Part shown: positions 1 through 64,000 of the stretch, piece by piece
Numbering within the stretch: the stretch's first letter is position 1
How the letters are laid out: the number at the start of each line of letters is the position of its first letter
Assembly: GCA_964649495.1 (NCBI GenBank)
Contig: CAZYPR010000005.1
Span: 7,128-71,127 of the forward strand
Source: an uncultured Clostridia bacterium
GTDB taxonomy: Bacteria > Acidobacteriota > Aminicenantia > JBFLYD01 > JBBIMS01
Length of the DNA: 64,000 nt
Direction: 5' to 3'
Translations under genes and position numbers: made by a program
Notes under the pieces: generated by a model
What the model saw: the letters and a program-made list of their open reading frames with translations, nothing else
What the model was told of the DNA's origin: nothing
The model's database searches: none

Positions 1-186
1 GATCAAATCCACAGAGAGTTAATAACCTATATGATGCAGGATCCATCAACAATTGAGAGAGCATTGCATCTTTTAAGAATTGCGAGAAGTCTTGAAAGAA
101 TAGCAGATCTTTCAACAAATCTTTGCGAAGATGTAATATTTATGGTGAAAGGGAAAGTAATAAAGCATCATAAAGAAGAGATTTGA
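1..186 (+). CDS. PhoU-family phosphate transport regulator, C-terminal fragment (the window begins inside the gene)
   Basis: Frame 1 is open from position 1 and ends ...LERIADLSTNLCEDVIFMVKGKVIKHHKEEI, stop at 184-186. This matches the conserved C-terminal RIADhaTNIaEDViY helix of PhoU. Confidence 0.55.
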   Translation, partial: DQIHRELITYMMQDPSTIERALHLLRIARSLERIADLSTNLCEDVIFMVKGKVIKHHKEEI

Positions 187-291
187 CAGCTTACTTGTCT
201 TTCCAAACCTGTTTTTATTCCTCGTCTCGCCAATCTTTATTTGACAAAGAAGATCTCTTGTTTTAAATTTTAAACTGATGGGAGGAAAAAA

Positions 292-813
292 ATGAAAGAA
301 GCGATTCTTGTAATAGATATGTTAAATGACTTTGTAAAGGAAGGAGCCCCGCTCGAGGTCCCTGATACAAGGAAAATAATTCCTTTTATAAAAGAAAAAC
401 TTGAAAACGCAAGAAAGAATGGAATCCCTGTAATCTATGTATGCGATGCCCATGAGCCTGATGACCCTGAATTCAGAAGATTTGGATGGCCGCCCCATGC
501 AGTAAAAGGAACAAAAGGAGCTGAGATTGTCGATGAACTAAAACCAGAGGAGGGGGACACTGTAGTAGAAAAGAAGACCTATTCTGGCTTTTATAACACA
601 AATCTTGATGAAGTTCTAAAGAGTCTTGGTGTGGATACACTGAAGTTAACAGGTTGCGTCACCCATATATGTATTCTTTTTACTGCTTCAGATGCATCTT
701 TAAGAGGATATAATGTTGTGATTTTAAAAGATGGAATAGCGGGGCTATCGGTGGAAGATCACGAAGCGGGTTTAAGAATTATGAAAAATGTTATAGGAGC
801 AAAGATTGAATGA
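292..813 (+). CDS. pncA: Isochorismatase-family cysteine hydrolase, likely nicotinamidase (PncA)
   Basis: 173 aa with an isochorismatase-like layout: LVIDMLNDF..., conserved Cys in LTGCVTHICI, and K around the GTKGAEI region. It overlaps by 4 nt with the downstream nicotinate phosphoribosyltransferase gene. GGAGG-like RBS (gggaggaaaaaa) before the ATG. Confidence 0.7.
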   Translation: MKEAILVIDMLNDFVKEGAPLEVPDTRKIIPFIKEKLENARKNGIPVIYVCDAHEPDDPEFRRFGWPPHAVKGTKGAEIVDELKPEEGDTVVEKKTYSGFYNTNLDEVLKSLGVDTLKLTGCVTHICILFTASDASLRGYNVVILKDGIAGLSVEDHEAGLRIMKNVIGAKIE

Positions 814-1979
814 AAAGAAAAAATTTCCATGTAGCAGATCCTGATGAGATAAAAAAAGGAGAGATAACAGATGTTTATTTTTTGAGGGCTAAGAGAATCC
901 TTGAAGAAAAAGGAATAAATCCAGTTGTAAAAGCTGAGGTTATTGCGAAAGAACTTCCAAACAACTGGAAGTGGGGGATTCTTGCAGGTATTGAGGAGCT
1001 TTCCTCTCTTTTAAAGGGAATCCCTGTAAATGTTCGAGCAATGGATGAAGGAACTCTTTTCTATCCAAGTGAGCCAGTTCTTGAAATTGAAGGGAATTAT
1101 CTTGATTTCTGTATCTATGAAACATCCCTTCTCGGTTTCCTCTGCCAGGCATCTGGAATAGCAACAAAGTCTGCAAGATTAAAAAAACTCGCAGGTGATA
1201 AACTTGTTGTAAGTTTTGGAGCAAGGAGAATCCATCCCTTCATAGCTCCAATGGTTGAAAGGAATGCATTCATAGGAGGGTGTGATGGTGTTGCTGTTAT
1301 CAAATCTGCGGAAATTATAGGAGAGGATCCAATGGGCACAATGCCCCATGCCCTCATCTTGATTTTCCGCTCCACATTATCTGCAGTTAAAGCCTTCGAT
1401 GAGATAATAGAGCCTGATGTAAAAAGGGTTGCTCTTATAGATACTCTTCAGGATGAAAAATTTGAAGCAATTGAGGTGGCAGAAGCTATGGGAGAGAAAC
1501 TTTACGCAGTTCGTCTTGATACTCCATCTTCAAGGAGAGGAGATTTCAAAAAAATTATAGAAGAGGTAAAATGGGAGCTCTCCATAAGGGGGAAGGATAA
1601 AATAAAAATCTTTGTCTCAGGTGGGATCGACGAAGAAGATATAATCAATCTGAACGATGTTGTAGATGCATATGGAATAGGAACAGCAATTTCCAATGCT
1701 CCTGTGATAGACTTTTCCCTTGATATTGTGGAGATTGAAGGGGAGCCTTTTTCAAAGAGGGGGAAACTCTCGGGGAGCAAAAGAGTTTTGAAATGTAAGG
1801 ATTGCGGAGAAAGAAAGATTGTTCCCAATAGAGATGGAAAATTTATATGCCAATGTGGTTCAGAAATGGAAGATTTACTAATTCCATTCATTGAAAAAGG
1901 GGATGTAAAGAAAGAATTGCCAACCCCTTCAAAAATAAGAGAATTTGTTCTTGAGCAGTTGAAAAATGTAAGCTTTTAG
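810..1979 (+). CDS. pncB: Nicotinate phosphoribosyltransferase (archaeal/short type) with C-terminal zinc ribbon
   Basis: 389 aa. Layout is NAPRTase family-like (N-terminal domain, TIM-barrel-like core with GARRIHP, GTMPHAL). The C-terminus has CKDCG...CQCG (four Cys). It is translationally coupled to pncA. Confidence 0.7.
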   Translation: MKRKNFHVADPDEIKKGEITDVYFLRAKRILEEKGINPVVKAEVIAKELPNNWKWGILAGIEELSSLLKGIPVNVRAMDEGTLFYPSEPVLEIEGNYLDFCIYETSLLGFLCQASGIATKSARLKKLAGDKLVVSFGARRIHPFIAPMVERNAFIGGCDGVAVIKSAEIIGEDPMGTMPHALILIFRSTLSAVKAFDEIIEPDVKRVALIDTLQDEKFEAIEVAEAMGEKLYAVRLDTPSSRRGDFKKIIEEVKWELSIRGKDKIKIFVSGGIDEEDIINLNDVVDAYGIGTAISNAPVIDFSLDIVEIEGEPFSKRGKLSGSKRVLKCKDCGERKIVPNRDGKFICQCGSEMEDLLIPFIEKGDVKKELPTPSKIREFVLEQLKNVSF

Positions 1980-2243
1980 AGTAATCATTAAAGTAAAATT
2001 AGGGCTTTTCAAAAAATGGTTAGGAAATAAGAGCCTCCTTTAAAGGAAATAAAGGAGTTAAATCTATCCTAATGTTAGAAAAGTTAGGAAGATAAAAAGT
2101 TTGTTGAGCAATATCAATATATTGCAGAGCTGATGAGAAATGATATTATTGGTCATAATGACACTCGATACCATTATGAACGAATTAGGCGAAACAGTGG
2201 CTTTAATACTTTAAAAATATTAAAATAAATATGGTGAATAGAT

Positions 2244-2432
2244 ATGAAAACTAACCATAGAATAATCATCGGTGATTCAAGATGGATGAAGGAAGTTCCA
2301 GATGAATCCGTCCATCTTATCATCACATCACCACCCTATTGGAAAAATGGTCTTGCAGATGCAGATACTGTGATTGATTATGAATATAAGACAAGACTTT
2401 TAGAATATCTTAAAGGAGAAAATTATGACTAA
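2244..2432 (+). pseudogene. N-terminal fragment of a beta-class DNA (N4-C/N6-A) methyltransferase, truncated after 62 aa
   Basis: MKTNHRIIIGDSRWMKEVPDESVHLIITSPPYW carries the motif IV (S/D)PPY preceded by the typical IxGD...lpdeSvdLi segment. The ORF stops at 62 aa, and no FxGxG motif I occurs in any frame through about 2990, so the catalytic C-terminal half is missing. Confidence 0.55.
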
Positions 2433-2685
2433 AGAACAAAAATTCTATAATGCATTAAAAGAAATCTTTGTAGGTGCAAAGGTAGAAGGAGAATCTGGAT
2501 ACATCAATTTGATGAGGATTAAATCAAGATATTATGAAAAAGGTGTATTTCCGAAACTTCAAAAGGATATAGAATCTGCATTAAAGCCGTTTCTAGATTT
2601 TAGAGAAGAGCTTTTTGATATGAACTACATGTTAGAAAATTTTTTTGGAAAAAACTTTTGCCACCAAAAGGAAGACATTGGATGA
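2425..2685 (+). CDS. Hypothetical 86-aa ORF overlapping the end of the methylase fragment (possibly part of the decayed gene)
   Basis: The open frame overlaps the stop of the preceding fragment in another frame. No recognisable motif. Confidence 0.25.
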   Translation: MTKEQKFYNALKEIFVGAKVEGESGYINLMRIKSRYYEKGVFPKLQKDIESALKPFLDFREELFDMNYMLENFFGKNFCHQKEDIG

Positions 2686-2992
2686 TTAGTCAAGAAAAAA
2701 TAGATGAACTTATTAAAAAAGGGAGATTAGAATAAACGAGAACAAAACTTATATAGATTTGCAAGGTAATATAGTTAAGGGCGAACCTGAAATGTTGCAA
2801 GCAGAATTTTCGATTTTAGATTCTAATTGGACTGATATTCAATCATATTTATCAAAATATAAACATATCTGAGATACTTTCAAATCTGCTTGGCAAGTGG
2901 ATAAAGAAGATTACTACTGAATATGTTGAGTTGGAAGATGGAGAGAGGATAAATCTAAAAGAACTGGATTATAAAATCATTAAACCATTAAT

Positions 2993-3352
2993 TTGGTGGT
3001 GAAAATGAAGAATTTAGAGCAATTAAAATTAAAAGATTTTGAGAGAAAGGCATTAAAAGAACTAAAGCAAAAGATAAAAGAGAAATTTCCAGATGCTGAA
3101 ATCATACTTTATGGCTCAAAAGTAAGGGGAGATTTTGATGAAGAATCTGATATTGACTTATTGATTCTTATAGACGGACCAGTAAATAGAGAAGTAGAGG
3201 AAGAGATATCAAAAATTGCTTATGAAATTGAACTTAAGTATGATGTTGTTTTTGGGAAGGTAGTAGAGAGCAAGAATTTCTGGAACTCAAAATTGGCTAA
3301 AGCAATGCCTTTTCATCAAAATGTTGATAAAGAAGGTGTAATATTATTATAA
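2993..3352 (+). CDS. Minimal nucleotidyltransferase (MNT/Pol-beta superfamily; antitoxin-type NTase)
   Basis: hG[GS]x9-13Dh[DE]h motif present as ILYGSKVRGDFDEESDIDLLIL. Size 119 aa. No HEPN (Rx4-6H) partner ORF is evident next to it. Confidence 0.7.
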   Translation: MVVKMKNLEQLKLKDFERKALKELKQKIKEKFPDAEIILYGSKVRGDFDEESDIDLLILIDGPVNREVEEEISKIAYEIELKYDVVFGKVVESKNFWNSKLAKAMPFHQNVDKEGVILL

Positions 3353-3358
3353 AATAGT

Positions 3359-3547
3359 ATGGATAGAGAAAACGCAAAGAAAATAATCAAAATATTACTT
3401 ACCGATGATGGTGGATGTGAATATTGTGTCTCGGATTTGCTTGATTTATTCCCAAAAGAATTTCCAGAATACAAAGAACTTGTGAAACTACTTTTAAAGA
3501 AACATTTGGTAAAAACCTTGACGATTTTATTAATGAGAAGAGTGTAA
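3359..3547 (+). CDS. Hypothetical small protein (62 aa) downstream of the NTase
   Basis: ORF with a short spacer after the NTase. It contains CEYC but has no HEPN Rx4-6H motif, so it is not a recognisable HepT. Confidence 0.3.
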   Translation: MDRENAKKIIKILLTDDGGCEYCVSDLLDLFPKEFPEYKELVKLLLKKHLVKTLTILLMRRV

Positions 3548-3554
3548 GATAACT

Positions 3555-3971
3555 ATGCCAAGAATATTTTTACAGGAAATAATTGAAGATTTAAGATTTG
3601 AAGATTTACCTGTTAATTGGACTTCTTTTGATTTTGAAAGCTTTTCAAAGAGCAAAAAACTTTGGGATTATCAGCAGGATGCATTGAAAAATGCAATAAA
3701 AGTTTTGTGGAAGTATTTTGAGGATTTTGTTGATTATAAAGAAGGTGAAAAGTTAGAACTAAATCAAGAGAGAAAACAAAAGTTCTTTAAATGGTATAAA
3801 GATAACGGATTAGATGAAGATTTAGATATTAATTTAGATAAGAGGAAAAGGAACATCTACAACCTTCTTACAGGATATTATCCTCAAGAAGATGGAAAAA
3901 TCTCTTATAAGCATTTAATCAATCGTATGTGCTTCTGGATGGCAACGGGGAGTGGAAAGAGCCTTGCCTAA
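3555..3971 (+). pseudogene. Truncated N-terminus of an SF2 helicase / restriction (HsdR- or Res-like) ATPase, ending immediately after Walker A
   Basis: A Q-motif-like WDYQQDALKNAI and then MATGSGKSLA (helicase motif I, as in the 'MATGTGKT' of HsdR/ResIII). A stop codon follows directly after the Walker A motif, and no helicase motifs II-VI follow in any frame before the OmpA gene. Confidence 0.5.
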
Positions 3972-4034
3972 CACAGGTTTATATCGTATACTTAAAAATT
4001 ATAATTTAGTTTACAGGACTTACCCTGAAAGGGG

Positions 4035-5012
4035 GTGAGAAAAATGGTTAAAGAGATAGAAAATGTATGGAGGTATACTATGAAAAAGATACTTTTTTAT
4101 AGTATGCTTTTCTTTCTCCTATTTTCTGGTATTACTCCTGCACAGGAAGATTATCCAGGCAGCAAGGACCATCCCATTATCAGTCGCTATCCTGGCTCAC
4201 AGATAGTCCATTATTCACAAAAACAGTTTGATGAGTATTATCTGCTTACAGGGTCTATAAAATCAAGTTCGGACAAAGATATTCAAAATGCCAGAAAGAT
4301 AAGACTTGAAGGAAAAGTTACAAAAATCACCTATGAGGCACCAAAGGATAGGAGCAATTTTGAGGTTTATAAGAACTATGAGCAAGCCCTTGAAAAAGCA
4401 GGTTTTAAGATACTATATAAAGGTAAGGGCAATGAAATAAGGGGGGTTCCCAGTTTTCTTCACAAAATGAACCGCGAGTACACGGGAAGCTGGAGTGACC
4501 CTGATATATACCCCTGGTTTTACCTCTCAGCAAAATCGCTTGATGATAAATACTTTATCTCCCTTTATGTGCATGGCAGTAAGCCTGTAGTTGTCCTTGC
4601 CGTGGTGGAGCCAGAACAAATGCAGACAGGGCTTATTACAGCAAAGATGATGGAAAGACAGATTTCCGAGACAGGCAGGGTTTCAATTTACGGAATATAC
4701 TTTGACTTTGACAGTGCGGAGATAAAACCAGAATCAAAACCAACACTTGATGAGATAGCAAAACTCCTGAAGGAAAGCCCAAAACTCAAACTCTATGGGG
4801 TTGGACATACTGACAATGTTGGAGGACTTGAATATAATATAAATCTATCAAAGAGAAGGGCTATGAATGTGGTGAAGGAACTTGTTGAAAAATACGGCAT
4901 AGAAAAAAGTAGACTTACACCCTTTGGAGTTGGTCCCCTTTCACCTGTAGCCTCAAACAGGACCGAAGAGGGCAGGGCAAAAAATAGACGGGTTGAACTT
5001 GTTGAACAATAA
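4035..5012 (+). CDS. OmpA-family outer-membrane/peptidoglycan-associated protein (signal peptide; likely true start at 4080 MKKILFY)
   Basis: The C-terminal OmpA_C domain reads YFDFDSAEIKPESKPTLDEIAKLL...GHTDNVGGLEYNINLSKRRAMNV...RRVEL. The N-terminal hydrophobic signal is LFYSMLFFLLFSGITPAQ. Confidence 0.8.
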   Translation: MRKMVKEIENVWRYTMKKILFYSMLFFLLFSGITPAQEDYPGSKDHPIISRYPGSQIVHYSQKQFDEYYLLTGSIKSSSDKDIQNARKIRLEGKVTKITYEAPKDRSNFEVYKNYEQALEKAGFKILYKGKGNEIRGVPSFLHKMNREYTGSWSDPDIYPWFYLSAKSLDDKYFISLYVHGSKPVVVLAVVEPEQMQTGLITAKMMERQISETGRVSIYGIYFDFDSAEIKPESKPTLDEIAKLLKESPKLKLYGVGHTDNVGGLEYNINLSKRRAMNVVKELVEKYGIEKSRLTPFGVGPLSPVASNRTEEGRAKNRRVELVEQ

Positions 5013-5165
5013 ATCAAAGGAGGATAATTTATTACAGAAAAGTTGGTCGTGCTCCACTTGAGTGTTAAATTAATAGATGTAACCACGGATTTGATGGATT
5101 AAAACAAACCTCAACGATGATATTATGAAAGATAAAAAGAAATAGCAAAACTGATTTACGATGAG

Positions 5166-5872
5166 TTGAAAAAAGGAAATATTAAATCAACTTTAGCAGT
5201 AATTTCAAAGGAACTTGAGAAGGAGAAAACCGATAAACTCCAATTTACCAAAACACCTTTACTTAACTCAATAGGGCAAGAATTGAGCAATTCTCTGATT
5301 AAAGAGGATTGGAAGTTTGAAAGACTGATGGAAATGTGGAGGGAAGGTAAGAGAGACGTAAGGTTGATTGTAATAAGCGCTTTGGAAAGGATAAGCAGGA
5401 AGGATTATGAAAATACAAAGGAATTTGCTCTTGAGATTCTTGATGAAATATCAGATTGGGAGATTTGCGATCAACTGGCTTTAAGAGTAATTGTAAATTT
5501 AGCAGTTCAAAACCAAAAAGAAATATTCTCTTTGATGCAAGAATGGATAAAATCCAAAAACAAATGGCTCAGGAGATTAGCAGTAGCCACAGTTCCACCA
5601 TATATAAGAGCAAGAAAAACAGAGTCAAAAGCTTGTTTAGAATTTTGTATAGAACAATGAAAGAGGAAGATAAAGATGTTAAGAAAGCAATTGGATGGGC
5701 TTTGAGAGAGATTACAAAGAAAGATTCAAAATCAGTTTCTGAGTTTTTAGAGAGGTGGGCTAAAGTTGAAAATAAAAACACTAAATGGATTATCAAGGAA
5801 GGAATGAAGAAATTATCAAAGGAGCAACAAGAGGAATTAAAATCTTTGATTAATAAAGGAATAAGATTATGA
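5166..5872 (+). pseudogene. DNA alkylation repair protein (AlkD/AlkC HEAT-like family), interrupted by a frameshift near 5610-5660
   Basis: Two overlapping ORFs in different frames (5166..5660 and 5456..5872). The second carries the family's C-terminal signature VKKAIGWALREI...SVSEFLERWAK...TKWII. The first contains the N-terminal HEAT-like repeats. The junction coincides with an A5 run (agaaaaacag). Confidence 0.55.
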
Positions 5873-6198
5873 AACAAATGCTGATCAACCATAAACTTGT
5901 GGCATATTGTGGACTTTACTGTGGGGACTGCTTTTTCTTTAAAAGAGAGATTGCTGATTTAGCCAGAGATTTAAGAAAGAAGTTAAGAGAAGCAAAACTT
6001 AAGCAAACATACAAGGAATTTTCAAATTTTGCAAAGGAATTCAAAGATTTTCCAGTCTGTTATGAAGTTTTAGGTGCGATGGTTAAAATGCGCTGTAAGA
6101 GTTGTAGGAAGGGCGAAGAACCTCCGTTCTGTATTAACAAATATTTTTTATCATTGAAAACCCTAAAAATCATAGTGCCTAAAAAGCTGGGAATTTAG
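5869..6198 (+). CDS. DUF3795-like small Cys-rich protein
   Basis: N-terminal YCGLYCGDCFFF plus a later C...CxxC, typical of the DUF3795 family. The start overlaps the preceding stop by 4 nt. Confidence 0.55.
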   Translation: MKQMLINHKLVAYCGLYCGDCFFFKREIADLARDLRKKLREAKLKQTYKEFSNFAKEFKDFPVCYEVLGAMVKMRCKSCRKGEEPPFCINKYFLSLKTLKIIVPKKLGI

Positions 6199-6202
6199 GA
6201 AT

Positions 6203-7168
6203 TTATTTTTTCTTCTTCAATTGCTCAATTAAATTTTTTATTGTCTCAACCTGAGGGTCATCAGGACTCAGCTCAATAAATTTCTCGAAATATTTAATTG
6301 CCTCTTCATAATTATTTTTGTTTAGATAAGCAAACCCAAGTTTTAGATAAGCAAGTGACCACTCAGGTTTTATTTTTGCCGCAAGGGTATAATATTCGAT
6401 CGCATGTTCAACTTGACCTGCCTGAAAGAAAATTTCAGCAACATTGTAAGCAAGAGCATGGTCAGTGGGATAAATATCAATAGCATTCTTTAAATATTCT
6501 TGTGCCTTTTCATAGTTATTCTGCATCATGTATATCTCTCCAATACTTGCAAGAGCCTTCGCCGCATTCTCATCTCCTTTTAAATCTGCTTTTTCAGACT
6601 TTATTTTTTCGAGAACAGAATTATATTCAGTAATTGCCTTATCATACTCTTTCATCTCTCTGTAGCAATTTCCTATATTAAGCCTAACAGGGTAAAGGGA
6701 AGGATTCTTTTCAAGGAATTCCTGAAACAAAGCAAGTGCACTAGTGTAATTCCCTTGGTCATAAAGATTATTTGCTTCTAAAAAAAGCTCCCTCGATTTT
6801 TCATCAAGTCCTGTGGGTTCTCCAGTTTCCTTGACCGCCTGCAAAGTTATTTTTATTGGAGGATTTTTGAACTGGCTTACCATAATTTCCATTATTGTAT
6901 TGTGAAAACCCTCTTTTGATGCAGTTATTCTGAAAACGCCAGTTCCAAGACCTGCAACTGCCCAGTTACCTTTTTTGTCTGACTTAGTGCTTGTTTTAAA
7001 GTTAAAATCCTTTGCCTCAACAAGAATTTCAACTCCATCTACAGGTTTCCCACTCTCATCAACAACTGTTCCAAAAATTCTTCCCATCCCCCTTCCTTCC
7101 TGAGCGGAAAGAAAAGGGGTAAGAATAATTATTGAACAAAGAGCAAAAATCACTCTTTTCATCTCCAA
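6203..7168 (-). CDS. Secreted TPR-repeat protein with an N-terminal carboxypeptidase-regulatory-like beta domain
   Basis: Signal peptide MKRVIFALCSIIILTPFLSAQ. Multiple 34-aa TPR repeats (AxxYxxLGxxY...A..y..Al.l.P patterns). Confidence 0.7.
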   Translation of the reverse strand: MEMKRVIFALCSIIILTPFLSAQEGRGMGRIFGTVVDESGKPVDGVEILVEAKDFNFKTSTKSDKKGNWAVAGLGTGVFRITASKEGFHNTIMEIMVSQFKNPPIKITLQAVKETGEPTGLDEKSRELFLEANNLYDQGNYTSALALFQEFLEKNPSLYPVRLNIGNCYREMKEYDKAITEYNSVLEKIKSEKADLKGDENAAKALASIGEIYMMQNNYEKAQEYLKNAIDIYPTDHALAYNVAEIFFQAGQVEHAIEYYTLAAKIKPEWSLAYLKLGFAYLNKNNYEEAIKYFEKFIELSPDDPQVETIKNLIEQLKKKK

Positions 7169-7193
7169 CTCCTCTAATTTTTGAATTAAGCTA

Positions 7194-8234
7194 TTATATT
7201 ATCTCAAAATCGACAAATTCCACAAGTTCCTTTTCTGAAATTTTATCCTTTATCTTTATCTCTAACCTGTATTTTCCTGGCTCAAGATTTTTTCCTTCTT
7301 CTTTCTGAAGAGGGATCTGGTGGCTTATAAATGGTAGCTCAAAAGAATAGGGCGCAAATTTAATTACATCCTCATCGCCTTTTTTTACATTGTAAGTTAC
7401 TTCAATATTGAATTTTTTAGGGTCATTGGGATTTAAGGAACAGCCATAAATGAAATAGAATATGTCAGGAATCTCTCCCACTGAAAAGACATTGTCAATT
7501 TTTGGTTCTAATTGAAGAGAGGAGTAAATAAAATAATCTTTGTGCACAACAGGAGGAGTCTCAGGAGAAGGGAGTTCTTTTAAAGATTTTATAAAGAAAA
7601 CAGGAGAGAGGGCAAGACTCTCTTTGAAACCAAGTGGAGCGGGAAGTGTAAAGGGGTAGTTAAATATTCCAATTAATTTAAGGTCAAGGGAAGTAATAGC
7701 CATTGATAGAAGATATTTTCCCTCTGGAATTATTGTGCAAACTGTATATGTTGAAACATCATCAGGCTTTTCACCAGCCTCCCAGTTAAGCTCAACAGGA
7801 ACATACTGTTCTTTGAAAGGAACTGGAGTTTCTCCCTCTAATTTGTAAAACCATAAAAAAATATTGAATTTTGAACTGGAAACTTTACTGAAATCAATCC
7901 CTTTCTTTCTCTCCTTCTCTGAAAAAGGAAGTATCATCAGGTCCTTATTTTTTGCTTTGAAAATAAAGATTATGAAGTTCTGATCCTGAGCGGGAAGATA
8001 GAGGCTTTTTACAATGGAAAAAGGAACATCATTCTTTCCTGTTCCTTTTTTAACCGCTTCTTCCATGACCTGTTTCACCTGCTTTGGTATATAAATCTTC
8101 TCCTTTGGCTTCTCTTTTCCTTCAAGAAAAGATGAAGAAAAAATGAGAGAAAATGAAAAAAGAACCATTAATAGAACTTTTAATAGTTTCATAAATCCTC
8201 CTTCTTGGGCTAAACTCTTTTTATTTAATTTCAT
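7194..8234 (-). CDS. Hypothetical secreted protein (operon partner of the GWxTD protein)
   Basis: N-terminal hydrophobic segment LLKVLLMVLFSFSLIFSSS. No recognisable catalytic motif. Overlaps the upstream GWxTD gene by 14 nt. Confidence 0.45.
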   Translation of the reverse strand: MKLNKKSLAQEGGFMKLLKVLLMVLFSFSLIFSSSFLEGKEKPKEKIYIPKQVKQVMEEAVKKGTGKNDVPFSIVKSLYLPAQDQNFIIFIFKAKNKDLMILPFSEKERKKGIDFSKVSSSKFNIFLWFYKLEGETPVPFKEQYVPVELNWEAGEKPDDVSTYTVCTIIPEGKYLLSMAITSLDLKLIGIFNYPFTLPAPLGFKESLALSPVFFIKSLKELPSPETPPVVHKDYFIYSSLQLEPKIDNVFSVGEIPDIFYFIYGCSLNPNDPKKFNIEVTYNVKKGDEDVIKFAPYSFELPFISHQIPLQKEEGKNLEPGKYRLEIKIKDKISEKELVEFVDFEII

Positions 8235-10248
8235 CTATCTTCTTCTTTATATCTTTTTGGTCGGAATTCAACTCAAGGGATTTTGTAAAGTAAAATTTAG
8301 CATTTTTTAAATCTCCTATCCGCCAGTAGCACTCTCCAAGAGCATTTAAAAGATTAATATTCTGGCCATAATGGGATAGGGCAGAATTGTAAGCCTTTAT
8401 TGCTTCCTCAAAATTTCCTTTTTTCCTGTAAGCTTCGGCAATAAGGAAATATGTATCGTATTTAACATTTTTTTTAATATAGAATGAATAAAGAGTGGAA
8501 ATTACATCATCGCTTCTTCCGAGTTTATCTAAAACCCTTGCAAGGGAAAGAGCAAAATCTTCGTTGTTTTTATATAATTCGTAAACCCTCTTCAATCTAA
8601 CAAGGGCCTGCTCAAAATTACCTTTGTTGAAAAACTGATTTCCTAAAACATAATCAATGTAAGAACTATCCCACGGAACTCCCTTGTAATAATAAACAGG
8701 TCTTGGAACAGCAGGAAGATGGGTTAATTGTAAATTGACATATTCAGATAGAATCTCATTACCTCTTTCATCTAATAAGCTAACTTTTACTTTATACAGG
8801 GATGGCAAAAATTCTGAAAGAGGAATCTCTTGATATAAATAAGTCTCTGCATTAACTCTCCGTAGATCCCTTTTGAATTCTCTAATACTCTTTCCATTAT
8901 CAATAATTGAAATCAGAAGCGTGTAATCTTTACTGCTTTCGAGCCCTGAAAATTGAAGGAATACTCCCATACTCTCTGAGCGTGAAAAGACTCCATCCAC
9001 CTCAGGAAGAAAAATAGTCTCCTCCAACTGAAAAGGTCTTAATATTCTATTGCCTGAACTCAGAGCTTTTTTCGCATAATACAAAATAAAAGAGTCTATT
9101 CTTGGAAGTAAAACAGACTCAGGGATTGATATTTCGATTTCAAAGGTGCTGAATTCCTTAGAGACAGTGTTTTTCATAATGAGACTGAATTTATAATTTC
9201 CAGGGATAATAGGGAAAAGGTCCGAAATTATTAAGGGTTTATTTCCTATCTCTTTCATTTTCTCATCATCAAAGTCAAAGGAGTACTCCTTTTCAAACTG
9301 GTAAATTGTATTATTTTTTAAATCATATACTCTTCCATTAAGAACGACCCTTGCAAAAATCTTATCTTCGTATTTGTGAAAGGTAAATTTCTTCGGCTCA
9401 ATAAGATAATGAACAAAATAAATTCCGTCCTTCTTTATTATTTTTACAAGAAAAGATGATTCAACATAATTTGCAGTGTAGTCTACTTCCACAATGTCTT
9501 TGTATCTCAAAAAATCTCTTGCATACTTATCGCTTACAAGTTTTTGGGGGAAGGATTGAACATTGGCAAGAAGAATCTCCGAAGCCATAGAAGGAGTATT
9601 TGTTGGAGAGGATGCCTCGCCTGGGATTAAAGAACGAGCTACATTGGCAACTATCGAATTTATTCTAAAGAGCTTCTCCAAAGCTTCTTCGTATCCTGTG
9701 TAATAATCCTTATAAGCTTCTAAAAGCAAAGCCTGAGGACCATCATTTATCGGGCTGTAAAGCTTAAAATCACTGCTCACACTTTCCTTGTAAAATACTA
9801 TGTTAAATGCTGGAGGTAATCCTGGAAAATTTTCGTTCTGATAAAACCATATCTCCACATCTCTGAAATCTTTGTTGTTGATATAACTTTCGATGCTTTT
9901 AGGTTCGCCAAGAATTATGTATATTTTCCCCCTGTCCGTCATCCATCCTGGTTTTCCAAATTGAAACCTTTTGTTGGCATATTCAATCCTTCTATAATGT
10001 TCTATTTTAAATTCATTCTCAGGAGTTTCAGGAATCGGATCTCTCTGTTTCCAGAAAGCCTCAATAAAAATATCCCTTTCCCTATCAGTCTGTAGCTGAA
10101 GGAATACCTCCTTTTCCGCCTTTGTAATAATATAAACAACTTCCTCCTCAAGCCATCTCTTATATTTGGGAGGAAGCTCATTTTCTGCCTTGGAAATGAG
10201 AGGTGTAAGAAAAATTAAGAAGGATAAGGGAAAAAGAAATTTTCTCAT
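8221..10248 (-). CDS. GWxTD-domain protein with C-terminal TPR repeats (secreted)
   Basis: Literal GWMTDRG motif in FGKPGWMTDRGKIYIILGEP. Signal peptide MRKFLFPLSFLIFLTPLISKA. C-terminal TPR-like repeats. Confidence 0.75.
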   Translation of the reverse strand: MRKFLFPLSFLIFLTPLISKAENELPPKYKRWLEEEVVYIITKAEKEVFLQLQTDRERDIFIEAFWKQRDPIPETPENEFKIEHYRRIEYANKRFQFGKPGWMTDRGKIYIILGEPKSIESYINNKDFRDVEIWFYQNENFPGLPPAFNIVFYKESVSSDFKLYSPINDGPQALLLEAYKDYYTGYEEALEKLFRINSIVANVARSLIPGEASSPTNTPSMASEILLANVQSFPQKLVSDKYARDFLRYKDIVEVDYTANYVESSFLVKIIKKDGIYFVHYLIEPKKFTFHKYEDKIFARVVLNGRVYDLKNNTIYQFEKEYSFDFDDEKMKEIGNKPLIISDLFPIIPGNYKFSLIMKNTVSKEFSTFEIEISIPESVLLPRIDSFILYYAKKALSSGNRILRPFQLEETIFLPEVDGVFSRSESMGVFLQFSGLESSKDYTLLISIIDNGKSIREFKRDLRRVNAETYLYQEIPLSEFLPSLYKVKVSLLDERGNEILSEYVNLQLTHLPAVPRPVYYYKGVPWDSSYIDYVLGNQFFNKGNFEQALVRLKRVYELYKNNEDFALSLARVLDKLGRSDDVISTLYSFYIKKNVKYDTYFLIAEAYRKKGNFEEAIKAYNSALSHYGQNINLLNALGECYWRIGDLKNAKFYFTKSLELNSDQKDIKKKIDEIK

Positions 10249-10337
10249 ATAATATTATACGATTTTTTGGAATGAAAAAAAATTTGCCGAATGCATTTCA
10301 AAATTTACAATTTAGTGGGAATAATTGAATATTATGT

Positions 10338-10940
10338 GTGTATAATAATATAGAAATGGGAGAATTATCAGAGAATGATTTTGTCCTGAGGGCAAAGAAT
10401 GGAGATAAATCAGCCTTTGAGGCACTTGTCCTGAAATATCAGAGAAAGATTTATTTTTTGTGCTACAGGATGACCAATGACCATGATACTGCTGATGACC
10501 TTGCTCAGGAAACATTTGTGAAGGCTTATTTTATGTTAAAGGCTTTCCGTGATGGAGAACCCTTTTATCCATGGCTAAGAAAAATTGCAGTGAATCTCAC
10601 CCTGAACCATTTCAGAAGAAAAAGAAGAGAGGTTTTTATGGGAGAATCTCTGATAAAAGAAAATGAAATTTTTAATCAAGCCAGTGAGAATAGGAATTAT
10701 CTTTACGATGAGGAATTAATAAGGGAAAAATTGGATGAAGCAATAAAGAATCTTCCTGTTGAACAGAGATTGGTTTTTATCTTGAGATACCATGAAAAAC
10801 AGAGCTATGAAGAAATTTCAAAGGCATTAAAAATCCCCCCTGGAACAGTTATGTCTCGATTGAAAAGAGCAAGGGAAAAACTTAAATCTACCCTCTTAAA
10901 TTATTTAAAAGGAGGACTCTATGAGACACAGAAAGATTAA
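10338..10940 (+). CDS. ECF-family RNA polymerase sigma-70 factor (sigma-24 type)
   Basis: Region 2 reads FEALVLKYQRKIYFLCYRMTNDHDTADDLAQETFVKAY. Region 4 HTH reads LPVEQRLVFILRYHEKQSYEEISKALKIPPGTVMSRLKRAREKL. Confidence 0.85.
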   Translation: MYNNIEMGELSENDFVLRAKNGDKSAFEALVLKYQRKIYFLCYRMTNDHDTADDLAQETFVKAYFMLKAFRDGEPFYPWLRKIAVNLTLNHFRRKRREVFMGESLIKENEIFNQASENRNYLYDEELIREKLDEAIKNLPVEQRLVFILRYHEKQSYEEISKALKIPPGTVMSRLKRAREKLKSTLLNYLKGGLYETQKD

Positions 10941-12009
10941 ACCTTTGCTCGGAGCCTATTATGATGGTGAACTTAAAGAAAAAGAGAGAGTTATTGTAGA
11001 AAGACATCTTGAAGAGTGTGAAGAATGTCGTTCGGAGCTTAATTTTCTAAAGAAAATTGAAGAAATCATTATAGATAAAAAATATGAGCCTGGGGAATAT
11101 TATTGGGCTTCATTTCCTGAAAGAGTCAAGGAAAGAATTTCAAAGAAGGAAAGCGAGTTTTTAAAAAAAGCAAAGACTTCTATTTTAAAAAATATTTTTC
11201 TAAGACCTGTCTCAATGAAATTAGCGGGAGTAATTGCTTCAATTACAATAATAGTTATAGTAAGTATTTTTTATTATGAGTTAAAATTGCCTTTTGAAAT
11301 TCCATCCCCTGAGAAAAAGCCTGTTTTATTACAGAAAAACGCAAAATCAGAAGAGCTTAAAAAAGAGATTTACAGTAAAGAGGTTCCCTCTTTTCCTATC
11401 CTTCAGCAGAAGGATAAGGAGAAAGAGCCTACAATTCTTTCGCAGGAAAAAGGATTATCAGAAACAAAAAAAGGAGAGTCGCAAGAAAAAAGTTTAGGAC
11501 TAATGGCTACTGAGGAAGAATTATTCTTAGAAAGAAAAGAGGAGATGAAAATTCGAAGAATTCCGATGACAAAAAGTTTATCAGAGGAAACCTCAGAAGA
11601 AGAAAAAATATATCAGGAGGGCTTGAGACTCCAGCAAGAGGGAAGATATGATGAAGCATTAAAAAATTATCAGTATATTCTTTACAATTATCCTTCTGGA
11701 AAAAGAGCACCTAACGCACAATTCCAGATTAATACAATCTCATCCTTCAAATTGAAGAAATTTAATGAAAATTCTCTGCGGCAGATTATAAAATCATGGG
11801 AAAAATTTATTGTGGAATATCCTGATAGCGAATTTATTCCCTCGGCAAAAAGAAATCTAACAGTAGCTTATTATCAACTTGCGATTTTAACGATGAATAA
11901 AGAGGATATTGAAAAGGCTATAAATGCTCTAAAGGATTTCTTAAAATTACCCACAGACGAGAGAGACAAATTTGAAGGAATGCTGGAAGAATTGAAAAAA
12001 TTGAAATAA
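10921..12009 (+). CDS. Putative anti-sigma factor (zinc-finger HxxxCxxC, single TM, periplasmic TPR/YfgM-like C-terminus)
   Basis: Overlaps the sigma factor gene. N-terminal RHLEECEECRSEL zinc anti-sigma motif, hydrophobic TM segment AGVIASITIIVIVSIF, and a C-terminal helical-repeat region. Confidence 0.6.
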   Translation: MRHRKIKPLLGAYYDGELKEKERVIVERHLEECEECRSELNFLKKIEEIIIDKKYEPGEYYWASFPERVKERISKKESEFLKKAKTSILKNIFLRPVSMKLAGVIASITIIVIVSIFYYELKLPFEIPSPEKKPVLLQKNAKSEELKKEIYSKEVPSFPILQQKDKEKEPTILSQEKGLSETKKGESQEKSLGLMATEEELFLERKEEMKIRRIPMTKSLSEETSEEEKIYQEGLRLQQEGRYDEALKNYQYILYNYPSGKRAPNAQFQINTISSFKLKKFNENSLRQIIKSWEKFIVEYPDSEFIPSAKRNLTVAYYQLAILTMNKEDIEKAINALKDFLKLPTDERDKFEGMLEELKKLK

Positions 12010-12139
12010 GAAAGGTATAAATTTTTTAACTTTTCTCCCTTGTTGCTTTCCCTGCAAGTTTTGCTTCCTCGTTCATCTCTGGAATATTTTCAATTTTCTT
12101 GTGTATTAAAAATATAAAGAAAAAATAGGAGGTTAAAAA

Positions 12140-13132
12140 ATGAAAAGATTTTTATACGTTTCATTGACAATTCTTCTTTTGCTCTCTTCTTTCTCTTTCT
12201 CAAAGAAGAATAGCGAAAATGTAATGAAGGAGTTTGTAAAATTAATCAGAATCAAAGAACCAATTTCTCACAAGAATCTTACAATCTTTCCTCTAATTTT
12301 AGAAAAGATCACAGGAGAGGGAAATATCCTCACTCAGGAAGAAGCTATAAAATCAGGTTATTTAAGAATTTACGAAAAGGAAAATGCTGAAGTCAATACA
12401 GTAATTGTCGAAAATATTTCTAAATCTTACATATTCCTTATGTCAGGAGAGCTACTCTCAGGCTGTAAGCAGGACAGAATGGTTGCCTATGATACTCTTA
12501 TTCCACCAAAGAGCGGAAGATTTCCTTTGAGTGTTTTTTGCACAGAGAAAGGTAGGTGGATTCATAAAAGTGAGACTTTCAAGAGTCTTCCTTTTACTGC
12601 TAATCCAAAAATGAGACAGGTGGCGATGGAGACAGAGAGTCAGGAGAGGGTATGGGCAGAAGTTTCGAGGAAGAGGGAAGAGCTAAAGGCAGAACCTTCT
12701 GAAACAGAAGCTTTTCAGCACATTGTTAAAGACAAAAAGGTTGAAAAAGAAGTTGAGGACTATGTTGAAAGCATTGATAAAATTTTTCCTTTTTACAAAG
12801 AGAAAAATTTAACAGGAGTTGTTGTGACAATTGGAGATGATATTATTTGCATGGACATATTTTATCATCCAGAGCTTTTTAAAAAATTATGGCGAAAACT
12901 TCTGCATGGCTATGTTCTTGATTCTATAGGGAAAAAGAAAAATATGAGAGAATTGCCAGTGAAGAGAATTGAAGAATTCATATCAGAGATTCTCGAAGCT
13001 AATATCTATTCTGGAGAGACAGATGGCGAGGGAGAAGCTCTGAGAATTGAATCTAAAAAAGTAAGCGGAACTGCTCTCACATTCGAGAATTTTGTAATTC
13101 ATCTCCAGTTATTCCCAAAAGCACCCTTATAA
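12140..13132 (+). CDS. Hypothetical secreted protein downstream of the ECF pair
   Basis: Signal peptide MKRFLYVSLTILLLLSSFSFS. RBS aggaggttaaaaaATG. No family recognised with confidence. Confidence 0.45.
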   Translation: MKRFLYVSLTILLLLSSFSFSKKNSENVMKEFVKLIRIKEPISHKNLTIFPLILEKITGEGNILTQEEAIKSGYLRIYEKENAEVNTVIVENISKSYIFLMSGELLSGCKQDRMVAYDTLIPPKSGRFPLSVFCTEKGRWIHKSETFKSLPFTANPKMRQVAMETESQERVWAEVSRKREELKAEPSETEAFQHIVKDKKVEKEVEDYVESIDKIFPFYKEKNLTGVVVTIGDDIICMDIFYHPELFKKLWRKLLHGYVLDSIGKKKNMRELPVKRIEEFISEILEANIYSGETDGEGEALRIESKKVSGTALTFENFVIHLQLFPKAPL

Positions 13133-13266
13133 GAGGTGGGTCGATTCTCTCTAAGAGGATTCGAAATTTAAAAAGCAAAAATAAAAGAGCTTTAAGGTTT
13201 TAGCAAATTCCTAAGAAATACTCTTCAATTGACGGAAATTTTCAAAACTGATATTATAAAATTGAT

Positions 13267-13344
13267 GGTGAGCGTAGCTCAACTGGTTAGAGCACTGGAC
13301 TGTGGATCCAGATGTTGGGGGTTCGAGTCCCCTCGCTCACCCCA
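13267..13344 (+). tRNA. tRNA-His (anticodon GTG) with genomically encoded G-1 and 3' CCA
   Basis: Folded by hand. G-1 lies opposite the discriminator C. The acceptor is GTGAGCG/CGCTCAC, the D-arm GCTC/GAGC and the anticodon stem CTGGA/TCCAG with loop CTGTGGA (GTG at positions 34-36). The T-arm is GGGGG-TTCGAGT-CCCCT, followed by CCA. Confidence 0.9.
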
Positions 13345-13714
13345 TTGATTTGACTTCATAACCTTTAAACAGATTGAAAAGAAATAAATTTATAAGCGGA
13401 TTCAGAAACTGGAAGAAAGAAATAAAAAAATATTTTAGGCTCGTAAGGAAGAATGCATTAAGTTCGGTTCCCTTGTATGCTTTTCACGGTTTAGGAGTGG
13501 CTTCTTTTAGTGGTTTTATCAATGCTATTTCTTTAATGATTTTCTTCTTCTGGAACTGGAGGAGGTTCTGGAGGGAGAGCAAGATAAAAAATTAAATTAA
13601 AAAATTTAAAAGGGAAAAAATAGGTGTAAGCTGAGTAGTTGCTGGCTTAGCTTGCGAATTATTTATAAATTGCAACCGCTGCCACGATTGCTAATATAGT
13701 TAAACCTATATAAA

Positions 13715-14746
13715 TTGAAAATATACTCTTTATCTGTTATCATTTGCAACGAGGAGAGAAAGATGAGAAGATGGATTTTTATATTTCTTTTAATTTTAAT
13801 TCCATCAATTTTTTTGGCTAATGGTTTAAAACCCGCTCATACCTACTCCATTGTTGCCTATGACCCTGAGACAGGACAACTTGGTGTAGCGGTTCAATCC
13901 CACTGGTTTTCTGTTGGCTCAATAGTTCCGTGGGTTGAAGCAGAAGTGGGTGCGGTAGCTACCCAATCCTTTGTAGAAGTCTTATATGGTCCTCTTGGAA
14001 TTGAACTTATGAGAGCAGGAAAAAGTGCGGAGGAAGCTCTTTCAGCTCTTCTAAAGGCAGATTCAAACGAATCGGTGAGGCAGGTTGCAATGGTTGATGC
14101 GAAGGGAAGGGTGGCAGTTCACACAGGGAGTAAATGTATTCCAGAAGCTGGTCATTATGTAGGAAAAAATTACTCCTGTCAGGCAAATCTTATGCTTAAA
14201 AATACAGTCTGGAAAGCAATGGCTTATGCCTTTGAAAACACAAAAGGAGAGCTTGTGGACAGATTGATGTCAGCACTGGAAGCGGGTGAGGAAGAGGGAG
14301 GAGATATAAGAGGTAGACAATCTGCAGCCATAATCGTTGTAAAAGGAAAGAGTTCGGGAGTATGGTGGAAGGATAGACTCTATGACCTTAGGGTTGAAGA
14401 CCATCCAGAGCCCTTGAAAGAACTGAAAAGACTGATAAGACTTGCAAAAGCTTACAATTTTATGAATGCGGGTGACGAATTTCTTTCCCAAAACAGAGTG
14501 GAAGATGCTCTAAGAGAATACACAAAAGGTATGGAGCTATACTCGGAAAATCCTGAGATGATTTTCTGGCCCGCTGTTACCCTTGCTTCCATCGGAAAAG
14601 TTGAGGAGAGCTTACCCCTCTTCAAAAAAGTATTCTCAATAGATTATAACTGGGCAATTCTTCTTCCAAGACTTGCAAAGGTTGGACAATTTCCTGACGA
14701 TGAAAATTTGATTAAAAAGATTCTTTCCCTTGCGCCTAAAAAATAA
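13715..14746 (+). CDS. DUF1028 (Ntn-hydrolase-like) family protein with a C-terminal helical/TPR-like extension (probable true start about 13763, MRRWIF)
   Basis: The characteristic mature N-terminus THTYSIVAYDPETGQLGVAVQSHWFSVGS (TxSIvArDpeTGelGVAvQS) follows a signal-like segment. Confidence 0.65.
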   Translation: MKIYSLSVIICNEERKMRRWIFIFLLILIPSIFLANGLKPAHTYSIVAYDPETGQLGVAVQSHWFSVGSIVPWVEAEVGAVATQSFVEVLYGPLGIELMRAGKSAEEALSALLKADSNESVRQVAMVDAKGRVAVHTGSKCIPEAGHYVGKNYSCQANLMLKNTVWKAMAYAFENTKGELVDRLMSALEAGEEEGGDIRGRQSAAIIVVKGKSSGVWWKDRLYDLRVEDHPEPLKELKRLIRLAKAYNFMNAGDEFLSQNRVEDALREYTKGMELYSENPEMIFWPAVTLASIGKVEESLPLFKKVFSIDYNWAILLPRLAKVGQFPDDENLIKKILSLAPKK

Positions 14747-16775
14747 AAAGGAGGAGGACCCCATGAAAAGAATTTTTTTTATTTTTTTAATTTTTGGTTT
14801 AACTCTTTCCTTTTTATTTGCTGAAAAGAAAACACTTACTTTCGACGATTTTATCAAAATAGGTAGGGTTTCAGACCCTCAGATTTCCCCTGATGGGAAG
14901 TTACTTGCGTATGTGGTGACATATCTTTCAAAAGAAACAAACACATCCAACTCCGACATATGGATTCTTACTGAGAATAAAGAAAAAATTCAAATCACAA
15001 GGAGCCCCCGAGCTGATTTCCATCCAAGATGGAGTCCTAATGGAAAAGAGCTTTATTTTATTTCAGCAAGAGAATCTTCACCTCAAATTTACAAAATCAA
15101 AATTGGTGGTGGAGAGCCTGTCAAAATTTCGGATGTTTATCTCGGAGTCTCATCCTTTGTTATTTCTCCTGATGGAAAAAAAATAGCATTTGTATCCCAG
15201 ACATATCCCGATTGTAAAGATGATAAGTGCAATAGGGAAAAGGAAGAGGCAAAAGAAAAGAGCAAATCAAAGGTTAGAATATACGATGGATTGCTATTCC
15301 GTCACTGGAACAACTGGAGGGATGAGAAAAGAAATCATATTTTCATAATGGATTCAGACGGAGGAGAAGCTAAAGATTTGATTAAGGGTAATTACGATGC
15401 TCCTCCGGTTGCCCTTGGAGGAAATCCCGACTATTCATTCTCTCCTGATTCAAAGGAAATCGCTTTTACAATGAATAAAGATTCTGTAGTAGCAATTTCA
15501 ACAAACAATGATGTTTTTGTAATCCCCATTGAAGGTGGTGAGCCAAGAAAAATTAGTGTTGGAAAAGGTAATGATAACCAACCTTTATACTCTCCCGATG
15601 GAAAATACATCGCATTTCGCTCCATGAAAAGACCCGGATTTGAGGCAGACAGAGAAATACTATTCCTTTATGAAAGAGGGACAGGGAAGCATATTCCTTT
15701 GACTGAAAATCTTGATAGGTCTGTTGACGAAGTTGTCTGGTCTTCTGACTCAAAAAATATCTATTTTACAGCTGAGGATAAAGGTTATAAACCTATTTAT
15801 AGAGTGAATATTGATGGAAAAATTGATAAAATCCTCGATAAAGTTTTTGTTTCCCAGGTTCGACTTTATCAGGATAATAAATTTTACTTTTTAAAACAAA
15901 GTATAAATAAACCTCCTGAAGTTTTTGCATGGACTGAAGGAGAAGACCTCCTTCAACTAACCCATGTCAATGACGAACTCCTTAAAGATATAGAAATGAA
16001 TCCTGTGGAGGAGTTCTGGTTTAAGGGAGCAAAAGGAAGAAAAGTTCATGCTTTAATGGTAAAACCTCCGAAATTTGACCCTTCAAAAAAATATCCCGCT
16101 GTATTCCTCATTCATGGTGGTCCTCAGAGCTCATGGACAGACTCATTCCATTTCAGATGGAACGCCCAGATGTTCGCTTCTCCTGGATATGTTGTCATAA
16201 TGATTAACTTCACAGGAAGCACTGGGTACGGACAAAAGTTCACAGATGATATTTCTGGAGACTGGGGAGGAGCTCCATTTGAAGACATAATGAAAGGAGT
16301 TGAGTTTGCATGCAGATTTCCATTCGTTGACAAAGAAAGAATTGCTTCTGCTGGTGCATCATACGGAGGATATATGATTAACTGGATAGCAGGGCACACA
16401 GATATCTTCAAATGTTTAATATCCCATGCGGGAGTTTACAATCTTGAAAGTATGTATGGTGCAACAGAGGAGCTCTGGTTTCCTGAATGGGAATTTAAAG
16501 GGACTCCATGGACAAACAGAAAACTTTATGAGAAATTTTCTCCCCATAAGTATGCCCAAGATTTCAAGACTCCTACTCTTGTTTCCCACGGTGAACTTGA
16601 TTACAGAGTTCCTGTAACAGAGGGACTTCAGTTCTACACAACTTTGCAGAGGAAGGGTGTTCCCTCAAAACTGGTTTATTTCCCTGATGAAGACCACTTT
16701 ATTTCAAAACCAAAAAATGCTGAAATTTGGTGGAAAGAGGTTCTTGGATGGCTCGAAAAATATCTGAAGGAATAA
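14730..16775 (+). CDS. S9-family serine peptidase (prolyl oligopeptidase / acylaminoacyl-peptidase type) with an N-terminal beta-propeller
   Basis: Repeated SPDGK propeller blades. The catalytic GxSxGG nucleophile elbow is GASYGGYM. The C-terminal D and H sit in the alpha/beta-hydrolase part (DEDH). Signal peptide present. Confidence 0.85.
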   Translation: MRLKNKKEEDPMKRIFFIFLIFGLTLSFLFAEKKTLTFDDFIKIGRVSDPQISPDGKLLAYVVTYLSKETNTSNSDIWILTENKEKIQITRSPRADFHPRWSPNGKELYFISARESSPQIYKIKIGGGEPVKISDVYLGVSSFVISPDGKKIAFVSQTYPDCKDDKCNREKEEAKEKSKSKVRIYDGLLFRHWNNWRDEKRNHIFIMDSDGGEAKDLIKGNYDAPPVALGGNPDYSFSPDSKEIAFTMNKDSVVAISTNNDVFVIPIEGGEPRKISVGKGNDNQPLYSPDGKYIAFRSMKRPGFEADREILFLYERGTGKHIPLTENLDRSVDEVVWSSDSKNIYFTAEDKGYKPIYRVNIDGKIDKILDKVFVSQVRLYQDNKFYFLKQSINKPPEVFAWTEGEDLLQLTHVNDELLKDIEMNPVEEFWFKGAKGRKVHALMVKPPKFDPSKKYPAVFLIHGGPQSSWTDSFHFRWNAQMFASPGYVVIMINFTGSTGYGQKFTDDISGDWGGAPFEDIMKGVEFACRFPFVDKERIASAGASYGGYMINWIAGHTDIFKCLISHAGVYNLESMYGATEELWFPEWEFKGTPWTNRKLYEKFSPHKYAQDFKTPTLVSHGELDYRVPVTEGLQFYTTLQRKGVPSKLVYFPDEDHFISKPKNAEIWWKEVLGWLEKYLKE

Positions 16776-16800
16776 GATGAAAAAGAAAAAATCCTGAAAA

Positions 16801-17691
16801 ATGAAGAGAGTATTACCATTAATTCTATTATCTTTCTCTGTTTCTTTTCTTTGGGCTGATAATCTCGAGATACTGAAAAATAAGACCACCAAAAAAATTT
16901 TAGAAATTTGCGATAGAATTGATGGAGTTTCAGGAGTTGCAGTAAAGGATTTAAAAAATGGGTTTACTATTCTTTTAAATGAAAATGAAGTTTTTCCTCA
17001 GGCAAGTTCAATAAAGATTTCTATTCTTTTTGAAGTTTTCAAAGAAGTCGAAGAGGGAAAGCTGAGTTTTGATGAGTTCATAGAACTGAAAAAAGATTGG
17101 AAAGTAGGAGGAAGCGGTATACTTCAGCATTTAGGTGAGCCCTCCATTTCAGTCTCAATAAAAGACCTCTGCACCCTTATGATAGTTCTTTCCGACAACA
17201 CAGCAACAAATATCCTTATTGAAAGGATAGGAATCGACATAGTAAATAAAAGGCTTGAAGCTCTTGGATTGAGAAATACTAAATTGAAGAGAAAAATGAT
17301 GGATTTTTTTGCAGTAAGAGAAGGAAGAGAAAACATTTCTACTCCTTTTGAGATGATGAATCTTCTTGAAAAAATATGGAAGGGAGAAATTTTGAAAGAA
17401 CCCCTGAGAAGTGAATTCTTTAAAACCCTTTCTATTCCAAAGGACTCATATATAAAAAAGGGAGTTCCAGAAAATGTTCCAGTTGCTTCCAAGCCGGGTG
17501 CTCTTCCCCGTGTTCGATGTGAGTCAGGCATTGTCCTTCTCGATGGAAGGCCTTATATTATCTGCGTGATGACATCATTTCTGAGAAGGGAAGAGGATGG
17601 AGAAAATCTAATTACAGAAATATCAAAATTTCTTTTTGAATTTTTTCTCACTATTGAAAAATCTACACCATACGGAAGAGGATTGGATTAA
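16801..17691 (+). CDS. Class A beta-lactamase-like serine hydrolase (secreted)
   Basis: SxxK (ASSIK), SDN (LSDNTATN) and a KTG-like KPG triad (VASKPGAL). Signal peptide present. Confidence 0.65.
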   Translation: MKRVLPLILLSFSVSFLWADNLEILKNKTTKKILEICDRIDGVSGVAVKDLKNGFTILLNENEVFPQASSIKISILFEVFKEVEEGKLSFDEFIELKKDWKVGGSGILQHLGEPSISVSIKDLCTLMIVLSDNTATNILIERIGIDIVNKRLEALGLRNTKLKRKMMDFFAVREGRENISTPFEMMNLLEKIWKGEILKEPLRSEFFKTLSIPKDSYIKKGVPENVPVASKPGALPRVRCESGIVLLDGRPYIICVMTSFLRREEDGENLITEISKFLFEFFLTIEKSTPYGRGLD

Positions 17692-18161
17692 TGATAACAA
17701 AAATTACACAGGTTAACAAAAGATTCTATCTAGGAGGATATAACATGTATAAGAAAATTTTATCTTTACCCTTTATTTTTTCTTTATTACTATTTCCAGA
17801 AATAACATTTTCTGAAGAGCTGAATATGAAGGAAGGTTTATGGGAGATAACAATAAAGATGGAGATGGAAGAAATGCCTATGGAAATGCCTGCTCATACT
17901 ATTAAACAATGCATAAAAAAGGAGAATCCTATCCCCAAGTTTGAAGAGAATGAAAAAGACTGTAAATTTACAATGAAAGAGACAAAGGGAAATATCATAA
18001 CATGGGTAGCAGAATGCAAAAATGAGGAAGGGAAAATAATAATGAAAGGAAAAATAACTTACAAAGGAACTACCTTTGACGGAGTTGTTGAAGTCAAGGA
18101 GAATGATAAAATAATAATGAAGGAAAAGCTTTCAGGAAAATGGCTCGGAGAGTGTAAATAA
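17691..18161 (+). CDS. Hypothetical secreted/lipoprotein-like protein (DUF3617-like)
   Basis: Signal peptide, GLWE motif and paired Cys. Weak family assignment. Confidence 0.4.
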   Translation: MITKITQVNKRFYLGGYNMYKKILSLPFIFSLLLFPEITFSEELNMKEGLWEITIKMEMEEMPMEMPAHTIKQCIKKENPIPKFEENEKDCKFTMKETKGNIITWVAECKNEEGKIIMKGKITYKGTTFDGVVEVKENDKIIMKEKLSGKWLGECK

Positions 18162-18197
18162 AAAGATGGTTAGAAGATTGGATTTGGAAATTTAAGT

Positions 18198-18647
18198 CTA
18201 TTCTTCCTCTGTTATCTCGTCAGTAATCTCGTTTATGTCGGTTTTTTCATAAGGAAAATACTCTGACAGTTTTTCTCCTGTCATTTTAATCGCATTTATA
18301 ATACCTTCAGCGAAATTACCTTCTTTAAAATTTTTCTCCATTTCCAAGGCAATATCTTTCCAGAAATTTTCAGGGACTTTTTTGTCAATCCCCTCATCAG
18401 CAATTATTGCAAACTTTCTCTCAGCAGTGGAGATAAAAAATAGAACTGCATTCTTTCTCAAAGTCTTATAAAGCCCCAATTTAAAGAAGGCTTCTTTACC
18501 CTTCTCAAAAATGTCTCCCTTTGTCTTTCTTACAAGATGGACCGCGATCTCTCCAGTGGTTTTCATTTCCGCTTTTTTGATCTCCTGTAATATTTTTTCC
18601 CTTTCCTCCTTTGTAAAAAAGTTCTTTGGATTAGGACCCCTTCTCAT
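18198..18647 (-). CDS. TPM-domain protein (TLP18.3/Psb32/MOLO-1 phosphatase-like), second gene of the LemA module; start at ATG 18647 (MRRGPNP...)
   Basis: EEREKILQEIKKAEMKTTGEIAVHLV...FFISTAERKFAIIADEGI is the TPM-domain pattern. Its ATG overlaps the stop of the upstream TPM gene (TGATG). The six-frame ORF extends to 18791 only because the Gly-rich tail of the upstream gene is open in two frames. Confidence 0.6.
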   Translation of the reverse strand: MRRGPNPKNFFTKEEREKILQEIKKAEMKTTGEIAVHLVRKTKGDIFEKGKEAFFKLGLYKTLRKNAVLFFISTAERKFAIIADEGIDKKVPENFWKDIALEMEKNFKEGNFAEGIINAIKMTGEKLSEYFPYEKTDINEITDEITEEE

Positions 18648-19426
18648 TACCAGCTTCCTGTTGCTCCACCCCCTCCAAAACTCCCACCCCCACCCGAAAA
18701 ACCACCTCCCGAGCTCCATCCCCCCCCCCCCCCCCCAAAACCCCCCCCCCCCCCGGAAAAACCACCTCCAGAGCTCCATCCCCCACCCCAAAAGGTTGAA
18801 CTTCTATGCCATTCCCCTTTTGAGCGAGTGTAAGTCAAACCATAAGAGCTCCTCGCAAAAAACCACAATAAACAAAAAATAATTATAATTATAAAAAAAG
18901 AAATCAGAACGGATATGATTTCTACACTTTTCCCTTGCTCAAATTTGTATTCTCCACCAATTGTCTTAATCAGAGAATCCACTCCTGCTCTCAAACCACT
19001 AAAATAATCAGAATTTCTGAAGTGTGGGACAATTTCTCTATCGATTATCTGCCTTGCTGCGATATCAGGGACAGCCCCTTCAAGTCCATAACCAACTTCA
19101 ATTCTAATCTTCTTCTCCTCAAGAGCGACAAGAATTATTATTCCGTTATCCTTCCCTTTCTGCCCGATCTTCCATTTCTCGGCAAGTCTTATTGAAAAAT
19201 CCTCAATGTCCCATCCTTCAAGGGAATTGAAAATTGCAATCACAATTTGATTAGTGGTCTCTCTTTCATAATTTGAGAGGATTGTCTCAAGGGCTGAAAT
19301 CTCTTCTGGTTTAAGGACTTTTGCGTAATCAGAAACCCTTCCAAGCGGTCTTTCCGGGATTTCAATGGAATAAAGATAAGAAAAAAATTGAAGGATCAAG
19401 AAGAGATGAAATTTCTTAAATCTCAT
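18647..19426 (-). CDS. TPM-domain (YgcG-like) membrane protein with a C-terminal TM helix and a Gly-rich repeat tail
   Basis: TPM-domain pattern (GRVSDYAKVLKPEEISALETIL...TTNQIVIAIF...GIIILVALEEKKIRIEVGYGLEG) and TM segment IISVLISFFIIIIIFCLLWFF. The tail GGGWSSGGGFSGGGGGFGGGGGGWSSGGGFSGGGGSFGGGG is encoded by the poly-C tracts. Confidence 0.7.
   Translation of the reverse strand: MRFKKFHLFLILQFFSYLYSIEIPERPLGRVSDYAKVLKPEEISALETILSNYERETTNQIVIAIFNSLEGWDIEDFSIRLAEKWKIGQKGKDNGIIILVALEEKKIRIEVGYGLEGAVPDIAARQIIDREIVPHFRNSDYFSGLRAGVDSLIKTIGGEYKFEQGKSVEIISVLISFFIIIIIFCLLWFFARSSYGLTYTRSKGEWHRSSTFWGGGWSSGGGFSGGGGGFGGGGGGWSSGGGFSGGGGSFGGGGATGSW
18696..18785. repeat. Two-copy 60-nt tandem repeat (gaaaaaccacctccNgagctccatc + C-run) containing homopolymer tracts C17 (18720-18736) and C14 (18741-18754)
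   Basis: Direct inspection. The units at 18696 and 18756 are identical except for one base. The poly-C runs lie in the coding sequence of the TPM gene on the minus strand, where they read as poly-Gly. Confidence 0.85.
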
Positions 19427-20013
19427 TAAAACCTAACTTCTGGAGGTTTTTCAGCTCCTGCAATCGCTTTGAAATACTCCTTTTCTCTGAAATTTCCAAG
19501 ACTTGCAATCAAGTTGTTGGGAATCCTTTTTATGTAAGCATTGAAATCCATAACAGTTTCATTGAATCTCCTTCTTTCTACTGCAATTCTGTTTTCAGTT
19601 CCTTCGAGCTGAGTCTGGAGGGCTATAAAATTTTGATTGGCTTTCAATTCAGGATATCTCTCAACTACTACAAGAAGCCTGCTGAGAGCACTGGAAAGGG
19701 AATCCTGAGCCTGCACGAACTTTGAGAAAAGCTCAGGATTTTCAATTATTTCCTGCCCTACTTTAATCTGTCCTACAGATGCCCTTGCTCTTGTCACTTC
19801 CTCCAGAACCTCCTTTTCAAACTCCATATATCCCTTTACAGTATTAACAAGATTTGGAATTAGATCCGCTCTTCTCTGATACTGATTTTCAACCTGAGAC
19901 CATGCCTCTCTTACTTTCTCATTCTTTTTAACCATAATATTATAAACTGAAACACCCCAGACTATTAGAAGAAAAACAAGTAAACCTGCAATTAAAAACC
20001 CAAGTTTTTTCAT
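19426..20013 (-). CDS. lemA: LemA-family membrane protein
   Basis: N-terminal TM then the LemA helical pattern (...QYQRRADLIPNLVNTVKGY...RARA...NFIALQTQLEGTENRIAVERRRFNE). It sits directly upstream of the two TPM genes, the conserved LemA-TPM arrangement. Confidence 0.8.
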   Translation of the reverse strand: MKKLGFLIAGLLVFLLIVWGVSVYNIMVKKNEKVREAWSQVENQYQRRADLIPNLVNTVKGYMEFEKEVLEEVTRARASVGQIKVGQEIIENPELFSKFVQAQDSLSSALSRLLVVVERYPELKANQNFIALQTQLEGTENRIAVERRRFNETVMDFNAYIKRIPNNLIASLGNFREKEYFKAIAGAEKPPEVRF

Positions 20014-20173
20014 TTTTACTCCTTAATATAAAATGTTAATAAGATAATGGTCTAAAGTCAAATTTAAAAATTTTTGATGAGATAAATAATGCTTGCAAAA
20101 AACTCACACTAAAAAGCTAAAAAGTTTGTAATTTTTTATTTTATTTCCAAACATTCTTAATCTCTAAATTATT

Positions 20174-21361
20174 TCAGTAAGCCTTTTCAAGAATTTTTAT
20201 AATACCCTCTCTGTTCAGCTGAGGGAAATTGGCAAGATAATTTTTGCCCATCCCGCTTATTCTTACTGCATCATCAGCAATTCTTTCAAATGATTCTTTT
20301 TTCACACCCAAATCCCTTAATCTTGTCAACATACCTATTTTCTCAAGCCATTCAACCATTCTTCTAATTGTTTCCTTTGCAAGTCTTTTCTTGCTACTCT
20401 CTTGAATCTTAAAAATTCTTTCTCCTAAAAGACAGAGTCTTGATGGATTAATCTCCATAATTAATTCAAGAAATGGAGGGATTAAAGCAGAAAGTCCTCT
20501 TCCATGGGGGATGTCATATAGAGCAGATATTGGGTGTTCAATGGCATGCATAGGGAATCCTGCATTCTCACCAAAATTAGGGAATCCTGAAACAGCAAAT
20601 ACCGAGCATAAGGCAAGGTTTGTTCTTGCCTCGATATTCTTTCCATCCTCCACTGCAATGGGGAGATTTTCCATAACGGTTAGAATAACAGATTCTTGAA
20701 GTCTTTCCTGGAGAGGTGTATTAGGCTCAATATTTGTAAGGTATGGATCAAGGACATGACACATAATATCTATCCCACCTTCTCCAGTCTTATCAGGTGG
20801 GACTGTTATAGTAAAGGAGGGGTCTATTATTGAAATCTTAGGGAAAAGATGATAGGAACGGAAAAATATCTTCTCCTTTGTTCTTGGATTGGTAATTACC
20901 GCTCCGCCATTTGCTTCAGAGCCTGACGCTGAGAGGGTTGGAATCTCAATAATTGGTAAGGCTGATGTAATCCTTCTCGGGATTTTTATTCCATCTGGGA
21001 TATAATCCCAAATCTCTCCTTCCTCCTTTGCTACAACTGCAATCCCCTTGGCTGAGTCCATAGCAGAGCCACCCCCAAGCCCTATAACAAAATCACATTT
21101 CTCTGCTCTTGCAATTTTCCCCCCTTCGTCAACAACATCATTCCTTGGATTTGATTCAATCCTGTTAAATATAACAGTTTCAATATTCTCTCTATCAAGA
21201 AGTTCTATAACTCTTTCAAGGACTCCATTCTTCAGGGAACTCTTTTTTCCTGTCACAATGATAGCCTTTTTGCCAATGCTTTTGGCTTCAACACCAATTC
21301 TTTCAAGAGTTCCAATACCAAAAATCAGTTTTGTGGGTAAATAGAGGTCAAAATTTAACAT
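20174..21361 (-). CDS. Iron-containing alcohol dehydrogenase (Fe-ADH family)
   Basis: GGGSAMDSAKGIAV NAD-binding motif and the metal-binding His cluster (HAIEHPISALYDIPHGRG). Confidence 0.85.
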   Translation of the reverse strand: MLNFDLYLPTKLIFGIGTLERIGVEAKSIGKKAIIVTGKKSSLKNGVLERVIELLDRENIETVIFNRIESNPRNDVVDEGGKIARAEKCDFVIGLGGGSAMDSAKGIAVVAKEEGEIWDYIPDGIKIPRRITSALPIIEIPTLSASGSEANGGAVITNPRTKEKIFFRSYHLFPKISIIDPSFTITVPPDKTGEGGIDIMCHVLDPYLTNIEPNTPLQERLQESVILTVMENLPIAVEDGKNIEARTNLALCSVFAVSGFPNFGENAGFPMHAIEHPISALYDIPHGRGLSALIPPFLELIMEINPSRLCLLGERIFKIQESSKKRLAKETIRRMVEWLEKIGMLTRLRDLGVKKESFERIADDAVRISGMGKNYLANFPQLNREGIIKILEKAY

Positions 21362-21510
21362 ATATATTACAGTTTAAATTAAAATCTTTTTACAATTTAT
21401 TGTCAAGGGATACAAAAGGAAAAAACTTTTTTCTAACATCTTTGTTATGTTAATATCTTCATTGTATCCCGGTCTTTCATAACCTTTCAGTTTCGTTCTC
21501 CTTTTCCCAT

Positions 21511-21528
21511 TTGTGAAATTTTTCCCAT
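21511..21528. promoter_or_regulatory. Possible Rex-type (redox-sensing repressor) operator half-palindrome upstream of the Fe-ADH gene
   Basis: TTGTGAAATTTTTCCCAT matches 12/14 positions of the Rex consensus TTGTGAAnnnnTTCACAA. It is about 150 nt upstream of the ADH start on the minus strand. Flanking it is a triple repeat of TTT(T)CC(C)ATTT at about 21502, 21521 and 21553. Confidence 0.2.
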
Positions 21529-21609
21529 TTCTCTTCTATTTTTTCATTCGATTTTTCCATTTTAAGCTTTTAATCTTTTCAAAGATGGATTCTATTCCTG
21601 TTATACTAC

Positions 21610-22458
21610 TTATTTATACTCGTAAAATCCTTTCCCACTCTTTCTTCCAAGATAACCCGCATCCACCATTTTCCTGAGAAGGGGGCAGGGTCTGTATTTT
21701 GGGTCGCCAAATCCTTCATAAAGAACTTCCATTATATCAAGGCAGACATCAAGACCAATGAAGTCAGCAAGGGTGAGAGGTCCCATGGGATGGTTCATCC
21801 CAAGTTTCATAACAGTATCGATTGCCTCAGCAGTTCCAACTCCCTCCATCAGAGCGTAAATTGCCTCATTTATCATGGGCATAAGAATTCTGTTGGATAT
21901 AAAGCCCGGATAATCCTTTGCCTCAACAGGAACTTTCCCCATTTTTTCCGCAACACCTTTTACAAGATTAAAAGTTTCGTCATCTGTTGCAAGCCCTCTT
22001 ATAATCTCAACAAGGGTCATAATGGGAACAGGATTCATAAAGTGCATTCCTATAACCCTATTCGGTCTTTTTGTTACACTTGCTATTTTTGTTATGGAAA
22101 TAGAGGATGTGTTTGTTGCAAGAATTGCCTCTGGTTTGCAGATTTTATCAAGTCTCTCAAAAACCTCCTTTTTTACATCGAAACATTCGAAAACTGCCTC
22201 CACAACAATATCGCAATCTGCAAAAACATCCAGGTCTGTTGTAGTTTTAATCCTTGAAAGTATTGATTCTTTGCTCTCCTGAACCTTCCCTTTCTCAATA
22301 AGCTTATCAAGGCTTTTCCCAATAGTTGAAATAGCCCTATTGAGAATCTCATCGTTTAAATCGTGGAGAACTGTCAAAAAACCCGTAGTGGCAGAGACCT
22401 GGGCAATTCCAGAACCCATTGTCCCTGCTCCCACAACTCCTATCTTTTTAATTTCCAT
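21610..22458 (-). CDS. hbd: 3-hydroxyacyl-CoA / 3-hydroxybutyryl-CoA dehydrogenase
   Basis: N-terminal Rossmann motif [16 protein letters not shown] and the 3HCDH signature region (...[11 protein letters not shown]...). Confidence 0.85.
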
Positions 22459-22583
22459 AAAAACCTCCTATAGAAACTTTTATATAAATTTTTCCTTAAA
22501 GAAAATCACATGTCAAGGAGAAAACAAATTTTAATCAATCCCTTAAACCTAAAGCAATTTTCAGGAATGCATTTTTTTAAAAT

Positions 22584-23768
22584 TTAAACTGCTTCCACAG
22601 AAAGGGCTACCGCAGAACCTCCCCCAAGACAGAGGGTTGCAAGTCCTGTTTTTGCATTTCTTCTCTTCATTGCATAGAGGAGAGTGGTGAGTATTCTTGC
22701 ACCCGATGCTCCTATTGGATGCCCAAGGGCAACCGCTCCTCCATGAACATTAACCCTTTCCCAATCCCATCCAAGCTCTTTCCCATCAGCAAGGACCTGA
22801 GCGGAAAAAGCTTCGTTTATCTCGATGAGATCGAAATAGTCTATACTCTTTCCCATTTGTTTAAGTAATTTTTTAACAGCCTCCACAGGTGCATAAAATA
22901 GCATTTTTGGCTCAACTGCTGAAACTGAATATCCAGTGATTAAAGCCATGGGCTTCAATCCTAATTCCTTTAATTTTTCTTCCGATACAACAAGAATTGC
23001 GGATGCACCATCATTCACAGAAGGAGCGTTCCCTGCGGTTATTGTTCCATTAGGCTTGAAAGCAGGCTTAAGCTGGGAAAGTTTTTCAAGGGATGTGTCC
23101 CTCCTCGGTCCCTCATCAGTATCAACAATTACAGGTTCTCCCTTTTTCTGGAGAACTGTGACAGGAACAATTTCATCCTTGAACCATCCGTTGTCGATTG
23201 CTCTTAGAGCCTTCTGATGAGAATTAAAAGCAAACTCATCCTGCATTTCTCTTGTTATACCTGACCTTTCTGCAGTAAATTCTCCCAATTCTCCCATGTG
23301 CTTATTTTCGAATGAATCCCATAAACCATCGAAAATCATTAAATCAATAAGTTGTCCGTGTCCCATTCTGTAACCAGTTCTTGCTCTCTGGAGGGCATAG
23401 GGGCAGTTGCTCATAGATTCCATTCCTCCTGCAAGAATCACATCTGCATCTCCCGCCTTTATTGCCTGTGCTGCAAGCATAACAGCTTTTAATCCTGAAC
23501 CACAAACCTTATTAATTGTTATTGCTGGAATTTCAGGTGGGAGCCCTGCCTTTATCTGTGCCTGCCTTGCTGGAGCCTGTCCTATACCCGCTGAGACAAC
23601 ATTACCCATTATAATTTCTTCAATCAATTTAGGGTCGATTCCCGCTCTTTTTACTGCCTCTTTAAGGACAATTGCTCCAAGCTCAACAGCAGTAAGGGAA
23701 GAGAGACTCCCCAAAAAACTCCCTATCGGAGTTCTCACTGCCGATAAAATAAAAGCTCCTTTTGCCAT
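22584..23768 (-). CDS. Acetyl-CoA C-acetyltransferase (thiolase II)
   Basis: N-terminal AFILSAVRTPIGSFLGSL, active-site Cys region NKVCGSGLKAV and C-terminal GGGSAVAL... thiolase signatures. Confidence 0.9.
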   Translation of the reverse strand: MAKGAFILSAVRTPIGSFLGSLSSLTAVELGAIVLKEAVKRAGIDPKLIEEIIMGNVVSAGIGQAPARQAQIKAGLPPEIPAITINKVCGSGLKAVMLAAQAIKAGDADVILAGGMESMSNCPYALQRARTGYRMGHGQLIDLMIFDGLWDSFENKHMGELGEFTAERSGITREMQDEFAFNSHQKALRAIDNGWFKDEIVPVTVLQKKGEPVIVDTDEGPRRDTSLEKLSQLKPAFKPNGTITAGNAPSVNDGASAILVVSEEKLKELGLKPMALITGYSVSAVEPKMLFYAPVEAVKKLLKQMGKSIDYFDLIEINEAFSAQVLADGKELGWDWERVNVHGGAVALGHPIGASGARILTTLLYAMKRRNAKTGLATLCLGGGSAVALSVEAV

Positions 23769-24244
23769 AAAGCCACCTCCTAAGAATCAGTGAAGATTTT
23801 ACATGATTTTAATTATCTTCTCAACAAGATTTGAAACATACAGGGATTTTCGATTCACAATACTCACTAACTAAAACATTTGACACTATTTAAAGTTTCT
23901 CTTAAAATAAAAAATTTATGAGGCTTGTTCTAAAAACAAAGAAGTTTTTACTTTTGGTATCAATAACATCAATTTTCTTGATATCTTTCATAAACTTTTT
24001 CCATACTGAAAAAATTCTTACAGAGAATGAAAACTGTTTAGTTTGCAAGTTTCAAAAAGGATTTTTCTTTGAAGATAAGATTGAAAAAAATTATATTTCT
24101 CATTTTACTTTAATTTTTATTTTCAATTTTCAAAATCTTTCTTTTAAAACTTCAACAAACTTATTTGTAAAATCCAGTAGATCACCTCCTTTCAACTTTA
24201 TTTGAAATTCTTCTTTTCTTAAAAATCATTGAAAGGAGGACGAA

Positions 24245-26404
24245 ATGAAGAAATTATTAATAATTTTCCTATTACTCTCTTCAATTCTTTTTGCGAAGAA
24301 TAATTTTTTTATCAAGGGGAAGGTTATAGATATAAATGGGAATCCGATAGATAAGGCTATTGTCATCATCCCTGAAGTTGGATTAACAGCAGAAACTGAT
24401 AAAAATGGTTTTTTTGAAATAAAGGGATTAGAAAGGGGAAGAATGCATTTAGAAATTCAAAAAGATGGATATGCACCCTTTCAGGGAAATGTTTTTGAAC
24501 TTAAAGAATCAATTAATCTTGAGATTATTTTAGTACCTTCAATAACTGAGGAGATTGTTGTAACAGCCACAAAGATAGAAACTCCAATAAAGGATGTCCC
24601 TGTAAGAACAGAGGTTATAAACTCAGAGGAGATTGACAAGTGCGGAGGAAAAAACCTTTATGAGATTATAAACAAAAAAGGACTTGGACTCTTTGCCCAG
24701 CAAAGTTGTTCCAACTGCAACTTCACCCAATTAAGGATGCAGGGGCTCGAAGGTGGATATACACAAATTCTTTTAGACGGTCAACCAATCTTTGAAGGTC
24801 TTGCCTCAGTCTATGGTCTCCAACAATTAGGAAGTGAAATAATTCAACAAATTGAGATTGTCAAGGGTGCATCATCCTCCCTCTATGGTGCTCAAGCAGT
24901 TGGAGGAGTTGTAAACATAATTACGAAGGAGCCAGGTATAAAACCAGATTTGAGCTTAGGTGTTAGGCTGGGGAATTGGAGAACTAATGATTTCTCCTTT
25001 AATACATCAATGAGGAAAGGATTCTTAGGATTCATTCTCACAGGTCAGAAAGGTAAATCGGATTTCTTTGATCAGAATAAAGATGGATTTTCCGACAAAG
25101 TAGGAACAAGGAACACAAATCTTTCTTTAAAAACAAATTTTTATATTTCTGGAGACTCCCACAGAATCTCTATTTTTTCTCGATACATTGACGAGTTCAG
25201 AAGGGGAGGCTATATTGCTACAATAGATGATCCCTATGATGAAAATTCAGAACATATAAAGACAAATAGATATGAATATGGAATAAGTTATAGAGGTGTA
25301 ATTGGAGGTAAGAATATTTTAAGAATGAATATTTCACTAACAGAACACAAAAGAGATGCAACCAATTCCTCCCGTCCTTTTCATTCAGAGGAAATCAATA
25401 AATATCTTGATTTTCAGTACACAGTCTTTCTAAACAAAAACATTCTCACTACTGGCTTTACTTTAAAGAATGAGAAAGTTAACGAAATAATTAATCTAAA
25501 AAATGCACCTGAAAAGGGAGCTAAGATAATAGGGGTTTACCTACAAGATGAAATTGATTACAGTGATAATCTTAAATTTATTCTCGGTTTTCGCTTCGAT
25601 AGAACAAATAGCACCTTTATAAATGCATCATCCTTTAGTCCAAGAATGGCTCTAAAATGGGATTTAAACCCTAATAATGTTATAAGAGGAAGTATCGGAA
25701 CAGGATTTAGAGTTCCTTATCTTTTCTCTGAGGATTTGCATCTCTGTTCCTCAGCACCTTTAATATATAATCCAGGGACATTAAAACCCGAAAAATCAGT
25801 AAGTTATAGCCTCTCGTGGGAATATAGGAAAGAGAACCTCTACTTCGAGACAAACATCTTTAGGACGGACATTTTCAAAAAAATCTTTTTTACTGATAAA
25901 GATGTTCCTCCTCCCTTCGATTTTGTCTATCTTAACGGAGGAGATGCATTTACACAGGGCATAGAAATTAGAGGGAGAAAGGAAAAAGGTCTTTTTGAAG
26001 TAGAGCTCGGTTTCTCTTTTATCGATGCTCGTTATAAAGAAGAACAGGATTATGCAGGAGGAAAGAGTAAAAGGATTATGAGAACACCCAATTTCTCAGG
26101 AATTCTCAACATTGAATACAGAAATCCATTAAATGATTTCTCAGTTCTAATTTCAGGACATTTAACAGGAAACATGTATATTGAAAACAGAGTTTTTGAA
26201 AGAATTGACAGAACCCCCTCTTATTCGGTATGGGATTTTAGTATTTCAAAAACTCTTTTCTCTCACTGGATTCTTACCGTTGGAATTGACAATATTTTTA
26301 ATTATGTTCAGAAAGTAAGGTTTAATCCTAAGGAGGATTCAGCATATATCTATGCTCCCTTAACAGGAAGATATTTTTTTGCAGGTCTGAAATATAAATA
26401 TTGA
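24245..26404 (+). CDS. TonB-dependent outer-membrane receptor with an N-terminal carboxypeptidase-regulatory-like domain
   Basis: Signal peptide, plug-domain motifs (VVTATKIETPIKDVPVRTEVI, GASSSLYGAQAVGGVVNIITK), and a C-terminal beta-barrel ending in an aromatic residue (..YKY). Confidence 0.8.
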   Translation: MKKLLIIFLLLSSILFAKNNFFIKGKVIDINGNPIDKAIVIIPEVGLTAETDKNGFFEIKGLERGRMHLEIQKDGYAPFQGNVFELKESINLEIILVPSITEEIVVTATKIETPIKDVPVRTEVINSEEIDKCGGKNLYEIINKKGLGLFAQQSCSNCNFTQLRMQGLEGGYTQILLDGQPIFEGLASVYGLQQLGSEIIQQIEIVKGASSSLYGAQAVGGVVNIITKEPGIKPDLSLGVRLGNWRTNDFSFNTSMRKGFLGFILTGQKGKSDFFDQNKDGFSDKVGTRNTNLSLKTNFYISGDSHRISIFSRYIDEFRRGGYIATIDDPYDENSEHIKTNRYEYGISYRGVIGGKNILRMNISLTEHKRDATNSSRPFHSEEINKYLDFQYTVFLNKNILTTGFTLKNEKVNEIINLKNAPEKGAKIIGVYLQDEIDYSDNLKFILGFRFDRTNSTFINASSFSPRMALKWDLNPNNVIRGSIGTGFRVPYLFSEDLHLCSSAPLIYNPGTLKPEKSVSYSLSWEYRKENLYFETNIFRTDIFKKIFFTDKDVPPPFDFVYLNGGDAFTQGIEIRGRKEKGLFEVELGFSFIDARYKEEQDYAGGKSKRIMRTPNFSGILNIEYRNPLNDFSVLISGHLTGNMYIENRVFERIDRTPSYSVWDFSISKTLFSHWILTVGIDNIFNYVQKVRFNPKEDSAYIYAPLTGRYFFAGLKYKY

Positions 26405-26466
26405 GAGACTTGAAAATTAGAATTTTTAATTTTATAATTAGCATATGCCAATAATTTGAGGCAAAA

Positions 26467-26937
26467 ATGCCGAGACCTTTTAAGTGCAGGAGGATTTTCT
26501 TCAAGCCAGATTGTAGATATTTTAAGCCTGCTGGAATTCCTTTACCCATGCTGGAAGAGGTTAATTTGACCCTTGATGAATTGGAAGCAGTAAGGCTTGC
26601 AGATTTTGAGGAACAATATCAGGAAAAGGCAGCGGAGATAATGGGAATTTCAAGACAAACTTTTGGCAACATTTTAAATTCTGCACATAAAAAGATTGCA
26701 GATGCATTAATTAATGGTAAAGCAATAAAAATAGAAGGAGGTGTAATTAAAATCATGGAAAGGCATTTTGTCTGTTATGATTGTAAGCATGAATGGGGTG
26801 TCCCTTACGGAGTTCAAAGACCAGAAAGATGTCCAAAATGTGGAAGCACTAATATTCACAGAAAAGAGGAAGAAAGAGGTCCTAAAAGGATGCAAAGGAG
26901 ATTTAGAAGAAGAGGAGGTCCACAATGGGAGGATTGA
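26467..26937 (+). CDS. DUF134 (UPF0251) DNA-binding-type protein fused to a C-terminal zinc ribbon
   Basis: Family signature N-terminus MPRPFKCRR...FKP.G.P. Sigma-70 region-4-like helix LTLDELEAVRLADFEEQYQEKAAEIMGISRQTFGNIL. C-terminal CYDC...CPKCG. Confidence 0.7.
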   Translation: MPRPFKCRRIFFKPDCRYFKPAGIPLPMLEEVNLTLDELEAVRLADFEEQYQEKAAEIMGISRQTFGNILNSAHKKIADALINGKAIKIEGGVIKIMERHFVCYDCKHEWGVPYGVQRPERCPKCGSTNIHRKEEERGPKRMQRRFRRRGGPQWED

Positions 26938-27113
26938 AAGAAAAAGGTATGGGACCCAGAGGTTATTGTTTCTGCCCAAAATGTGGATTTAAAAAGCCTC
27001 ACACAGCTGGCATTCCATGCAGAGAAGAGAGTTGCCCCGAATGTGGAACAAGACTCGTTAGAGAAGGTTCTGAACACCACAGGTTAATCGAGGAAAAGAA
27101 AAAGAATAAATAA
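26925..27113 (+). CDS. Small double-CxxC zinc-ribbon protein
   Basis: CFCPKCG...CPECG in a 62-aa ORF with its own RBS-like sequence. Co-located with the DUF134 and NifX-like genes. Confidence 0.4.
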   Translation: MGGLKEKGMGPRGYCFCPKCGFKKPHTAGIPCREESCPECGTRLVREGSEHHRLIEEKKKNK

Positions 27114-27132
27114 ATTTTGAAAGGAGGTTAAT

Positions 27133-27435
27133 ATGTTTGGCTATGGAAAAGGATGGCATAGAGGAAGAGGCTTATGGAAAGCCAATATTGAGGCTCCGGA
27201 AGGTTATATTTACATTGGACCCTGTCGGTGTGGATTCGGTCCTGATGCCTATTATCAGGAAAAGAGGACTGGAAGGATTGTCCATGCAAGGCAGCTTTTT
27301 TTCAGTGGAATTCCTTATGGAGCTTATAATGAGGAATTGAGAGAAGAGATGGAAAAACTTAGAAAAGAAAAGGAAATTTTGGAAAGAAGAATCCAGGAAC
27401 TTGAAAAAATCGTGAAAGAAGGAGATGTAAAATGA
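27133..27435 (+). CDS. DUF5320-like small protein (Gly/Arg-rich N-terminus plus C-terminal coiled coil)
   Basis: GYGKGWHRGRG...CRCGFG N-terminus followed by a heptad coiled coil (EELREEMEKLRKEKEILERRIQELEKI). RBS aggaggttaatATG. Confidence 0.45.
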   Translation: MFGYGKGWHRGRGLWKANIEAPEGYIYIGPCRCGFGPDAYYQEKRTGRIVHARQLFFSGIPYGAYNEELREEMEKLRKEKEILERRIQELEKIVKEGDVK

Positions 27436-27848
27436 AAATAGCAATTGCTTCCGATGACGGAAAGACTATTTCCCCTCATTTCGGAAAAACAGAAGGATTC
27501 GTAATATTTGAAGTTTTTGGTCAGGAGATCAAAAAATCTGAATATCGTCAAAATTCCTTTACAGAACATGCTCTGGGCATGGAAGGTCTTCACAGAGCGG
27601 ACAAGCATAAGAGAATAATTGAAGCCCTAAGGGACTGTGATGTGGTAATTTCAAAAGGGATGGGAAGAAGATTGTATTTAGATCTTAAGGAATCAGGTAT
27701 AAGCCCAATTATAACTGATATGGAAGATGTGGAAAAGGCTCTTGAGCTTTATCTGAAGGGCATTTTAACCGATAACCCTGATAAAGCTTGCCACCACAAG
27801 GAAAGGAAGGAATGCGGAGAGAGAAAAAGAGAATGTAAGGAGGATTGA
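27432..27848 (+). CDS. Dinitrogenase FeMo-cofactor-binding family protein (NifX/NafY/NifB C-terminal-domain-like)
   Basis: MKIAIASDDGKTISPHFGKTEGFVIFEV...RDCDVVISKGMG matches the PF02579-type fold pattern (hfG.a..f.iye...) and carries a Cys-rich tail. Confidence 0.7.
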   Translation: MKIAIASDDGKTISPHFGKTEGFVIFEVFGQEIKKSEYRQNSFTEHALGMEGLHRADKHKRIIEALRDCDVVISKGMGRRLYLDLKESGISPIITDMEDVEKALELYLKGILTDNPDKACHHKERKECGERKRECKED

Positions 27849-27933
27849 TTTAAAGTAGTCTCATCGATAGGATGTTTATTTTTGTTGAAGAAAAAATAAA
27901 AATTGCAAATTTTAAATTTTTTCAATCTTCAAT

Positions 27934-28893
27934 TTACAATTTGCTATTATTCAACTTTTCTATCCAGTAAAGGCACTGGAGCATGCTTGAATGGTCTGCT
28001 AATCCTTTGCCCGCTATATCAAAGGCTGTTCCGTGAACGGGAGAAAGCCGAAGGATTGGAAGCCCAAGGGTCACATGAACTCCATCTTTGAAGTGAACCA
28101 ATTTAAATGGAATTAAACCCTGGTCATGGTAAAAGCAAAATATAATTACATCCTTTCTATCTTTAACCCTATGAAATAGAGAATCCGATGGAAAAGGTCC
28201 TGAGATTTTATAGCCATTTCTTCTCATTTTCTCAACTACTGGCTTTATAATTTTCTCTTCTTCCTCACCAATGGTTCCCTCCTCTCCCGCATGGGGATTA
28301 AGACCCGCAACAATAACCTCCAGATCAAGATTGAGCTTTTTAATTTCACTAAATATAAAATCTATAAAACTCTCTATCTCATTTTCCTTCAATTTTTCAA
28401 ATAAATTCTTCAGGGGGATATGATGGGTGAAAAGGACAACCTTTAAGTCATCGGAGAAAAATGTCATCGCAACTCTTCTTACTCCAAAATAATCCTTGAG
28501 AAAATCCGTATGCCCTCTGTATTTTATATCCGCCATTTCCCAGGCTAATTTGCTTATCGGAGCTGTGATCAGAGAATTTATTTTCCCTAATTTAGCAAAA
28601 AATAAAGCTCTTTCAAGATAGAGAAATGAGAGTCTTCCTCCTATGGGAGAAGGTTTTCCAATTACACCATCCTCTTCAGGAAAATCATCAAATATTCCGA
28701 CATTCTCCACTTTTTCAGTTTCTTCAATTGAACTAATGACTGGGAAACCAAGGTTTTTAAGATATTTCTTTGAGCCAAATATCAAAATTTTCTGTTGGAA
28801 ACTACTCTTTTTTATAAAATCTAAGACACTTCTTTCGGTTATCTCTGGACCTACACCAAAAGGATCTCCAATGGTTATCCCAATCACTGACAA
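27934..28893 (-). CDS. pdxA: 4-hydroxythreonine-4-phosphate dehydrogenase family (PdxA-like)
   Basis: IGITIGDPFGVGPEI N-terminus, GHTDFL metal-binding segment and NPHAGE motif. Confidence 0.8.
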   Translation of the reverse strand: MSVIGITIGDPFGVGPEITERSVLDFIKKSSFQQKILIFGSKKYLKNLGFPVISSIEETEKVENVGIFDDFPEEDGVIGKPSPIGGRLSFLYLERALFFAKLGKINSLITAPISKLAWEMADIKYRGHTDFLKDYFGVRRVAMTFFSDDLKVVLFTHHIPLKNLFEKLKENEIESFIDFIFSEIKKLNLDLEVIVAGLNPHAGEEGTIGEEEEKIIKPVVEKMRRNGYKISGPFPSDSLFHRVKDRKDVIIFCFYHDQGLIPFKLVHFKDGVHVTLGLPILRLSPVHGTAFDIAGKGLADHSSMLQCLYWIEKLNNSKL

Positions 28894-28896
28894 AAG

Positions 28897-29199
28897 CTAT
28901 TCTTCCTTCTTTATATCTTTGTAAATATACTGAATGGAATGTTTATAAATTAGTAAGTTTGGGGCATTCTCTCTTGTAACTTTTATGCATTCTTTATCAT
29001 ACCACTCAATTGTTCCCTTTATAACCTCTCCACTGTTGAGGACTATTGCCATTGGAGTTTTATTTGACATCTGTTTTAGATAATAGTAGTTTTCAGCATG
29101 GGTCTCGTAAGCTGGTGGGGTCTTTTTCTTTTGAGCGGGTTTCTCCTGAACCATTTTTTCTTTGAGCTCTGATAGGTTCGGTCTAATTAGCTTTCGCAT
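28897..29199 (-). CDS. Hfq-like Sm-fold RNA chaperone with a 45-aa N-terminal extension
   Basis: The segment PMAIVLNSGEVIKGTIEWYDKECIKVTRENAPNLLIYKHSIQYI aligns with Hfq Sm1/Sm2 ([37 protein letters not shown]), including the YKH[AS]I Sm2 motif. Confidence 0.5.
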   Translation of the reverse strand: MRKLIRPNLSELKEKMVQEKPAQKKKTPPAYETHAENYYYLKQMSNKTPMAIVLNSGEVIKGTIEWYDKECIKVTRENAPNLLIYKHSIQYIYKDIKKEE

Positions 29200-29272
29200 T
29201 CCGATTTCCTCCTCGAAATCTTATTTGCTTAAGAATATATTAAAACATTAAAATGAATAAATCAAGATAATT

Positions 29273-29608
29273 CTAACTTCCTTTTTCTTCAAATCTAATT
29301 GCATCTTCAATAAGTTTCTGTCCTTCCTCATCAATGTTCTCAAATTCAATGCCATACAAGAAAAGATCGTCAGATTTAACCACATTCACTATTCTCCCTT
29401 TTAGGGAAAGAATTAAATCATTAATCGCAATATCCAGGTCAAGGTAAGAATTCTCAGGGAACTCATATTTGCATTCGAGCCTTATCCCTTTCTTGCTTAT
29501 ATCAAGAGTCCGAGCATACCCCTCACAATCTGGAATAAGATTCTCGTTGTAATGAACAAATCTTACTAAATTTAAACTCTTTATTCTCTCGAAACGCCGT
29601 CTTTCCAT
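29273..29608 (-). CDS. PilZ-domain (c-di-GMP-binding) protein
   Basis: RxxxR (RRRFERIK) and D/NxSxxG (DISKKGIRLE) motifs at the canonical spacing. Confidence 0.65.
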   Translation of the reverse strand: MERRRFERIKSLNLVRFVHYNENLIPDCEGYARTLDISKKGIRLECKYEFPENSYLDLDIAINDLILSLKGRIVNVVKSDDLFLYGIEFENIDEEGQKLIEDAIRFEEKGS

Positions 29609-29675
29609 TTGATAAAATTATAATCCATAAAAAGATCTAATTCAAATCTATTGAGAAAGGAGGAGCCCATATTTT

Positions 29676-31760
29676 CTAAAACTCAATTTCCCTTCTCAGT
29701 TCCATCAGCTTTTTTAGAGATTTCTGTGCTGATTCATTTAATGGGTCTTTCTCAATAGCTTTTTTATAGTAATCCTCTGCCTCCATAAGAAGTAAATTAG
29801 CTCTCCCTTCATAAAATAAAGAGTTCTCAGGGAAAAGTTCCAAACTTATTTCCATTAAACTAAGAGCTTTGTCGAGCATTTTAAAATTTGAGAATTCATA
29901 AGCATAACTGAGAATTGAATTAGGCTCTATTGCTGTTCTATGAACTTTTCCCTTAAAAGCTTCCTTATAATAGGTTCTTGCTGTATCCAACTGTCCCGCT
30001 ACAAGGTATGCATTGGCAAGAGTAATAGAGGAGAGTGCGGATTCAGGATAAAGCTCTTTTGCAAGCTTTGCCATCTCAAAGGCTTTTCCAATTTTACCGT
30101 TTAAATAAAGTTTTCTTACAGCTTCATTAAACTGGGGAACAAAGTTGGGATAAATCTTTGCCTGTGAAAATGTTTTTTTAAGTTTTGCTCTCAGTTCACC
30201 TGGATCTGAAAAAGCACCAATAAAAAGTGTTCTTGTGAAATCGTTTAATGTCTTTAGCCAGTCCTTTTCCCATCCCTCCACCATCGCTTCAAAATCTTTA
30301 TTGAATCTGAATTCAGTGTCTTTTGAGATCTTTATGTAATCGGCAAAAAATGGTATAGCTCCATTTTTATAATAATAATCAATTTTTTGCTCACCAAATT
30401 TTTCCTTGAGAGTTTCTGCCATAAAGGAGCCAATTTTCTGATATGGTTCTCCCACCTTAGGATGAATACCATTAATAATTTTTCTTCGAGCTTCAGTTAA
30501 ATTCCTGAGTATTGATTCCCTTTCTGTTACTCTATTGAAAAATTTAAAAGCTTCTTCAACCTCTTTTCTCTCCTTTGTAAATGGTCTTTCGAATCTTTCG
30601 TAGAAACTCATTCCATAATTAAAAATTTCTGTAATTCCTGAAATAATAATCTCTTCCACAGGGTCTCCAGAATAAGGGTTTAAATTCAGGGGTTCGTTCA
30701 GAAGGAACTGCATTATTCTGAAACCATAAAGGAAGGGGTTTACACCCTCAAGATTGCAGGCAAAGGAAACCGCTATGTCCTTTTTAGGAAGATAAGCAAG
30801 AAATGTTCTTGTTTCCTGCTGTGAACCTGTGTGATAGACAATGTAATGACCATTTAAGGGTCTAACAAACCATCCATATCCGTAATTTGTGAGCTCTCCT
30901 CTCTTTGTTGTCATTGAAGTGAACATTTTATCGCGAAATTCCTTTGAAATTATTTTATTTTCCTTTAATCCTTTTATAAATTTTAAAAGATCTATAACTG
31001 TTGAACGAGTTCCACCACCCGCAAATCTACTGCTCATATCCACAAATTCAGAATTTTTTAGTTTTCCTTCTAAGATTCTGTAACCTTTTACCCTGTTGGG
31101 AATCACCTCCTCAGGAGAATCCATACAGGTGTTTTCCATTCCAAGAGGTTTCCAGATGTTCTCTTCCATATATTTCCCGTATGACATTTTTGATGCACCC
31201 TCTATTACAGCTCCGAGGAGGTTGTATCCATAACTGGAATAATTATAAAAAGTGCCTGGTTCTGCAACAAGGTCATAACCCGCAAAGATTTCGATTGCCT
31301 CCTTTGTATTCTTTGGAACCTTTATATGAAGCTCATCGTAAGACCTATAATGGGTTATACCTCCCAGATGTCCAAGAAGGTATCGAATTATTACAGGATA
31401 ATTTTTCCTCGGAAAATAAGGGACATATTTTTGAACCTCATCTTCAAGACTTATTTTACCCTTTTCAGAAAGTTGAAGGATTGCCAGAGCGGTCATTGGT
31501 TTTGTCACTGAGGCAAGGCGAAATGAAGAGCTCTCCTTCATGGGAATTCTATTTTCAACATCGGAAAAACCGAATCCTTTAGCCCATATAAAATCTCCTT
31601 TCATTATCCCTACTGCTATACCTGGAATTCTATCCACTTCCATCTGATTTTTTATAAAAGCCTCTATTTTGCTGATCTCTTCTGATAAATTTGTTTGAGA
31701 GTAAAGGGGAAAGGAGATTGACAAAAAGAATATAATTGTTAGGATTTTTATTTTTTTCAT
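29676..31760 (-). CDS. Serine hydrolase of the beta-lactamase/PBP (class C-like) family with a C-terminal TPR domain (secreted)
   Basis: Signal peptide, SxxK (ASVTKP), YxN-like and later motifs of the PF00144 family, then about 200 aa of TPR-like repeats. Confidence 0.75.
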   Translation of the reverse strand: MKKIKILTIIFFLSISFPLYSQTNLSEEISKIEAFIKNQMEVDRIPGIAVGIMKGDFIWAKGFGFSDVENRIPMKESSSFRLASVTKPMTALAILQLSEKGKISLEDEVQKYVPYFPRKNYPVIIRYLLGHLGGITHYRSYDELHIKVPKNTKEAIEIFAGYDLVAEPGTFYNYSSYGYNLLGAVIEGASKMSYGKYMEENIWKPLGMENTCMDSPEEVIPNRVKGYRILEGKLKNSEFVDMSSRFAGGGTRSTVIDLLKFIKGLKENKIISKEFRDKMFTSMTTKRGELTNYGYGWFVRPLNGHYIVYHTGSQQETRTFLAYLPKKDIAVSFACNLEGVNPFLYGFRIMQFLLNEPLNLNPYSGDPVEEIIISGITEIFNYGMSFYERFERPFTKERKEVEEAFKFFNRVTERESILRNLTEARRKIINGIHPKVGEPYQKIGSFMAETLKEKFGEQKIDYYYKNGAIPFFADYIKISKDTEFRFNKDFEAMVEGWEKDWLKTLNDFTRTLFIGAFSDPGELRAKLKKTFSQAKIYPNFVPQFNEAVRKLYLNGKIGKAFEMAKLAKELYPESALSSITLANAYLVAGQLDTARTYYKEAFKGKVHRTAIEPNSILSYAYEFSNFKMLDKALSLMEISLELFPENSLFYEGRANLLLMEAEDYYKKAIEKDPLNESAQKSLKKLMELRREIEF

Positions 31761-31868
31761 AGAACCCTCCCTAAGATAAAGCAGAATTTAAAAGGAGACA
31801 AAAAATATGAGTAAAAAGATTTAAAATTTTGAACATCCTTTATTAAATTTTGATTTTTAAACTTTATT

Positions 31869-32753
31869 TTACTTCTTCTCTAATAAAAGCTCTGAAATGG
31901 CTTTTCTCAGATCTTCACCTCTTAACTCAAAATATCTAAGGACTCCTTTCCTGTCAACAAGCCAGAGGGATGGTATTGAGTTTACTCCGTAAAGTTTCAC
32001 AGTATCATCATCCCATCCCTTTCCACTTAAAGAAATATTCCAGTTTACACCCTCACCCTCAAGATATTTCATCATATCATCTTTTTCATAATCAAGGCTT
32101 ATCCCTATTACATCAAATCCCTTATCCTTAAATTCCTCATAGCATTTTTTCACATTGGGCATCTCAGCCCTGCAACCAGGACACCAGCTCGCCCAGAACT
32201 GGACAAGAACAACCTTACCCTTCTGTTCTGATAGGGTATACTTCTTTCCTGAGATTGTCTCAACAGTGAAATCCTTTGCGGGTTTCCCTATTCCAATTTT
32301 TTCCATTAACTTAGAGAGAACTTTTTGAAATTTTGGATTCTTCCTTATGGAGTCAAATTCTTTCTCTTCTAGGGTAGAATAGGAAATAAATCCTCTATTT
32401 ACAGATTCTTCAAGCCATTCAATAGCCTTCTCCTCATTTTTAAGCCTTAGATAAACAGATACAATATCCATGGAGTTCCATGGGCTTTTCTTTTCAGAAA
32501 TTTTATCTTTCTTTATTGCAGTTTCAAGGGCAGAATCTAACCTTCCCAATTCCATGAGAATAGCAAATTTTGCATTTAAGAGATTTCTTGTCTCACCAAA
32601 TTCCTTTATCCCATTTTCAACCTCGGAAAGTGCCTCTTCATATTTCTTCTGGGAGTAAAGTTCTCTTGCCTTTTTCAAAACATCCCTCTCATCTGAAAAA
32701 AGGGAAAATGCGAATATCAGTAAAAAAATACTCAAAATTATTGATCTTTTCAT
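31869..32753 (-). CDS. TlpA/ResA-like thiol-disulfide oxidoreductase with an N-terminal TPR-like domain
   Basis: Signal peptide. WASWCPGCRAEMP thioredoxin CxxC motif in the C-terminal half. Confidence 0.75.
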   Translation of the reverse strand: MKRSIILSIFLLIFAFSLFSDERDVLKKARELYSQKKYEEALSEVENGIKEFGETRNLLNAKFAILMELGRLDSALETAIKKDKISEKKSPWNSMDIVSVYLRLKNEEKAIEWLEESVNRGFISYSTLEEKEFDSIRKNPKFQKVLSKLMEKIGIGKPAKDFTVETISGKKYTLSEQKGKVVLVQFWASWCPGCRAEMPNVKKCYEEFKDKGFDVIGISLDYEKDDMMKYLEGEGVNWNISLSGKGWDDDTVKLYGVNSIPSLWLVDRKGVLRYFELRGEDLRKAISELLLEKK

Positions 32754-32755
32754 CT

Positions 32756-33139
32756 CTACTCCTTTCTATTAATTTTAATGAAAAATAAAAGATGCCACAA
32801 CCCAAAAATTAAGTCAATAATTCCAAAAAATAAAAATAAAAATTTTGCTCCAAAAAATGTATAGTGAATTACAAGGAAAATAAAGCCAGAGAATCTTGCA
32901 ATAATTGCTCCTATTATAATTCCTCTCTCTTTTTCTGGTCTTAAAGCTGCCTGAATGTAGAAAAATGGGAGTATGAAAAGAAGTAAGCCTGCAAATCTGA
33001 AATACATGATTTCTTGTGGGTAAGGAACCCCAAATAGCTTTACAGCAGATGGGAAGAAAAGTATTAAAATTGAAGCAAGCCAGTCCCAAAATGAACCAGC
33101 CCAAAAACTTATTGATAAAACTCTCAATCTTTTTTCCAT
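32756..33139 (-). CDS. Small polytopic membrane protein, unknown function
   Basis: About four hydrophobic helices. Tightly spaced between the TlpA-like gene and truD. Confidence 0.4.
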   Translation of the reverse strand: MEKRLRVLSISFWAGSFWDWLASILILFFPSAVKLFGVPYPQEIMYFRFAGLLLFILPFFYIQAALRPEKERGIIIGAIIARFSGFIFLVIHYTFFGAKFLFLFFGIIDLIFGLWHLLFFIKINRKE

Positions 33140-34284
33140 TTTACCTCCAATCTCTTCGTAACCATTGTTGCATAACTCCCCCTTGGAAGCGAAAATTCAA
33201 TCTTTATTTTTCTTTTCCCCCTGTAAAGCTCATCCTCTCCCTCTTCAATTACTTTTAAATCTTCAGGAACCACAATTGCTCTCCTCTGAAAGGATCTGAA
33301 ATAAGCTTTTCTTAAAACTGATGTTCTGAAATTGCTCCTTTTTATCCCCCTCTCTTTTAGAATCTCTTCAAATATATCCTTAGCAAGCACATCATAAAAA
33401 ATCATCTTTGCTGAAGGAGTGGGAATTTTCAAATTTTTCAAATATGAAAATGTTTCATCATCAATTTCTTCCCAGAATAGATAAGGACCTTCAATCCCTT
33501 TAACCTCAATGATTTCCTTTATTTTTATTTTTAACAATCTCCTTAAAACTTCGTTCCAGAGATGGGACTGATACGATGAGTAGAGCATGGAAACTTCTTC
33601 CTTTGGGATAGTGTGAAGAGCCTTTGCAAAATTACCCTCTTCCCTCAAAATCTTAAAAATCTTTTTCTCGATAGGAGATTCTGCTATTTCCAAACATTTA
33701 TCCCAATCCCTCCAGTTTTTGAAAAACTCCTCCCTTCTTCTTTTTTCATCTCCTTTCATTTCAGGAGTTACAGATGTGAGAAAGACTTGGAGGGCACCGT
33801 TCCACTGCTTTTTCAATACTCTTTCTCCGAAGAAACCTCTTCTCGGATCAAAACTTCTAAACCTCTGATCATTGAAAAAATTAGGGACTCCGAATTTTTT
33901 AATCTCCTCAAGATTTTTCAAAATATTCTCTGAATTTTTTATGTTTCTCAATGTAATTTTAAAGTGATTGGAAATTATAAGGTCAGGACCCATAGGTCTT
34001 TGAGCTCTTCCCAGGAGCTTCAAAGAAAAATACTTCTCCTCTCTGCTAAAATCCCTTCTATCTTTTATTGTAATAAATTGATATGTTATTCCATGTTTAT
34101 CTTTTTTCCCACCATAAGAAATGGAAGTAATGGGAATTTTCAAAATCCTTGAGATGTGATTTAAAATATCAACTGTATTCCAACCCTTTTTTCTCAGTAA
34201 ATAAACACCAAAATCTCCCTCGTTATCCAAGGAAATTCCCGCTCTCTCCTCAACAATAAAATCTTCATCTATTACTTTTATCAT
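33124..34284 (-). CDS. truD: tRNA pseudouridine(13) synthase TruD
   Basis: DEDFIVEE..., GGKKDKHGIT (catalytic Asp region GxKDxxA) and GVPNFFNDQRF match the TruD signatures. Confidence 0.75.
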   Translation of the reverse strand: MIKVIDEDFIVEERAGISLDNEGDFGVYLLRKKGWNTVDILNHISRILKIPITSISYGGKKDKHGITYQFITIKDRRDFSREEKYFSLKLLGRAQRPMGPDLIISNHFKITLRNIKNSENILKNLEEIKKFGVPNFFNDQRFRSFDPRRGFFGERVLKKQWNGALQVFLTSVTPEMKGDEKRRREEFFKNWRDWDKCLEIAESPIEKKIFKILREEGNFAKALHTIPKEEVSMLYSSYQSHLWNEVLRRLLKIKIKEIIEVKGIEGPYLFWEEIDDETFSYLKNLKIPTPSAKMIFYDVLAKDIFEEILKERGIKRSNFRTSVLRKAYFRSFQRRAIVVPEDLKVIEEGEDELYRGKRKIKIEFSLPRGSYATMVTKRLEVKWKKD

Positions 34285-34290
34285 TCAAAA

Positions 34291-35436
34291 TTAATCCCAT
34301 ATATTTTCTAACAAATCCAGGCCGAGTCCTGGTTTTTCAGAAAGAATTAGTTTTCCTTTGACTGTTTCTACTCCTTTAAATGGATCATTGGTTATTAAAA
34401 GATTTCCGTCAAGGTCAACATAGTCAAAAAGGGGAGAGATTGAGGCTCCCGCAGTAATTGCCGCAGAGGTCTCAATCATGCAACCGAGCATGATTTTAAG
34501 ACCAAAGGTTCGAGCCATTGCAACCATTCTCAATGCCTCCTGAATTCCTCCGCACTTCATTAATTTTATATTGATTCCGTGAAAAGCTTCCGCAATTTTT
34601 GGAATATCGAAAGATGTCATAAGACTTTCATCAGCGAAAATTGGAATTTTTGCTCTCTCCTTTAGCCACTTCTGTTCTTCAAGCATGGAAGCGGGTAATG
34701 GTTGCTCTATAAACTCAACACCCCTTTCAGCCATCCAGTTTATCATTTCCAGAGCCTCCTCCTTAGACTTCCAACCCTCATTGGCATCAACTCGCAAAGG
34801 TTTATCCGTAACTTCTCTAATCCCTTCAATTATTTTTTTATCATTCTCAGTTCCAACTTTTATTTTATAAATTGGAAACTCCTTTGCCTCCATTACTTTC
34901 TCCTGCATCACCTTAACTTCATCAATTCCGATGGAAAAACTTGTAAGAGGTGCTTTATTTTTGTTTAAACCTAAAAATCTGTAGAGGGGAACATTCAATT
35001 TTTTACAAACCCAATCGAGTATTGCCATATCAATAGCAGATTTTCCCGCATGTTCTCCTGGAGAAATTGAATCAATCTCAAACCACAGATCATGATACTC
35101 CCAAAGATTCTTTTCAAGGATTGGTTTTGCTTTCTCTATAAATGAGAGAGCAGATTCTGCACTCTCATTATATCTTGCAATGGGTGCAGCCTCTCCAAAT
35201 CCTGTAACACCATCCCTTTCAATTTTCAGGAGAACATTCCTTCTCGTTGTCCATGTTCCTCTTGAAAGACCCCACGCATGTTTAAGTTTAACTTCATAAA
35301 TTTTTGCTTTCACTACAGTCTTACCCGATGAAGAAATCGAAATATCCTTTAAAGTCTCAAAGGGAAAGAAATGCGTTGAAAGAATTAATCCAGAAAATTC
35401 AATGAACTCTCTTCTTCTCATAATTACCTCCTCCAT
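34291..35436 (-). CDS. Enolase-superfamily enzyme (dipeptide epimerase / MR-MLE type) with a twin-arginine-like N-terminal extension
   Basis: KIKVG...DANEGW...FIEQPLP...FADES metal-ligand pattern of the MR/MLE family. The N-terminus is MRRREFIEFSGLILS. Confidence 0.75.
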   Translation of the reverse strand: MEEVIMRRREFIEFSGLILSTHFFPFETLKDISISSSGKTVVKAKIYEVKLKHAWGLSRGTWTTRRNVLLKIERDGVTGFGEAAPIARYNESAESALSFIEKAKPILEKNLWEYHDLWFEIDSISPGEHAGKSAIDMAILDWVCKKLNVPLYRFLGLNKNKAPLTSFSIGIDEVKVMQEKVMEAKEFPIYKIKVGTENDKKIIEGIREVTDKPLRVDANEGWKSKEEALEMINWMAERGVEFIEQPLPASMLEEQKWLKERAKIPIFADESLMTSFDIPKIAEAFHGINIKLMKCGGIQEALRMVAMARTFGLKIMLGCMIETSAAITAGASISPLFDYVDLDGNLLITNDPFKGVETVKGKLILSEKPGLGLDLLENIWD

Positions 35437-35581
35437 TTTTAATAAACAGGCATATAAGTTTTCTTCTTAATTAAACTTTCAAAAAAGAATTATATATCTA
35501 AATCCCTTTACTTCCAACTCTTTTATTCAGAAAGTTCAAAATTTGATTTGATGGATGCGAATATGTTATATTCTCTAATCT

Positions 35582-36490
35582 ATGAGTAAGTTTAAAGTAT
35601 ATGTTGAACTTGCAAGACCATTTACTCTAATAGCTCCTTTTTTAGGATTTATCTCAGGTGGTATATGCTCTTGGGGAGCATATCCAAAAACTTCTTTCTC
35701 TTTTAAATATCTTTTCTATATTTTGATAGGGTCATTAATGGCAGCAACTCTCAACGCTGCTTCCAATACATTGAATCAAATATTTGACCTCGAAATAGAT
35801 AAAGTAAATAAACCAAAGAGACCCCTTCCCTCTAAAAGAATTTCAGTAAAGGAAGCATTTGTTTTCAGCATTACCCTATACTTAATTTCATTTTTACTTG
35901 CCTGGTTTGTATCTCCTGATGGAAGGAAGGAATGCTTTTTACTTGTTGTCTTAGCTGCTCTCATGACTTTCATCTATTCCTGCCCCCCATTCAGAACAAA
36001 AAGATGGGGGATTGGAGCAAACATTACCATTGCAGTTCCAAGAGGTATTCTTCTTAAAGTTGCAGGATGGTCATCGGTAAAATCAATTATGAGATTTGAA
36101 CCATGGTATATAGGTCTAATATTTGGGCTCTTCCTTCTTGGTGCTACATCCACAAAGGATTTCTCTGATATGGAGGGGGACAGACAAGGGAACTGCATAA
36201 CCCTTCCGATAAAGTATGGAGTCAAAAAAGCTGCTTATATAATCTCTCCTTTTTTTGTATTCCCATTTCTTCTTATACCTCTTGGTGTAAAAATTGAAGT
36301 TTTAACTGGCAATCCCCTCCTTCTAACACTTTTCGGATTAAGTCTCTCTGCCTGGGGAATTTATGTGGTTTATTTAATTGTCAAAAAACCTGAGGAACTT
36401 GCTGTTGATGAAAACCACATATCCTGGAAGCACATGTATATGATGATGTTCTACGCCCAGATAGGATTCGCCCTTTCCTATATTTTCTGA
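35582..36490 (+). CDS. UbiA-family aromatic/isoprenoid prenyltransferase (integral membrane)
   Basis: NxxxDxxxD motif NQIFDLEIDKVNKPKRPLPS and a second Asp-rich motif (DMEGD) within about 8 TM helices. Confidence 0.75.
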   Translation: MSKFKVYVELARPFTLIAPFLGFISGGICSWGAYPKTSFSFKYLFYILIGSLMAATLNAASNTLNQIFDLEIDKVNKPKRPLPSKRISVKEAFVFSITLYLISFLLAWFVSPDGRKECFLLVVLAALMTFIYSCPPFRTKRWGIGANITIAVPRGILLKVAGWSSVKSIMRFEPWYIGLIFGLFLLGATSTKDFSDMEGDRQGNCITLPIKYGVKKAAYIISPFFVFPFLLIPLGVKIEVLTGNPLLLTLFGLSLSAWGIYVVYLIVKKPEELAVDENHISWKHMYMMMFYAQIGFALSYIF

Positions 36491-37531
36491 TTATTTTCCT
36501 TCTTTAAGCTCTCTGAACACAGCTTCTACATTCCTCGAGAATCTCTGGGAATAGCCTTCCATATTTTTATAGTTGGTAAGTTCTGCCTTTTTTAAAGTCT
36601 CCTCAAGGGATAATCCCTCATCAACATAATTTTTCACCTCATCCCTCAAGGATTTAAGGTATTCTGCCTGAGCTCTCAAAATACTCTTATCTCCAATCTC
36701 TCCATGTCCAGGAATTACGATTTTGATGTCCATCCTCTCAACTTCTTCAAGAATTCTTATCCAGTTCTCTGTGCTTGATCCTCCCTGAAAATCAATGTAG
36801 GGAATTATCTTGTTGAATACAAGATCTCCCATATGAATTGTCTTCTCTGTAGGAAAATAAACCATCAGGTCTCCATCTGTATGCCCTCTTCCAGAATAAA
36901 AAAGAATTATCTCATTCCCTCCAAGCTTAATAGATTCCTTTTTCTCAACTGTTATCTGTGGTAGAATAATCTTCAAATTCTCAATATCCTTCAACCTTCT
37001 TTCAAGGGAGGAAAGTTCTTCCTCTGCCTTCCTCATATCAGGCCTATTCTCTGCTTTTAATTTTTCAACTTTTTCCTTGGCAGATTTAATTTGTTCAGGA
37101 AGAGTTTTTGTTTTTGCCTCCTCGAGCCTTGGCAATGTTATATTTTCAATATTCTTTTTTGTGTTAATATGGGATATAAAAGTGGCTTTCTCAAATACCT
37201 GTGCACCCTGAATGTGGTCGCCGTGGTAATGGGTAAAAACAAGATATTTAATCTCTTTCTCTGTCACCTCTCGTATTTTCTTCAATAACTGCTCACCAAG
37301 GTAAGGAGATGTCTTAGAGTCAATCAACAGAACTCCATCCTCTGTAACAAAAAAGGCACAGTTTCCTCCTCCACCAATAACAGCGTATAAATTTTCAGTC
37401 AATTTTTTTAGTGTTAGTTCCTGAGAAGAGACAATATTAAAAAGCAAAAAAATCAATAATAAAATCGAAAAATGAAGGAATCTTCTTGTAATCATTCTGA
37501 CCTCCCAATTTATTTTACTCAAATTAATCAA
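36491..37531 (-). CDS. Secreted MBL-fold metallo-hydrolase with an inserted coiled coil
   Basis: HxHxDH motif (THYHGDHIQG) and a later HTDGD / PGHG metal-ligand segment. Signal peptide present. Confidence 0.75.
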   Translation of the reverse strand: MINLSKINWEVRMITRRFLHFSILLLIFLLFNIVSSQELTLKKLTENLYAVIGGGGNCAFFVTEDGVLLIDSKTSPYLGEQLLKKIREVTEKEIKYLVFTHYHGDHIQGAQVFEKATFISHINTKKNIENITLPRLEEAKTKTLPEQIKSAKEKVEKLKAENRPDMRKAEEELSSLERRLKDIENLKIILPQITVEKKESIKLGGNEIILFYSGRGHTDGDLMVYFPTEKTIHMGDLVFNKIIPYIDFQGGSSTENWIRILEEVERMDIKIVIPGHGEIGDKSILRAQAEYLKSLRDEVKNYVDEGLSLEETLKKAELTNYKNMEGYSQRFSRNVEAVFRELKEGK

Positions 37532-37595
37532 AAATGTTTCATTTTATAGACAGAAAAAATTTTGACTTTGTTAGATAAATGTGTAAAATATACCT

Positions 37596-40217
37596 ATGAA
37601 TTTTAAGTATTTTGTTCCTTTTTTAATTATTTTAATTTTTTTTTGTTTTTTTCTATTTAATGTTCAAAATAGAATAAAAGAGGACAACCTTTCCAATTTC
37701 ACCATTTACCAGAAATCAGTTACCAAATATACTTCCAACAAATTTTTCCAGTTTCTGAAAGCAAGAATGACGAGGCTCACTGTAATCTCCTCCCTTGATG
37801 TCGTCAAGAAGAGGGATATGGCAAAAATACCAAAGGATATGGAGGATTATTTCAAATATCTCAGGGAACAATATATTAAAGGAATCTTCCTTTACGATGA
37901 AAATGGACTTGTAATATACTCCACTTTCAAAAAAGAGATGGGCTCAGACCATTCAAACACTGATTTTTTTAAGTGGTGTAAAGTTGAGGGAAGAAAGGGA
38001 AAGTTCTTCGCATTTCCTTTTTTGCATATTGAATATAGAAAATTATTCCCTTCACTGAAATTGAAACCTTCAGATCTCTTTTTAATTACGCCTGTTTTTG
38101 ATGATGAAAACGGAAGAACACTTTTCTTGGGTGCCCTTGCAATAATAATTGACCTTGGAAATTTTATAGAGAAGGAGCTTCTCCTTTCAGATATAAGAGA
38201 ATTTAGCGAAGTCCTCATTCTCTGGAATGACGGAACAGTAATATATTCGAGATTCCATCCAGAGATGGTAAGAAGGAATGTAAATGATAGGGATTGCCTG
38301 AGATGTCACTCCTCCCTTAATACTTTTCAAAAAGCATTGCGGGAGCCATCAGGTGAATTTGAGTTTTACTTTGGTAAAGAAAGAAAGTTTGCAAATTTTC
38401 AAACCGTTGATCTTGAGGATTTTTCCTTTAAACTTTTTGTATACACCCCATATAAAAAAATCTTTGGACTTGCCCATAGAAGTATAGCAGGAACATTGAT
38501 TCTTACAGTAGTTTTAATTCTCGCTTTTACCCTTTCATTCTCAATGTTTATGAGTTCGAGGTCCCAGAGGATAAAAGCAGAGGAAAAAATTCTTAGCCTT
38601 AGAACTCGTCTCGAACTTGAGGAGAAACTTAGAAAAACCGAAGAAAAATTTTACACCTTTGGAAATATAACCAGTGATGGAATATGGCTTTATAAAACAG
38701 ATGTTCCAATACCAGTGGATCTTCCAGTTGATGAACAGTTAAAGATGATTATTGAGCGTGGTTATATTGCATGGTGCAATGATTCAATGGCTAAGATGTA
38801 TGGTCTTGAAGGAAAAGAAGATCTTATAGGAAAACCTTTAAAAGAGATCCTTGATCCAGAAAACCCAAGAAACATTGAGTTTTTAAGGGCTTTTGTAAGA
38901 AATGGATACAATCTAAAAAATTACGAATCTTATGAAAAGGACATTCACGGCAAAACCCATGTTTTTCTTAACAGTATTCAGGGTATTATAAAGGACAAAT
39001 GTTTAATAGAAGCATGGTGTTCCCAAAAGGATATAACTGAAGAAAAAGAGAGGGAAGAGGAAAGAAGAAGGCTTCAAAACCAGCTCTTCCAGGTCCAGAA
39101 GATGGAGGCAATTGGAAGGCTTACAGGAGGGATTGCCCACGATTTCAATAATATTTTAACAGCAATAATTGGATATGCTGAACTGGCAATATCCAGTATG
39201 TCTCCCTCAGATCCCAATTACAGAAAAATAAAATCAATTCTCGAATCTGCAACGAGAGCTTCAAGTCTTACAAAAAAATTGCTAACATTCAGCAAAAAGC
39301 AGTTGGGAGAGCCTGTTGTAGTGAATTTGAACTATGTTATAAACTCCATGGAAGATATTCGAAAAAGAACAATAGGTGAAGATATAAATTTTGTTTTATC
39401 CCTTGATAAGGATTTGAAACCTGTTGAAATAGAAACAACCCAGATGGAGCAAGTAATCTTAAATCTTGTTGTAAATGCAAGGGAAGCAATGCCACAGGGA
39501 GGAACATTGAAAATCTCAACAAGAAATGTTTTTAAATCCAATGAGAGTTGTGCTCTTTGTTCTATGCCTATTGAGGGTGAGTTTGTTGAGCTCTCAATTT
39601 CAGATGACGGAGTTGGAATTCCTGAAGAGATTAAAGACAAAATCTTTGAGCCATTCTATTCCACAAAGAAAGAGGGGACAGGATTAGGACTTTCCATTGT
39701 ATACGGTGCTGTCTCCCAGATGAATGGACATCTAAAATTTGAGAGTAAAGTGGGAGAGGGAACAACTTTCACTGTTTATCTACCTGTTTACAAAGGAAAG
39801 AAAAGAGAGGAAGGTAAAAAGATATTTGTTGAAACTGAAGAGATAAGGGGAGGAGATGAAACAATCCTTTTGGTGGAAGATGAAAAGGATATTCTTGAAA
39901 TGATGAGGGACTTCCTCTCTGAACTTGGCTATGAAGTTATAACAGCTTCGAGTGCTGAGGAGGCAAGGGAGAAGGTTAAAGGGATTCCAAGAGTTGATTT
40001 CCTTGTTACTGATGTAATTTTGCCAGGGAAAAAAGGACCCGATTTTGCAAATGAGATGAAATTAATTTATCCTCAAATAAAAGTTCTTTTTATTTCAGGC
40101 TACCCCGAGGACAGGATATCAGCTCAGTCTGTTTGGAAAGGAGAGGTGAATTTCCTTGCGAAACCTTTCACTCCATTTTCTCTTGCTAAAAAGATAAGGG
40201 AAATACTGGACAGCTAA
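37596..40217 (+). CDS. Hybrid sensor histidine kinase (N-terminal TM and extracytoplasmic sensor, PAS, HisKA, HATPase_c, C-terminal receiver)
   Basis: H-box [15 protein letters not shown]1/G2 boxes ([27 protein letters not shown]) and receiver domain ILLVEDEKD...VTDVILPG...LAKPF. Confidence 0.8.
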
Positions 40218-40279
40218 AAGCTATCAGCTTGAGAGTTAAACTTAAATTGTAAAGTGTAAAATTCAACACTCCCGGAAAT

Positions 40280-41341
40280 CTACAATCCTTTCTTACTTAT
40301 CTCGTTTATTTTTATATTGGGTATCTCCTTCTTACAGAATGGACACTTCCCATCCTTTATCAAAACTCTCAATAAATGAATACCACTTCTTTCTATTATA
40401 AGATTCTTGCAACTGGGACAATAGGTGTTTTCTCCGGGATGTCCAAAAACATTTCCAATATACACATATTTTAAGCCTTTTTCCATTGAAATTTTTCTAA
40501 ATTTTTCAAGGGTTTTTATAGGGGTTGGTGGAATATGGGAAAGGAATCTGTGGGGGAAGAATCTTGTAAAATGCCATGGTGTATCATCTCCAAGATTTTC
40601 AAGAATCCATAAGGATGCTTTTTCAATCTCCTCATCATTGTCATTGTAGCCAGGGATAACATTGGTTATCAGCTCAATAGGAATGTTGGAGTTTTTAATT
40701 TTTTTTATTGAATCCAAGATATTCTCAAATCTTTCATGGTGGGAAATCTTTTTATATGTTTCCTTAGAAAAACCTTTGAGGTCAATCCTTATGGAATCGA
40801 GGAAAGGAAGGAGAGAGGAAAGGGATTCTTCTGTGAAGGAGCCATTGCTAACAAGATTTGTAAGTATCCCTTTTTCTTTACAAAATTTTGCACAATCAAG
40901 AATATATTCAAGAGAAAGTAAAGGCTCATTGTAGGTCCATGATATTCCTTTACACTGATAAATTTCAGCAATCTTTACAAGTTCTTCAGGCGAAATGAAT
41001 GAGCCTTTTTTGAAACTTTTATAGGAAAGATGAGCAATATCCCAGTTCTGGCAACCGGGACATCGAAAATTGCATCCAAAGGAGCCAAGGGAAAGCCAGA
41101 GAGAACCCGGATAAAAGTGGAACATGGGTTTCTTCTCTATAGGAGAAATTGCCATTGATGAGACAATTCCATAAAGCATTGTGTAAATTTTCCCATTTTT
41201 CCCAATTCTTGTTCCGCAATAACCCGATGATCCATCTCTTATTATGCATCTTCTCAGACATGTAAGACATTGGGTTTTATTATTAATTTTTTTCTGGAGA
41301 AGAGCTTCCTTAATCCATGGTTCATTTGAAAATTCTCTCAT
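40280..41341 (-). CDS. AmmeMemoRadiSam-system-type radical SAM enzyme (PFL-activase-like)
   Basis: N-terminal Cys-rich knuckle (CLTCLRRCII..GYCGTR), IEKKPMFHFYPGS, and a CxxxCxxC cluster in an unusual context (GCNFRCPGCQNW). This matches the family pattern CLLCPHNC...IEKKPLYHFYPGS...GCNFRCKFCQNW. Confidence 0.7.
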   Translation of the reverse strand: MREFSNEPWIKEALLQKKINNKTQCLTCLRRCIIRDGSSGYCGTRIGKNGKIYTMLYGIVSSMAISPIEKKPMFHFYPGSLWLSLGSFGCNFRCPGCQNWDIAHLSYKSFKKGSFISPEELVKIAEIYQCKGISWTYNEPLLSLEYILDCAKFCKEKGILTNLVSNGSFTEESLSSLLPFLDSIRIDLKGFSKETYKKISHHERFENILDSIKKIKNSNIPIELITNVIPGYNDNDEEIEKASLWILENLGDDTPWHFTRFFPHRFLSHIPPTPIKTLEKFRKISMEKGLKYVYIGNVFGHPGENTYCPSCKNLIIERSGIHLLRVLIKDGKCPFCKKEIPNIKINEISKKGL

Positions 41342-41351
41342 GGATTAAACT

Positions 41352-41843
41352 TTAACCATTCATTGGATAAACAATGCTCTTATCCTTTACATTGCAGAGG
41401 AGCTCAAAAATTGATTCTCCAAGTATGGGATGAATTAAAAAAGGGCAAATCTCTGAAAGAGGGAGAAGAACAAATTTTCTTAGATGCATACTTTCATGGG
41501 GAATTTTTAATGATTCAGAATTAAAGGTAAAGGGGTGAAAATCCATTAAAACAATGTCTATGTCAATTGGTCTTGGACCTTTCTCTACTCCATTACCATT
41601 TCTTCCGAGAATCTTTTCAATCTCCTTTAATTTTGAAAGTAAATTAAGGGGTTCAAGCTCTGTCAATACTGAGATGGCAGAATTAACAAACCAATCCTGT
41701 TTCATGAAATCAACAGGCTCTGTAAGATAAAGGGAGGATTTTTTCTCAATTTTAATTCCCCTCTCTTCCATCTTTTCGAGACAGAGTTTTATATTGAAAA
41801 TGGGATTCCCCATGTTGCTTCCTATGGAAAGGTAGTATCTCAT
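41352..41843 (-). CDS. folK: 2-amino-4-hydroxy-6-hydroxymethyldihydropteridine pyrophosphokinase (HPPK)
   Basis: YLSIGSNMGN...SSLYLTEPVDFMKQDWFVNSA...LLSKLKEIEKILGR...GPRPIDIDIV match the HPPK signatures. Confidence 0.8.
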   Translation of the reverse strand: MRYYLSIGSNMGNPIFNIKLCLEKMEERGIKIEKKSSLYLTEPVDFMKQDWFVNSAISVLTELEPLNLLSKLKEIEKILGRNGNGVEKGPRPIDIDIVLMDFHPFTFNSESLKIPHESMHLRKFVLLPLSEICPFLIHPILGESIFELLCNVKDKSIVYPMNG

Positions 41844-42565
41844 TTTTTAATATCCAGTGTTTTTGGCATTCTATCAATGTGATGAAGAATCAACTCATTT
41901 ACTAAATTTTCAATCATGTTTTTTTTATTTTCAGGAATTGGAAAATCCTTTAAATTGGAAGGAGGATTTTTTAATATAAATTCCAGAAATTCTCCTGTAT
42001 ATTCAGGGACTTCCATTGTTTTTATTTTGGCACACTCATAGCAGTAAACTCCATCCATAGAAGGAGAAAGATAACCACCCTTCTCCTTTCTGCATTTCTT
42101 GCATCTTCTCAAATCAGGTAGAAATCCTGATCCTTTCAATAGCCAGAATTTAAAATAAAGAAGGGAAACTTCTATTTCAATCCCATTTAAAGTTGCTTCC
42201 AGACATGCTTTTAATAACCTGAATATTTTTTCATCCTTAACCCTCTGGGGAAGAAACTCCCCAAGAAGTTCGATCATTTGAGAAAAACCATTGAAAATTT
42301 TTGGGTCTCTCTGAATTTCAAAATAGGATTTTATGAGCTCAGCTGTTTTTATAACAAAGAGCTCTCTCCCTTCTCTTTCGTAATAGATAAATTTTATGTG
42401 GGAAAGAGGTTCAAGAGTTGAGCCAAAGCGATTTCTAAATTTTAAAGCTCCCTTGGCAACCCCCTTTACTATTCCGTGTTCCCTCGAAAAAATTGTCACA
42501 ATTTTATCTATCTCTTTAACCTTTATACTCCTCAAAACAATTCCTTCATCCTCTTTTATTGGCAT
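41840..42565 (-). CDS. recO: DNA repair protein RecO
   Basis: N-terminal OB-fold pattern (EGIVLRSIKVKEIDKIVTIFSREHGIVKGVAKG) and C-terminal Cys4 zinc motif (CKKC...CYEC). Confidence 0.7.
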   Translation of the reverse strand: MPIKEDEGIVLRSIKVKEIDKIVTIFSREHGIVKGVAKGALKFRNRFGSTLEPLSHIKFIYYEREGRELFVIKTAELIKSYFEIQRDPKIFNGFSQMIELLGEFLPQRVKDEKIFRLLKACLEATLNGIEIEVSLLYFKFWLLKGSGFLPDLRRCKKCRKEKGGYLSPSMDGVYCYECAKIKTMEVPEYTGEFLEFILKNPPSNLKDFPIPENKKNMIENLVNELILHHIDRMPKTLDIKK

Positions 42566-42634
42566 AGATTAATTATATTGCAAGTGTATACAAAAATCGA
42601 GCCTATATAAAGCATGCGGATACAAAGCTGAAAA

Positions 42635-43807
42635 CTAAGACTCTACCATGAGGAAAAGACTCTTTAGATACAATGTTTCTGGAATCTGAATTACCCAAGG
42701 GTGGTCAATGGGTTGGAATGTTATATCCAGAACCTTTACCCTTACTCCTGCATCTGAGGCTGAAAGTTTTGCCATCTCAAGAAGTGTCTGAAGGGAAATA
42801 TGATAGGAGCAGGAAGATATTAGAATTACGCATCCTTTTCTTGCGATTTTAAAAGAGTTGTAAAGTATTTTCCAGTAAGCCCATTTCCCCTTTTCAACAT
42901 CGGATCTCTTCTTCACAATTCCAGGAGGATCAGCCACTATAATATCAAACTTTCTCCCTCCTTTAGCTTCCTCCTCAAGGAAATCGTATGAATTCCCATG
43001 GATAAAATCTATCCTTGATAAAAGACCATTCAATTTTGCATTCTCCCTCCCCAATTCTAAATTTTTACCCTCAAGCTCCACTGATTTAACCTTCCCTCCT
43101 CTTCTTGCAAGGAAAAGGGAGAAAGCTCCTGTATAGGAGAAAAGGTCAAGACATTCCATCCCTTCTTTTGTCATTTCCTCAATCTTCCTTCTATTTTCCC
43201 TCTGATCAAGATAAAATCCAGTTTTCATTCCCTCCTTAACATCAACATAAAAACTCAATCCCCTTTCATCAATTTTTACCATATCAGGGTCAACCCCATA
43301 AAGAAGCCCCCTTTCATCCTTCAGCCCCTCTTCAGCCCTGAACTCTCCGTCAGACCTCTCAAAAATTGAGGAAGGATTTAAGAGTTTTACTATCTTTTCA
43401 ACAATTTTTGGTTTTAAATTATCAATCCCCTTTACTCTGCTCTGAAAAACAATCGTTTTATCGTATCTGTCAACAATTAGACCGGGAAGCCCATCAGCTT
43501 CAGAATAAAAAAGACGGACTGCATTTGTCTCTTTGATTCCCCTCCTGAGTTCTAAGGCTTTTGAGAATCTTTTCTCAAATACTTCTTCAATATCTTCATT
43601 CCCATCCATGTCAAAAATTCTCAAAGCTATATGGGATTTATTACTCCAGAAACCCCTTCCTAAAAAGTTGTCATCAATGTCGAATACTCCAACAATCTCT
43701 CCATCTTCAAGGTTCTTTTCCTTCTTCTCTATCTCATCCCTGAAAACCCATGGATAAAAGTTTCTTATTTTTTTCTCTTTACCCCTTTTAATCCAAATCC
43801 TTTTCAT
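42635..43807 (-). CDS. rlmI: 23S rRNA m5C methyltransferase of the RlmI/RlmK type (PUA domain plus class I SAM MTase)
   Basis: N-terminal PUA-like segment (RNFYPWVFRDEI), SAM motif I (DLFSYTGAFSL) and DPPG/DPP post-I motif (IVADPPGI). Confidence 0.7.
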   Translation of the reverse strand: MKRIWIKRGKEKKIRNFYPWVFRDEIEKKEKNLEDGEIVGVFDIDDNFLGRGFWSNKSHIALRIFDMDGNEDIEEVFEKRFSKALELRRGIKETNAVRLFYSEADGLPGLIVDRYDKTIVFQSRVKGIDNLKPKIVEKIVKLLNPSSIFERSDGEFRAEEGLKDERGLLYGVDPDMVKIDERGLSFYVDVKEGMKTGFYLDQRENRRKIEEMTKEGMECLDLFSYTGAFSLFLARRGGKVKSVELEGKNLELGRENAKLNGLLSRIDFIHGNSYDFLEEEAKGGRKFDIIVADPPGIVKKRSDVEKGKWAYWKILYNSFKIARKGCVILISSCSYHISLQTLLEMAKLSASDAGVRVKVLDITFQPIDHPWVIQIPETLYLKSLFLMVES

Positions 43808-43870
43808 TTCTTTTATTTTAGATCTTGCTTTTCCAATTTTTTAGTATATATTATTAATGAAGGAGATGAA

Positions 43871-45058
43871 ATGGGATTAGAAGTTGGAGTTGGATGGAGC
43901 AAAATTGAAGATTCATACATTGCTGGAAGGGAAGCCTCTGAAAAGGCAATCTCAGCTCTTGGAAGTCCCTCCCCCGACCTTGTTTTTGCTTTCTCTTCAA
44001 TAAGATTTGACCACAAAAAATTGATCAAGGGAGTTAGAGAGGTTTTTAAAGATAAACCCCTTTTAGGTTGCACAACAGGTGGTGAGATTTGCAGTGAGGG
44101 GCCTCAGAAAGGTTCTGTGGTTGTATCAGCATTAAAATTTCAAAAGGCAAAGATTAAGATTGGGAAGGTTGAGAATATAAGCAAAAACCTTAGAAAAGCG
44201 GGAGAAGATATCGGTTCAATCCTTACAAAGGATATTCTTCCTGAGGAAGGAGGGACAATTTTTGTTTTTCCCGACGGACTATCGGGAAATATGACAGAGC
44301 TCGTTAGAGGTATTTACGATTCAATCCATCCAACAATTGACCTTGTTGGAGGTGGAGCGGGAGATGAATTTCTTTTTGAAAAAACATATCAGTTCTTCAA
44401 TGATAAAGTTATTACAGATTCTGTTGTTGGAGTTTATATCAACACTGACATCCATTGCGGTTATGGTGTTCGACACGGTTTTTCTCCTGTGGGTGAACCC
44501 CTTCTTGTGACAAAGGCAAAGGGGAATATTCTATATGAACTCAATCAGAGACCAGCAATTGATGCCTATCTTGAATATTTTGGTCTCAGTAAGGATGAAA
44601 AGGGGATTGAGAAGTTAGGAGCAATGAAGGAGGTCAATTTTTACCCCCTTGGAGTTCCTATTTGGAGGGATGAGTATCAGATGGTTCATTTAAATTATAG
44701 AAATCCAGATGGCTCAATAACATGTGCCAATGAGATTCCTGAGAATTCAATAGTAAGGATAATGCATGCAAAAAAGGATGACCTCCTGAATGCCACCAGG
44801 CTTGCTATAAATCAGGCAATTTCAATGATTAAAGGAAAGAATATTAGAGCATGTTTTATCTTCGATTGTGTTTCAAGACCTTTACTCCTTGAGGATTTAT
44901 CCCACGAGGAGATAAATATTGTTAAAGAGCTACTGGGAGAGAACACTCCTATTTCAGGTTTTTACACTTATGGAGAAATAGGAAGGTGCTCAGTAGCGGG
45001 TGGACGCCCCTTCTTCCATACAATGACCTTTGTGATTTCAATTCTTGCGGAGGGATAA
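43871..45058 (+). CDS. FIST-domain sensory protein (FIST_N plus FIST_C)
   Basis: Typical FIST layout and length. Its stop overlaps the ATG of the downstream GAF-array gene (TAATG). Confidence 0.65.
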   Translation: MGLEVGVGWSKIEDSYIAGREASEKAISALGSPSPDLVFAFSSIRFDHKKLIKGVREVFKDKPLLGCTTGGEICSEGPQKGSVVVSALKFQKAKIKIGKVENISKNLRKAGEDIGSILTKDILPEEGGTIFVFPDGLSGNMTELVRGIYDSIHPTIDLVGGGAGDEFLFEKTYQFFNDKVITDSVVGVYINTDIHCGYGVRHGFSPVGEPLLVTKAKGNILYELNQRPAIDAYLEYFGLSKDEKGIEKLGAMKEVNFYPLGVPIWRDEYQMVHLNYRNPDGSITCANEIPENSIVRIMHAKKDDLLNATRLAINQAISMIKGKNIRACFIFDCVSRPLLLEDLSHEEINIVKELLGENTPISGFYTYGEIGRCSVAGGRPFFHTMTFVISILAEG

Positions 45059-47625
45059 TGGAAAAGTTCGATGCTGAAAAGATAAAATCCCTTGAAAGAA
45101 AGGTCACCCAGCTTTCAATACTTTATTCCATTGCTTCATCCATTGGAGTTACTCCTGATGAAAATAGAATTCTTGAACTGGTAATTGATGGAATCATGGA
45201 TAACCTTACTCCTGAAATTGCAATAATTTATCTTCTTGATAGGGAAAAGAATGAGCTTTATCCTTATTTATCAAGGGGGGTTAAAATAGAAGAGATTTCG
45301 AAGGAAAGGATAAAATCAGGAGAGTTCATTTCAGGTTTATGTTTTGAAAAGGGAGAGCCCATTGAAATAGGAATAGATAAGGAAAAGGATTATTTAGAGC
45401 CCTTCTTAAGAAGGTATCCAATCAAAAAAGTAGTGTGTCATCCAATAAAATCCTACAATAGAATTCTCGGGGTTATTCACATAAGCAAATTCTCTTCATT
45501 TACTTTCACTGAAGAGGAAAGATGGATCCTCACAATTCTTGCCAACAGAGCGGGAGTTGCCATGGAGAGTGCAAATTTATATAAGGAACTTGAACTATGG
45601 GGAAAATCCCTTGAAAAAAAGGTTGAGGAGAGAACAAGAGAGATTCAGGAGCATCTTGAAAGGATAAAAGCTCTGGAGAAGACAACTTTAAGGATAAGCT
45701 CTGAGATGAACCTTTCAAAGTCCCTACCCTTTATCGGTAGAGAGAGTGCAAAGATACTCAATGCTGACAAATGGGCAATATTTGTTGTTTCTAAAAAAAG
45801 GCCTGGGCATGTGGAGAAATATTTTTCCTCTGGTCTATCAGAGGATTATCTAAAAGATTTATTAGAAAACTGGAAAAAAGTTGAGGGAGCAAAGGTTGTT
45901 TACTCCCAAAAACCTCTTTTCATAGAAGATATATTGGAAGTAGAAAATCCATTTGCAATAGAACTTGCTTTAAAAGGTGGTTATAGAAGCTTAAATATAA
46001 TTCCATGCAATTTCAGAGGAACCCTTGTAGGAATTATTGTCTACTATCATACCAATCCTAAGACTTACTCTGACAAGGAGAAAGAGATTGCCATTGCATT
46101 TGGAGAGCTGATAGCGCTTGCAATCTCCAACTCAAATCTTTTCCAAAAAAAGAAAAAAGCCATAAAACAGTTAAAAGCAGTTAACAAGCTTGGAAGATTT
46201 ATTGCCACTCCCCTCAATCTTCAGAAAATTTACAATGAAGCAGTTGAACTTATCCAGAAAATCCAGAACTATCCCTTTGTTTTCATTCTTACTTATGAAA
46301 GCATTTCAAATAAGCTTGTTCAGGTTGCAAGTGGTGGATGGCTCAAAGAAAAAGCTCCTCGAAAATACAGTCAGAGCCCTGATAGAGGAATAATCGGAAG
46401 GATCTTCAAAACAGGGAAGATATATCTTGCAAAGGATGTTAGGAAAGACCCTTATTATTTGCCTTATTTTGAAGAAGTAAAATCTGAGCTTGCTGTTCCA
46501 ATAAAAGACAAGAAAGGGAATGTAATTGGAGTTATTGATGTTCAGTCTGAAAATTTAGATGCTTTTGAAAAAGAAGATATAGAAACAATTTCCACCCTTG
46601 CGGACCAGCTCTCCATAATGATTGAGAATATTGTGCTTTACAAAGATTTAACAAATAGAATAAAGGAACTATCAACCCTTTACAACCTCTCGAAAGAACT
46701 TTCATGTCTTCTTGATTTAGAAAAAGTTTTAAACAGAATAATAATAAATTTAAAAGCAATACTTCCATTCACTTCTGGAGGGATACTTATTTATAATCCA
46801 TCTTTAAAGGCACTCGAAGTAAAAGCTTATCTTGGCCCTAAACTCGATGAATTTAAGGGAATAGTTGAGATTGGAAAAGGAATAACAGGGAATTGCTTTT
46901 TGCAAAAAAAACCTATAATTGTTCCTGATGTAAGAAAGGATGAAAGATATTTGCCAGGTGCTCCCAACATTCTTTCTGAAGTAGCTGTTCCACTAATTTA
47001 CCAGAATGAAGTTATAGGTGTTTTAAATCTTGAAAGTTCAAAACTCAACGAATATAACGAAGAGCATCTGAGGATTTTAAATTATGTTGCTTCCCATGTA
47101 GCTTCTGCCATTAGAAATACATTGCTTTTTGAGGAAGTGAAAAGAAAAGCTGAAGAGATGAGAATCCTTAACGAGATAAGCTCTGCTACTATATCAGTTC
47201 TGGATCTGAGAAAACTTTACAGAATCATTTCTAAAAAATTAATGGAAATGTTTAATGTGGACACTTACTATCTTGCCATATGTGACCATAAAAAGGATAT
47301 AATCTCTTTTCCAATTTTTATTGACAGGGGTAAACTATTAAGATTAAAACCAATAAAAATCTCGCAAGCAAGCGGACTTACTGGATGGATAATTCAAAAT
47401 AAAAGACCTTTGATGTTCACTGATTATGAAAAAGAAAAGGGATCCCTTCCAGTTAAAGCTATCATAATAATTAAAGAAACCCAGAGTTACATTGGAGTTC
47501 CAATAATTTTAAAGGAGAAAGTCCTTGGAGTAATTTCAATCCAGAGTTACAAGAAAAAAGCTTTCACCTCAGGTCATCTTGAACTTCTACAGACAATCGC
47601 CAACAACATTGCCCTTTCCCTTTAA
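45058..47625 (+). CDS. Multi-GAF-domain sensor segment (at least four GAF-like modules) ending at an in-frame TAA; the N-terminal part of an interrupted sensor kinase
   Basis: Repeated GAF-like patterns (...GVIHISKF, ...GIIVYYH, ...GVIDVQSEN, ...GVLNLESSK, ...GVISIQSYK). The last residues, IANNIALSL, are the first half of the canonical GAF-to-kinase linker (ALENARLF). Start set at the ATG overlapping the FIST stop. Confidence 0.75.
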   Translation: MEKFDAEKIKSLERKVTQLSILYSIASSIGVTPDENRILELVIDGIMDNLTPEIAIIYLLDREKNELYPYLSRGVKIEEISKERIKSGEFISGLCFEKGEPIEIGIDKEKDYLEPFLRRYPIKKVVCHPIKSYNRILGVIHISKFSSFTFTEEERWILTILANRAGVAMESANLYKELELWGKSLEKKVEERTREIQEHLERIKALEKTTLRISSEMNLSKSLPFIGRESAKILNADKWAIFVVSKKRPGHVEKYFSSGLSEDYLKDLLENWKKVEGAKVVYSQKPLFIEDILEVENPFAIELALKGGYRSLNIIPCNFRGTLVGIIVYYHTNPKTYSDKEKEIAIAFGELIALAISNSNLFQKKKKAIKQLKAVNKLGRFIATPLNLQKIYNEAVELIQKIQNYPFVFILTYESISNKLVQVASGGWLKEKAPRKYSQSPDRGIIGRIFKTGKIYLAKDVRKDPYYLPYFEEVKSELAVPIKDKKGNVIGVIDVQSENLDAFEKEDIETISTLADQLSIMIENIVLYKDLTNRIKELSTLYNLSKELSCLLDLEKVLNRIIINLKAILPFTSGGILIYNPSLKALEVKAYLGPKLDEFKGIVEIGKGITGNCFLQKKPIIVPDVRKDERYLPGAPNILSEVAVPLIYQNEVIGVLNLESSKLNEYNEEHLRILNYVASHVASAIRNTLLFEEVKRKAEEMRILNEISSATISVLDLRKLYRIISKKLMEMFNVDTYYLAICDHKKDIISFPIFIDRGKLLRLKPIKISQASGLTGWIIQNKRPLMFTDYEKEKGSLPVKAIIIIKETQSYIGVPIILKEKVLGVISIQSYKKKAFTSGHLELLQTIANNIALSL
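47623..47625 (+). other. Single in-frame TAA stop separating the GAF array from the kinase core in the same reading frame
   Basis: The reading frame is continuous through LSL-TAA-NARLFKDIKFALKKLKESQKKLIQTEKMRALGIASAGVAHQFNNIL. The 11 codons after the stop contain no ATG. Confidence 0.8.
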
Positions 47626-47658
47626 AATGCAAGGCTTTTCAAAGATATTAAATTCGCA

Positions 47659-48792
47659 TTGAAGAAACTTAAGGAAAGCCAGAAGAAACTTATCCAGACA
47701 GAAAAGATGAGAGCTCTCGGAATAGCCTCTGCAGGAGTTGCCCATCAATTTAACAATATACTATCTGCAATTCTTGCTCGTGCTCAGCTCCTTTATCAGA
47801 AAATTGATGACCCTGAGATAAGGAGAAATCTTGAAATAATTGAGAAGGCATCCCTGGGAGGAGCTGAGATAGTAAGAAGACTTTTAGGTTTTTCAAGGTT
47901 TGAAGAAAAAGGAAAGTTAGAGATTGTTGATATTAACCACTCTATAGAAGAGGCTCTTCAACTTACAGAATTTAAATGGAGAAATGAGGCAGAGGCAATG
48001 GGTAAGATTATAGAGATAAAAAGGGAGCTTGGGGATGGTGTATTTGTCAAAGGGAATTCAGCAGAGTTAAGGGAGGTAATTGTAAATCTTATTTTGAATT
48101 CTGTTGAAGCAATAGAAAAAAATGGATATATCAGTATAATTTCCTCTTCTTCAGGAAACAGAGTTTTAATTGAAGTTAAAGATAATGGTAAAGGAATACC
48201 TCCTTACCAGCTCGACAAGGTTTTCGACCCATTCTTCACAACAAAGGGAGTCTCAGGAACAGGGCTCGGTTTGAGCTTTGTATATGGAATAGTGAAAAAA
48301 CACAAGGGAGAGGTCAAGATTAATAGTGAGGTAGGAAAGGGGACAACTGTCTCCATCTATTTTCCAAAAGCAAAAGGAAAATTGAAAGAAAAAGAAAAGA
48401 TAGAAGAAGAAAAAATACCAATGAGAATACTTGTTATTGAGGACGAGGAGTATGTAATAGATCTAATAGAAGAGATTCTGAAAATAAACGGTCATTATGT
48501 CTCCCTTGCAAGAACAGGAATGGAAGGACTCTCAAAATTTGAAAAAGAGAAATTCGACCTTGTAATGACAGACCTTGGAATGCCTGGAATTTCAGGATGG
48601 GAAGTTGCAGAAAAAGTGAGGGAGAAGGATCAAAATATTAGAATAGGATTTATTACTGGATGGAATATAAGAGGTGAAATAGAGAGACTTAAAAGGCTCG
48701 GTATTAATTTTGTAATAACAAAACCCTTCAAAATTGAAGATATACTATCCGCCATATCCTCCACTCAGATAAAAGATATTTTCATCAATTAG
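47659..48792 (+). CDS. Histidine kinase core (HisKA, HATPase_c) plus C-terminal receiver; the C-terminal part of the interrupted sensor kinase (first ATG at 47707)
   Basis: H-box AGVAHQFNNILSAIL, N/G boxes (NLILNSVEAI, DNGKGIPP, GTGLGLSFV) and receiver ILVIEDEEY...MTDLGMPGISGW...KPF. Confidence 0.8.
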   Translation: MKKLKESQKKLIQTEKMRALGIASAGVAHQFNNILSAILARAQLLYQKIDDPEIRRNLEIIEKASLGGAEIVRRLLGFSRFEEKGKLEIVDINHSIEEALQLTEFKWRNEAEAMGKIIEIKRELGDGVFVKGNSAELREVIVNLILNSVEAIEKNGYISIISSSSGNRVLIEVKDNGKGIPPYQLDKVFDPFFTTKGVSGTGLGLSFVYGIVKKHKGEVKINSEVGKGTTVSIYFPKAKGKLKEKEKIEEEKIPMRILVIEDEEYVIDLIEEILKINGHYVSLARTGMEGLSKFEKEKFDLVMTDLGMPGISGWEVAEKVREKDQNIRIGFITGWNIRGEIERLKRLGINFVITKPFKIEDILSAISSTQIKDIFIN

Positions 48793-48817
48793 TCAGCCGA
48801 TAGCCAAAGGAGGAATT

Positions 48818-49057
48818 TTATACTGTGAATACAGATTGAAATGAGATAACCTCTATCTCGAACCTGTGTTCACGAGCAGTATTAACAATCTTTTCTAATT
48901 CTTCAGCAACTTTTGATTCAATCCATTCCTCTCCACACTGTCCACAGACTTTCGCAGGAACATTTCTTACCACAACAATTCCAAAACCTAAATCTACACT
49001 GTATGTTGTATCTCCTTTCTTCAAATCTCCTTTGCATAAAGGACATTTATCCATCAT
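48818..49057 (-). CDS. YgiT-type zinc-finger protein (MqsA-like antitoxin family)
   Basis: CPLCKG...CGQCGEEW with the characteristic spacing and 79-aa size. Confidence 0.65.
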   Translation of the reverse strand: MMDKCPLCKGDLKKGDTTYSVDLGFGIVVVRNVPAKVCGQCGEEWIESKVAEELEKIVNTAREHRFEIEVISFQSVFTV

Positions 49058-49249
49058 CTCCTCCTTGTTTTAAAATCCGATTCAAATTTATCCAAAGATG
49101 GTCTATATGCTGTAATTATGTAAACTTTTTCAGTTTCCAAATCAGCGCTTCTTACAGCTTCAATATCCATATTTTCTTTTAGTATTTTATCAAACTTATC
49201 CAAAAAGTTCTATCTTTTTGAATTTTGTCGAAAATGCTTTATTCAACAA
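49054..49249 (-). pseudogene. DUF4258-like toxin-partner gene, apparently frameshifted in a T5 run (unannotated in the ORF track)
   Basis: Minus-strand translation gives ...FSTKFKKIELF(G*) in one frame and LDKFDKILKENMDIEAVRSADLETEKVYIITAYRPS...TRRR* in the adjacent frame. The second frame's stop overlaps the YgiT ATG (ATGATG). The vYIITAYRP tail resembles the conserved DUF4258 C-terminus (..vVITvYrp). There is an AAGAGGG RBS and a TTG start upstream. Confidence 0.3.
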
Positions 49250-49312
49250 ATTCAATTCCCTCTTGATTTTTTATTTAAAATGTTCTATCTTTAAAGTGAA
49301 CAAAAGGCGAAC

Positions 49313-52033
49313 ATGAGATTTGGTTATATTCCTTTGAGAGTGAGAACATCTTTCAGTGGGGGAGGGATTTCTGTAAAGGAACTACTTGAATCCATGAAGG
49401 AGTTCTCTTTTATTCCTATTGCTGACATTGGTGGTATATGGGGTTGGGGGAAGCTGAAAATGGAGTGCAAAAAGGAAGAAACGAAAGGAAAAATTTTAAA
49501 ACCATTGTTCGGAGCAGAGTTATCTTTGAATGGGGATAGATTTCTTCTATTTGTTAAAGAAAAAGAAGGTTATAACAACCTTTGTAAATTCTTAAATAGA
49601 AGGGAATCTAATGGGAAAGGATTGGTGGCTATTTACATCCCTTCCTCTACCAATTGGAACCCAATTCTTGAGAATTTCGATGATCTCTACATTGGATTAA
49701 CACTGTGGAATATAAAATGGAAGGAAATTTTCAAAAGGCTGAATATACCAATTGTCTGGGCTAATCCTGTAAATTTTTTTGAGAATCATACCCTTTACTC
49801 TCTCATTCTCTCAATAAGGAAAGGCATACCATTCCCAAGACTTAAAAATAAAAATTTCAGCTTTTTCTCTCCTCTACCAAAGTCAGCTCTTAGAAAGTTG
49901 GAATTGGAAGATGAAATTTTCATTAGAACATACGAGATAGCTGAAAAATGCAATTTTGATTTGAAGGAGATAATTCCTGACATTTCTGAAGGAGAGGAGG
50001 AACTGAGGAAGATTTTAAGGAGAAAAGCTGATGAGTTGAATCTGAATAATTCTTACAGGGAAAGACTCGAAAACGAACTAAAAGCAATTGAGGAGGCAAA
50101 ATTTTCATACTTTTTCCTTTTAGCTCATGAAATAACGAGTTTTGCAAGGGAGAAAGGAATTTTATACAACCTTAGAGGTTCAGGAGCTTCCTCCCTTGTT
50201 GCTTATATCCTCGGAATCTCCCATATCGATCCAATGAAAGAAGGTTTATATTTCGAAAGGTTTTTAAATGGTGGAAGGAATGAACCTCCTGATCTTGACA
50301 TAGATTTTGAATCGGGAAGGAGGAATGAGGTTCTAAATTATGTTTTTAAAAAATATCCTGAAAGAGCTTCCTTCATAGCATCATTTAAAGATTTTAAGGC
50401 TCGCTCAGCAATTTATTTCACAGGAAAAGCCCTCGGTCTTTCTCCTTCTGAATGCAGGGAACTAACAAAAAATATACCTTTTTTTGCAGAGCCTTCTATC
50501 CTTAAGATAATCCCCCCACCTCCAGGAGCAGAGTATCTATGGAGACTTGCCTCCCTTCTTCAGGGAATTCATTTTCAGAAATCCCTTCACATAGGAGGTG
50601 TTATCTTTACACCATCTCCCATCACTTCTTACCTTCCCATTGAAATTTCAGGGAAAGGTTATCCCATGACACATCTGGACAAAGAGAGTGTTGAGGAGAG
50701 CGGAATTATAAAAATTGATCTTCTCGGAGCAAGGGGGCTTTCCACAATATCAGAAACCCTAAGGAGAGTGAAAATTAAAGAGATTCCTTATGGTGACAGA
50801 AGGACTTTTGATTTAATAGGAAGAGGTGAGACCATCGGTTGCTTCCAGATAGAAAGCCCTGCAATGATAGACCTTTTGAGAAAAATAAAGCCAAGAAATA
50901 TATCTGAGCTTGCTGATTGCCTCGCTCTTATAAGACCTGGACCAACTGAAAGTGGAATGAAAAGGAGTATGGTAATGATGAAAAAAGGGAGAAAGATTGA
51001 GGTAAATCCAATTTTGAAGAGGCTACTACCTGAAAGGAATGGTTTGATAATTTACGAAGAGCAGATCATGGAAATAGCCCATAAAATTGGATTTGGATGG
51101 GAGGAGGCAGAAGCTCTTAGAAGAGGACTTAAAAAGGGGGGAGAAGAGGGACTAAGATTGAAATTTTTTGAAAAAGGGAGGGAAAAAGGTTTTGAAGAAA
51201 GAGAGATTGAAGAGATATGGGGTATTTTAAAATACTTCTCTTCTTACACTTTCAATAAAGCCCATGCCTGCTCCTACGCATGGTCAGCCTATATCTCCGC
51301 TTTTCTTAAAGCCAATTACCCTCTGGAATTTTTCGCATCTCTTCTGAATTCTGGCGGTGGCTACTATCCTTTGTGGGAATACATTGAGGAAGCAAAGAGA
51401 AGGGGTATAAAAATACTTCCTCCAGATGTCTGCAAAAGTGATGAGGGTTTTAAGTTGGAAGGGGATTCCCTTAGGAAAGGGCTTTTATTTATAAAAGGGA
51501 TTAAAAGGAACACTGCAAAAAAGATAGTGGAGGAGAGAAAAAGCTCTCCCTTCTCATCTCTTTACGATTTTCTAATAAGGGTAAAACCAGGGAAAGAAGA
51601 ATTTTTCTCCCTGATTGAGGCGGGTGCTCTTGATTCCCTCGCTCCCCTTTCATCCCAGCTCTCCTTCTATCTCGGAACATTAAAAGATATTGAAATATTA
51701 AAAGATTCAAGGAAGATAGATGAAGATTTGAAGGATATTCTCGGTAGATTCTCAGGAAAATTCCCTTTCAAAATAAAAAGTATTCCAGCAAAAGAGAATG
51801 AGAGGGTTTCCATTCCGGTGAGAATTATAGATGCAAGGATAAAAAAAGCCAATGGAAGGGATATCCTATTCTTCCTTTTTGAAGATGAAACAGGAGTCTT
51901 AGAGGGATACTCGCAAAACACTTCAATCCCTGAGAGCAGAGTAGGAATTGTCCGCGGTGTTGTAAAAATAAAGGAAGGAACTATCAAACTAACCAATTGC
52001 GATTTTTCTCACTCCCCTTGGGAGGAGGAATGA
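49313..52033 (+). CDS. DnaE-family DNA polymerase III alpha-like protein, compact (906 aa) with a degenerate PHP domain
   Basis: Palm and fingers signatures LRGSGASSLVAYILGISHIDPMKEGLYFERFLN, catalytic PDLDIDFESGRR, and later GGVIFTPSPI / HLDKESVEESG...DLLG. The N-terminal PHP His/Asp ligands are replaced (IPLRVRTSFSGGG, IADIGG). Confidence 0.75.
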   Translation: MRFGYIPLRVRTSFSGGGISVKELLESMKEFSFIPIADIGGIWGWGKLKMECKKEETKGKILKPLFGAELSLNGDRFLLFVKEKEGYNNLCKFLNRRESNGKGLVAIYIPSSTNWNPILENFDDLYIGLTLWNIKWKEIFKRLNIPIVWANPVNFFENHTLYSLILSIRKGIPFPRLKNKNFSFFSPLPKSALRKLELEDEIFIRTYEIAEKCNFDLKEIIPDISEGEEELRKILRRKADELNLNNSYRERLENELKAIEEAKFSYFFLLAHEITSFAREKGILYNLRGSGASSLVAYILGISHIDPMKEGLYFERFLNGGRNEPPDLDIDFESGRRNEVLNYVFKKYPERASFIASFKDFKARSAIYFTGKALGLSPSECRELTKNIPFFAEPSILKIIPPPPGAEYLWRLASLLQGIHFQKSLHIGGVIFTPSPITSYLPIEISGKGYPMTHLDKESVEESGIIKIDLLGARGLSTISETLRRVKIKEIPYGDRRTFDLIGRGETIGCFQIESPAMIDLLRKIKPRNISELADCLALIRPGPTESGMKRSMVMMKKGRKIEVNPILKRLLPERNGLIIYEEQIMEIAHKIGFGWEEAEALRRGLKKGGEEGLRLKFFEKGREKGFEEREIEEIWGILKYFSSYTFNKAHACSYAWSAYISAFLKANYPLEFFASLLNSGGGYYPLWEYIEEAKRRGIKILPPDVCKSDEGFKLEGDSLRKGLLFIKGIKRNTAKKIVEERKSSPFSSLYDFLIRVKPGKEEFFSLIEAGALDSLAPLSSQLSFYLGTLKDIEILKDSRKIDEDLKDILGRFSGKFPFKIKSIPAKENERVSIPVRIIDARIKKANGRDILFFLFEDETGVLEGYSQNTSIPESRVGIVRGVVKIKEGTIKLTNCDFSHSPWEEE

Positions 52034-52047
52034 TGTGAATTGGGAAT

Positions 52048-52527
52048 TCAGCTATCCTTTATTTCTTTTATTTTCCCAATAATTTCAGTTGTTGAATAGT
52101 TTTCAACATAAGGAAAAATTATGACCTCTCCACCCCATCTCTCAACTTCTTTCTTCCCCACAACTTGTTCAGGTGTGTAATCTCCACCTTTTACAATGAA
52201 CTTGGGTTTTACTAATTTTATCAAATTCAGAGGAGTAAGGGAGCCAAATGGGACTATATAATCAATGTAGGAGATGGAAGACAGAATCTCTACCCTCTCC
52301 TTTAAAGGGAAAATTGGTCTCCCCTCCCCTTTGTTTTTTCTAACAGAATTATCAGTGTTAATTCCAACCACAAGAATGTCTCCCTTGCTCTTTGCAAATT
52401 TTAAAAGTCTTATGTGTCCTGGATGAAGAATGTCGAAACAACCATTGGTAAAAACAATTACTTTCCCTTTTTCCCTTTCCCTTTCGCAAATCTCTTTTAT
52501 CTCCTTTTTACTAACTCTTTTTCCCAT
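52048..52527 (-). CDS. D-glycero-beta-D-manno-heptose-1-phosphate adenylyltransferase (RfaE domain II / HldE C-terminal cytidylyltransferase)
   Basis: VFTNGCFDILHPGHIRLL (CFDxxHxGH nucleotidyltransferase motif) in a 159-aa stand-alone protein. Confidence 0.8.
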   Translation of the reverse strand: MGKRVSKKEIKEICEREREKGKVIVFTNGCFDILHPGHIRLLKFAKSKGDILVVGINTDNSVRKNKGEGRPIFPLKERVEILSSISYIDYIVPFGSLTPLNLIKLVKPKFIVKGGDYTPEQVVGKKEVERWGGEVIIFPYVENYSTTEIIGKIKEIKDS

Positions 52528-53773
52528 CGGTTAAAAACTGAATATTGCTTGAAAAGAACCAAGAATGTTTTGGTCTCCACACTCCTACATCTTTTTTCCT
52601 TGAGTAGACCTTGAATGTGTAAAGGGAGCGATGATAATCATAGGGATACCCATCTTTCCTCACAGCTGCAACATCGAGAAAGTATGTTCCATCTATCAGG
52701 TCAAGTCCATTAATTTTGAAGATGACCTTCCCTTCTCCCTGAAAATTCACTGGCTCCATATCTTCGAGCTGGGTATTTGTTCCGTAAACCCTTATCCCAT
52801 CAGCACTGAAAATTGCTATCCCAAAAACAAAATCATCAATTTCCTTCTCCGCAAAGACATCCATTTCTATTGAGAAATTCTCTCCAGATTCAAACACATA
52901 CCTTTCTCTTCCATCTGAACCAAAAAGTTTTACATCCCTTATAACTATTTCCTGAGAACCCCATCTTCCTTCCCTCTGCTCTGTTGTTGGTCCAGCCTTA
53001 TGAGCATCCATAAATCTTTTTTCTTCCTTTGAAAGAACATCCTGAAGGTAGGCATCAACAACTTTCTTAGGATCACCAATAATCTGTATTTCACCTCTTT
53101 TCAGCCAAACCACCTCATCACAGATTGATGTGACTGTATCAAGGGCATGGCTCACAAATACAATTGTTTTCTTTTTCTTTTTGAATTCAGCAATTTTTTC
53201 AAGGCATTTGGGAATGAAGGAAGCATCACCTACTGCAAGAACTTCATCGATTAAAAGAATGTCAGGATTTACATTTATTGCCACTGCAAACCCCAATCTC
53301 ATATACATTCCAGAAGAATATGTCTTTACAGGCTCATCTATGAAATCTTCAAGTTCTGCAAATTTTACAATCTCATCGAATTTTTCGCTTATTTCTTTTT
53401 TGGAAAGACCGAGCATAATCCCATTTATATAAACATTCTCCCTTCCTGAGATTTCAGGATGGAATCCCGCTCCAAGTTCTATAAGAGCTGATACCCTCCC
53501 CTTAACTTCAATCTTTCCAGATGTTGGTTTTGTAATCCCCGCAATAAGTTTAAGAAGGGTGCTCTTTCCTGAGCCATTCGCTCCTATTATTCCAACTGTT
53601 TTCCCCTCCTCAATGGAAAGGTTAATATTCTGGAGGGCAGGGAAATAAAGGTCAGGATTAATATCTTTGAAAAGGGTCCCTTTAATGATTGCACTTTTTA
53701 GTGTCGCAAATCTGTGCCTCTGGGAAAATCTCTTATAAATCTTCGAAACATTTTCAAGCCTTATAACTTCCAT
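52511..53773 (-). CDS. ABC transporter ATP-binding protein of the Wzt/TagH type with a C-terminal carbohydrate-binding domain
   Basis: Walker A GANGSGKST, signature SSGMYMRLGFA, Walker B LLIDEVLAVGD, and a C-terminal about 150-aa beta domain. Confidence 0.8.
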   Translation of the reverse strand: MEVIRLENVSKIYKRFSQRHRFATLKSAIIKGTLFKDINPDLYFPALQNINLSIEEGKTVGIIGANGSGKSTLLKLIAGITKPTSGKIEVKGRVSALIELGAGFHPEISGRENVYINGIMLGLSKKEISEKFDEIVKFAELEDFIDEPVKTYSSGMYMRLGFAVAINVNPDILLIDEVLAVGDASFIPKCLEKIAEFKKKKKTIVFVSHALDTVTSICDEVVWLKRGEIQIIGDPKKVVDAYLQDVLSKEEKRFMDAHKAGPTTEQREGRWGSQEIVIRDVKLFGSDGRERYVFESGENFSIEMDVFAEKEIDDFVFGIAIFSADGIRVYGTNTQLEDMEPVNFQGEGKVIFKINGLDLIDGTYFLDVAAVRKDGYPYDYHRSLYTFKVYSRKKDVGVWRPKHSWFFSSNIQFLTDGKKS

Positions 53774-54580
53774 TTATGCCTCTTCAACAACAGTATCCCT
53801 TAATCGATCAAAAATTAAATATCCCATTATAAAAATTATTAATGAAAAAACAAAAGTTGCAGATAATTTTTTCCAGTGGGGTAATGAACCGTAAAATAGT
53901 GAATAGTGATATGACTCCACAACATGGGTCATGGGATTGAGGAGAAGATATATTTTTAGAAGGGAAGATTTCTGAATTGCAGGGAATGAAAATGGATAAA
54001 TTATGGGAGTGGAGAAGAACCAGAGAGTAATGAGATTAGTTATAATATTCTGGAGATCTTTGAAAAGGACAGAAAGAGGAGCAACAAAGAGAGAAAGACC
54101 GAGGACGAATATAAACTCAATGAGGATGCAGGCAGGAAGAAAAAGGGTCCAGAGGGTGAGGGGGTGACCAAAAACTATATAAAAAAGAAAAAGAATTGGA
54201 AGTCCTAAAATAAAATTGACAAGATTTGTTACAACAACGGTTACTGGAAGAATCTCTGCGGGAAACATTATTTTCTTTAATAAGCCACTATTCGCCATAA
54301 GAACATTGGAGCTTTCAAGGATGGAAGAAGCGAACCATGTCCATGGAAGAAGTCCTGTAAATAGGAAAAGAGCATAAGATAAAGGGGATGGAAAGGAGGG
54401 GTCTTTTGGTCTTAAAATCAAGCCAAATACAATTGTATAAACGCAAAGAAGGAGAAAGGGGTTCAGGAATGACCAAAGAAAACCGAAAAATGAACCCCTG
54501 TATCTTGCTTTTAATTCCCTTCCTACCAGACTCTGTATAAGGGCTCTATATCGAAAAAGTTCAAGAATTCTCTTTTTCAT
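53774..54580 (-). CDS. ABC-2 type polysaccharide exporter permease (Wzm-like)
   Basis: Six predicted TM helices and 268 aa. Adjacent to and overlapping the Wzt gene. Confidence 0.75.
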   Translation of the reverse strand: MKKRILELFRYRALIQSLVGRELKARYRGSFFGFLWSFLNPFLLLCVYTIVFGLILRPKDPSFPSPLSYALFLFTGLLPWTWFASSILESSNVLMANSGLLKKIMFPAEILPVTVVVTNLVNFILGLPILFLFYIVFGHPLTLWTLFLPACILIEFIFVLGLSLFVAPLSVLFKDLQNIITNLITLWFFSTPIIYPFSFPAIQKSSLLKIYLLLNPMTHVVESYHYSLFYGSLPHWKKLSATFVFSLIIFIMGYLIFDRLRDTVVEEA

Positions 54581-55317
54581 ATTTCGCCTGATAAAATTTT
54601 CTCCATCTCTTTAGTATATACCTTTTTAGATTCATAAATTATAAGTGGCTCTTCTATCTCTTTTTCACATCTTTCCAGTCTTAACTCACAAAGAAAGAGG
54701 GAGGATGGTTCATCCTTCTTAGAATGAATGAATCTTATCCTTTTTATCCATAACGATTCCTTCTCGCATGCCTCCTCAAATTCCTTTAACCTTGCTGTTC
54801 TGTAAATTATATATCCTTTACCATCTCTTTTCATTGAAAGAGAAAAAGCCCTGGTAACATCCCTTAATTCACATAGAATCTCATGTTTGGCTATTGCCCT
54901 CTCTGGGTAAGGACTTATCCTCCCTTCCATTACTTTCTGATATGGTGGATTTGAAAAGACTATATCAAACTTAGGCATGGAGTTAATGGACTTTATATCT
55001 CCTTTTACAACCTCAATCTTTCCACCAAAGGAATTCAATTGAATATTCCTTCTTGCAAGGGAGATTAAAGAATCCTGGATTTCAAGGGCAACAATTCTTT
55101 TGAAGGGTTTTGAGGATGCAACAAGTATTGATACAACTCCATTTCCAGCTCCAAGCTCAAGAAGCTCGCTATCCTTATCACTTTCTATGTAATAAGCAAG
55201 AAGAGGAGCATCTACTGAAAATCTCCAACCTTTTCTCTTCTGTATTATCTTAACCTTACCCTTAAAAAAACTATCAAGAGTTTCATCTTCTCCAATCAAT
55301 GAAAGTTCGCTCCTCAC
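54577..55317 (-). CDS. N6-adenine-specific methyltransferase of the tRNA1(Val) m6A37 (TrmN6/YfiC) type
   Basis: FSVDAPLLAYY, motif I LELGAGNGVVSI and motif IV NPPY (FSNPPYQ). Confidence 0.6.
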   Translation of the reverse strand: MRSELSLIGEDETLDSFFKGKVKIIQKRKGWRFSVDAPLLAYYIESDKDSELLELGAGNGVVSILVASSKPFKRIVALEIQDSLISLARRNIQLNSFGGKIEVVKGDIKSINSMPKFDIVFSNPPYQKVMEGRISPYPERAIAKHEILCELRDVTRAFSLSMKRDGKGYIIYRTARLKEFEEACEKESLWIKRIRFIHSKKDEPSSLFLCELRLERCEKEIEEPLIIYESKKVYTKEMEKILSGEI

Positions 55318-55741
55318 TTCTTACCCCTTCTCTGGATTAATCTCAGCCTTTCCTCGGCTTTTCTCAGAGAATGAACAGCTTTTTCTATATCCTCAGGAGT
55401 GTATTCTCCCTTCTCATTCTTTATTATTCTCTCAGCCCTCTCCTTTTCATCCTTTGCCCTTTCTTCATCAATCTCTTCCATCTTCTCTCCTATTTCAGCG
55501 AGAATCCTCACCCATGTTGGTAAAACTTCCACAAATCCACCCGAAACAAAAATACTTTTCTCCCCTTTTTCTGTTTTAAATGTAAGTTCTCCTGTTCCGA
55601 GAATTGTGACAAGGGGTGAATGTCCTGGAAGTATTCCGAGATAACCCTTTTGAGTGGGAATATGGACCCATTCGGTCTTCTCTCCTACAAGGAGTTTTTC
55701 CGGTGTTGCAATCTCAAGGAATATCCTTTCGGGAAGACTCA

Positions 55742-55742
<1 letters not shown>
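55314..55742 (-). CDS. atpC: F1 ATP synthase epsilon subunit
   Basis: Immediately follows atpD. N-terminal beta-sandwich pattern (L.ivtPe..l..gev..v.lPt..GelGILPGHaPL) and C-terminal helices. Confidence 0.85.
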
Positions 55743-57148
<1,406 letters not shown>

Positions 57149-57218
57149 TTAAACCTCCATGAATATTTTAGGCTTTTCAAAAGATTTCTTTCTAATCCTC
57201 GAAATGTTTTAAAATTCA

Positions 57219-58082
57219 TCATTCCCTCATTCTTGCAAGAGCTTCAGCAGCTGTTGTAATTTCAATAATCTCTTTTGTAATTGATGTCTGTCTTATCTTA
57301 TTCATTATCAATGTTAATCTATCTATCATCTCTTCCGCATTTTTTGTTGCATTCTCCATTGCAATCATTCTTGAAGCATGCTCTGAAACAGCAGACTCCA
57401 GTATTATGTGATAGAGAGAAAATTTGATGTAAAGGGGGAGAAGGTGGGAAAAAATTTCTTCTGGTGGATATTCAAAAATAAACTCCGGGTATCCTTCTAT
57501 CTCCTCAACAGGTTCAAGGGGGAGGAGTTTTTCAATTACTATATCGTGTCTTACAGTTGATTTAAATTCATTATAAACAACATAGATTGCATCAGTAATT
57601 TTCTTTTCGTAAAGGTCAATGATAAATTCTGAAATTTCAAGGGATTTTTCATAGGAAAATTTGAAAAGTATATCAGTCCATGCCTTTCTTAATGGATATT
57701 TTCTTTTTGCAAAATAATCCTTTCCCTTTTTACCGATGAGAATAAGATTTATATTCTTATCTTTGAAGGAATTAATAAATTTTTCAGCTCTTTCTATTAT
57801 ATTTGAGTTGAAGGCACCGCACAATCCCTTATCAGATGTTATAACAATTAGATCAACATTATTCTCATCCCTTTTCTCAAGAAGGAAATGGGTCTGGCTT
57901 TCCACCCTTGATGCTATACTTTTTAATGTTTTTGAAAGAAGATGTGCGAACGGTCTTGCAGATAACATTTTTACCTGGAATTTTTTTAGTTTAGCTCCTG
58001 AAACTGTTTTCATTGCTTTTGTCATTTGCTGAGTGCTCTTAACACTTCTTATCTTCCTTCTCATATCAAGTAGGGTAGGCAT
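57219..58082 (-). CDS. atpG: F1 ATP synthase gamma subunit
   Basis: N-terminus RRKIRSVKSTQQMTKAMKTVSGAKLKK and C-terminal ITKEIIEI..AAEAL helix. Confidence 0.9.
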   Translation of the reverse strand: MPTLLDMRRKIRSVKSTQQMTKAMKTVSGAKLKKFQVKMLSARPFAHLLSKTLKSIASRVESQTHFLLEKRDENNVDLIVITSDKGLCGAFNSNIIERAEKFINSFKDKNINLILIGKKGKDYFAKRKYPLRKAWTDILFKFSYEKSLEISEFIIDLYEKKITDAIYVVYNEFKSTVRHDIVIEKLLPLEPVEEIEGYPEFIFEYPPEEIFSHLLPLYIKFSLYHIILESAVSEHASRMIAMENATKNAEEMIDRLTLIMNKIRQTSITKEIIEITTAAEALARMRE

Positions 58083-58083
58083 T

Positions 58084-59604
58084 TCAACCTCTTTTCTTTC
58101 TAATGAATTCCTCTGTAAATTCTTTAAGGAATGAATCCATCTTAGCCTTCAATGAATCGTCAATATACTTTTTCTCCTTTAGCTCTTTAAGTATTTCAGG
58201 AGCTTTCACCTTTACTTTTTCAAGGAGCTCCCTTTCATATTCCCTTACCCAGCTAACCTCAAGGAGATCAAGGAATCCATTTGTTCCTGAATAAATCGAT
58301 AGAATCTGCTCTTCAACTGGCATAGGTTGATATTGGTCCTGCTTTAAAAGTTCGACAAGTCTTTCTCCACGATGTAGCTGTGCCTGAGTTGCGGGATCAA
58401 GGTCTGAACCAAACTGGGCAAAGGTTAGAAGTTCTCTATACTGGGCAAGATCGAGTCTCAGAGTTCCCGCAACCTGTCTCATAGCTTTTATCTGAGCATT
58501 CCCTCCCACTCGTGAAACTGATATTCCAACATTTATGGCGGGTCTTACACCCGCATTGAAAAGATCAGGTTGAAGATAAATCTGTCCATCTGTTATTGAG
58601 ATAACATTTGTGGGAATATATCCTGAGACATCCCCCGCCTGGGTTTCAACTATTGGCAAAGCTGTAAGAGAACCTCCTCCATTCTCTTCATTTAATTTCG
58701 CAGCTCTTTCAAGGAGTCTTGAATGGAGATAGAAAATGTCTCCAGGGTAAGCTTCTCTTCCAGGTGGTCTTCTGAGAAGAAGGGAGATCTCTCTGTAACT
58801 TGCAGCATGCTTTGAGAGATCGTCATATATAACAAGAGCATGCATACCTCTATCCCTGAAAAACTCTCCCATGGCACATCCCGCATAAGGAGCAAGGTAC
58901 TGGAGGGTGGTAGGATCAGATGCGGATGCCACAACAACAGTGGAATATTCCATTGCTCCGTAATCTTCAAGTATTTTAATTACCTGAGCAATTGTAGACC
59001 TTTTCTGCCCTATTGCAACATAAATACAAAAAACATCAGAATCTTTCTGGTTTAGTATTGTGTCAATAGCTATAGCAGTCTTTCCAGTTTGTCTGTCGCC
59101 AATTATAAGCTCCCTCTGCCCCCTTCCAATCGGAATCATTGCATCTATAGCCTTTATACCTGTTTGAAGTGGCTCCTTCACAGGAATTCTATCCACAACA
59201 CTTGGAGCTATCCTTTCAATGGGCATATATGCTTCAGGAACTATCGGACCTTTACCGTCAAGGGGATTCCCGAGAGGGTCAATAACCCTTCCAATCAATG
59301 ATTTCCCAGCGGGAACCTCAAGGATTCTTCTGGTTCTCTTAACCATATCCCCTTCCTTTACACTTGTAGTATGTCCGAGAATAACCGCTCCAACATTATC
59401 TTCTTCAAGATTTAGAGCAATTCCCATTGTATGATTTCCAAAATCGATTAGCTCGTTATACATTACCTCTTCAAGCCCGTGGATTCGTGCGATTCCATCC
59501 CCTACAGAAATAACTATGCCCATCTCCTCTATATTTATGTCAGTTTTAAAACCTTCAATCTGCTCTTTAATAATTCTACTTATTTCGTCAGCTTTTATTT
59601 CCAT
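58084..59604 (-). CDS. atpA: F1 ATP synthase alpha subunit
   Basis: P-loop [15 protein letters not shown] plus conserved alpha-subunit blocks; 506 aa. Confidence 0.95.
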
Positions 59605-60152
59605 AACCCTTCTCCTTCAACTATTTTTATTCTTAGTCTTTCAAGATTACCTTTTATTGAACAATCGAAAATTTTATTCCCTTCCTTTATTACAATCCCT
59701 CCAAGAATTTCAGGCTCAACTCTAAAATCAGCTTTAATTTTTCCTTTTTTTATCCTTGAAAGAGTCTCGACAATTTCGGATTTTTCGCTTTCACTTAAGG
59801 GAATTGAAGATATTATCTCCATTTTATAAATATTATTCCTTTTGTTCCATATATCCTCGAAATTTTTGAGTATTAGATTTAAAAGGGAGAATCTTCCTTT
59901 TTCCACAAGGATTTTCAGAAATCTTTTTATCTTTTCAGAAATTTTCAACTCATCGGAAACCCTTTCAACAACATTCATCTTTAAAATTTTTGGAAAAATA
60001 GGGTTTTCAATGAAATCTTTAAATTCTTTATTATCGGAGAAAATACTTAGAACTGTAAGAAGCTCCTTCCTGATATTCTCCCAATCTTGAGGAGAGGAGC
60101 AAAAATGGGTAAGAGCAATGGCATATCTTCTTGCTACTGCTTCACCTCTCAT
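59595..60152 (-). CDS. atpH: F1 ATP synthase delta (OSCP) subunit
   Basis: [10 protein letters not shown]-terminus typical of delta. Position between the b and alpha genes. Confidence 0.8.
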
Positions 60153-60649
60153 AGAGCCTTTCCTATCTCATCTATTGCCTTACGAATAATTCTTCTCTGC
60201 TCAGATTCTCCAAAACCTCTTTTTATCCTCTCGGAAACTCTGCCGATAAGAATTTCTGCGCCATATCTCCTCAATTCTTCCAGCCCTTTTCTTCTCGCTT
60301 CTTCAATGGCTTCCTCTGCCTCCTGGATTATTTTTTTTGCCTCTAAGTTCGCCTCCTCAAGAATTCTCTTCTTCTCAATTATTGCTTCCCTTTCACCTGC
60401 GGAGACTATTTCTGCCACTTCTGAATCTATGCTTTTCAATCTATTTTCAATCTTCCTGAGCCTTCTCTCCACCTCATCCCTTTTCCTGAAGGAATCGTCA
60501 ATATCCTCACTTGTTGAAATTCTTTTATTTGCAATGAACTTCGAAAGGGGGGACTTAGCAAGAATATAAAGCAAGAAGAATAGAACTGCAAAATTAAAGA
60601 TCTTTCCCAAGTTACTTACTATATTAACTCCTTCGTGAGTTTCCGTCAT
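60149..60649 (-). CDS. atpF: Fo ATP synthase subunit b
   Basis: Single N-terminal TM then a long charged coiled coil. Operon position. Confidence 0.8.
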   Translation of the reverse strand: MTETHEGVNIVSNLGKIFNFAVLFFLLYILAKSPLSKFIANKRISTSEDIDDSFRKRDEVERRLRKIENRLKSIDSEVAEIVSAGEREAIIEKKRILEEANLEAKKIIQEAEEAIEEARRKGLEELRRYGAEILIGRVSERIKRGFGESEQRRIIRKAIDEIGKAL

Positions 60650-60650
60650 A

Positions 60651-61076
60651 TCAATTTCTCTGATTCAGAAGGTTTTTAATCAATTTTTCAGCAAGAAAAT
60701 CCACATCTCTTTCAATGATTTTTTTCCCCTCTTCAATTTCCTCTTCCAATTTTTTCAATGATTCATTTTTCAACTCTTCCGCTTTCAACCTTGCATTTTC
60801 TAAAATATTTTCTTTTTCAGCAAGGGCTTCCTTTCGAACCCTTTCCTTATGTTCCTCTACTCTGGCAAATGTGCTCTTTAGAATCTCATTTAGAACCCTC
60901 TCCTTTTCATTGTATTCGTTGAGGAATCGGGCAAAACTCTCATTGTTTTCCCTGATAACTTGCTCCCTTTTATGCAGAATATCATTGATAGGCTTAAAAT
61001 AAAGCCTCTGTAGAATTAGTAAAAGGATGGAGAGGATAAATACAACAAAAAGAGCTGAAAAATCCAGATTTACCAT
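60651..61076 (-). CDS. Fo ATP synthase subunit b' (second b-type subunit)
   Basis: Single TM plus a charged helix, directly upstream of atpF. It is the first gene of this operon segment; no atpB/atpE upstream of it. Confidence 0.7.
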   Translation of the reverse strand: MVNLDFSALFVVFILSILLLILQRLYFKPINDILHKREQVIRENNESFARFLNEYNEKERVLNEILKSTFARVEEHKERVRKEALAEKENILENARLKAEELKNESLKKLEEEIEEGKKIIERDVDFLAEKLIKNLLNQRN

Positions 61077-61226
61077 AAATCATCAAAATATTTATTTACC
61101 ATTGTCAGTGAAAAAAGTCAAGGTAATAGATTTTTCAAAGATAGAGCAATTAAATGCAATATTTTAAACAACTTTACTTATATGGGTATATTTTAAAAGA
61201 AAGATACGGCAAGTAAGTAGAAAAAA

Positions 61227-61472
61227 ATGTTCATTTACTTGACCTCTGAAGAGAAAAGAAAGGATGCCTTGATGGAGATGAGATACTCAGAGGAAGATGT
61301 AGAAGAAGCAGGAATATATTTTGATGAGGTGGTAAAAAAGATTAAGGAAGAAAATTTTAAAGTTAGCATCTCACCTGATACTAAAAAGGTTTGCAAGGAA
61401 TGTGATTTCAGGTTCTATTGCTCGCAAAATGGCATAATAAAATTTAAAACAAAGGAGCTTGAGGAGGTATAA
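61227..61472 (+). CDS. Small Cys-cluster protein resembling the C-terminal Fe-S/Cys module of Cas4/RecB-family PD-(D/E)xK nucleases
   Basis: Ends ...ENFKVSISPDTKKVCKECDFRFYCSQ. Compare the C-terminal 'f.p.p...C..C.y...C' of Cas4/AddB-type nucleases. The ORF is bounded by an upstream TAG, so it is stand-alone. The RBS of the next gene lies in its last codons. Confidence 0.3.
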   Translation: MFIYLTSEEKRKDALMEMRYSEEDVEEAGIYFDEVVKKIKEENFKVSISPDTKKVCKECDFRFYCSQNGIIKFKTKELEEV

Positions 61473-61474
61473 AG

Positions 61475-61666
61475 ATGCCAAAGATAAATATAAATAAGAC
61501 TGAACTTGTCTGGCTTGGGAAATACGATGAAGAGGGGAAACTAAATCCAGTTGAAAAGCCAGGTCCTTATCCATTTCAGATTGTGGAGGTAATAAATAAG
61601 CCGAGGACAGGGAAAGAAGAATCGCAACCAACACTTTTTGAAATATGGCAAGGCAAAGATGTATAA
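61475..61666 (+). CDS. 63-aa ORF matching the conserved N-terminal segment of Type III Mod-like adenine methyltransferases (detached peptide)
   Basis: TELVWLGKYDEEGKLNP versus the Mod N-terminal signature LELTWIGKENRPKLEP. GGAGG RBS. It terminates in a TAA-TAA-TAA triple stop. Confidence 0.35.
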   Translation: MPKININKTELVWLGKYDEEGKLNPVEKPGPYPFQIVEVINKPRTGKEESQPTLFEIWQGKDV

Positions 61667-61686
61667 TAATAAAGGATGAGGCCAAT

Positions 61687-62181
61687 ATGCCAAAAAATAA
61701 TTCCTCAAAAATAGTGCAGATTTTTTCGGCACAAGATGTGAAGCATGGCTTATCTCTTTTCACAAATAGAGAAATTCAAGCTGTGGAAGGCTTGATTATA
61801 GAACGGGATGGAAAATTTCATATCAAATGCCAGATCAAAGATAGATACAAAGTCGCAAAACCTGAAGAAATCGTGAGGCAACTTGGGGTTTACAGGTTAT
61901 TAAATGAATATGGCTATCCGAAGGGAAGAATAGATGTTGAAAGAGTAATTTATTTTGGCTCAAGGGATTCTGGTTTAGCAGATGTGGTTGTCCTTCAAGA
62001 AGACCGTCAGCATCCATACATAATCTTTGAAGTAAAAAGACCTCAAAGAACTGCAGGGTTAGAACAATTAAAGAGTTATTGTAATGCTGAAGGATCTCCG
62101 ATTGGTGTTTGGTCTAATGGAAATGAAATGATAAGGCTTCACCGGGAAGAACCTATAATAAGTAAAAATTATGTAAAATAG
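61687..62181 (+). CDS. Stand-alone HsdR_N / Mrr-cat type PD-(D/E)xK nuclease-domain protein (165 aa); candidate restriction endonuclease
   Basis: GRIDVERVIYFG...GLADVVVLQEDRQHPYIIFEVKRPQ...GLEQLKSYCNAEGSPIGVWSNGNEMIRL matches the HsdR_N pattern (rpDyvly...p.lviEaK...QL.sY...g...gvltNG.e...y). RBS AGGATGAGG. ATG at 61687 (the six-frame ORF begins upstream at 61645). Confidence 0.6.
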   Translation: MPKNNSSKIVQIFSAQDVKHGLSLFTNREIQAVEGLIIERDGKFHIKCQIKDRYKVAKPEEIVRQLGVYRLLNEYGYPKGRIDVERVIYFGSRDSGLADVVVLQEDRQHPYIIFEVKRPQRTAGLEQLKSYCNAEGSPIGVWSNGNEMIRLHREEPIISKNYVK

Positions 62182-62191
62182 GAGTGTAAAA

Positions 62192-63217
62192 ATGGAGAAT
62201 TTATTAGACAATTTAAAATCATTACTCCAAAAAGACGAGCGCCTTGTCAGCGAAGGTGAGCTTTTGAAGAATAAGATAACCGAGCTTGCTTTGAGGTTAG
62301 ACAAAGATTTAATAAAACTTCTTTTGTCTGATGAAAAGATGAAAGAGGTGTTTTTTGTTGATGTGGATGGAGTTTTAATTTTTGACAAGGATAAATTTAT
62401 AAAGTTTGTTTCCAATAAACAGTTTTTGCCCGATTCTTATACTGCTTTTAAAAATAAAATAGGATTGATTGATGAAAATGAAGAATTTATTAGCGAAAAA
62501 AAAGAAGTAGTGCTTTCCTGGCCTTATAAGAATCTTAAATATCCAGAAGATTTCATTAATAAGATAATCTGTGGTGATTCCTTAGAGTTGATCAAGTCAA
62601 TTCCGGATAATTCTATAGATGTAGTTATTACCGACCCTCCATACGGATTAAATAAAGATGGTGTCAGAGGCGATGCTGATTTAAGTCTTTTTTATAATAT
62701 TCTGCCAGAGTGCGATAGAGTGTTAAAAGACAACAGTTTCTTTATTACATTTTTTAGCACAAAGTTTTTGCCACAATTATTTATACATAACCCATTTAAT
62801 TATTTTTGGCAAATTGTTTTATATTGTCCAGAGGGAAGAGTTAAATCACCAATAGGATACACGAAGTTCATGTCCTGTTTCATTTTCAAAAAAGGAAATC
62901 CTAAGATTATTTACTGGAATAAAGATATATTTGTCGATACACCTGGAAAAATGGTTGAGCCCGATGAAGGGTTCATAGACCATCCTACACCTAAACCAAA
63001 GCACTTTATAAAAGAAATTCTAAAAATGTTCACAAAAGAAAACGATTTAATTTTAGACCCTTTTATTGGAAGCGGTAGCACTGCCGTAGCATGCATTCAA
63101 CTTAATAGAAGATTTATTGGGTTTGAAATTGAGGAAAGATATTACAACCTTGCTGTTGGTAGAGTCAATAAATTTTTATCAAGATTTAACTCAAACTCCA
63201 TTAAAGAGGGAGAATGA
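62192..63217 (+). CDS. Beta-class DNA methyltransferase (N6-adenine or N4-cytosine; Mod-like N-terminal region)
   Basis: Motif IV DPPY (VVITDPPYGLNKDG) precedes motif I FxGxG (LDPFIGSGSTAVAC). The N-terminus carries GDSLELIK, as in the Mod/ParB-like MTase family. RBS aataggagtgtaaaaATG. Confidence 0.8.
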   Translation: MENLLDNLKSLLQKDERLVSEGELLKNKITELALRLDKDLIKLLLSDEKMKEVFFVDVDGVLIFDKDKFIKFVSNKQFLPDSYTAFKNKIGLIDENEEFISEKKEVVLSWPYKNLKYPEDFINKIICGDSLELIKSIPDNSIDVVITDPPYGLNKDGVRGDADLSLFYNILPECDRVLKDNSFFITFFSTKFLPQLFIHNPFNYFWQIVLYCPEGRVKSPIGYTKFMSCFIFKKGNPKIIYWNKDIFVDTPGKMVEPDEGFIDHPTPKPKHFIKEILKMFTKENDLILDPFIGSGSTAVACIQLNRRFIGFEIEERYYNLAVGRVNKFLSRFNSNSIKEGE

Positions 63218-63221
63218 ACCT

Positions 63222-63536
63222 ATGAATATCCCAGCTAAAATATTTATTAGGAACGGAAGACTAATAATAGAACTCCCATTAACTAATCCCACAGGAAAGA
63301 TTCGGGTAAAACGAAGAAGTGAAACTTCAAATTATGGATTGCCAATAGCCACAAGAACGGAAAAATTTACAGAAAATGATTATGTAGAATGGCAAATTTC
63401 CTATGCTACACAAAATCCACCAGACGAATCAAAAGTTGATGATGTTGTTATTAATGATAATCAAATTGGTTTTGAATTGACAAAATTATTAGCCGAAGGT
63501 ATGAAACTACAGATATTATCTGAGGATATTTATTAA
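63222..63536 (+). CDS. Hypothetical 104-aa protein translationally coupled to the methyltransferase (ATG 4 nt after its stop)
   Basis: ATG at 63222 preceded by aagagggag inside the MTase 3' end. No motif recognised. The six-frame ORF extends upstream to 63117 inside the MTase. Confidence 0.4.
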   Translation: MNIPAKIFIRNGRLIIELPLTNPTGKIRVKRRSETSNYGLPIATRTEKFTENDYVEWQISYATQNPPDESKVDDVVINDNQIGFELTKLLAEGMKLQILSEDIY

Positions 63537-63611
63537 TTAGAGAAGTTTATTGATAATGTTCAACCTACTGAAACTCTTGAAGAGAACGAAAAAATTTTTA
63601 GAGAAAATAAT

Positions 63612-63965
63612 TTGCAAGAGATAAAAGGTGGCTTCAAAAAATTTATAGAAAAGGTGCCTATATTTATTAAGAAAAACGAAAAAGAAGGTTATTTTATAGA
63701 AATAATTTTAAGGCATAAGCAACGCGCCGTAGGATTGCAAGCTATGGTTTATCTTTGTGTCTATGTAGAGAAATTAATGGATAGAAATGGAAATTCTTTA
63801 ATAGGCAGAGTAGCCAATATCCGAGAATTTGGTCAATTAGAAATTACCTCGGAGAATAGAACAATCATCTTAGATACTGTTAAAGCTTTTGCTATTGCAT
63901 CATGGCAACATAAAAACGATATTTCAAATATTTTGAACCAGATAAAAAGAAAATGCGAACTATAA
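63612..63965 (+). CDS. Hypothetical 117-aa protein, last complete ORF before the window edge
   Basis: Open frame on the same strand as the methyltransferase module. No recognisable motif. Confidence 0.35.
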   Translation: MQEIKGGFKKFIEKVPIFIKKNEKEGYFIEIILRHKQRAVGLQAMVYLCVYVEKLMDRNGNSLIGRVANIREFGQLEITSENRTIILDTVKAFAIASWQHKNDISNILNQIKRKCEL

Positions 63966-64000
63966 ATATTTATAAATCAAATCAAGCAAATAAACATTTC

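Follow-up and report, generated by a model that had tools for sequence, protein, structure and literature searches.

The locus examined here raises the question of whether two long G/C homopolymers in the coding sequence of a TPM-domain gene switch between protein architectures, conceal a fused gene, arose during sequencing and assembly, or are an incidental product of a low-complexity tail. The analysis covered a 64-kb stretch of DNA, hereafter the window, in which both homopolymers lie in the second of three genes encoded on the minus strand. The first gene (19426-20013) encodes a LemA protein of 195 aa (PF04011, E = 5.8e-60), and its stop codon overlaps the start of the gene that follows. 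This second gene, TPM1 (18647-19426), encodes a BA41-like, membrane-anchored protein of 259 aa that matches the TPM domain family PF04536 (TLP18.3/Psb32/MOLO-1; E = 3.6e-42) and, over residues 9-259, BA41 itself (PDB 5ANP, E = 1.5e-34). The third, TPM2 (18198-18647), encodes a stand-alone, BA42-like protein of 149 aa (PF04536, E = 8.6e-24; PDB 4OA3, E = 1e-27) with neither a signal peptide nor a transmembrane segment. TPM1 is composed, in this order, of a signal-like N-terminus, the TPM domain (aa 31-154, approximately 18965-19336), a transmembrane helix (aa ~168-191, ~18854-18925), a basic stretch, and a Gly-rich tail (aa 214-259, 18650-18787), all on the minus strand; the N-terminus, the helix, and the basic stretch were identified by inspection of the sequence. 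The positive-inside rule would place the tail in the cytoplasm. TPM1 and TPM2 share a TAATG stop/start overlap at 18645-18649 (minus strand), composed of the TPM1 TAA at 18649-18647 and the TPM2 ATG at 18647-18645, just as the initial annotation had described, and this arrangement is consistent with translational coupling of the two genes.

The closest characterized counterpart is the LemA/BA41/BA42 module of Bizionia argentinensis, which likewise combines LemA, a TPM protein with a transmembrane helix and a Gly tail, and a stand-alone TPM protein. The C-terminal motif GGGG[AS][ST]G.W is common to this module, to the YgcG-type proteins of PF04536, and to TPM1 of the window. Judged by its predicted gene content, the locus is an ordinary LemA/BA41-like TPM/BA42-like TPM operon, with every feature of that group present. 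The biochemical role of the module is poorly defined, with phosphatase or ATPase activities described in vitro (PMC13456599). A search of the window against Rfam returned a single match, a tRNA at 13268-13341, and none at the homopolymers, while the promoter and terminator scan was uninformative, yielding one hairpin (18264-18283) within the coding region of TPM2.

Regarding the homopolymers themselves, C17 (18720-18736) is followed on the plus strand by AAAA and C14 (18741-18754), and the coding strand across both reads TCC-G14-TTTT-G17-ATGG. These are the sole C/G runs longer than 6 nt in the 64-kb window, whose GC content is 35.9%. The first in coding order, tract A (G14, 18741-18754, minus strand), encodes GGGG and supplies the first two bases of the GGT codon before a conserved Phe; tract B (G17, 18720-18736, minus strand) encodes GGGGG and supplies the first two bases of a GGA codon, and it is the point at which other assemblies of this locus break. 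Both lie in a tandem repeat at 18669-18789 (minus strand), for which TRF reported a period of 60 nt, 2.0 copies, a score of 193, 88% matches, and 0% indels. The run count and TRF thus bear out the initial description of C17 and C14 inside a 60-nt tandem repeat in the Gly-rich tail of a TPM gene. Read along the coding strand, one unit begins at 18781 and the next at 18721; their products, GWSSGGGFSGGGGGFGGGGG and GWSSGGGFSGGGGSFGGGGA, duplicate the family-conserved segment GWSSGGGFSGGGG(G/S)FGGGG of the TPM1 tail. Aligned with each other, the units are of equal length and show 10 differences and no indel; in 8 of these 10 positions unit 1 has G where unit 2 has T, A, or C. An intact first copy of the motif lies upstream of tract B, an arrangement readable as design and in that respect counting against an incidental origin. 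Elsewhere in the window, Gly is encoded by GGA (53%), GGT (25%), GGG (16%), and GGC (6%). Since GGG accounts for only 16% of these codons, nine GGG codons in a row would be expected with p ~6e-8, and the stretch is not a chance codon pattern. In the assembled sequence, both tracts are in frame, and TPM1 ends in ...SFGGGGATGSW, which is the family-wide ending.

Runs this long are known to be prone to slippage, and the consequences of length changes were followed in silico. A gain of 1 nt in either tract yields a TPM-TM-linker-TPM fusion of 409 aa, and a loss of 2 nt yields one of 408 aa. In contrast, a loss of 1 nt or a gain of 2 nt in either tract yields a protein of 264/265 aa with an altered tail that stops at 18631. 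The initial annotation had stated that a change of one nucleotide in either direction would fuse the genes; this holds for +1 (and for -2), whereas -1 (like +2) only exchanges the tail. None of these shifts truncates the TPM domain, and the predicted frames contain no ON/OFF outcome. The tail region was also said to be open in two frames; the alternative frame is indeed open, but the count is three. The TPM2 frame runs open for 156 nt upstream of its ATG, to ~18803, and the linker of the hypothetical fusion, read out of frame, would be MELGRWFFGWGWEFWR. Of 6 relative loci inspected, 5 likewise have a TPM2 frame that stays open for 114-324 nt upstream of its ATG, and at three loci (L086, L087, and L094) the TPM2 predicted by gene callers reaches into the tail. 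The alternative frame is open because the tail is G-rich and stop codons need T and A, and it is, to judge from these loci, generic to the TPM1 family rather than special to the window.

The comparison with relatives drew on a close set of 8 loci with DNA (L002 and L085-L091; 66-82% identity) and on a distant set of 80 loci from many phyla. The closest homologous proteins (P0002-P0011, 66-82% identity) have C-termini of the form ...GGGFSGGGGSFGGGGATGSW, like TPM1 of the window. The close loci share the order LemA (195 aa), TPM1 (244-250 aa), and TPM2 (149-154 aa), with TPM2 visible only where contigs reach it (the contig of L090 stops at the TPM1 stop codon), and the T[AG]ATG junction is conserved in all close relatives. 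In these 8 loci, the tails use predominantly GGA for Gly, and the longest G run is 5-6 nt. The 60-nt duplication is absent from all 8 of them, and just 15-nt GGWSS/GGGFS duplications were found. Among the 80 distant loci, the final 150 nt contain no G run longer than 2-8 nt, depending on the locus, and the C-terminal ending G.FGGGG[AS][ST]G.W is nearly universal; loci of the Bacteroidota type have TPM2 preceding TPM1. Tracts like G14 or G17 were found in none of the 88 relatives for which DNA was compared (8 close, 80 distant). Among 188 homologous proteins, runs of 4-8 Gly residues are usual, and 185 of the 188 end in GGGG[AS][ST]G.W. Additional strains were sought with a metagenome DNA scan using GCAACAGGAAGCTGGTAATG, which returned FMSI01093134, already in the comparison, and the unrelated contig L084 but no further strains, and with a search of genome contigs, which gave distant relatives only (at most 53% identity), with no close one among the matches listed. 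The tails clearly evolve through small in-frame duplications. The tail in the window is ordinary as a protein save for 20 duplicated residues, and its oddity is, as far as the comparison reaches, purely one of DNA. Set against the BA41/BA42 module, the window differs in the 20-residue tandem duplication of the tail, in Gly codons homogenized to GGG, and in G14 and G17, features that the DNA of none of the 88 relatives shows.

The same loci bear on the possibility, raised initially, that the assembly miscounted a tract and that the native gene encodes a single fused TPM-TM-polyGly-TPM protein. The length of G17 is backed by one assembly only, and fused proteins do occur in databases, one (P0121) in frame and five others through a frameshifted linker. 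However, the frame as assembled already yields the conserved Phe, the conserved C-terminal motif, and the stop/start overlap, and a TPM1-TPM2 fusion was present in 0 of the 8 close and 0 of the 80 distant loci. Many phyla have TPM2 before TPM1, which argues that fusion is no need of the family. With the in-silico fusion as query, no fused close relative was retrieved, only two long singletons, namely P0121, an in-frame read-through (GSW-W) into TPM2, and P0122, one ORF holding two TPM1-type units. When P0121 was scanned against 1.84 billion representatives, 26,379 hits were obtained, and among the best 150 of these, five (P0202, P0210, P0232, P0256, and P0284) cross the junction. Their linkers are W/R-rich and out of frame, like the hypothetical one of the window, and further frame disruptions are apparent in at least P0210 and P0232. 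Given such linkers and the extra disruptions, these five look like indel errors or pseudogenes. The database fusions are thus singletons, several with multiple frame disruptions, and fusion is, on the evidence of these sequences, not the native architecture. We regard a hidden natural fusion in the window as hardly probable at all.

How far the tract lengths can be relied upon was assessed with neighbouring assemblies of the same population. A protein identical to TPM1 of the window (P0187) stems from an NCBI contig of 73,841 bp, which traces the window to an NCBI record. Exact-sequence searches with TPM1, TPM2, and P0187 yielded no indexed contig, and the neighbouring assemblies were located through LemA and a beta-lactamase-like gene. 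In the ENA assembly ERZ3623746, NODE_130 (coverage 6.4) is 99.98% identical to positions 18732-23426 of the window, and the match ends at 18732; the 29 nt at its tip have no match in the window and were treated as contig-end junk. The partner contig, NODE_1155 (coverage 5.96), matches 12801-18729 at 100% identity and stops at 18729, after 10 G of tract B. In a Logan contig assembled from SRR6344962, the sequence TCA-G15-TTT-G12 breaks off at 18725. Tract A is therefore G14 in the ERZ3623746 contig and G15 followed by TTT in the Logan contig, a difference (G14 TTTT vs G15 TTT) that is length-neutral across three assemblies that are probably one read set. The only differences between the assemblies are of the A/C type (TCA vs TCC) and the G/T type (G14 TTTT vs G15 TTT). 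G17 is spanned in the window assembly alone, and both others break in tract B. SRR6344962 is a metagenome of Zavarzin Spring, Kamchatka (PMC8468003), and the Zavarzin data consist of 84-nt paired Solexa reads, trimmed at Q10 and assembled with metaSPAdes (PMC6395817). From their near-identity, the three assemblies are probably views of one read set of ~6x coverage. Because two assemblies break inside the tracts, the lengths 17 and 14 are not secure, and the exact tract lengths, that of G17 above all, are not established.

These observations lend some weight to a second explanation, in which the tail really uses a mixture of Gly codons, as unit 2 and all relatives do, and the tracts were made by sequencing and assembly. 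Dephasing, together with G/T and A/C cross-talk in old 84-cycle Solexa reads of a G-rich context, would have turned isolated T and A bases into G, and the 60-nt duplication might additionally be a mis-serialized variant path. The equal lengths of the repeat units and the excess of G in unit 1 fit such a base-call bias ("G-washing"), as do inter-assembly differences confined to A/C and G/T calls, the breaks of two assemblies in tract B (one with a 29-nt junk end), the ~6x coverage with Q10 trimming, and the lack of such tracts in all 8 close and 80 distant relatives. The same pattern of units may, however, equally fit a loss of interruptions compensated by selection for frame. Had the runs grown by slippage alone, the units should differ in length, and their lengths are equal. 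The strand-specific Illumina errors that are documented best fall on T behind a G-rich motif (GGGT, GGCGGGGT), with rates of 12-25% on the GAIIx and MiSeq (PMC3622629). The locus resembles such cases in its contig ends inside a tract in two assemblies, in the G/T and A/C differences, and in the old, low-coverage GA reads from which it was built. It differs in that strand-specific rates of up to ~25%, taken alone, do not account for a clean G14 in three assemblers; at such rates, a consensus base would change only where almost every read derives from a single strand. Moreover, three assemblers each give G14-15 for tract A, the neighbouring GGTGGT and GGTGGGGGTGGG, covered by the same reads, stay unconverted to G, and the G10-ATGGAGCTCGGG junction is present in an independent contig end. 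As for the duplication, variant bubbles are usually popped by assemblers rather than placed in tandem. A substantial contribution of sequencing and assembly to the tracts is the main rival of the favoured reading, although we consider it less likely than not.

A third explanation, and the more far-reaching one of the initial annotation, is an evolved contingency locus in which tract length toggles between split TPM1 and TPM2, a tethered fusion, and a TPM1 whose tail is altered. In studied bacteria, poly-G becomes unstable at lengths that both tracts, with 14 and 17 nt, far exceed. The three open frames would give a full-length product in every state, the fusion is topologically plausible with the TPM1 tail and TPM2 both predicted to be cytoplasmic, and length heterogeneity could underlie the assembly breaks. 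In poly-G/C contingency genes of Campylobacter, Neisseria, Haemophilus, and Helicobacter, a homopolymer in the coding region likewise shifts the frame by slippage, and G14 and G17, with their exact lengths uncertain, both surpass the length of at least ~8 nt by which such tracts are recognized. In contrast to those genes, the tract in the window is accompanied by no observed length polymorphism, conservation, or nearby repertoire: the three assemblies (probably one read set) contain no length variant and differ only in length-neutral ways, the tract occurs in 0 of 8 close and 0 of 80 distant orthologues, where the longest G run is 8 nt, and the 64-kb window holds no other G/C run above 6 nt. 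Neither of the further hallmarks, a tract kept in orthologues or several tracts nearby, was thus seen in the 88 loci and the 64-kb window. The open frames are a generic effect of G-richness in the family, and fusion would forfeit the near-universal C-terminal motif. Frameshifts leave the gene on and lead to alternative full-length products, whereas those in the four genera act ON/OFF. TPM1 belongs to a housekeeping-type envelope module and is neither a surface antigen nor a restriction-modification gene, and the organism of the window is a free-living hot-spring bacterium. Separate genes with clean, non-homopolymeric tails in the orthologues were one of the outcomes that the initial annotation had named as speaking against its own proposals, and this is what all 88 loci displayed; with no orthologous G run above 8 nt, no further such tract in 64 kb, and no switch-off, the proposal of a contingency locus found no support. 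An evolved locus of this kind appears very improbable, and so, in our estimate, does the proposition that the tracts are real, hypermutable, and reversibly switch split TPMs with a tethered fusion or a tail-swapped TPM1.

The mixture of split and fused products could also be envisaged at the RNA level, through transcriptional slippage or ribosomal frameshifting on the G runs. All frames are open, and long homopolymers can cause polymerase slippage. Such slippage is nevertheless best documented on A/T runs, not on G runs, the tracts are conserved in none of the relatives (8 close, 80 distant), and no architecture of slippery site plus stimulator was identified in the window, where Rfam gave no element at this site. 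We therefore consider recoding scarcely probable. A role of the tract as a G-quadruplex or mRNA structure was likewise set aside, since the tract is conserved in no relative.

With modest confidence, we favour the reading in which the tail is a lineage-specific, low-complexity in-frame duplication with G-homogenized codons in one of two separate genes, and in which the tracts, if real, would be an incidental frameshift hot spot. TPM1 and TPM2 would be two separate, translationally coupled genes of a standard LemA-TPM-TPM operon. In one lineage, the Gly-rich tail of TPM1 would have gained an in-frame tandem duplication of 60 nt, and in the upstream copy the Gly codons would have become almost all GGG, producing G14 and G17. 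As assembled, TPM1 is in frame and simply has 20 extra residues in its tail. If the runs are real, they would form a slippage hot spot at which a change of 3 nt in either direction adds or removes one Gly, a change of +1 or -2 nt gives rise to the TPM-TM-linker-TPM fusion, and a change of -1 or +2 nt replaces the conserved C-terminus. The tracts would then have arisen incidentally as a low-complexity region that tolerates poly-Gly evolved, and would probably be no evolved switch. The operon anatomy, the consequences of each frame, the pattern of conservation among relatives, and the breaks in the other assemblies are direct observations, and to these the favoured reading adds the topology of the tail, the hypermutability of the tracts, and the absence of an adaptive role, all of which we infer.

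Should the tracts prove both real and variable, for which we found no support here, they would constitute homopolymer-driven architectural switching, which would be unusual outside host-associated bacteria, and a case of phase variation that alters protein architecture, not gene on/off, in a free-living thermophile. The main value of the locus lies in annotation and data quality. For this contig, the two TPM genes should stay separate and the tract lengths should be flagged as unverified. More generally, the Gly-rich tail of YgcG/BA41-type TPM genes has no stop in any frame and lies directly against the following TPM gene, so that any indel, real or erroneous, yields a plausible-looking fusion ORF, and several TPM fusions of the frameshift type are already present in protein databases.

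In comparison with the loci of close relatives (L002 5355-8741, L085, and L086), the synteny of the window was lost directly past the gene encoding the stand-alone protein TPM2. Downstream of TPM2, these relatives carry genes encoding CDP-alcohol phosphatidyltransferase, HAD, (Macro), and MutL, in place of which the window bears convergent DUF3617, class-A-beta-lactamase-like, and S9 peptidase genes (16801-18161). In the Bacteroidota/Chlorobiota-type loci (L006, L011, L046, L047, L057, L058, L070, L071, and L075), the TPM2 gene is situated ahead of the gene encoding the membrane-anchored TPM1, an order opposite to that of the window as well as of loci of the delta-proteobacterial and Nitrospirae types. 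Against Rfam, the whole window matched nothing but one tRNA gene (13268-13341).

On the 1.2-kb contig L084 (JGI Ga0115028_10242536), unrelated to the window, a small non-TPM ORF (363-909) encodes a coiled, Lys/Arg/Ala-rich part followed by a Ser-rich part, terminates in GGGGRFGGGGATGSW at the stop codon, and overlaps the next gene as TAATG. The protein P0172, composed of a TPM domain and a DUF2207-like C-terminal region, ends in GGGGFGGGGASGGW. Given these two termini, the Gly-rich C-terminus GGGG[AS][ST]G.W is a module present also outside BA41-type proteins.

In ERZ3623746 NODE_130 (L001), a contig assembled from the same hot-spring population as the window, G14-TTTT-G5 is followed by a 29-nt tip (4696-4724), TGAGGTCAAATAATTTTTTAAAGATGCCA, which had no match anywhere in the window and gives rise to a spurious 235-aa TPM1 (P0001) ending in GGEVK. 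This contig tip is probably chimeric or erroneous. Automatic gene calls made the TPM2 N-terminus too long in L086 (3657-4184), L087 (752-1273), and L094 (5398-5928), adding approximately 25 residues from the TPM1 tail (173-176 aa versus 149), since an alternative frame is open in that tail. Additionally, the public proteins P0202, P0210, P0232, P0256, and P0284 each unite a TPM1-type and a TPM2-type gene in one entry through a W/R-rich linker, which corresponds to the Gly tail read out-of-frame. These joined entries look like frameshift errors or pseudogenes, suggesting a recurrent annotation trap in the TPM family.

What the first reader, a model, noticed from the sequence alone, without database searches (positions are those of the whole stretch)
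61227..64000. Compact, tightly coupled RM-like operon next to the ATP synthase genes, running off the window edge
Six same-strand genes are packed with overlapping RBS and stop signals. (i) An 81-aa protein ends in a Cas4/RecB-type three-Cys cluster. (ii) A 63-aa peptide matches the conserved N-terminus of Type III Mod methyltransferases (ELVWLGKYDEEGKLNP versus LELTWIGKENRPKLEP) and ends in a TAATAATAA triple stop. (iii) A 165-aa stand-alone HsdR_N/Mrr-cat PD-(D/E)xK nuclease domain follows. (iv) A 341-aa beta-class methyltransferase (DPPY then FxGxG) follows that. (v) A 104-aa protein starts 4 nt after the methyltransferase stop. (vi) A 117-aa protein is the last complete ORF. The simplest reading is a Type II-like RM with an unusually small HsdR_N-fold endonuclease. 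However, there is no helicase or Res partner. The Mod N-terminal motif is detached as its own minigene. The Cas4-like Cys module is detached as a minigene as well. Two unknown co-transcribed small proteins follow. Together these do not fit a standard Type I, II, III or IIG layout. The module continues beyond position 64000.
Basis: partly seen in the sequence, partly recalled or inferred. Interest (0 to 1): 0.7.

Follow-up and report, generated by a model that had tools for sequence, protein, structure and literature searches.

The report
Decayed PabI-type restriction-modification gene cluster
This is not a new multi-part defence system. It is a known kind of restriction-modification cassette (PabI family, whose restriction enzyme is a DNA glycosylase) with its restriction gene knocked out by a stop codon, sitting behind leftover fragments of three older restriction systems.

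Summary
All six ORFs exist as described, but comparative data change what they are.

- **ORF5 and ORF6** (104 and 117 aa) are one gene in one reading frame, split by a single TAA at 63534-63536. Read through, the 247-aa product aligns over its full length with the restriction DNA glycosylase R.PabI (PDB 2DVY, E 3.5e-31).
- **ORF4** (341 aa) is a chimera. A normal ~240-aa beta-class methyltransferase core (residues ~113-341) is fused in frame to the first ~112 codons of a Type III mod gene.
- **A second methyltransferase** (gamma-class, 467 aa) starts at 63953 and runs off the window.
- **The cassette** beta-MTase / R.PabI / gamma-MTase recurs in about 30 metagenome loci. R is disrupted in 7 of 31.
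- **ORF3** is the first 158 codons of an ~810-aa nuclease-methyltransferase fusion gene. That gene is intact in 24 of 34 related genome loci.
- **ORF1 and ORF2** are a relic of the junction between a Cas4-like nuclease gene (3' end, frameshifted) and a Type III-like mod gene (5' end).

A related genome has the same ATP synthase operon but none of these genes.

Verdict: an accessory restriction-modification island in decay, probably now acting only as orphan methyltransferases. The two-methyltransferase PabI cassette is a modest new variant.

The parts
61157..61472 (+). Relic of the 3' end of a Cas4-like PD-(D/E)xK nuclease gene. It includes ORF1 (61227-61472, 81 aa). There is a frameshift or stop between 61213 and 61227.
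   Evidence: The peptide QYFKQLYLYGYILKERYGK, read in a different frame at 61157-61213, continues the homology upstream of ORF1. ORF1 is 49% identical over 69 aa to the C-terminus of a 510-aa KilA-N+PDDEXK_1 protein in L043 (E 2e-19). In every long hit of the representative search the match lies at the extreme C-terminus. ORF1 has no Shine-Dalgarno sequence.
61475..61666 (+). ORF2: 5' stub (about 60 codons) of a Type III-like mod gene, ending in TAATAATAA.
   Evidence: PADLOC MTase_III positions 17-67 of 616, E 2.2e-7. Homologs continue '...GDTFEEGWKNKLIWGDN...IYIDPPF'. In L046 the full-type mod gene follows the nuclease gene after a 2-nt spacer, as in the window. The L033 copy has two in-frame stops.
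61687..62181 (+). ORF3: 5' stub (158 homologous codons plus 6 novel codons) of an ~810-aa HSDR_N_2 nuclease + gamma-methyltransferase fusion gene.
   Evidence: DNA homology to relatives runs only from 61685/61687 to 62153/62155. 24 of 34 genome loci carry 784-859-aa ORFs that continue 'NIFVEIPRIP...'. The intact gene has HSDR_N_2+N6_Mtase+Eco57I domains and is followed by a Methylase_S gene. PADLOC MTase_I PDLC03034 positions 5-156 of 672, E 4e-35.
62192..62527 (+). N-terminal ~112 codons of ORF4: the captured 5' end of a PF12564-type Type III mod gene, with its ribosome-binding site at 62156-62191.
   Evidence: Pfam TypeIII_RM_meth at residues 37-92, E 3.8e-25. PADLOC MTase_III PDLC03635 positions 4-116 of 708. 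This segment is absent from the 120 closest homologs listed and from the listed members of the protein's 90% identity cluster, which are 231-242 aa.
62528..63217 (+). Core of ORF4: beta-class (DPPY then FIGSGS) Type II DNA methyltransferase M1 of the PabI-type cassette.
   Evidence: 70-87% identity to 216-260-aa methyltransferases that align only to residues ~113-341. These lie directly upstream of R.PabI homologs.
63222..63965 (+). R.PabI-family restriction DNA glycosylase gene interrupted by one nonsense codon. It comprises ORF5 (63222-63536) and ORF6 (63612-63965).
   Evidence: The read-through 247-aa product aligns at residues 3-241 with R.PabI residues 7-222 (PDB 2dvy, E 3.5e-31). PADLOC REase_II PDLC03538 positions 8-222 of 226. 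It is 75% identical to an intact 246-aa ortholog in L038.
63534..63536 (+). In-frame TAA nonsense codon.
   Evidence: It aligns to Glu in R.PabI 'DIYELLKF' and to Glu in L038 'VEELEKF', so it is one substitution from GAA. ORF6's TTG start has no ribosome-binding site.
63953..64000 (+). Start of M2, a 467-aa gamma-class methyltransferase with a C-terminal TRD. It overlaps the end of R by 13 nt and runs off the window to about window-equivalent position 65356.
   Evidence: L001 11762-13165: N6_Mtase+Eco57I. PADLOC MTase_II PDLC03311 positions 3-453 of 464, E 2.7e-140. 75% identical to the M2 gene of L038.
61130..61131 (.). Left boundary of the accessory island.
   Evidence: 81% DNA synteny with a related genome (L079) covers window 58000-61130 and stops there. 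L079 has an IS-like remnant at this position instead.

Best explanation
The segment from about 61130 to beyond 64000 is an accessory restriction-modification (RM) island, inserted next to the ATP synthase operon and now in decay.

**The one near-complete unit.** It is a three-gene PabI-family Type II cassette: beta-class methyltransferase M1, the R.PabI-type restriction DNA glycosylase R, and gamma-class methyltransferase M2.
- R has been inactivated by a GAA-to-TAA nonsense mutation at codon 105. The catalytic Tyr68 equivalent lies on one fragment and the Lys154-loop equivalent on the other.
- M1 lost its own first ~15 codons. It is now expressed as an in-frame fusion to the first ~112 codons, with the ribosome-binding site, of a former Type III mod gene.

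**Upstream relics.** Three non-functional leftovers of earlier systems lie upstream:
- the junction of a Cas4-like nuclease gene and a Type III-like mod gene (ORF1 and ORF2);
- the 5' fifth of a nuclease-methyltransferase fusion gene that normally pairs with a specificity subunit (ORF3).

**Inferred present function.** The locus probably provides only methylation by M1 and M2, as orphan methyltransferases. By analogy with R.PabI and M.PabI they may target a GTAC-like site. There is no restriction activity.

**What is shown and what is inferred.**
- Shown: the homologies, breakpoints, stop codon, cassette recurrence and absence from a relative.
- Inferred: activity of M1 and M2, the target sequence, and the order of events.
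For: **R is one gene with a stop.**
- ORF5 and ORF6 share a frame with a single TAA between them.
- The read-through product aligns full length with R.PabI.
- An intact ortholog, 75% identical, has Glu at the stop position.
- YVEWQISY (Glu63/Tyr68), NPTG (Pro27/Thr28) and HKQRAVG (Lys154) are conserved in the alignment (residue roles from PMC7229829).

**The cassette is a recurrent unit.**
- The M1-R-M2 order is seen in L038-L040.
- It recurs in about 30 of 32 metagenome loci. R is disrupted in 7 of 31, while M2 is never clearly disrupted.
- The literature reports frequent disruption of R.PabI homologs with retention of M, including an R annotated as two proteins (PMC4615327; PMC10273834).

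**M1 is a chimera.**

**ORF3 is a stub.**
- Truncated copies elsewhere break at many different positions (L005 179 aa, L027 272, L010 317, L006 382, L002 167).

**ORF1 and ORF2 are a relic.** See, and the decayed copy in L033.

**The island is accessory.**
Against: - The stop codon rests on one population (about 6x assembly coverage, from the L001 contig name; identical second assembly). A sequencing error cannot be excluded.
- ORF2 and ORF3 are still open, keep good ribosome-binding sites, and ORF3 keeps its D...EVK motif.
- dN/dS of ORF3 against intact homologs (0.15-0.20) is not clearly above the values among intact genes (0.09-0.17). Relaxed selection on the stubs is therefore not demonstrated.
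- Two other loci also have an ORF3-type stub directly followed by an unrelated methyltransferase (L002, L033).
- No methylation or expression data exist.
Confidence: 0.85

Rival explanations
1. The TAA at 63534 is an assembly or sequencing error, or a minority allele. In that case the organism carries a fully active PabI-type M1-R-M2 restriction glycosylase system, and the upstream ORFs are still relics.
For: All known functional residues of R are conserved and there is no second lesion. Coverage of the only assembly is low (about 6x, contig name). The two assemblies are identical and so are not independent. 24 of 31 related cassettes have an intact R.
Against: Two assemblies (NCBI and ENA) give the same base. 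R disruption is common in this family (7 of 31 here; PMC4615327, PMC10273834).
Confidence: 0.08
2. One reading: a novel multi-component RM system. The 164-aa HsdR_N-fold protein would be a minimal endonuclease partnered with the 341-aa methyltransferase, and the 81-, 63-, 104- and 117-aa proteins would be accessory subunits.
For: The ORFs are on the same strand and tightly spaced, and four of the six have ribosome-binding sites. ORF3 keeps the PD-ExK motif. ORF3-type stubs precede unrelated methyltransferases in L002 and L033 as well.
Against: - Every small ORF is a fragment of a larger gene.
- DNA homology stops at breakpoints, and a stop codon follows within about 6 codons in ORF3 and within about 3 in ORF2.
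- The L033 copy is visibly decayed.
- Stub lengths vary widely among loci.
- ORF1 is frameshifted and has no ribosome-binding site.
- Close homologs of the methyltransferase core pair with R.PabI genes, not with HSDR_N_2 genes.
Confidence: 0.04
3. Programmed gene capture: this locus is a hot spot where promoter-less RM cassettes repeatedly insert into the 5' part of resident RM genes and take over their promoter and ribosome-binding site. The stack of 5' stubs would then be a mechanistic signature rather than random decay.
For: - Three successive 5' stubs share one orientation.
- Two of the three right-hand junctions fall within about 40 nt upstream of a start codon (61685 and 62156).
- Homology among copies of the ~810-aa gene begins at the ATG itself.
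- Similar stubs followed by unrelated genes occur in L002, L033, L043, L045 and L060.
- The M1 fusion is in frame.
Against: The sample of junctions is small. No recombinase, repeats or attachment sites were identified. Promoter-like matches are not above chance (22 found against 26 expected). The pattern is compatible with ordinary deletions filtered by selection for methyltransferase expression.
Confidence: 0.2

Closest known systems
PabI-family Type II RM systems (R.PabI/M.PabI of Pyrococcus abyssi; R.HpyAXII; R.CcoLI), whose restriction enzymes are HALFPIPE-fold DNA glycosylases
   Same: - R aligns full length with R.PabI and with the 240-aa chain 7cfa_A, deposited as 'R.Pab1 family restriction endonuclease' (E 3.5e-31 and 2.3e-29).
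- The Tyr68, Lys154 and wedge-loop positions are conserved.
- A gamma-type methyltransferase with a C-terminal TRD is adjacent, as described for M.PabI homologs (PMC4615327).
- R is disrupted while the methyltransferases are kept, as is frequent in Helicobacter (PMC4615327, PMC10273834).
   Different: - The gene order is M1(beta)-R-M2(gamma), all co-directional. Published orders are M/R tail-to-tail (archaea) or M upstream of R (bacteria).
- The extra beta-class methyltransferase is not described in the papers I could read.
- Here M1 additionally carries a captured Type III Mod N-terminus, and R has a nonsense codon.
- Specificity (GTAC?) is untested.
Type III RM Mod subunits (EcoP15I-type; PADLOC MTase_III PDLC03633 and PDLC03635; Pfam PF12564)
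   Same: ORF2 and the first ~112 residues of ORF4 match Mod N-termini.
   Different: Only the N-terminal 60 and 112 residues are present. There is no Mod catalytic or TRD region of Type III origin and no Res gene.
Nuclease-methyltransferase fusion plus separate specificity subunit (PADLOC MTase_I PDLC03034). From memory, the architecture resembles Type IIB BcgI and MADS MAD2.
   Same: ORF3 is 75-89% identical to the N-terminal HSDR_N_2 domain of these ~810-aa proteins.
   Different: The methyltransferase part (about 650 aa) and the Methylase_S gene are missing from the window. The resemblance to BcgI is recalled from memory and was not tested.
Cas4/AddB-type PD-(D/E)xK nucleases with a C-terminal Cys cluster (Pfam PDDEXK_1, Cas_Cas4)
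   Same: ORF1 has the C-terminal CxxCx5C module. It matches the C-termini of proteins of 260-1250 aa; the two whose sequences were read carry UvrD-type helicase motifs, and the closest relative is a KilA-N-nuclease fusion.
   Different: Only the last ~90 residues remain, and they are frameshifted. The catalytic core is absent.
Type II systems with two methyltransferases, such as DpnII with DpnM and DpnA (from memory)
   Same: One restriction gene is accompanied by two methyltransferases of different classes.
   Different: The families are unrelated. Whether M1 and M2 share a target, or divide the work between single- and double-stranded DNA or between strands, is unknown.

Membership tests
PabI-family restriction glycosylase RM system | Restriction protein homologous over its full length to R.PabI (PF09522, HALFPIPE fold) | tested here: met
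   query residues 3-241 against 2dvy residues 7-222, E 3.5e-31. PF09522 E 7.7e-18. PDLC03538 positions 8-222 of 226.
PabI-family restriction glycosylase RM system | Conserved functional residues (Tyr68 catalytic, Lys154 loop, Pro27-Thr28 wedge loop) | tested here: met
   The alignment shows YVEWQISY, HKQRAVG and NPTG conserved. Residue roles are from PMC7229829.
PabI-family restriction glycosylase RM system | Uninterrupted R reading frame | tested here: not met
   In-frame TAA at 63534-63536. An intact ortholog has Glu at this position.
PabI-family restriction glycosylase RM system | Adjacent gamma-type adenine methyltransferase with C-terminal TRD (M.PabI homolog) | tested here: met
   M2 starts at 63953. 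N6_Mtase+Eco57I domains plus S-like TRD matches. Direct comparison with the M.PabI sequence was not possible.
PabI-family restriction glycosylase RM system | Sequence-specific adenine excision (GTAC) blocked by m6A | not testable with these tools
   Needs biochemistry or methylome data.
Type III RM (Mod + Res) | Full-length Mod with catalytic motifs and TRD | tested here: not met
   ORF2 stops after about 60 residues, before the 'WKNKLIWGDN...DPPF' region present in homologs. The ORF4 N-terminus matches only Mod positions 4-116 of 708.
Type III RM (Mod + Res) | Res helicase-nuclease gene adjacent | tested here: not met
   No ResIII or DEAD gene in the window end or in the 3.9 kb beyond it.
HSDR_N_2 nuclease + gamma-methyltransferase fusion with S subunit | N-terminal HSDR_N_2 PD-ExK domain | tested here: met
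   PF13588 E 1.1e-19. The D...EVK motif is present.
HSDR_N_2 nuclease + gamma-methyltransferase fusion with S subunit | Fused N6_Mtase domain and downstream Methylase_S gene | tested here: not met
   Homology ends at 62155. Intact relatives are 784-859 aa and are followed by an S gene.
Cas4 / PDDEXK_1 nuclease | Complete PD-(D/E)xK core plus four-Cys cluster | tested here: not met
   Only profile positions 194-246 of 247 are present. The upstream part is frameshifted and then absent.
Beta-class Type II N6/N4 DNA methyltransferase | Motif IV (DPPY) before motif I (FxGxG), with the full N6_N4_Mtase domain | tested here: met
   PF01555 E 4.8e-32. Conserved columns in alignment A2.

The most novel reading that the evidence does not exclude
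Two linked readings remain possible.

1. The beta-MTase / R.PabI / gamma-MTase cassette is an undescribed and widespread lineage of restriction-glycosylase systems in environmental, possibly thermophilic, microbes. It would need two methyltransferases for protection, for example acting on different strands, different bases, or single- versus double-stranded DNA.
2. The stack of same-orientation 5' gene stubs records a cassette-exchange process. Incoming RM units would insert into the 5' ends of resident RM genes and take over their expression signals.
Probability: 0.25. Interest if true: 0.5.

Novelty: new variant of a known kind. Interest (0 to 1): 0.28.

Why it matters
For the window itself the result is mostly a correction. 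What looked like an exotic six-gene defence operon is an RM graveyard plus a dying PabI-type cassette.

The modest value lies in three points:
- It shows that PabI-family restriction glycosylases commonly travel as a three-gene unit with two methyltransferases of different classes. The reviews I read describe the family as rare outside Campylobacterales (PMC10273834).
- It gives a clean example of restriction-first decay with methyltransferase retention.
- It shows an in-frame capture of a Type III mod 5' end by a Type II methyltransferase.

It is also a caution for annotation. Short "HsdR N-terminal domain proteins" and small Cas4-like ORFs in metagenomes are often stubs or gene-caller artefacts.

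Tried and rejected
- **tblastn of ORF1 and ORF2 against plasmids:** no match.
- **Viral-contig scans with ORF1 and ORF2:** no relatives.
- **First homolog search with ORF3**: it returned only proteins of 286 aa or less, which at first suggested a family of small stand-alone proteins. Reading the genome loci showed the normal gene is ~810 aa and the short hits are contig-edge partials or truncated copies.
- **Representative search with ORF1**: many 57-81-aa hits start at the same Met. Inspection of L046 showed at least the closest one (P0248) is a gene-caller start inside an open frame that runs off the contig. I did not check the others.
- **Promoter and terminator scan:** not above chance.
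- **dN/dS on the ORF3 stub:** no power to separate relaxed from purifying selection.
- **M.PabI primary paper (PMC1538712):** not held, so the M2 to M.PabI relationship rests on the class description in PMC4615327.
- **Organism identity:** not established. The window's genome was not among the loci returned by the GTDB species-representative scan, and no source names were attached to its proteins.
- **TAA as a sense or recoded codon:** considered and rejected, because ORF1 and ORF2 in the window also terminate with TAA.


Full report
**1. The observation**

| ORF | Coordinates | Length |
|---|---|---|
| ORF1 | 61227-61472 | 81 aa |
| ORF2 | 61475-61666 | 63 aa, ending TAATAATAA |
| ORF3 | 61687-62181 | 164 aa from the ATG |
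| ORF4 | 62192-63217 | 341 aa |
| ORF5 | 63222-63536 | 104 aa |
| ORF6 | 63612-63965 | 117 aa, TTG start |

The ATP synthase operon lies on the minus strand just upstream.

- ORF1 matches the Cas4 / PDDEXK_1 C-terminus.
- ORF2 matches a Type III Mod N-terminus.
- ORF3 is an HSDR_N_2 domain.
- ORF4 is an N6_N4 methyltransferase.

**2. ORF5 and ORF6 are one gene**

Both ORFs are in the same frame, and exactly one stop codon (TAA, 63534-63536) separates them.

- The read-through 247-aa product aligns over residues 3-241 with residues 7-222 of the restriction DNA glycosylase R.PabI (PDB 2dvy, E 3.5e-31). It also matches the related chain 7cfa_A, deposited as 'R.Pab1 family restriction endonuclease'. 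Pfam RE_R_Pab1 and PADLOC REase_II PDLC03538 agree.
- The stop aligns to Glu in R.PabI 'DIYELLKF'. It also aligns to Glu in an intact ortholog that is 75% identical (L038, 'VEELEKF'). It is therefore one substitution away from GAA.
- The catalytic Tyr68 equivalent and the wedge loop lie in ORF5. The Lys154-loop equivalent lies in ORF6 (residue roles from PMC7229829).
- ORF6's TTG start has no ribosome-binding site.

As sequenced, the gene is inactive. There are no further lesions, so the inactivation is probably recent.

**3. The cassette**

An identical contig from ENA (L001/L003, 0 mismatches over 12.3 kb) extends 3.9 kb past the window.

- A 467-aa gamma-class methyltransferase (N6_Mtase+Eco57I with a C-terminal TRD) starts at window position 63953 and overlaps the end of R by 13 nt. 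PADLOC MTase_II PDLC03311 matches it full length, E 2.7e-140.
- A SLFN_AlbA_2 gene follows it.

Close homologs of the ORF4 core sit immediately upstream of intact R.PabI homologs, which are followed by the same gamma methyltransferase (L038-L040). In a divergent version (L041/L042) the R gene is only 24% identical and the second methyltransferase is different.

A metagenome scan with the intact R gene gave 32 loci:
- The M1-R-M2 order is almost universal. M1 is upstream in 27 loci and M2 is downstream in 30.
- R is disrupted in 7 of 31.
- M2 is never clearly disrupted.

The literature describes M.PabI homologs as gamma-type with a C-terminal TRD. It also reports frequent disruption of R with retention of M, including an R annotated as two proteins (PMC4615327; PMC10273834). 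The additional beta-class M1 and the M1-R-M2 order are not mentioned in the papers I could read.

**4. ORF4 is a chimera**

- The 120 closest homologs (70-87% identity) are 216-260 aa and align only to residues ~113-341.
- In its 90% identity cluster of 80 members, the window protein is the only 341-aa sequence among those listed. The other listed members are 231-242 aa.
- Residues 1-112 match the N-terminus of Type III Mod proteins (PF12564, E 3.8e-25; PADLOC PDLC03635 positions 4-116 of 708).

The methyltransferase core therefore lost about 15 non-conserved N-terminal codons and is fused in frame to the 5' end of a mod gene. That mod fragment brings its own ribosome-binding site (62156-62191).

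**5. ORF3 is a stub**

A genome scan found 34 loci.
- In 24 of them the homologous ORF is 784-859 aa. It has HSDR_N_2, N6_Mtase and Eco57I domains and is followed by a Methylase_S gene.
- DNA homology with the window runs only from 61685/61687 (the ATG) to 62153/62155. After that point, six unrelated codons and a stop follow.
- Truncated copies elsewhere break at many different positions: 167, 179, 272, 317 and 382 aa. This argues against a selected stand-alone domain.
- dN/dS is uninformative.

**6. ORF1 and ORF2 are one relic**

- Homologs of ORF2 continue into the Type III Mod core, 'GDTFEEGWKNKLIWGDN...IYIDPPF'.
- ORF1 is 49% identical to the C-terminus of a 510-aa KilA-N+PDDEXK_1 protein (L043).
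- In the representative search, all long hits match ORF1 at their extreme C-terminus.
- The homology continues upstream of ORF1 in another frame (61157-61213), so the relic is frameshifted.
- L046 shows the ancestral arrangement: the end of the nuclease gene, a 2-nt spacer, then the start of a full-type mod gene. This is exactly the junction preserved in the window.
- An Elusimicrobiales MAG (L033) carries the same ORF2-ORF3 composite at 84-92% DNA identity. There it has two in-frame stops in ORF2 and an 83-bp deletion in ORF3, and a different methyltransferase follows.

**7. The island is accessory**

A related genome with over 90% identical AtpA (L079) is syntenic at 81% DNA identity up to window position 61130. 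At that point it carries an IS-like remnant instead of any of these genes.

**8. Interpretation**

The best explanation (confidence about 0.85) is an RM island in decay. It consists of three layers of relics plus a PabI-type M1-R-M2 cassette whose R gene is knocked out. That leaves two probable orphan methyltransferases.

- Shown: the homologies, breakpoints, stop codon, cassette recurrence and accessory status.
- Inferred: methyltransferase activity, the target sequence (GTAC-like, by analogy) and the order of events.

Rival explanations:
- The stop is a sequencing error (about 0.08).
- As an overlay rather than an alternative, a promoter-capture or cassette-exchange process generates the stack of stubs (about 0.2).

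**9. Novelty and score**

The finding as proposed, a non-standard multi-component RM system, is not supported.

What remains is a new arrangement (two methyltransferases flanking R) of a known and unusual family, and a neat example of RM decay and gene fusion.
- Interest: about 0.28.
- Novelty: new variant of a known kind.

Noticed in passing
L004-L020 (genome loci): The ~810-aa HSDR_N_2+N6_Mtase gene is 71-89% identical at the protein level across Bacteroidota, Caldisericota, Bacillota, Desulfobacterota, Aquificaceae, Dehalococcoidia, Ignavibacteria and Archaeoglobaceae. That implies very recent transfer between phyla and between domains. DNA homology between copies starts right at the ATG.
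   Followed up: partly
L001 13349-14212 (about 1.35 kb beyond the window end): A 287-aa SLFN_AlbA_2 protein lies downstream of M2. Its C-terminal 100 aa match PADLOC candidate system PDC-S19 (E 1.7e-31). A related HATPase_c_4-type gene precedes the relic in L033.
   Followed up: no
L071 946-3598: Two different PabI-like cassettes lie tail-to-tail. One has an R 50% identical to L038 R. The other, on the reverse strand, has an L041-type methyltransferase (64%) and a divergent R-like gene (26%).
   Followed up: no
L041/L042: M1 is 82% identical to the window's core, but here it pairs with an R.PabI-like protein only 24% identical and a different second methyltransferase (PADLOC PDLC03275). M1 is thus much more conserved than its partners. 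The neighbourhood also holds an EcoRV-like RM system, HepT/MNT and ParE genes.
   Followed up: partly
L043 924-7536: A defence-island-like row of genes: a KilA-N+Cas4-like nuclease (its N-terminus matches PADLOC PDC-S22), a DUF4062-HATPase_c_4-Fic-like_C protein, a 79-aa ORF2-type stub, then a complete Type III mod and res pair.
   Followed up: partly
L002 3555-5065: In an element with integrase and ParB genes, a 167-aa stub of the same ~810-aa gene (86% identical) is followed after 5 nt by a Dam-like (D12) methyltransferase. This is another stub-then-methyltransferase junction.
   Followed up: partly
L079 6503-7528: At the position orthologous to the island, the related genome has about 1 kb with no called gene. 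By eye, one frame translates to a helix-turn-helix / IS481-like transposase N-terminus (my recollection of the family, not tested). This suggests the site next to atpF' is a recurrent insertion point.
   Followed up: no
window 61638-61667: The best sigma-70-like match in the region (TTGAAA-18-TATAAT, 11 of 12) overlaps the end of ORF2. Its -10 element is part of the 'TAATAATAA triple stop'. The overall number of promoter-like sites is not above chance.
   Followed up: no
window 61885-61890 (ORF3 'VRQLGVYRL'): At this position the homologs I read have Trp, or another bulky hydrophobic residue (Phe, Tyr, Ile). The window stub has Gly. This is a small hint of relaxed constraint.
   Followed up: no
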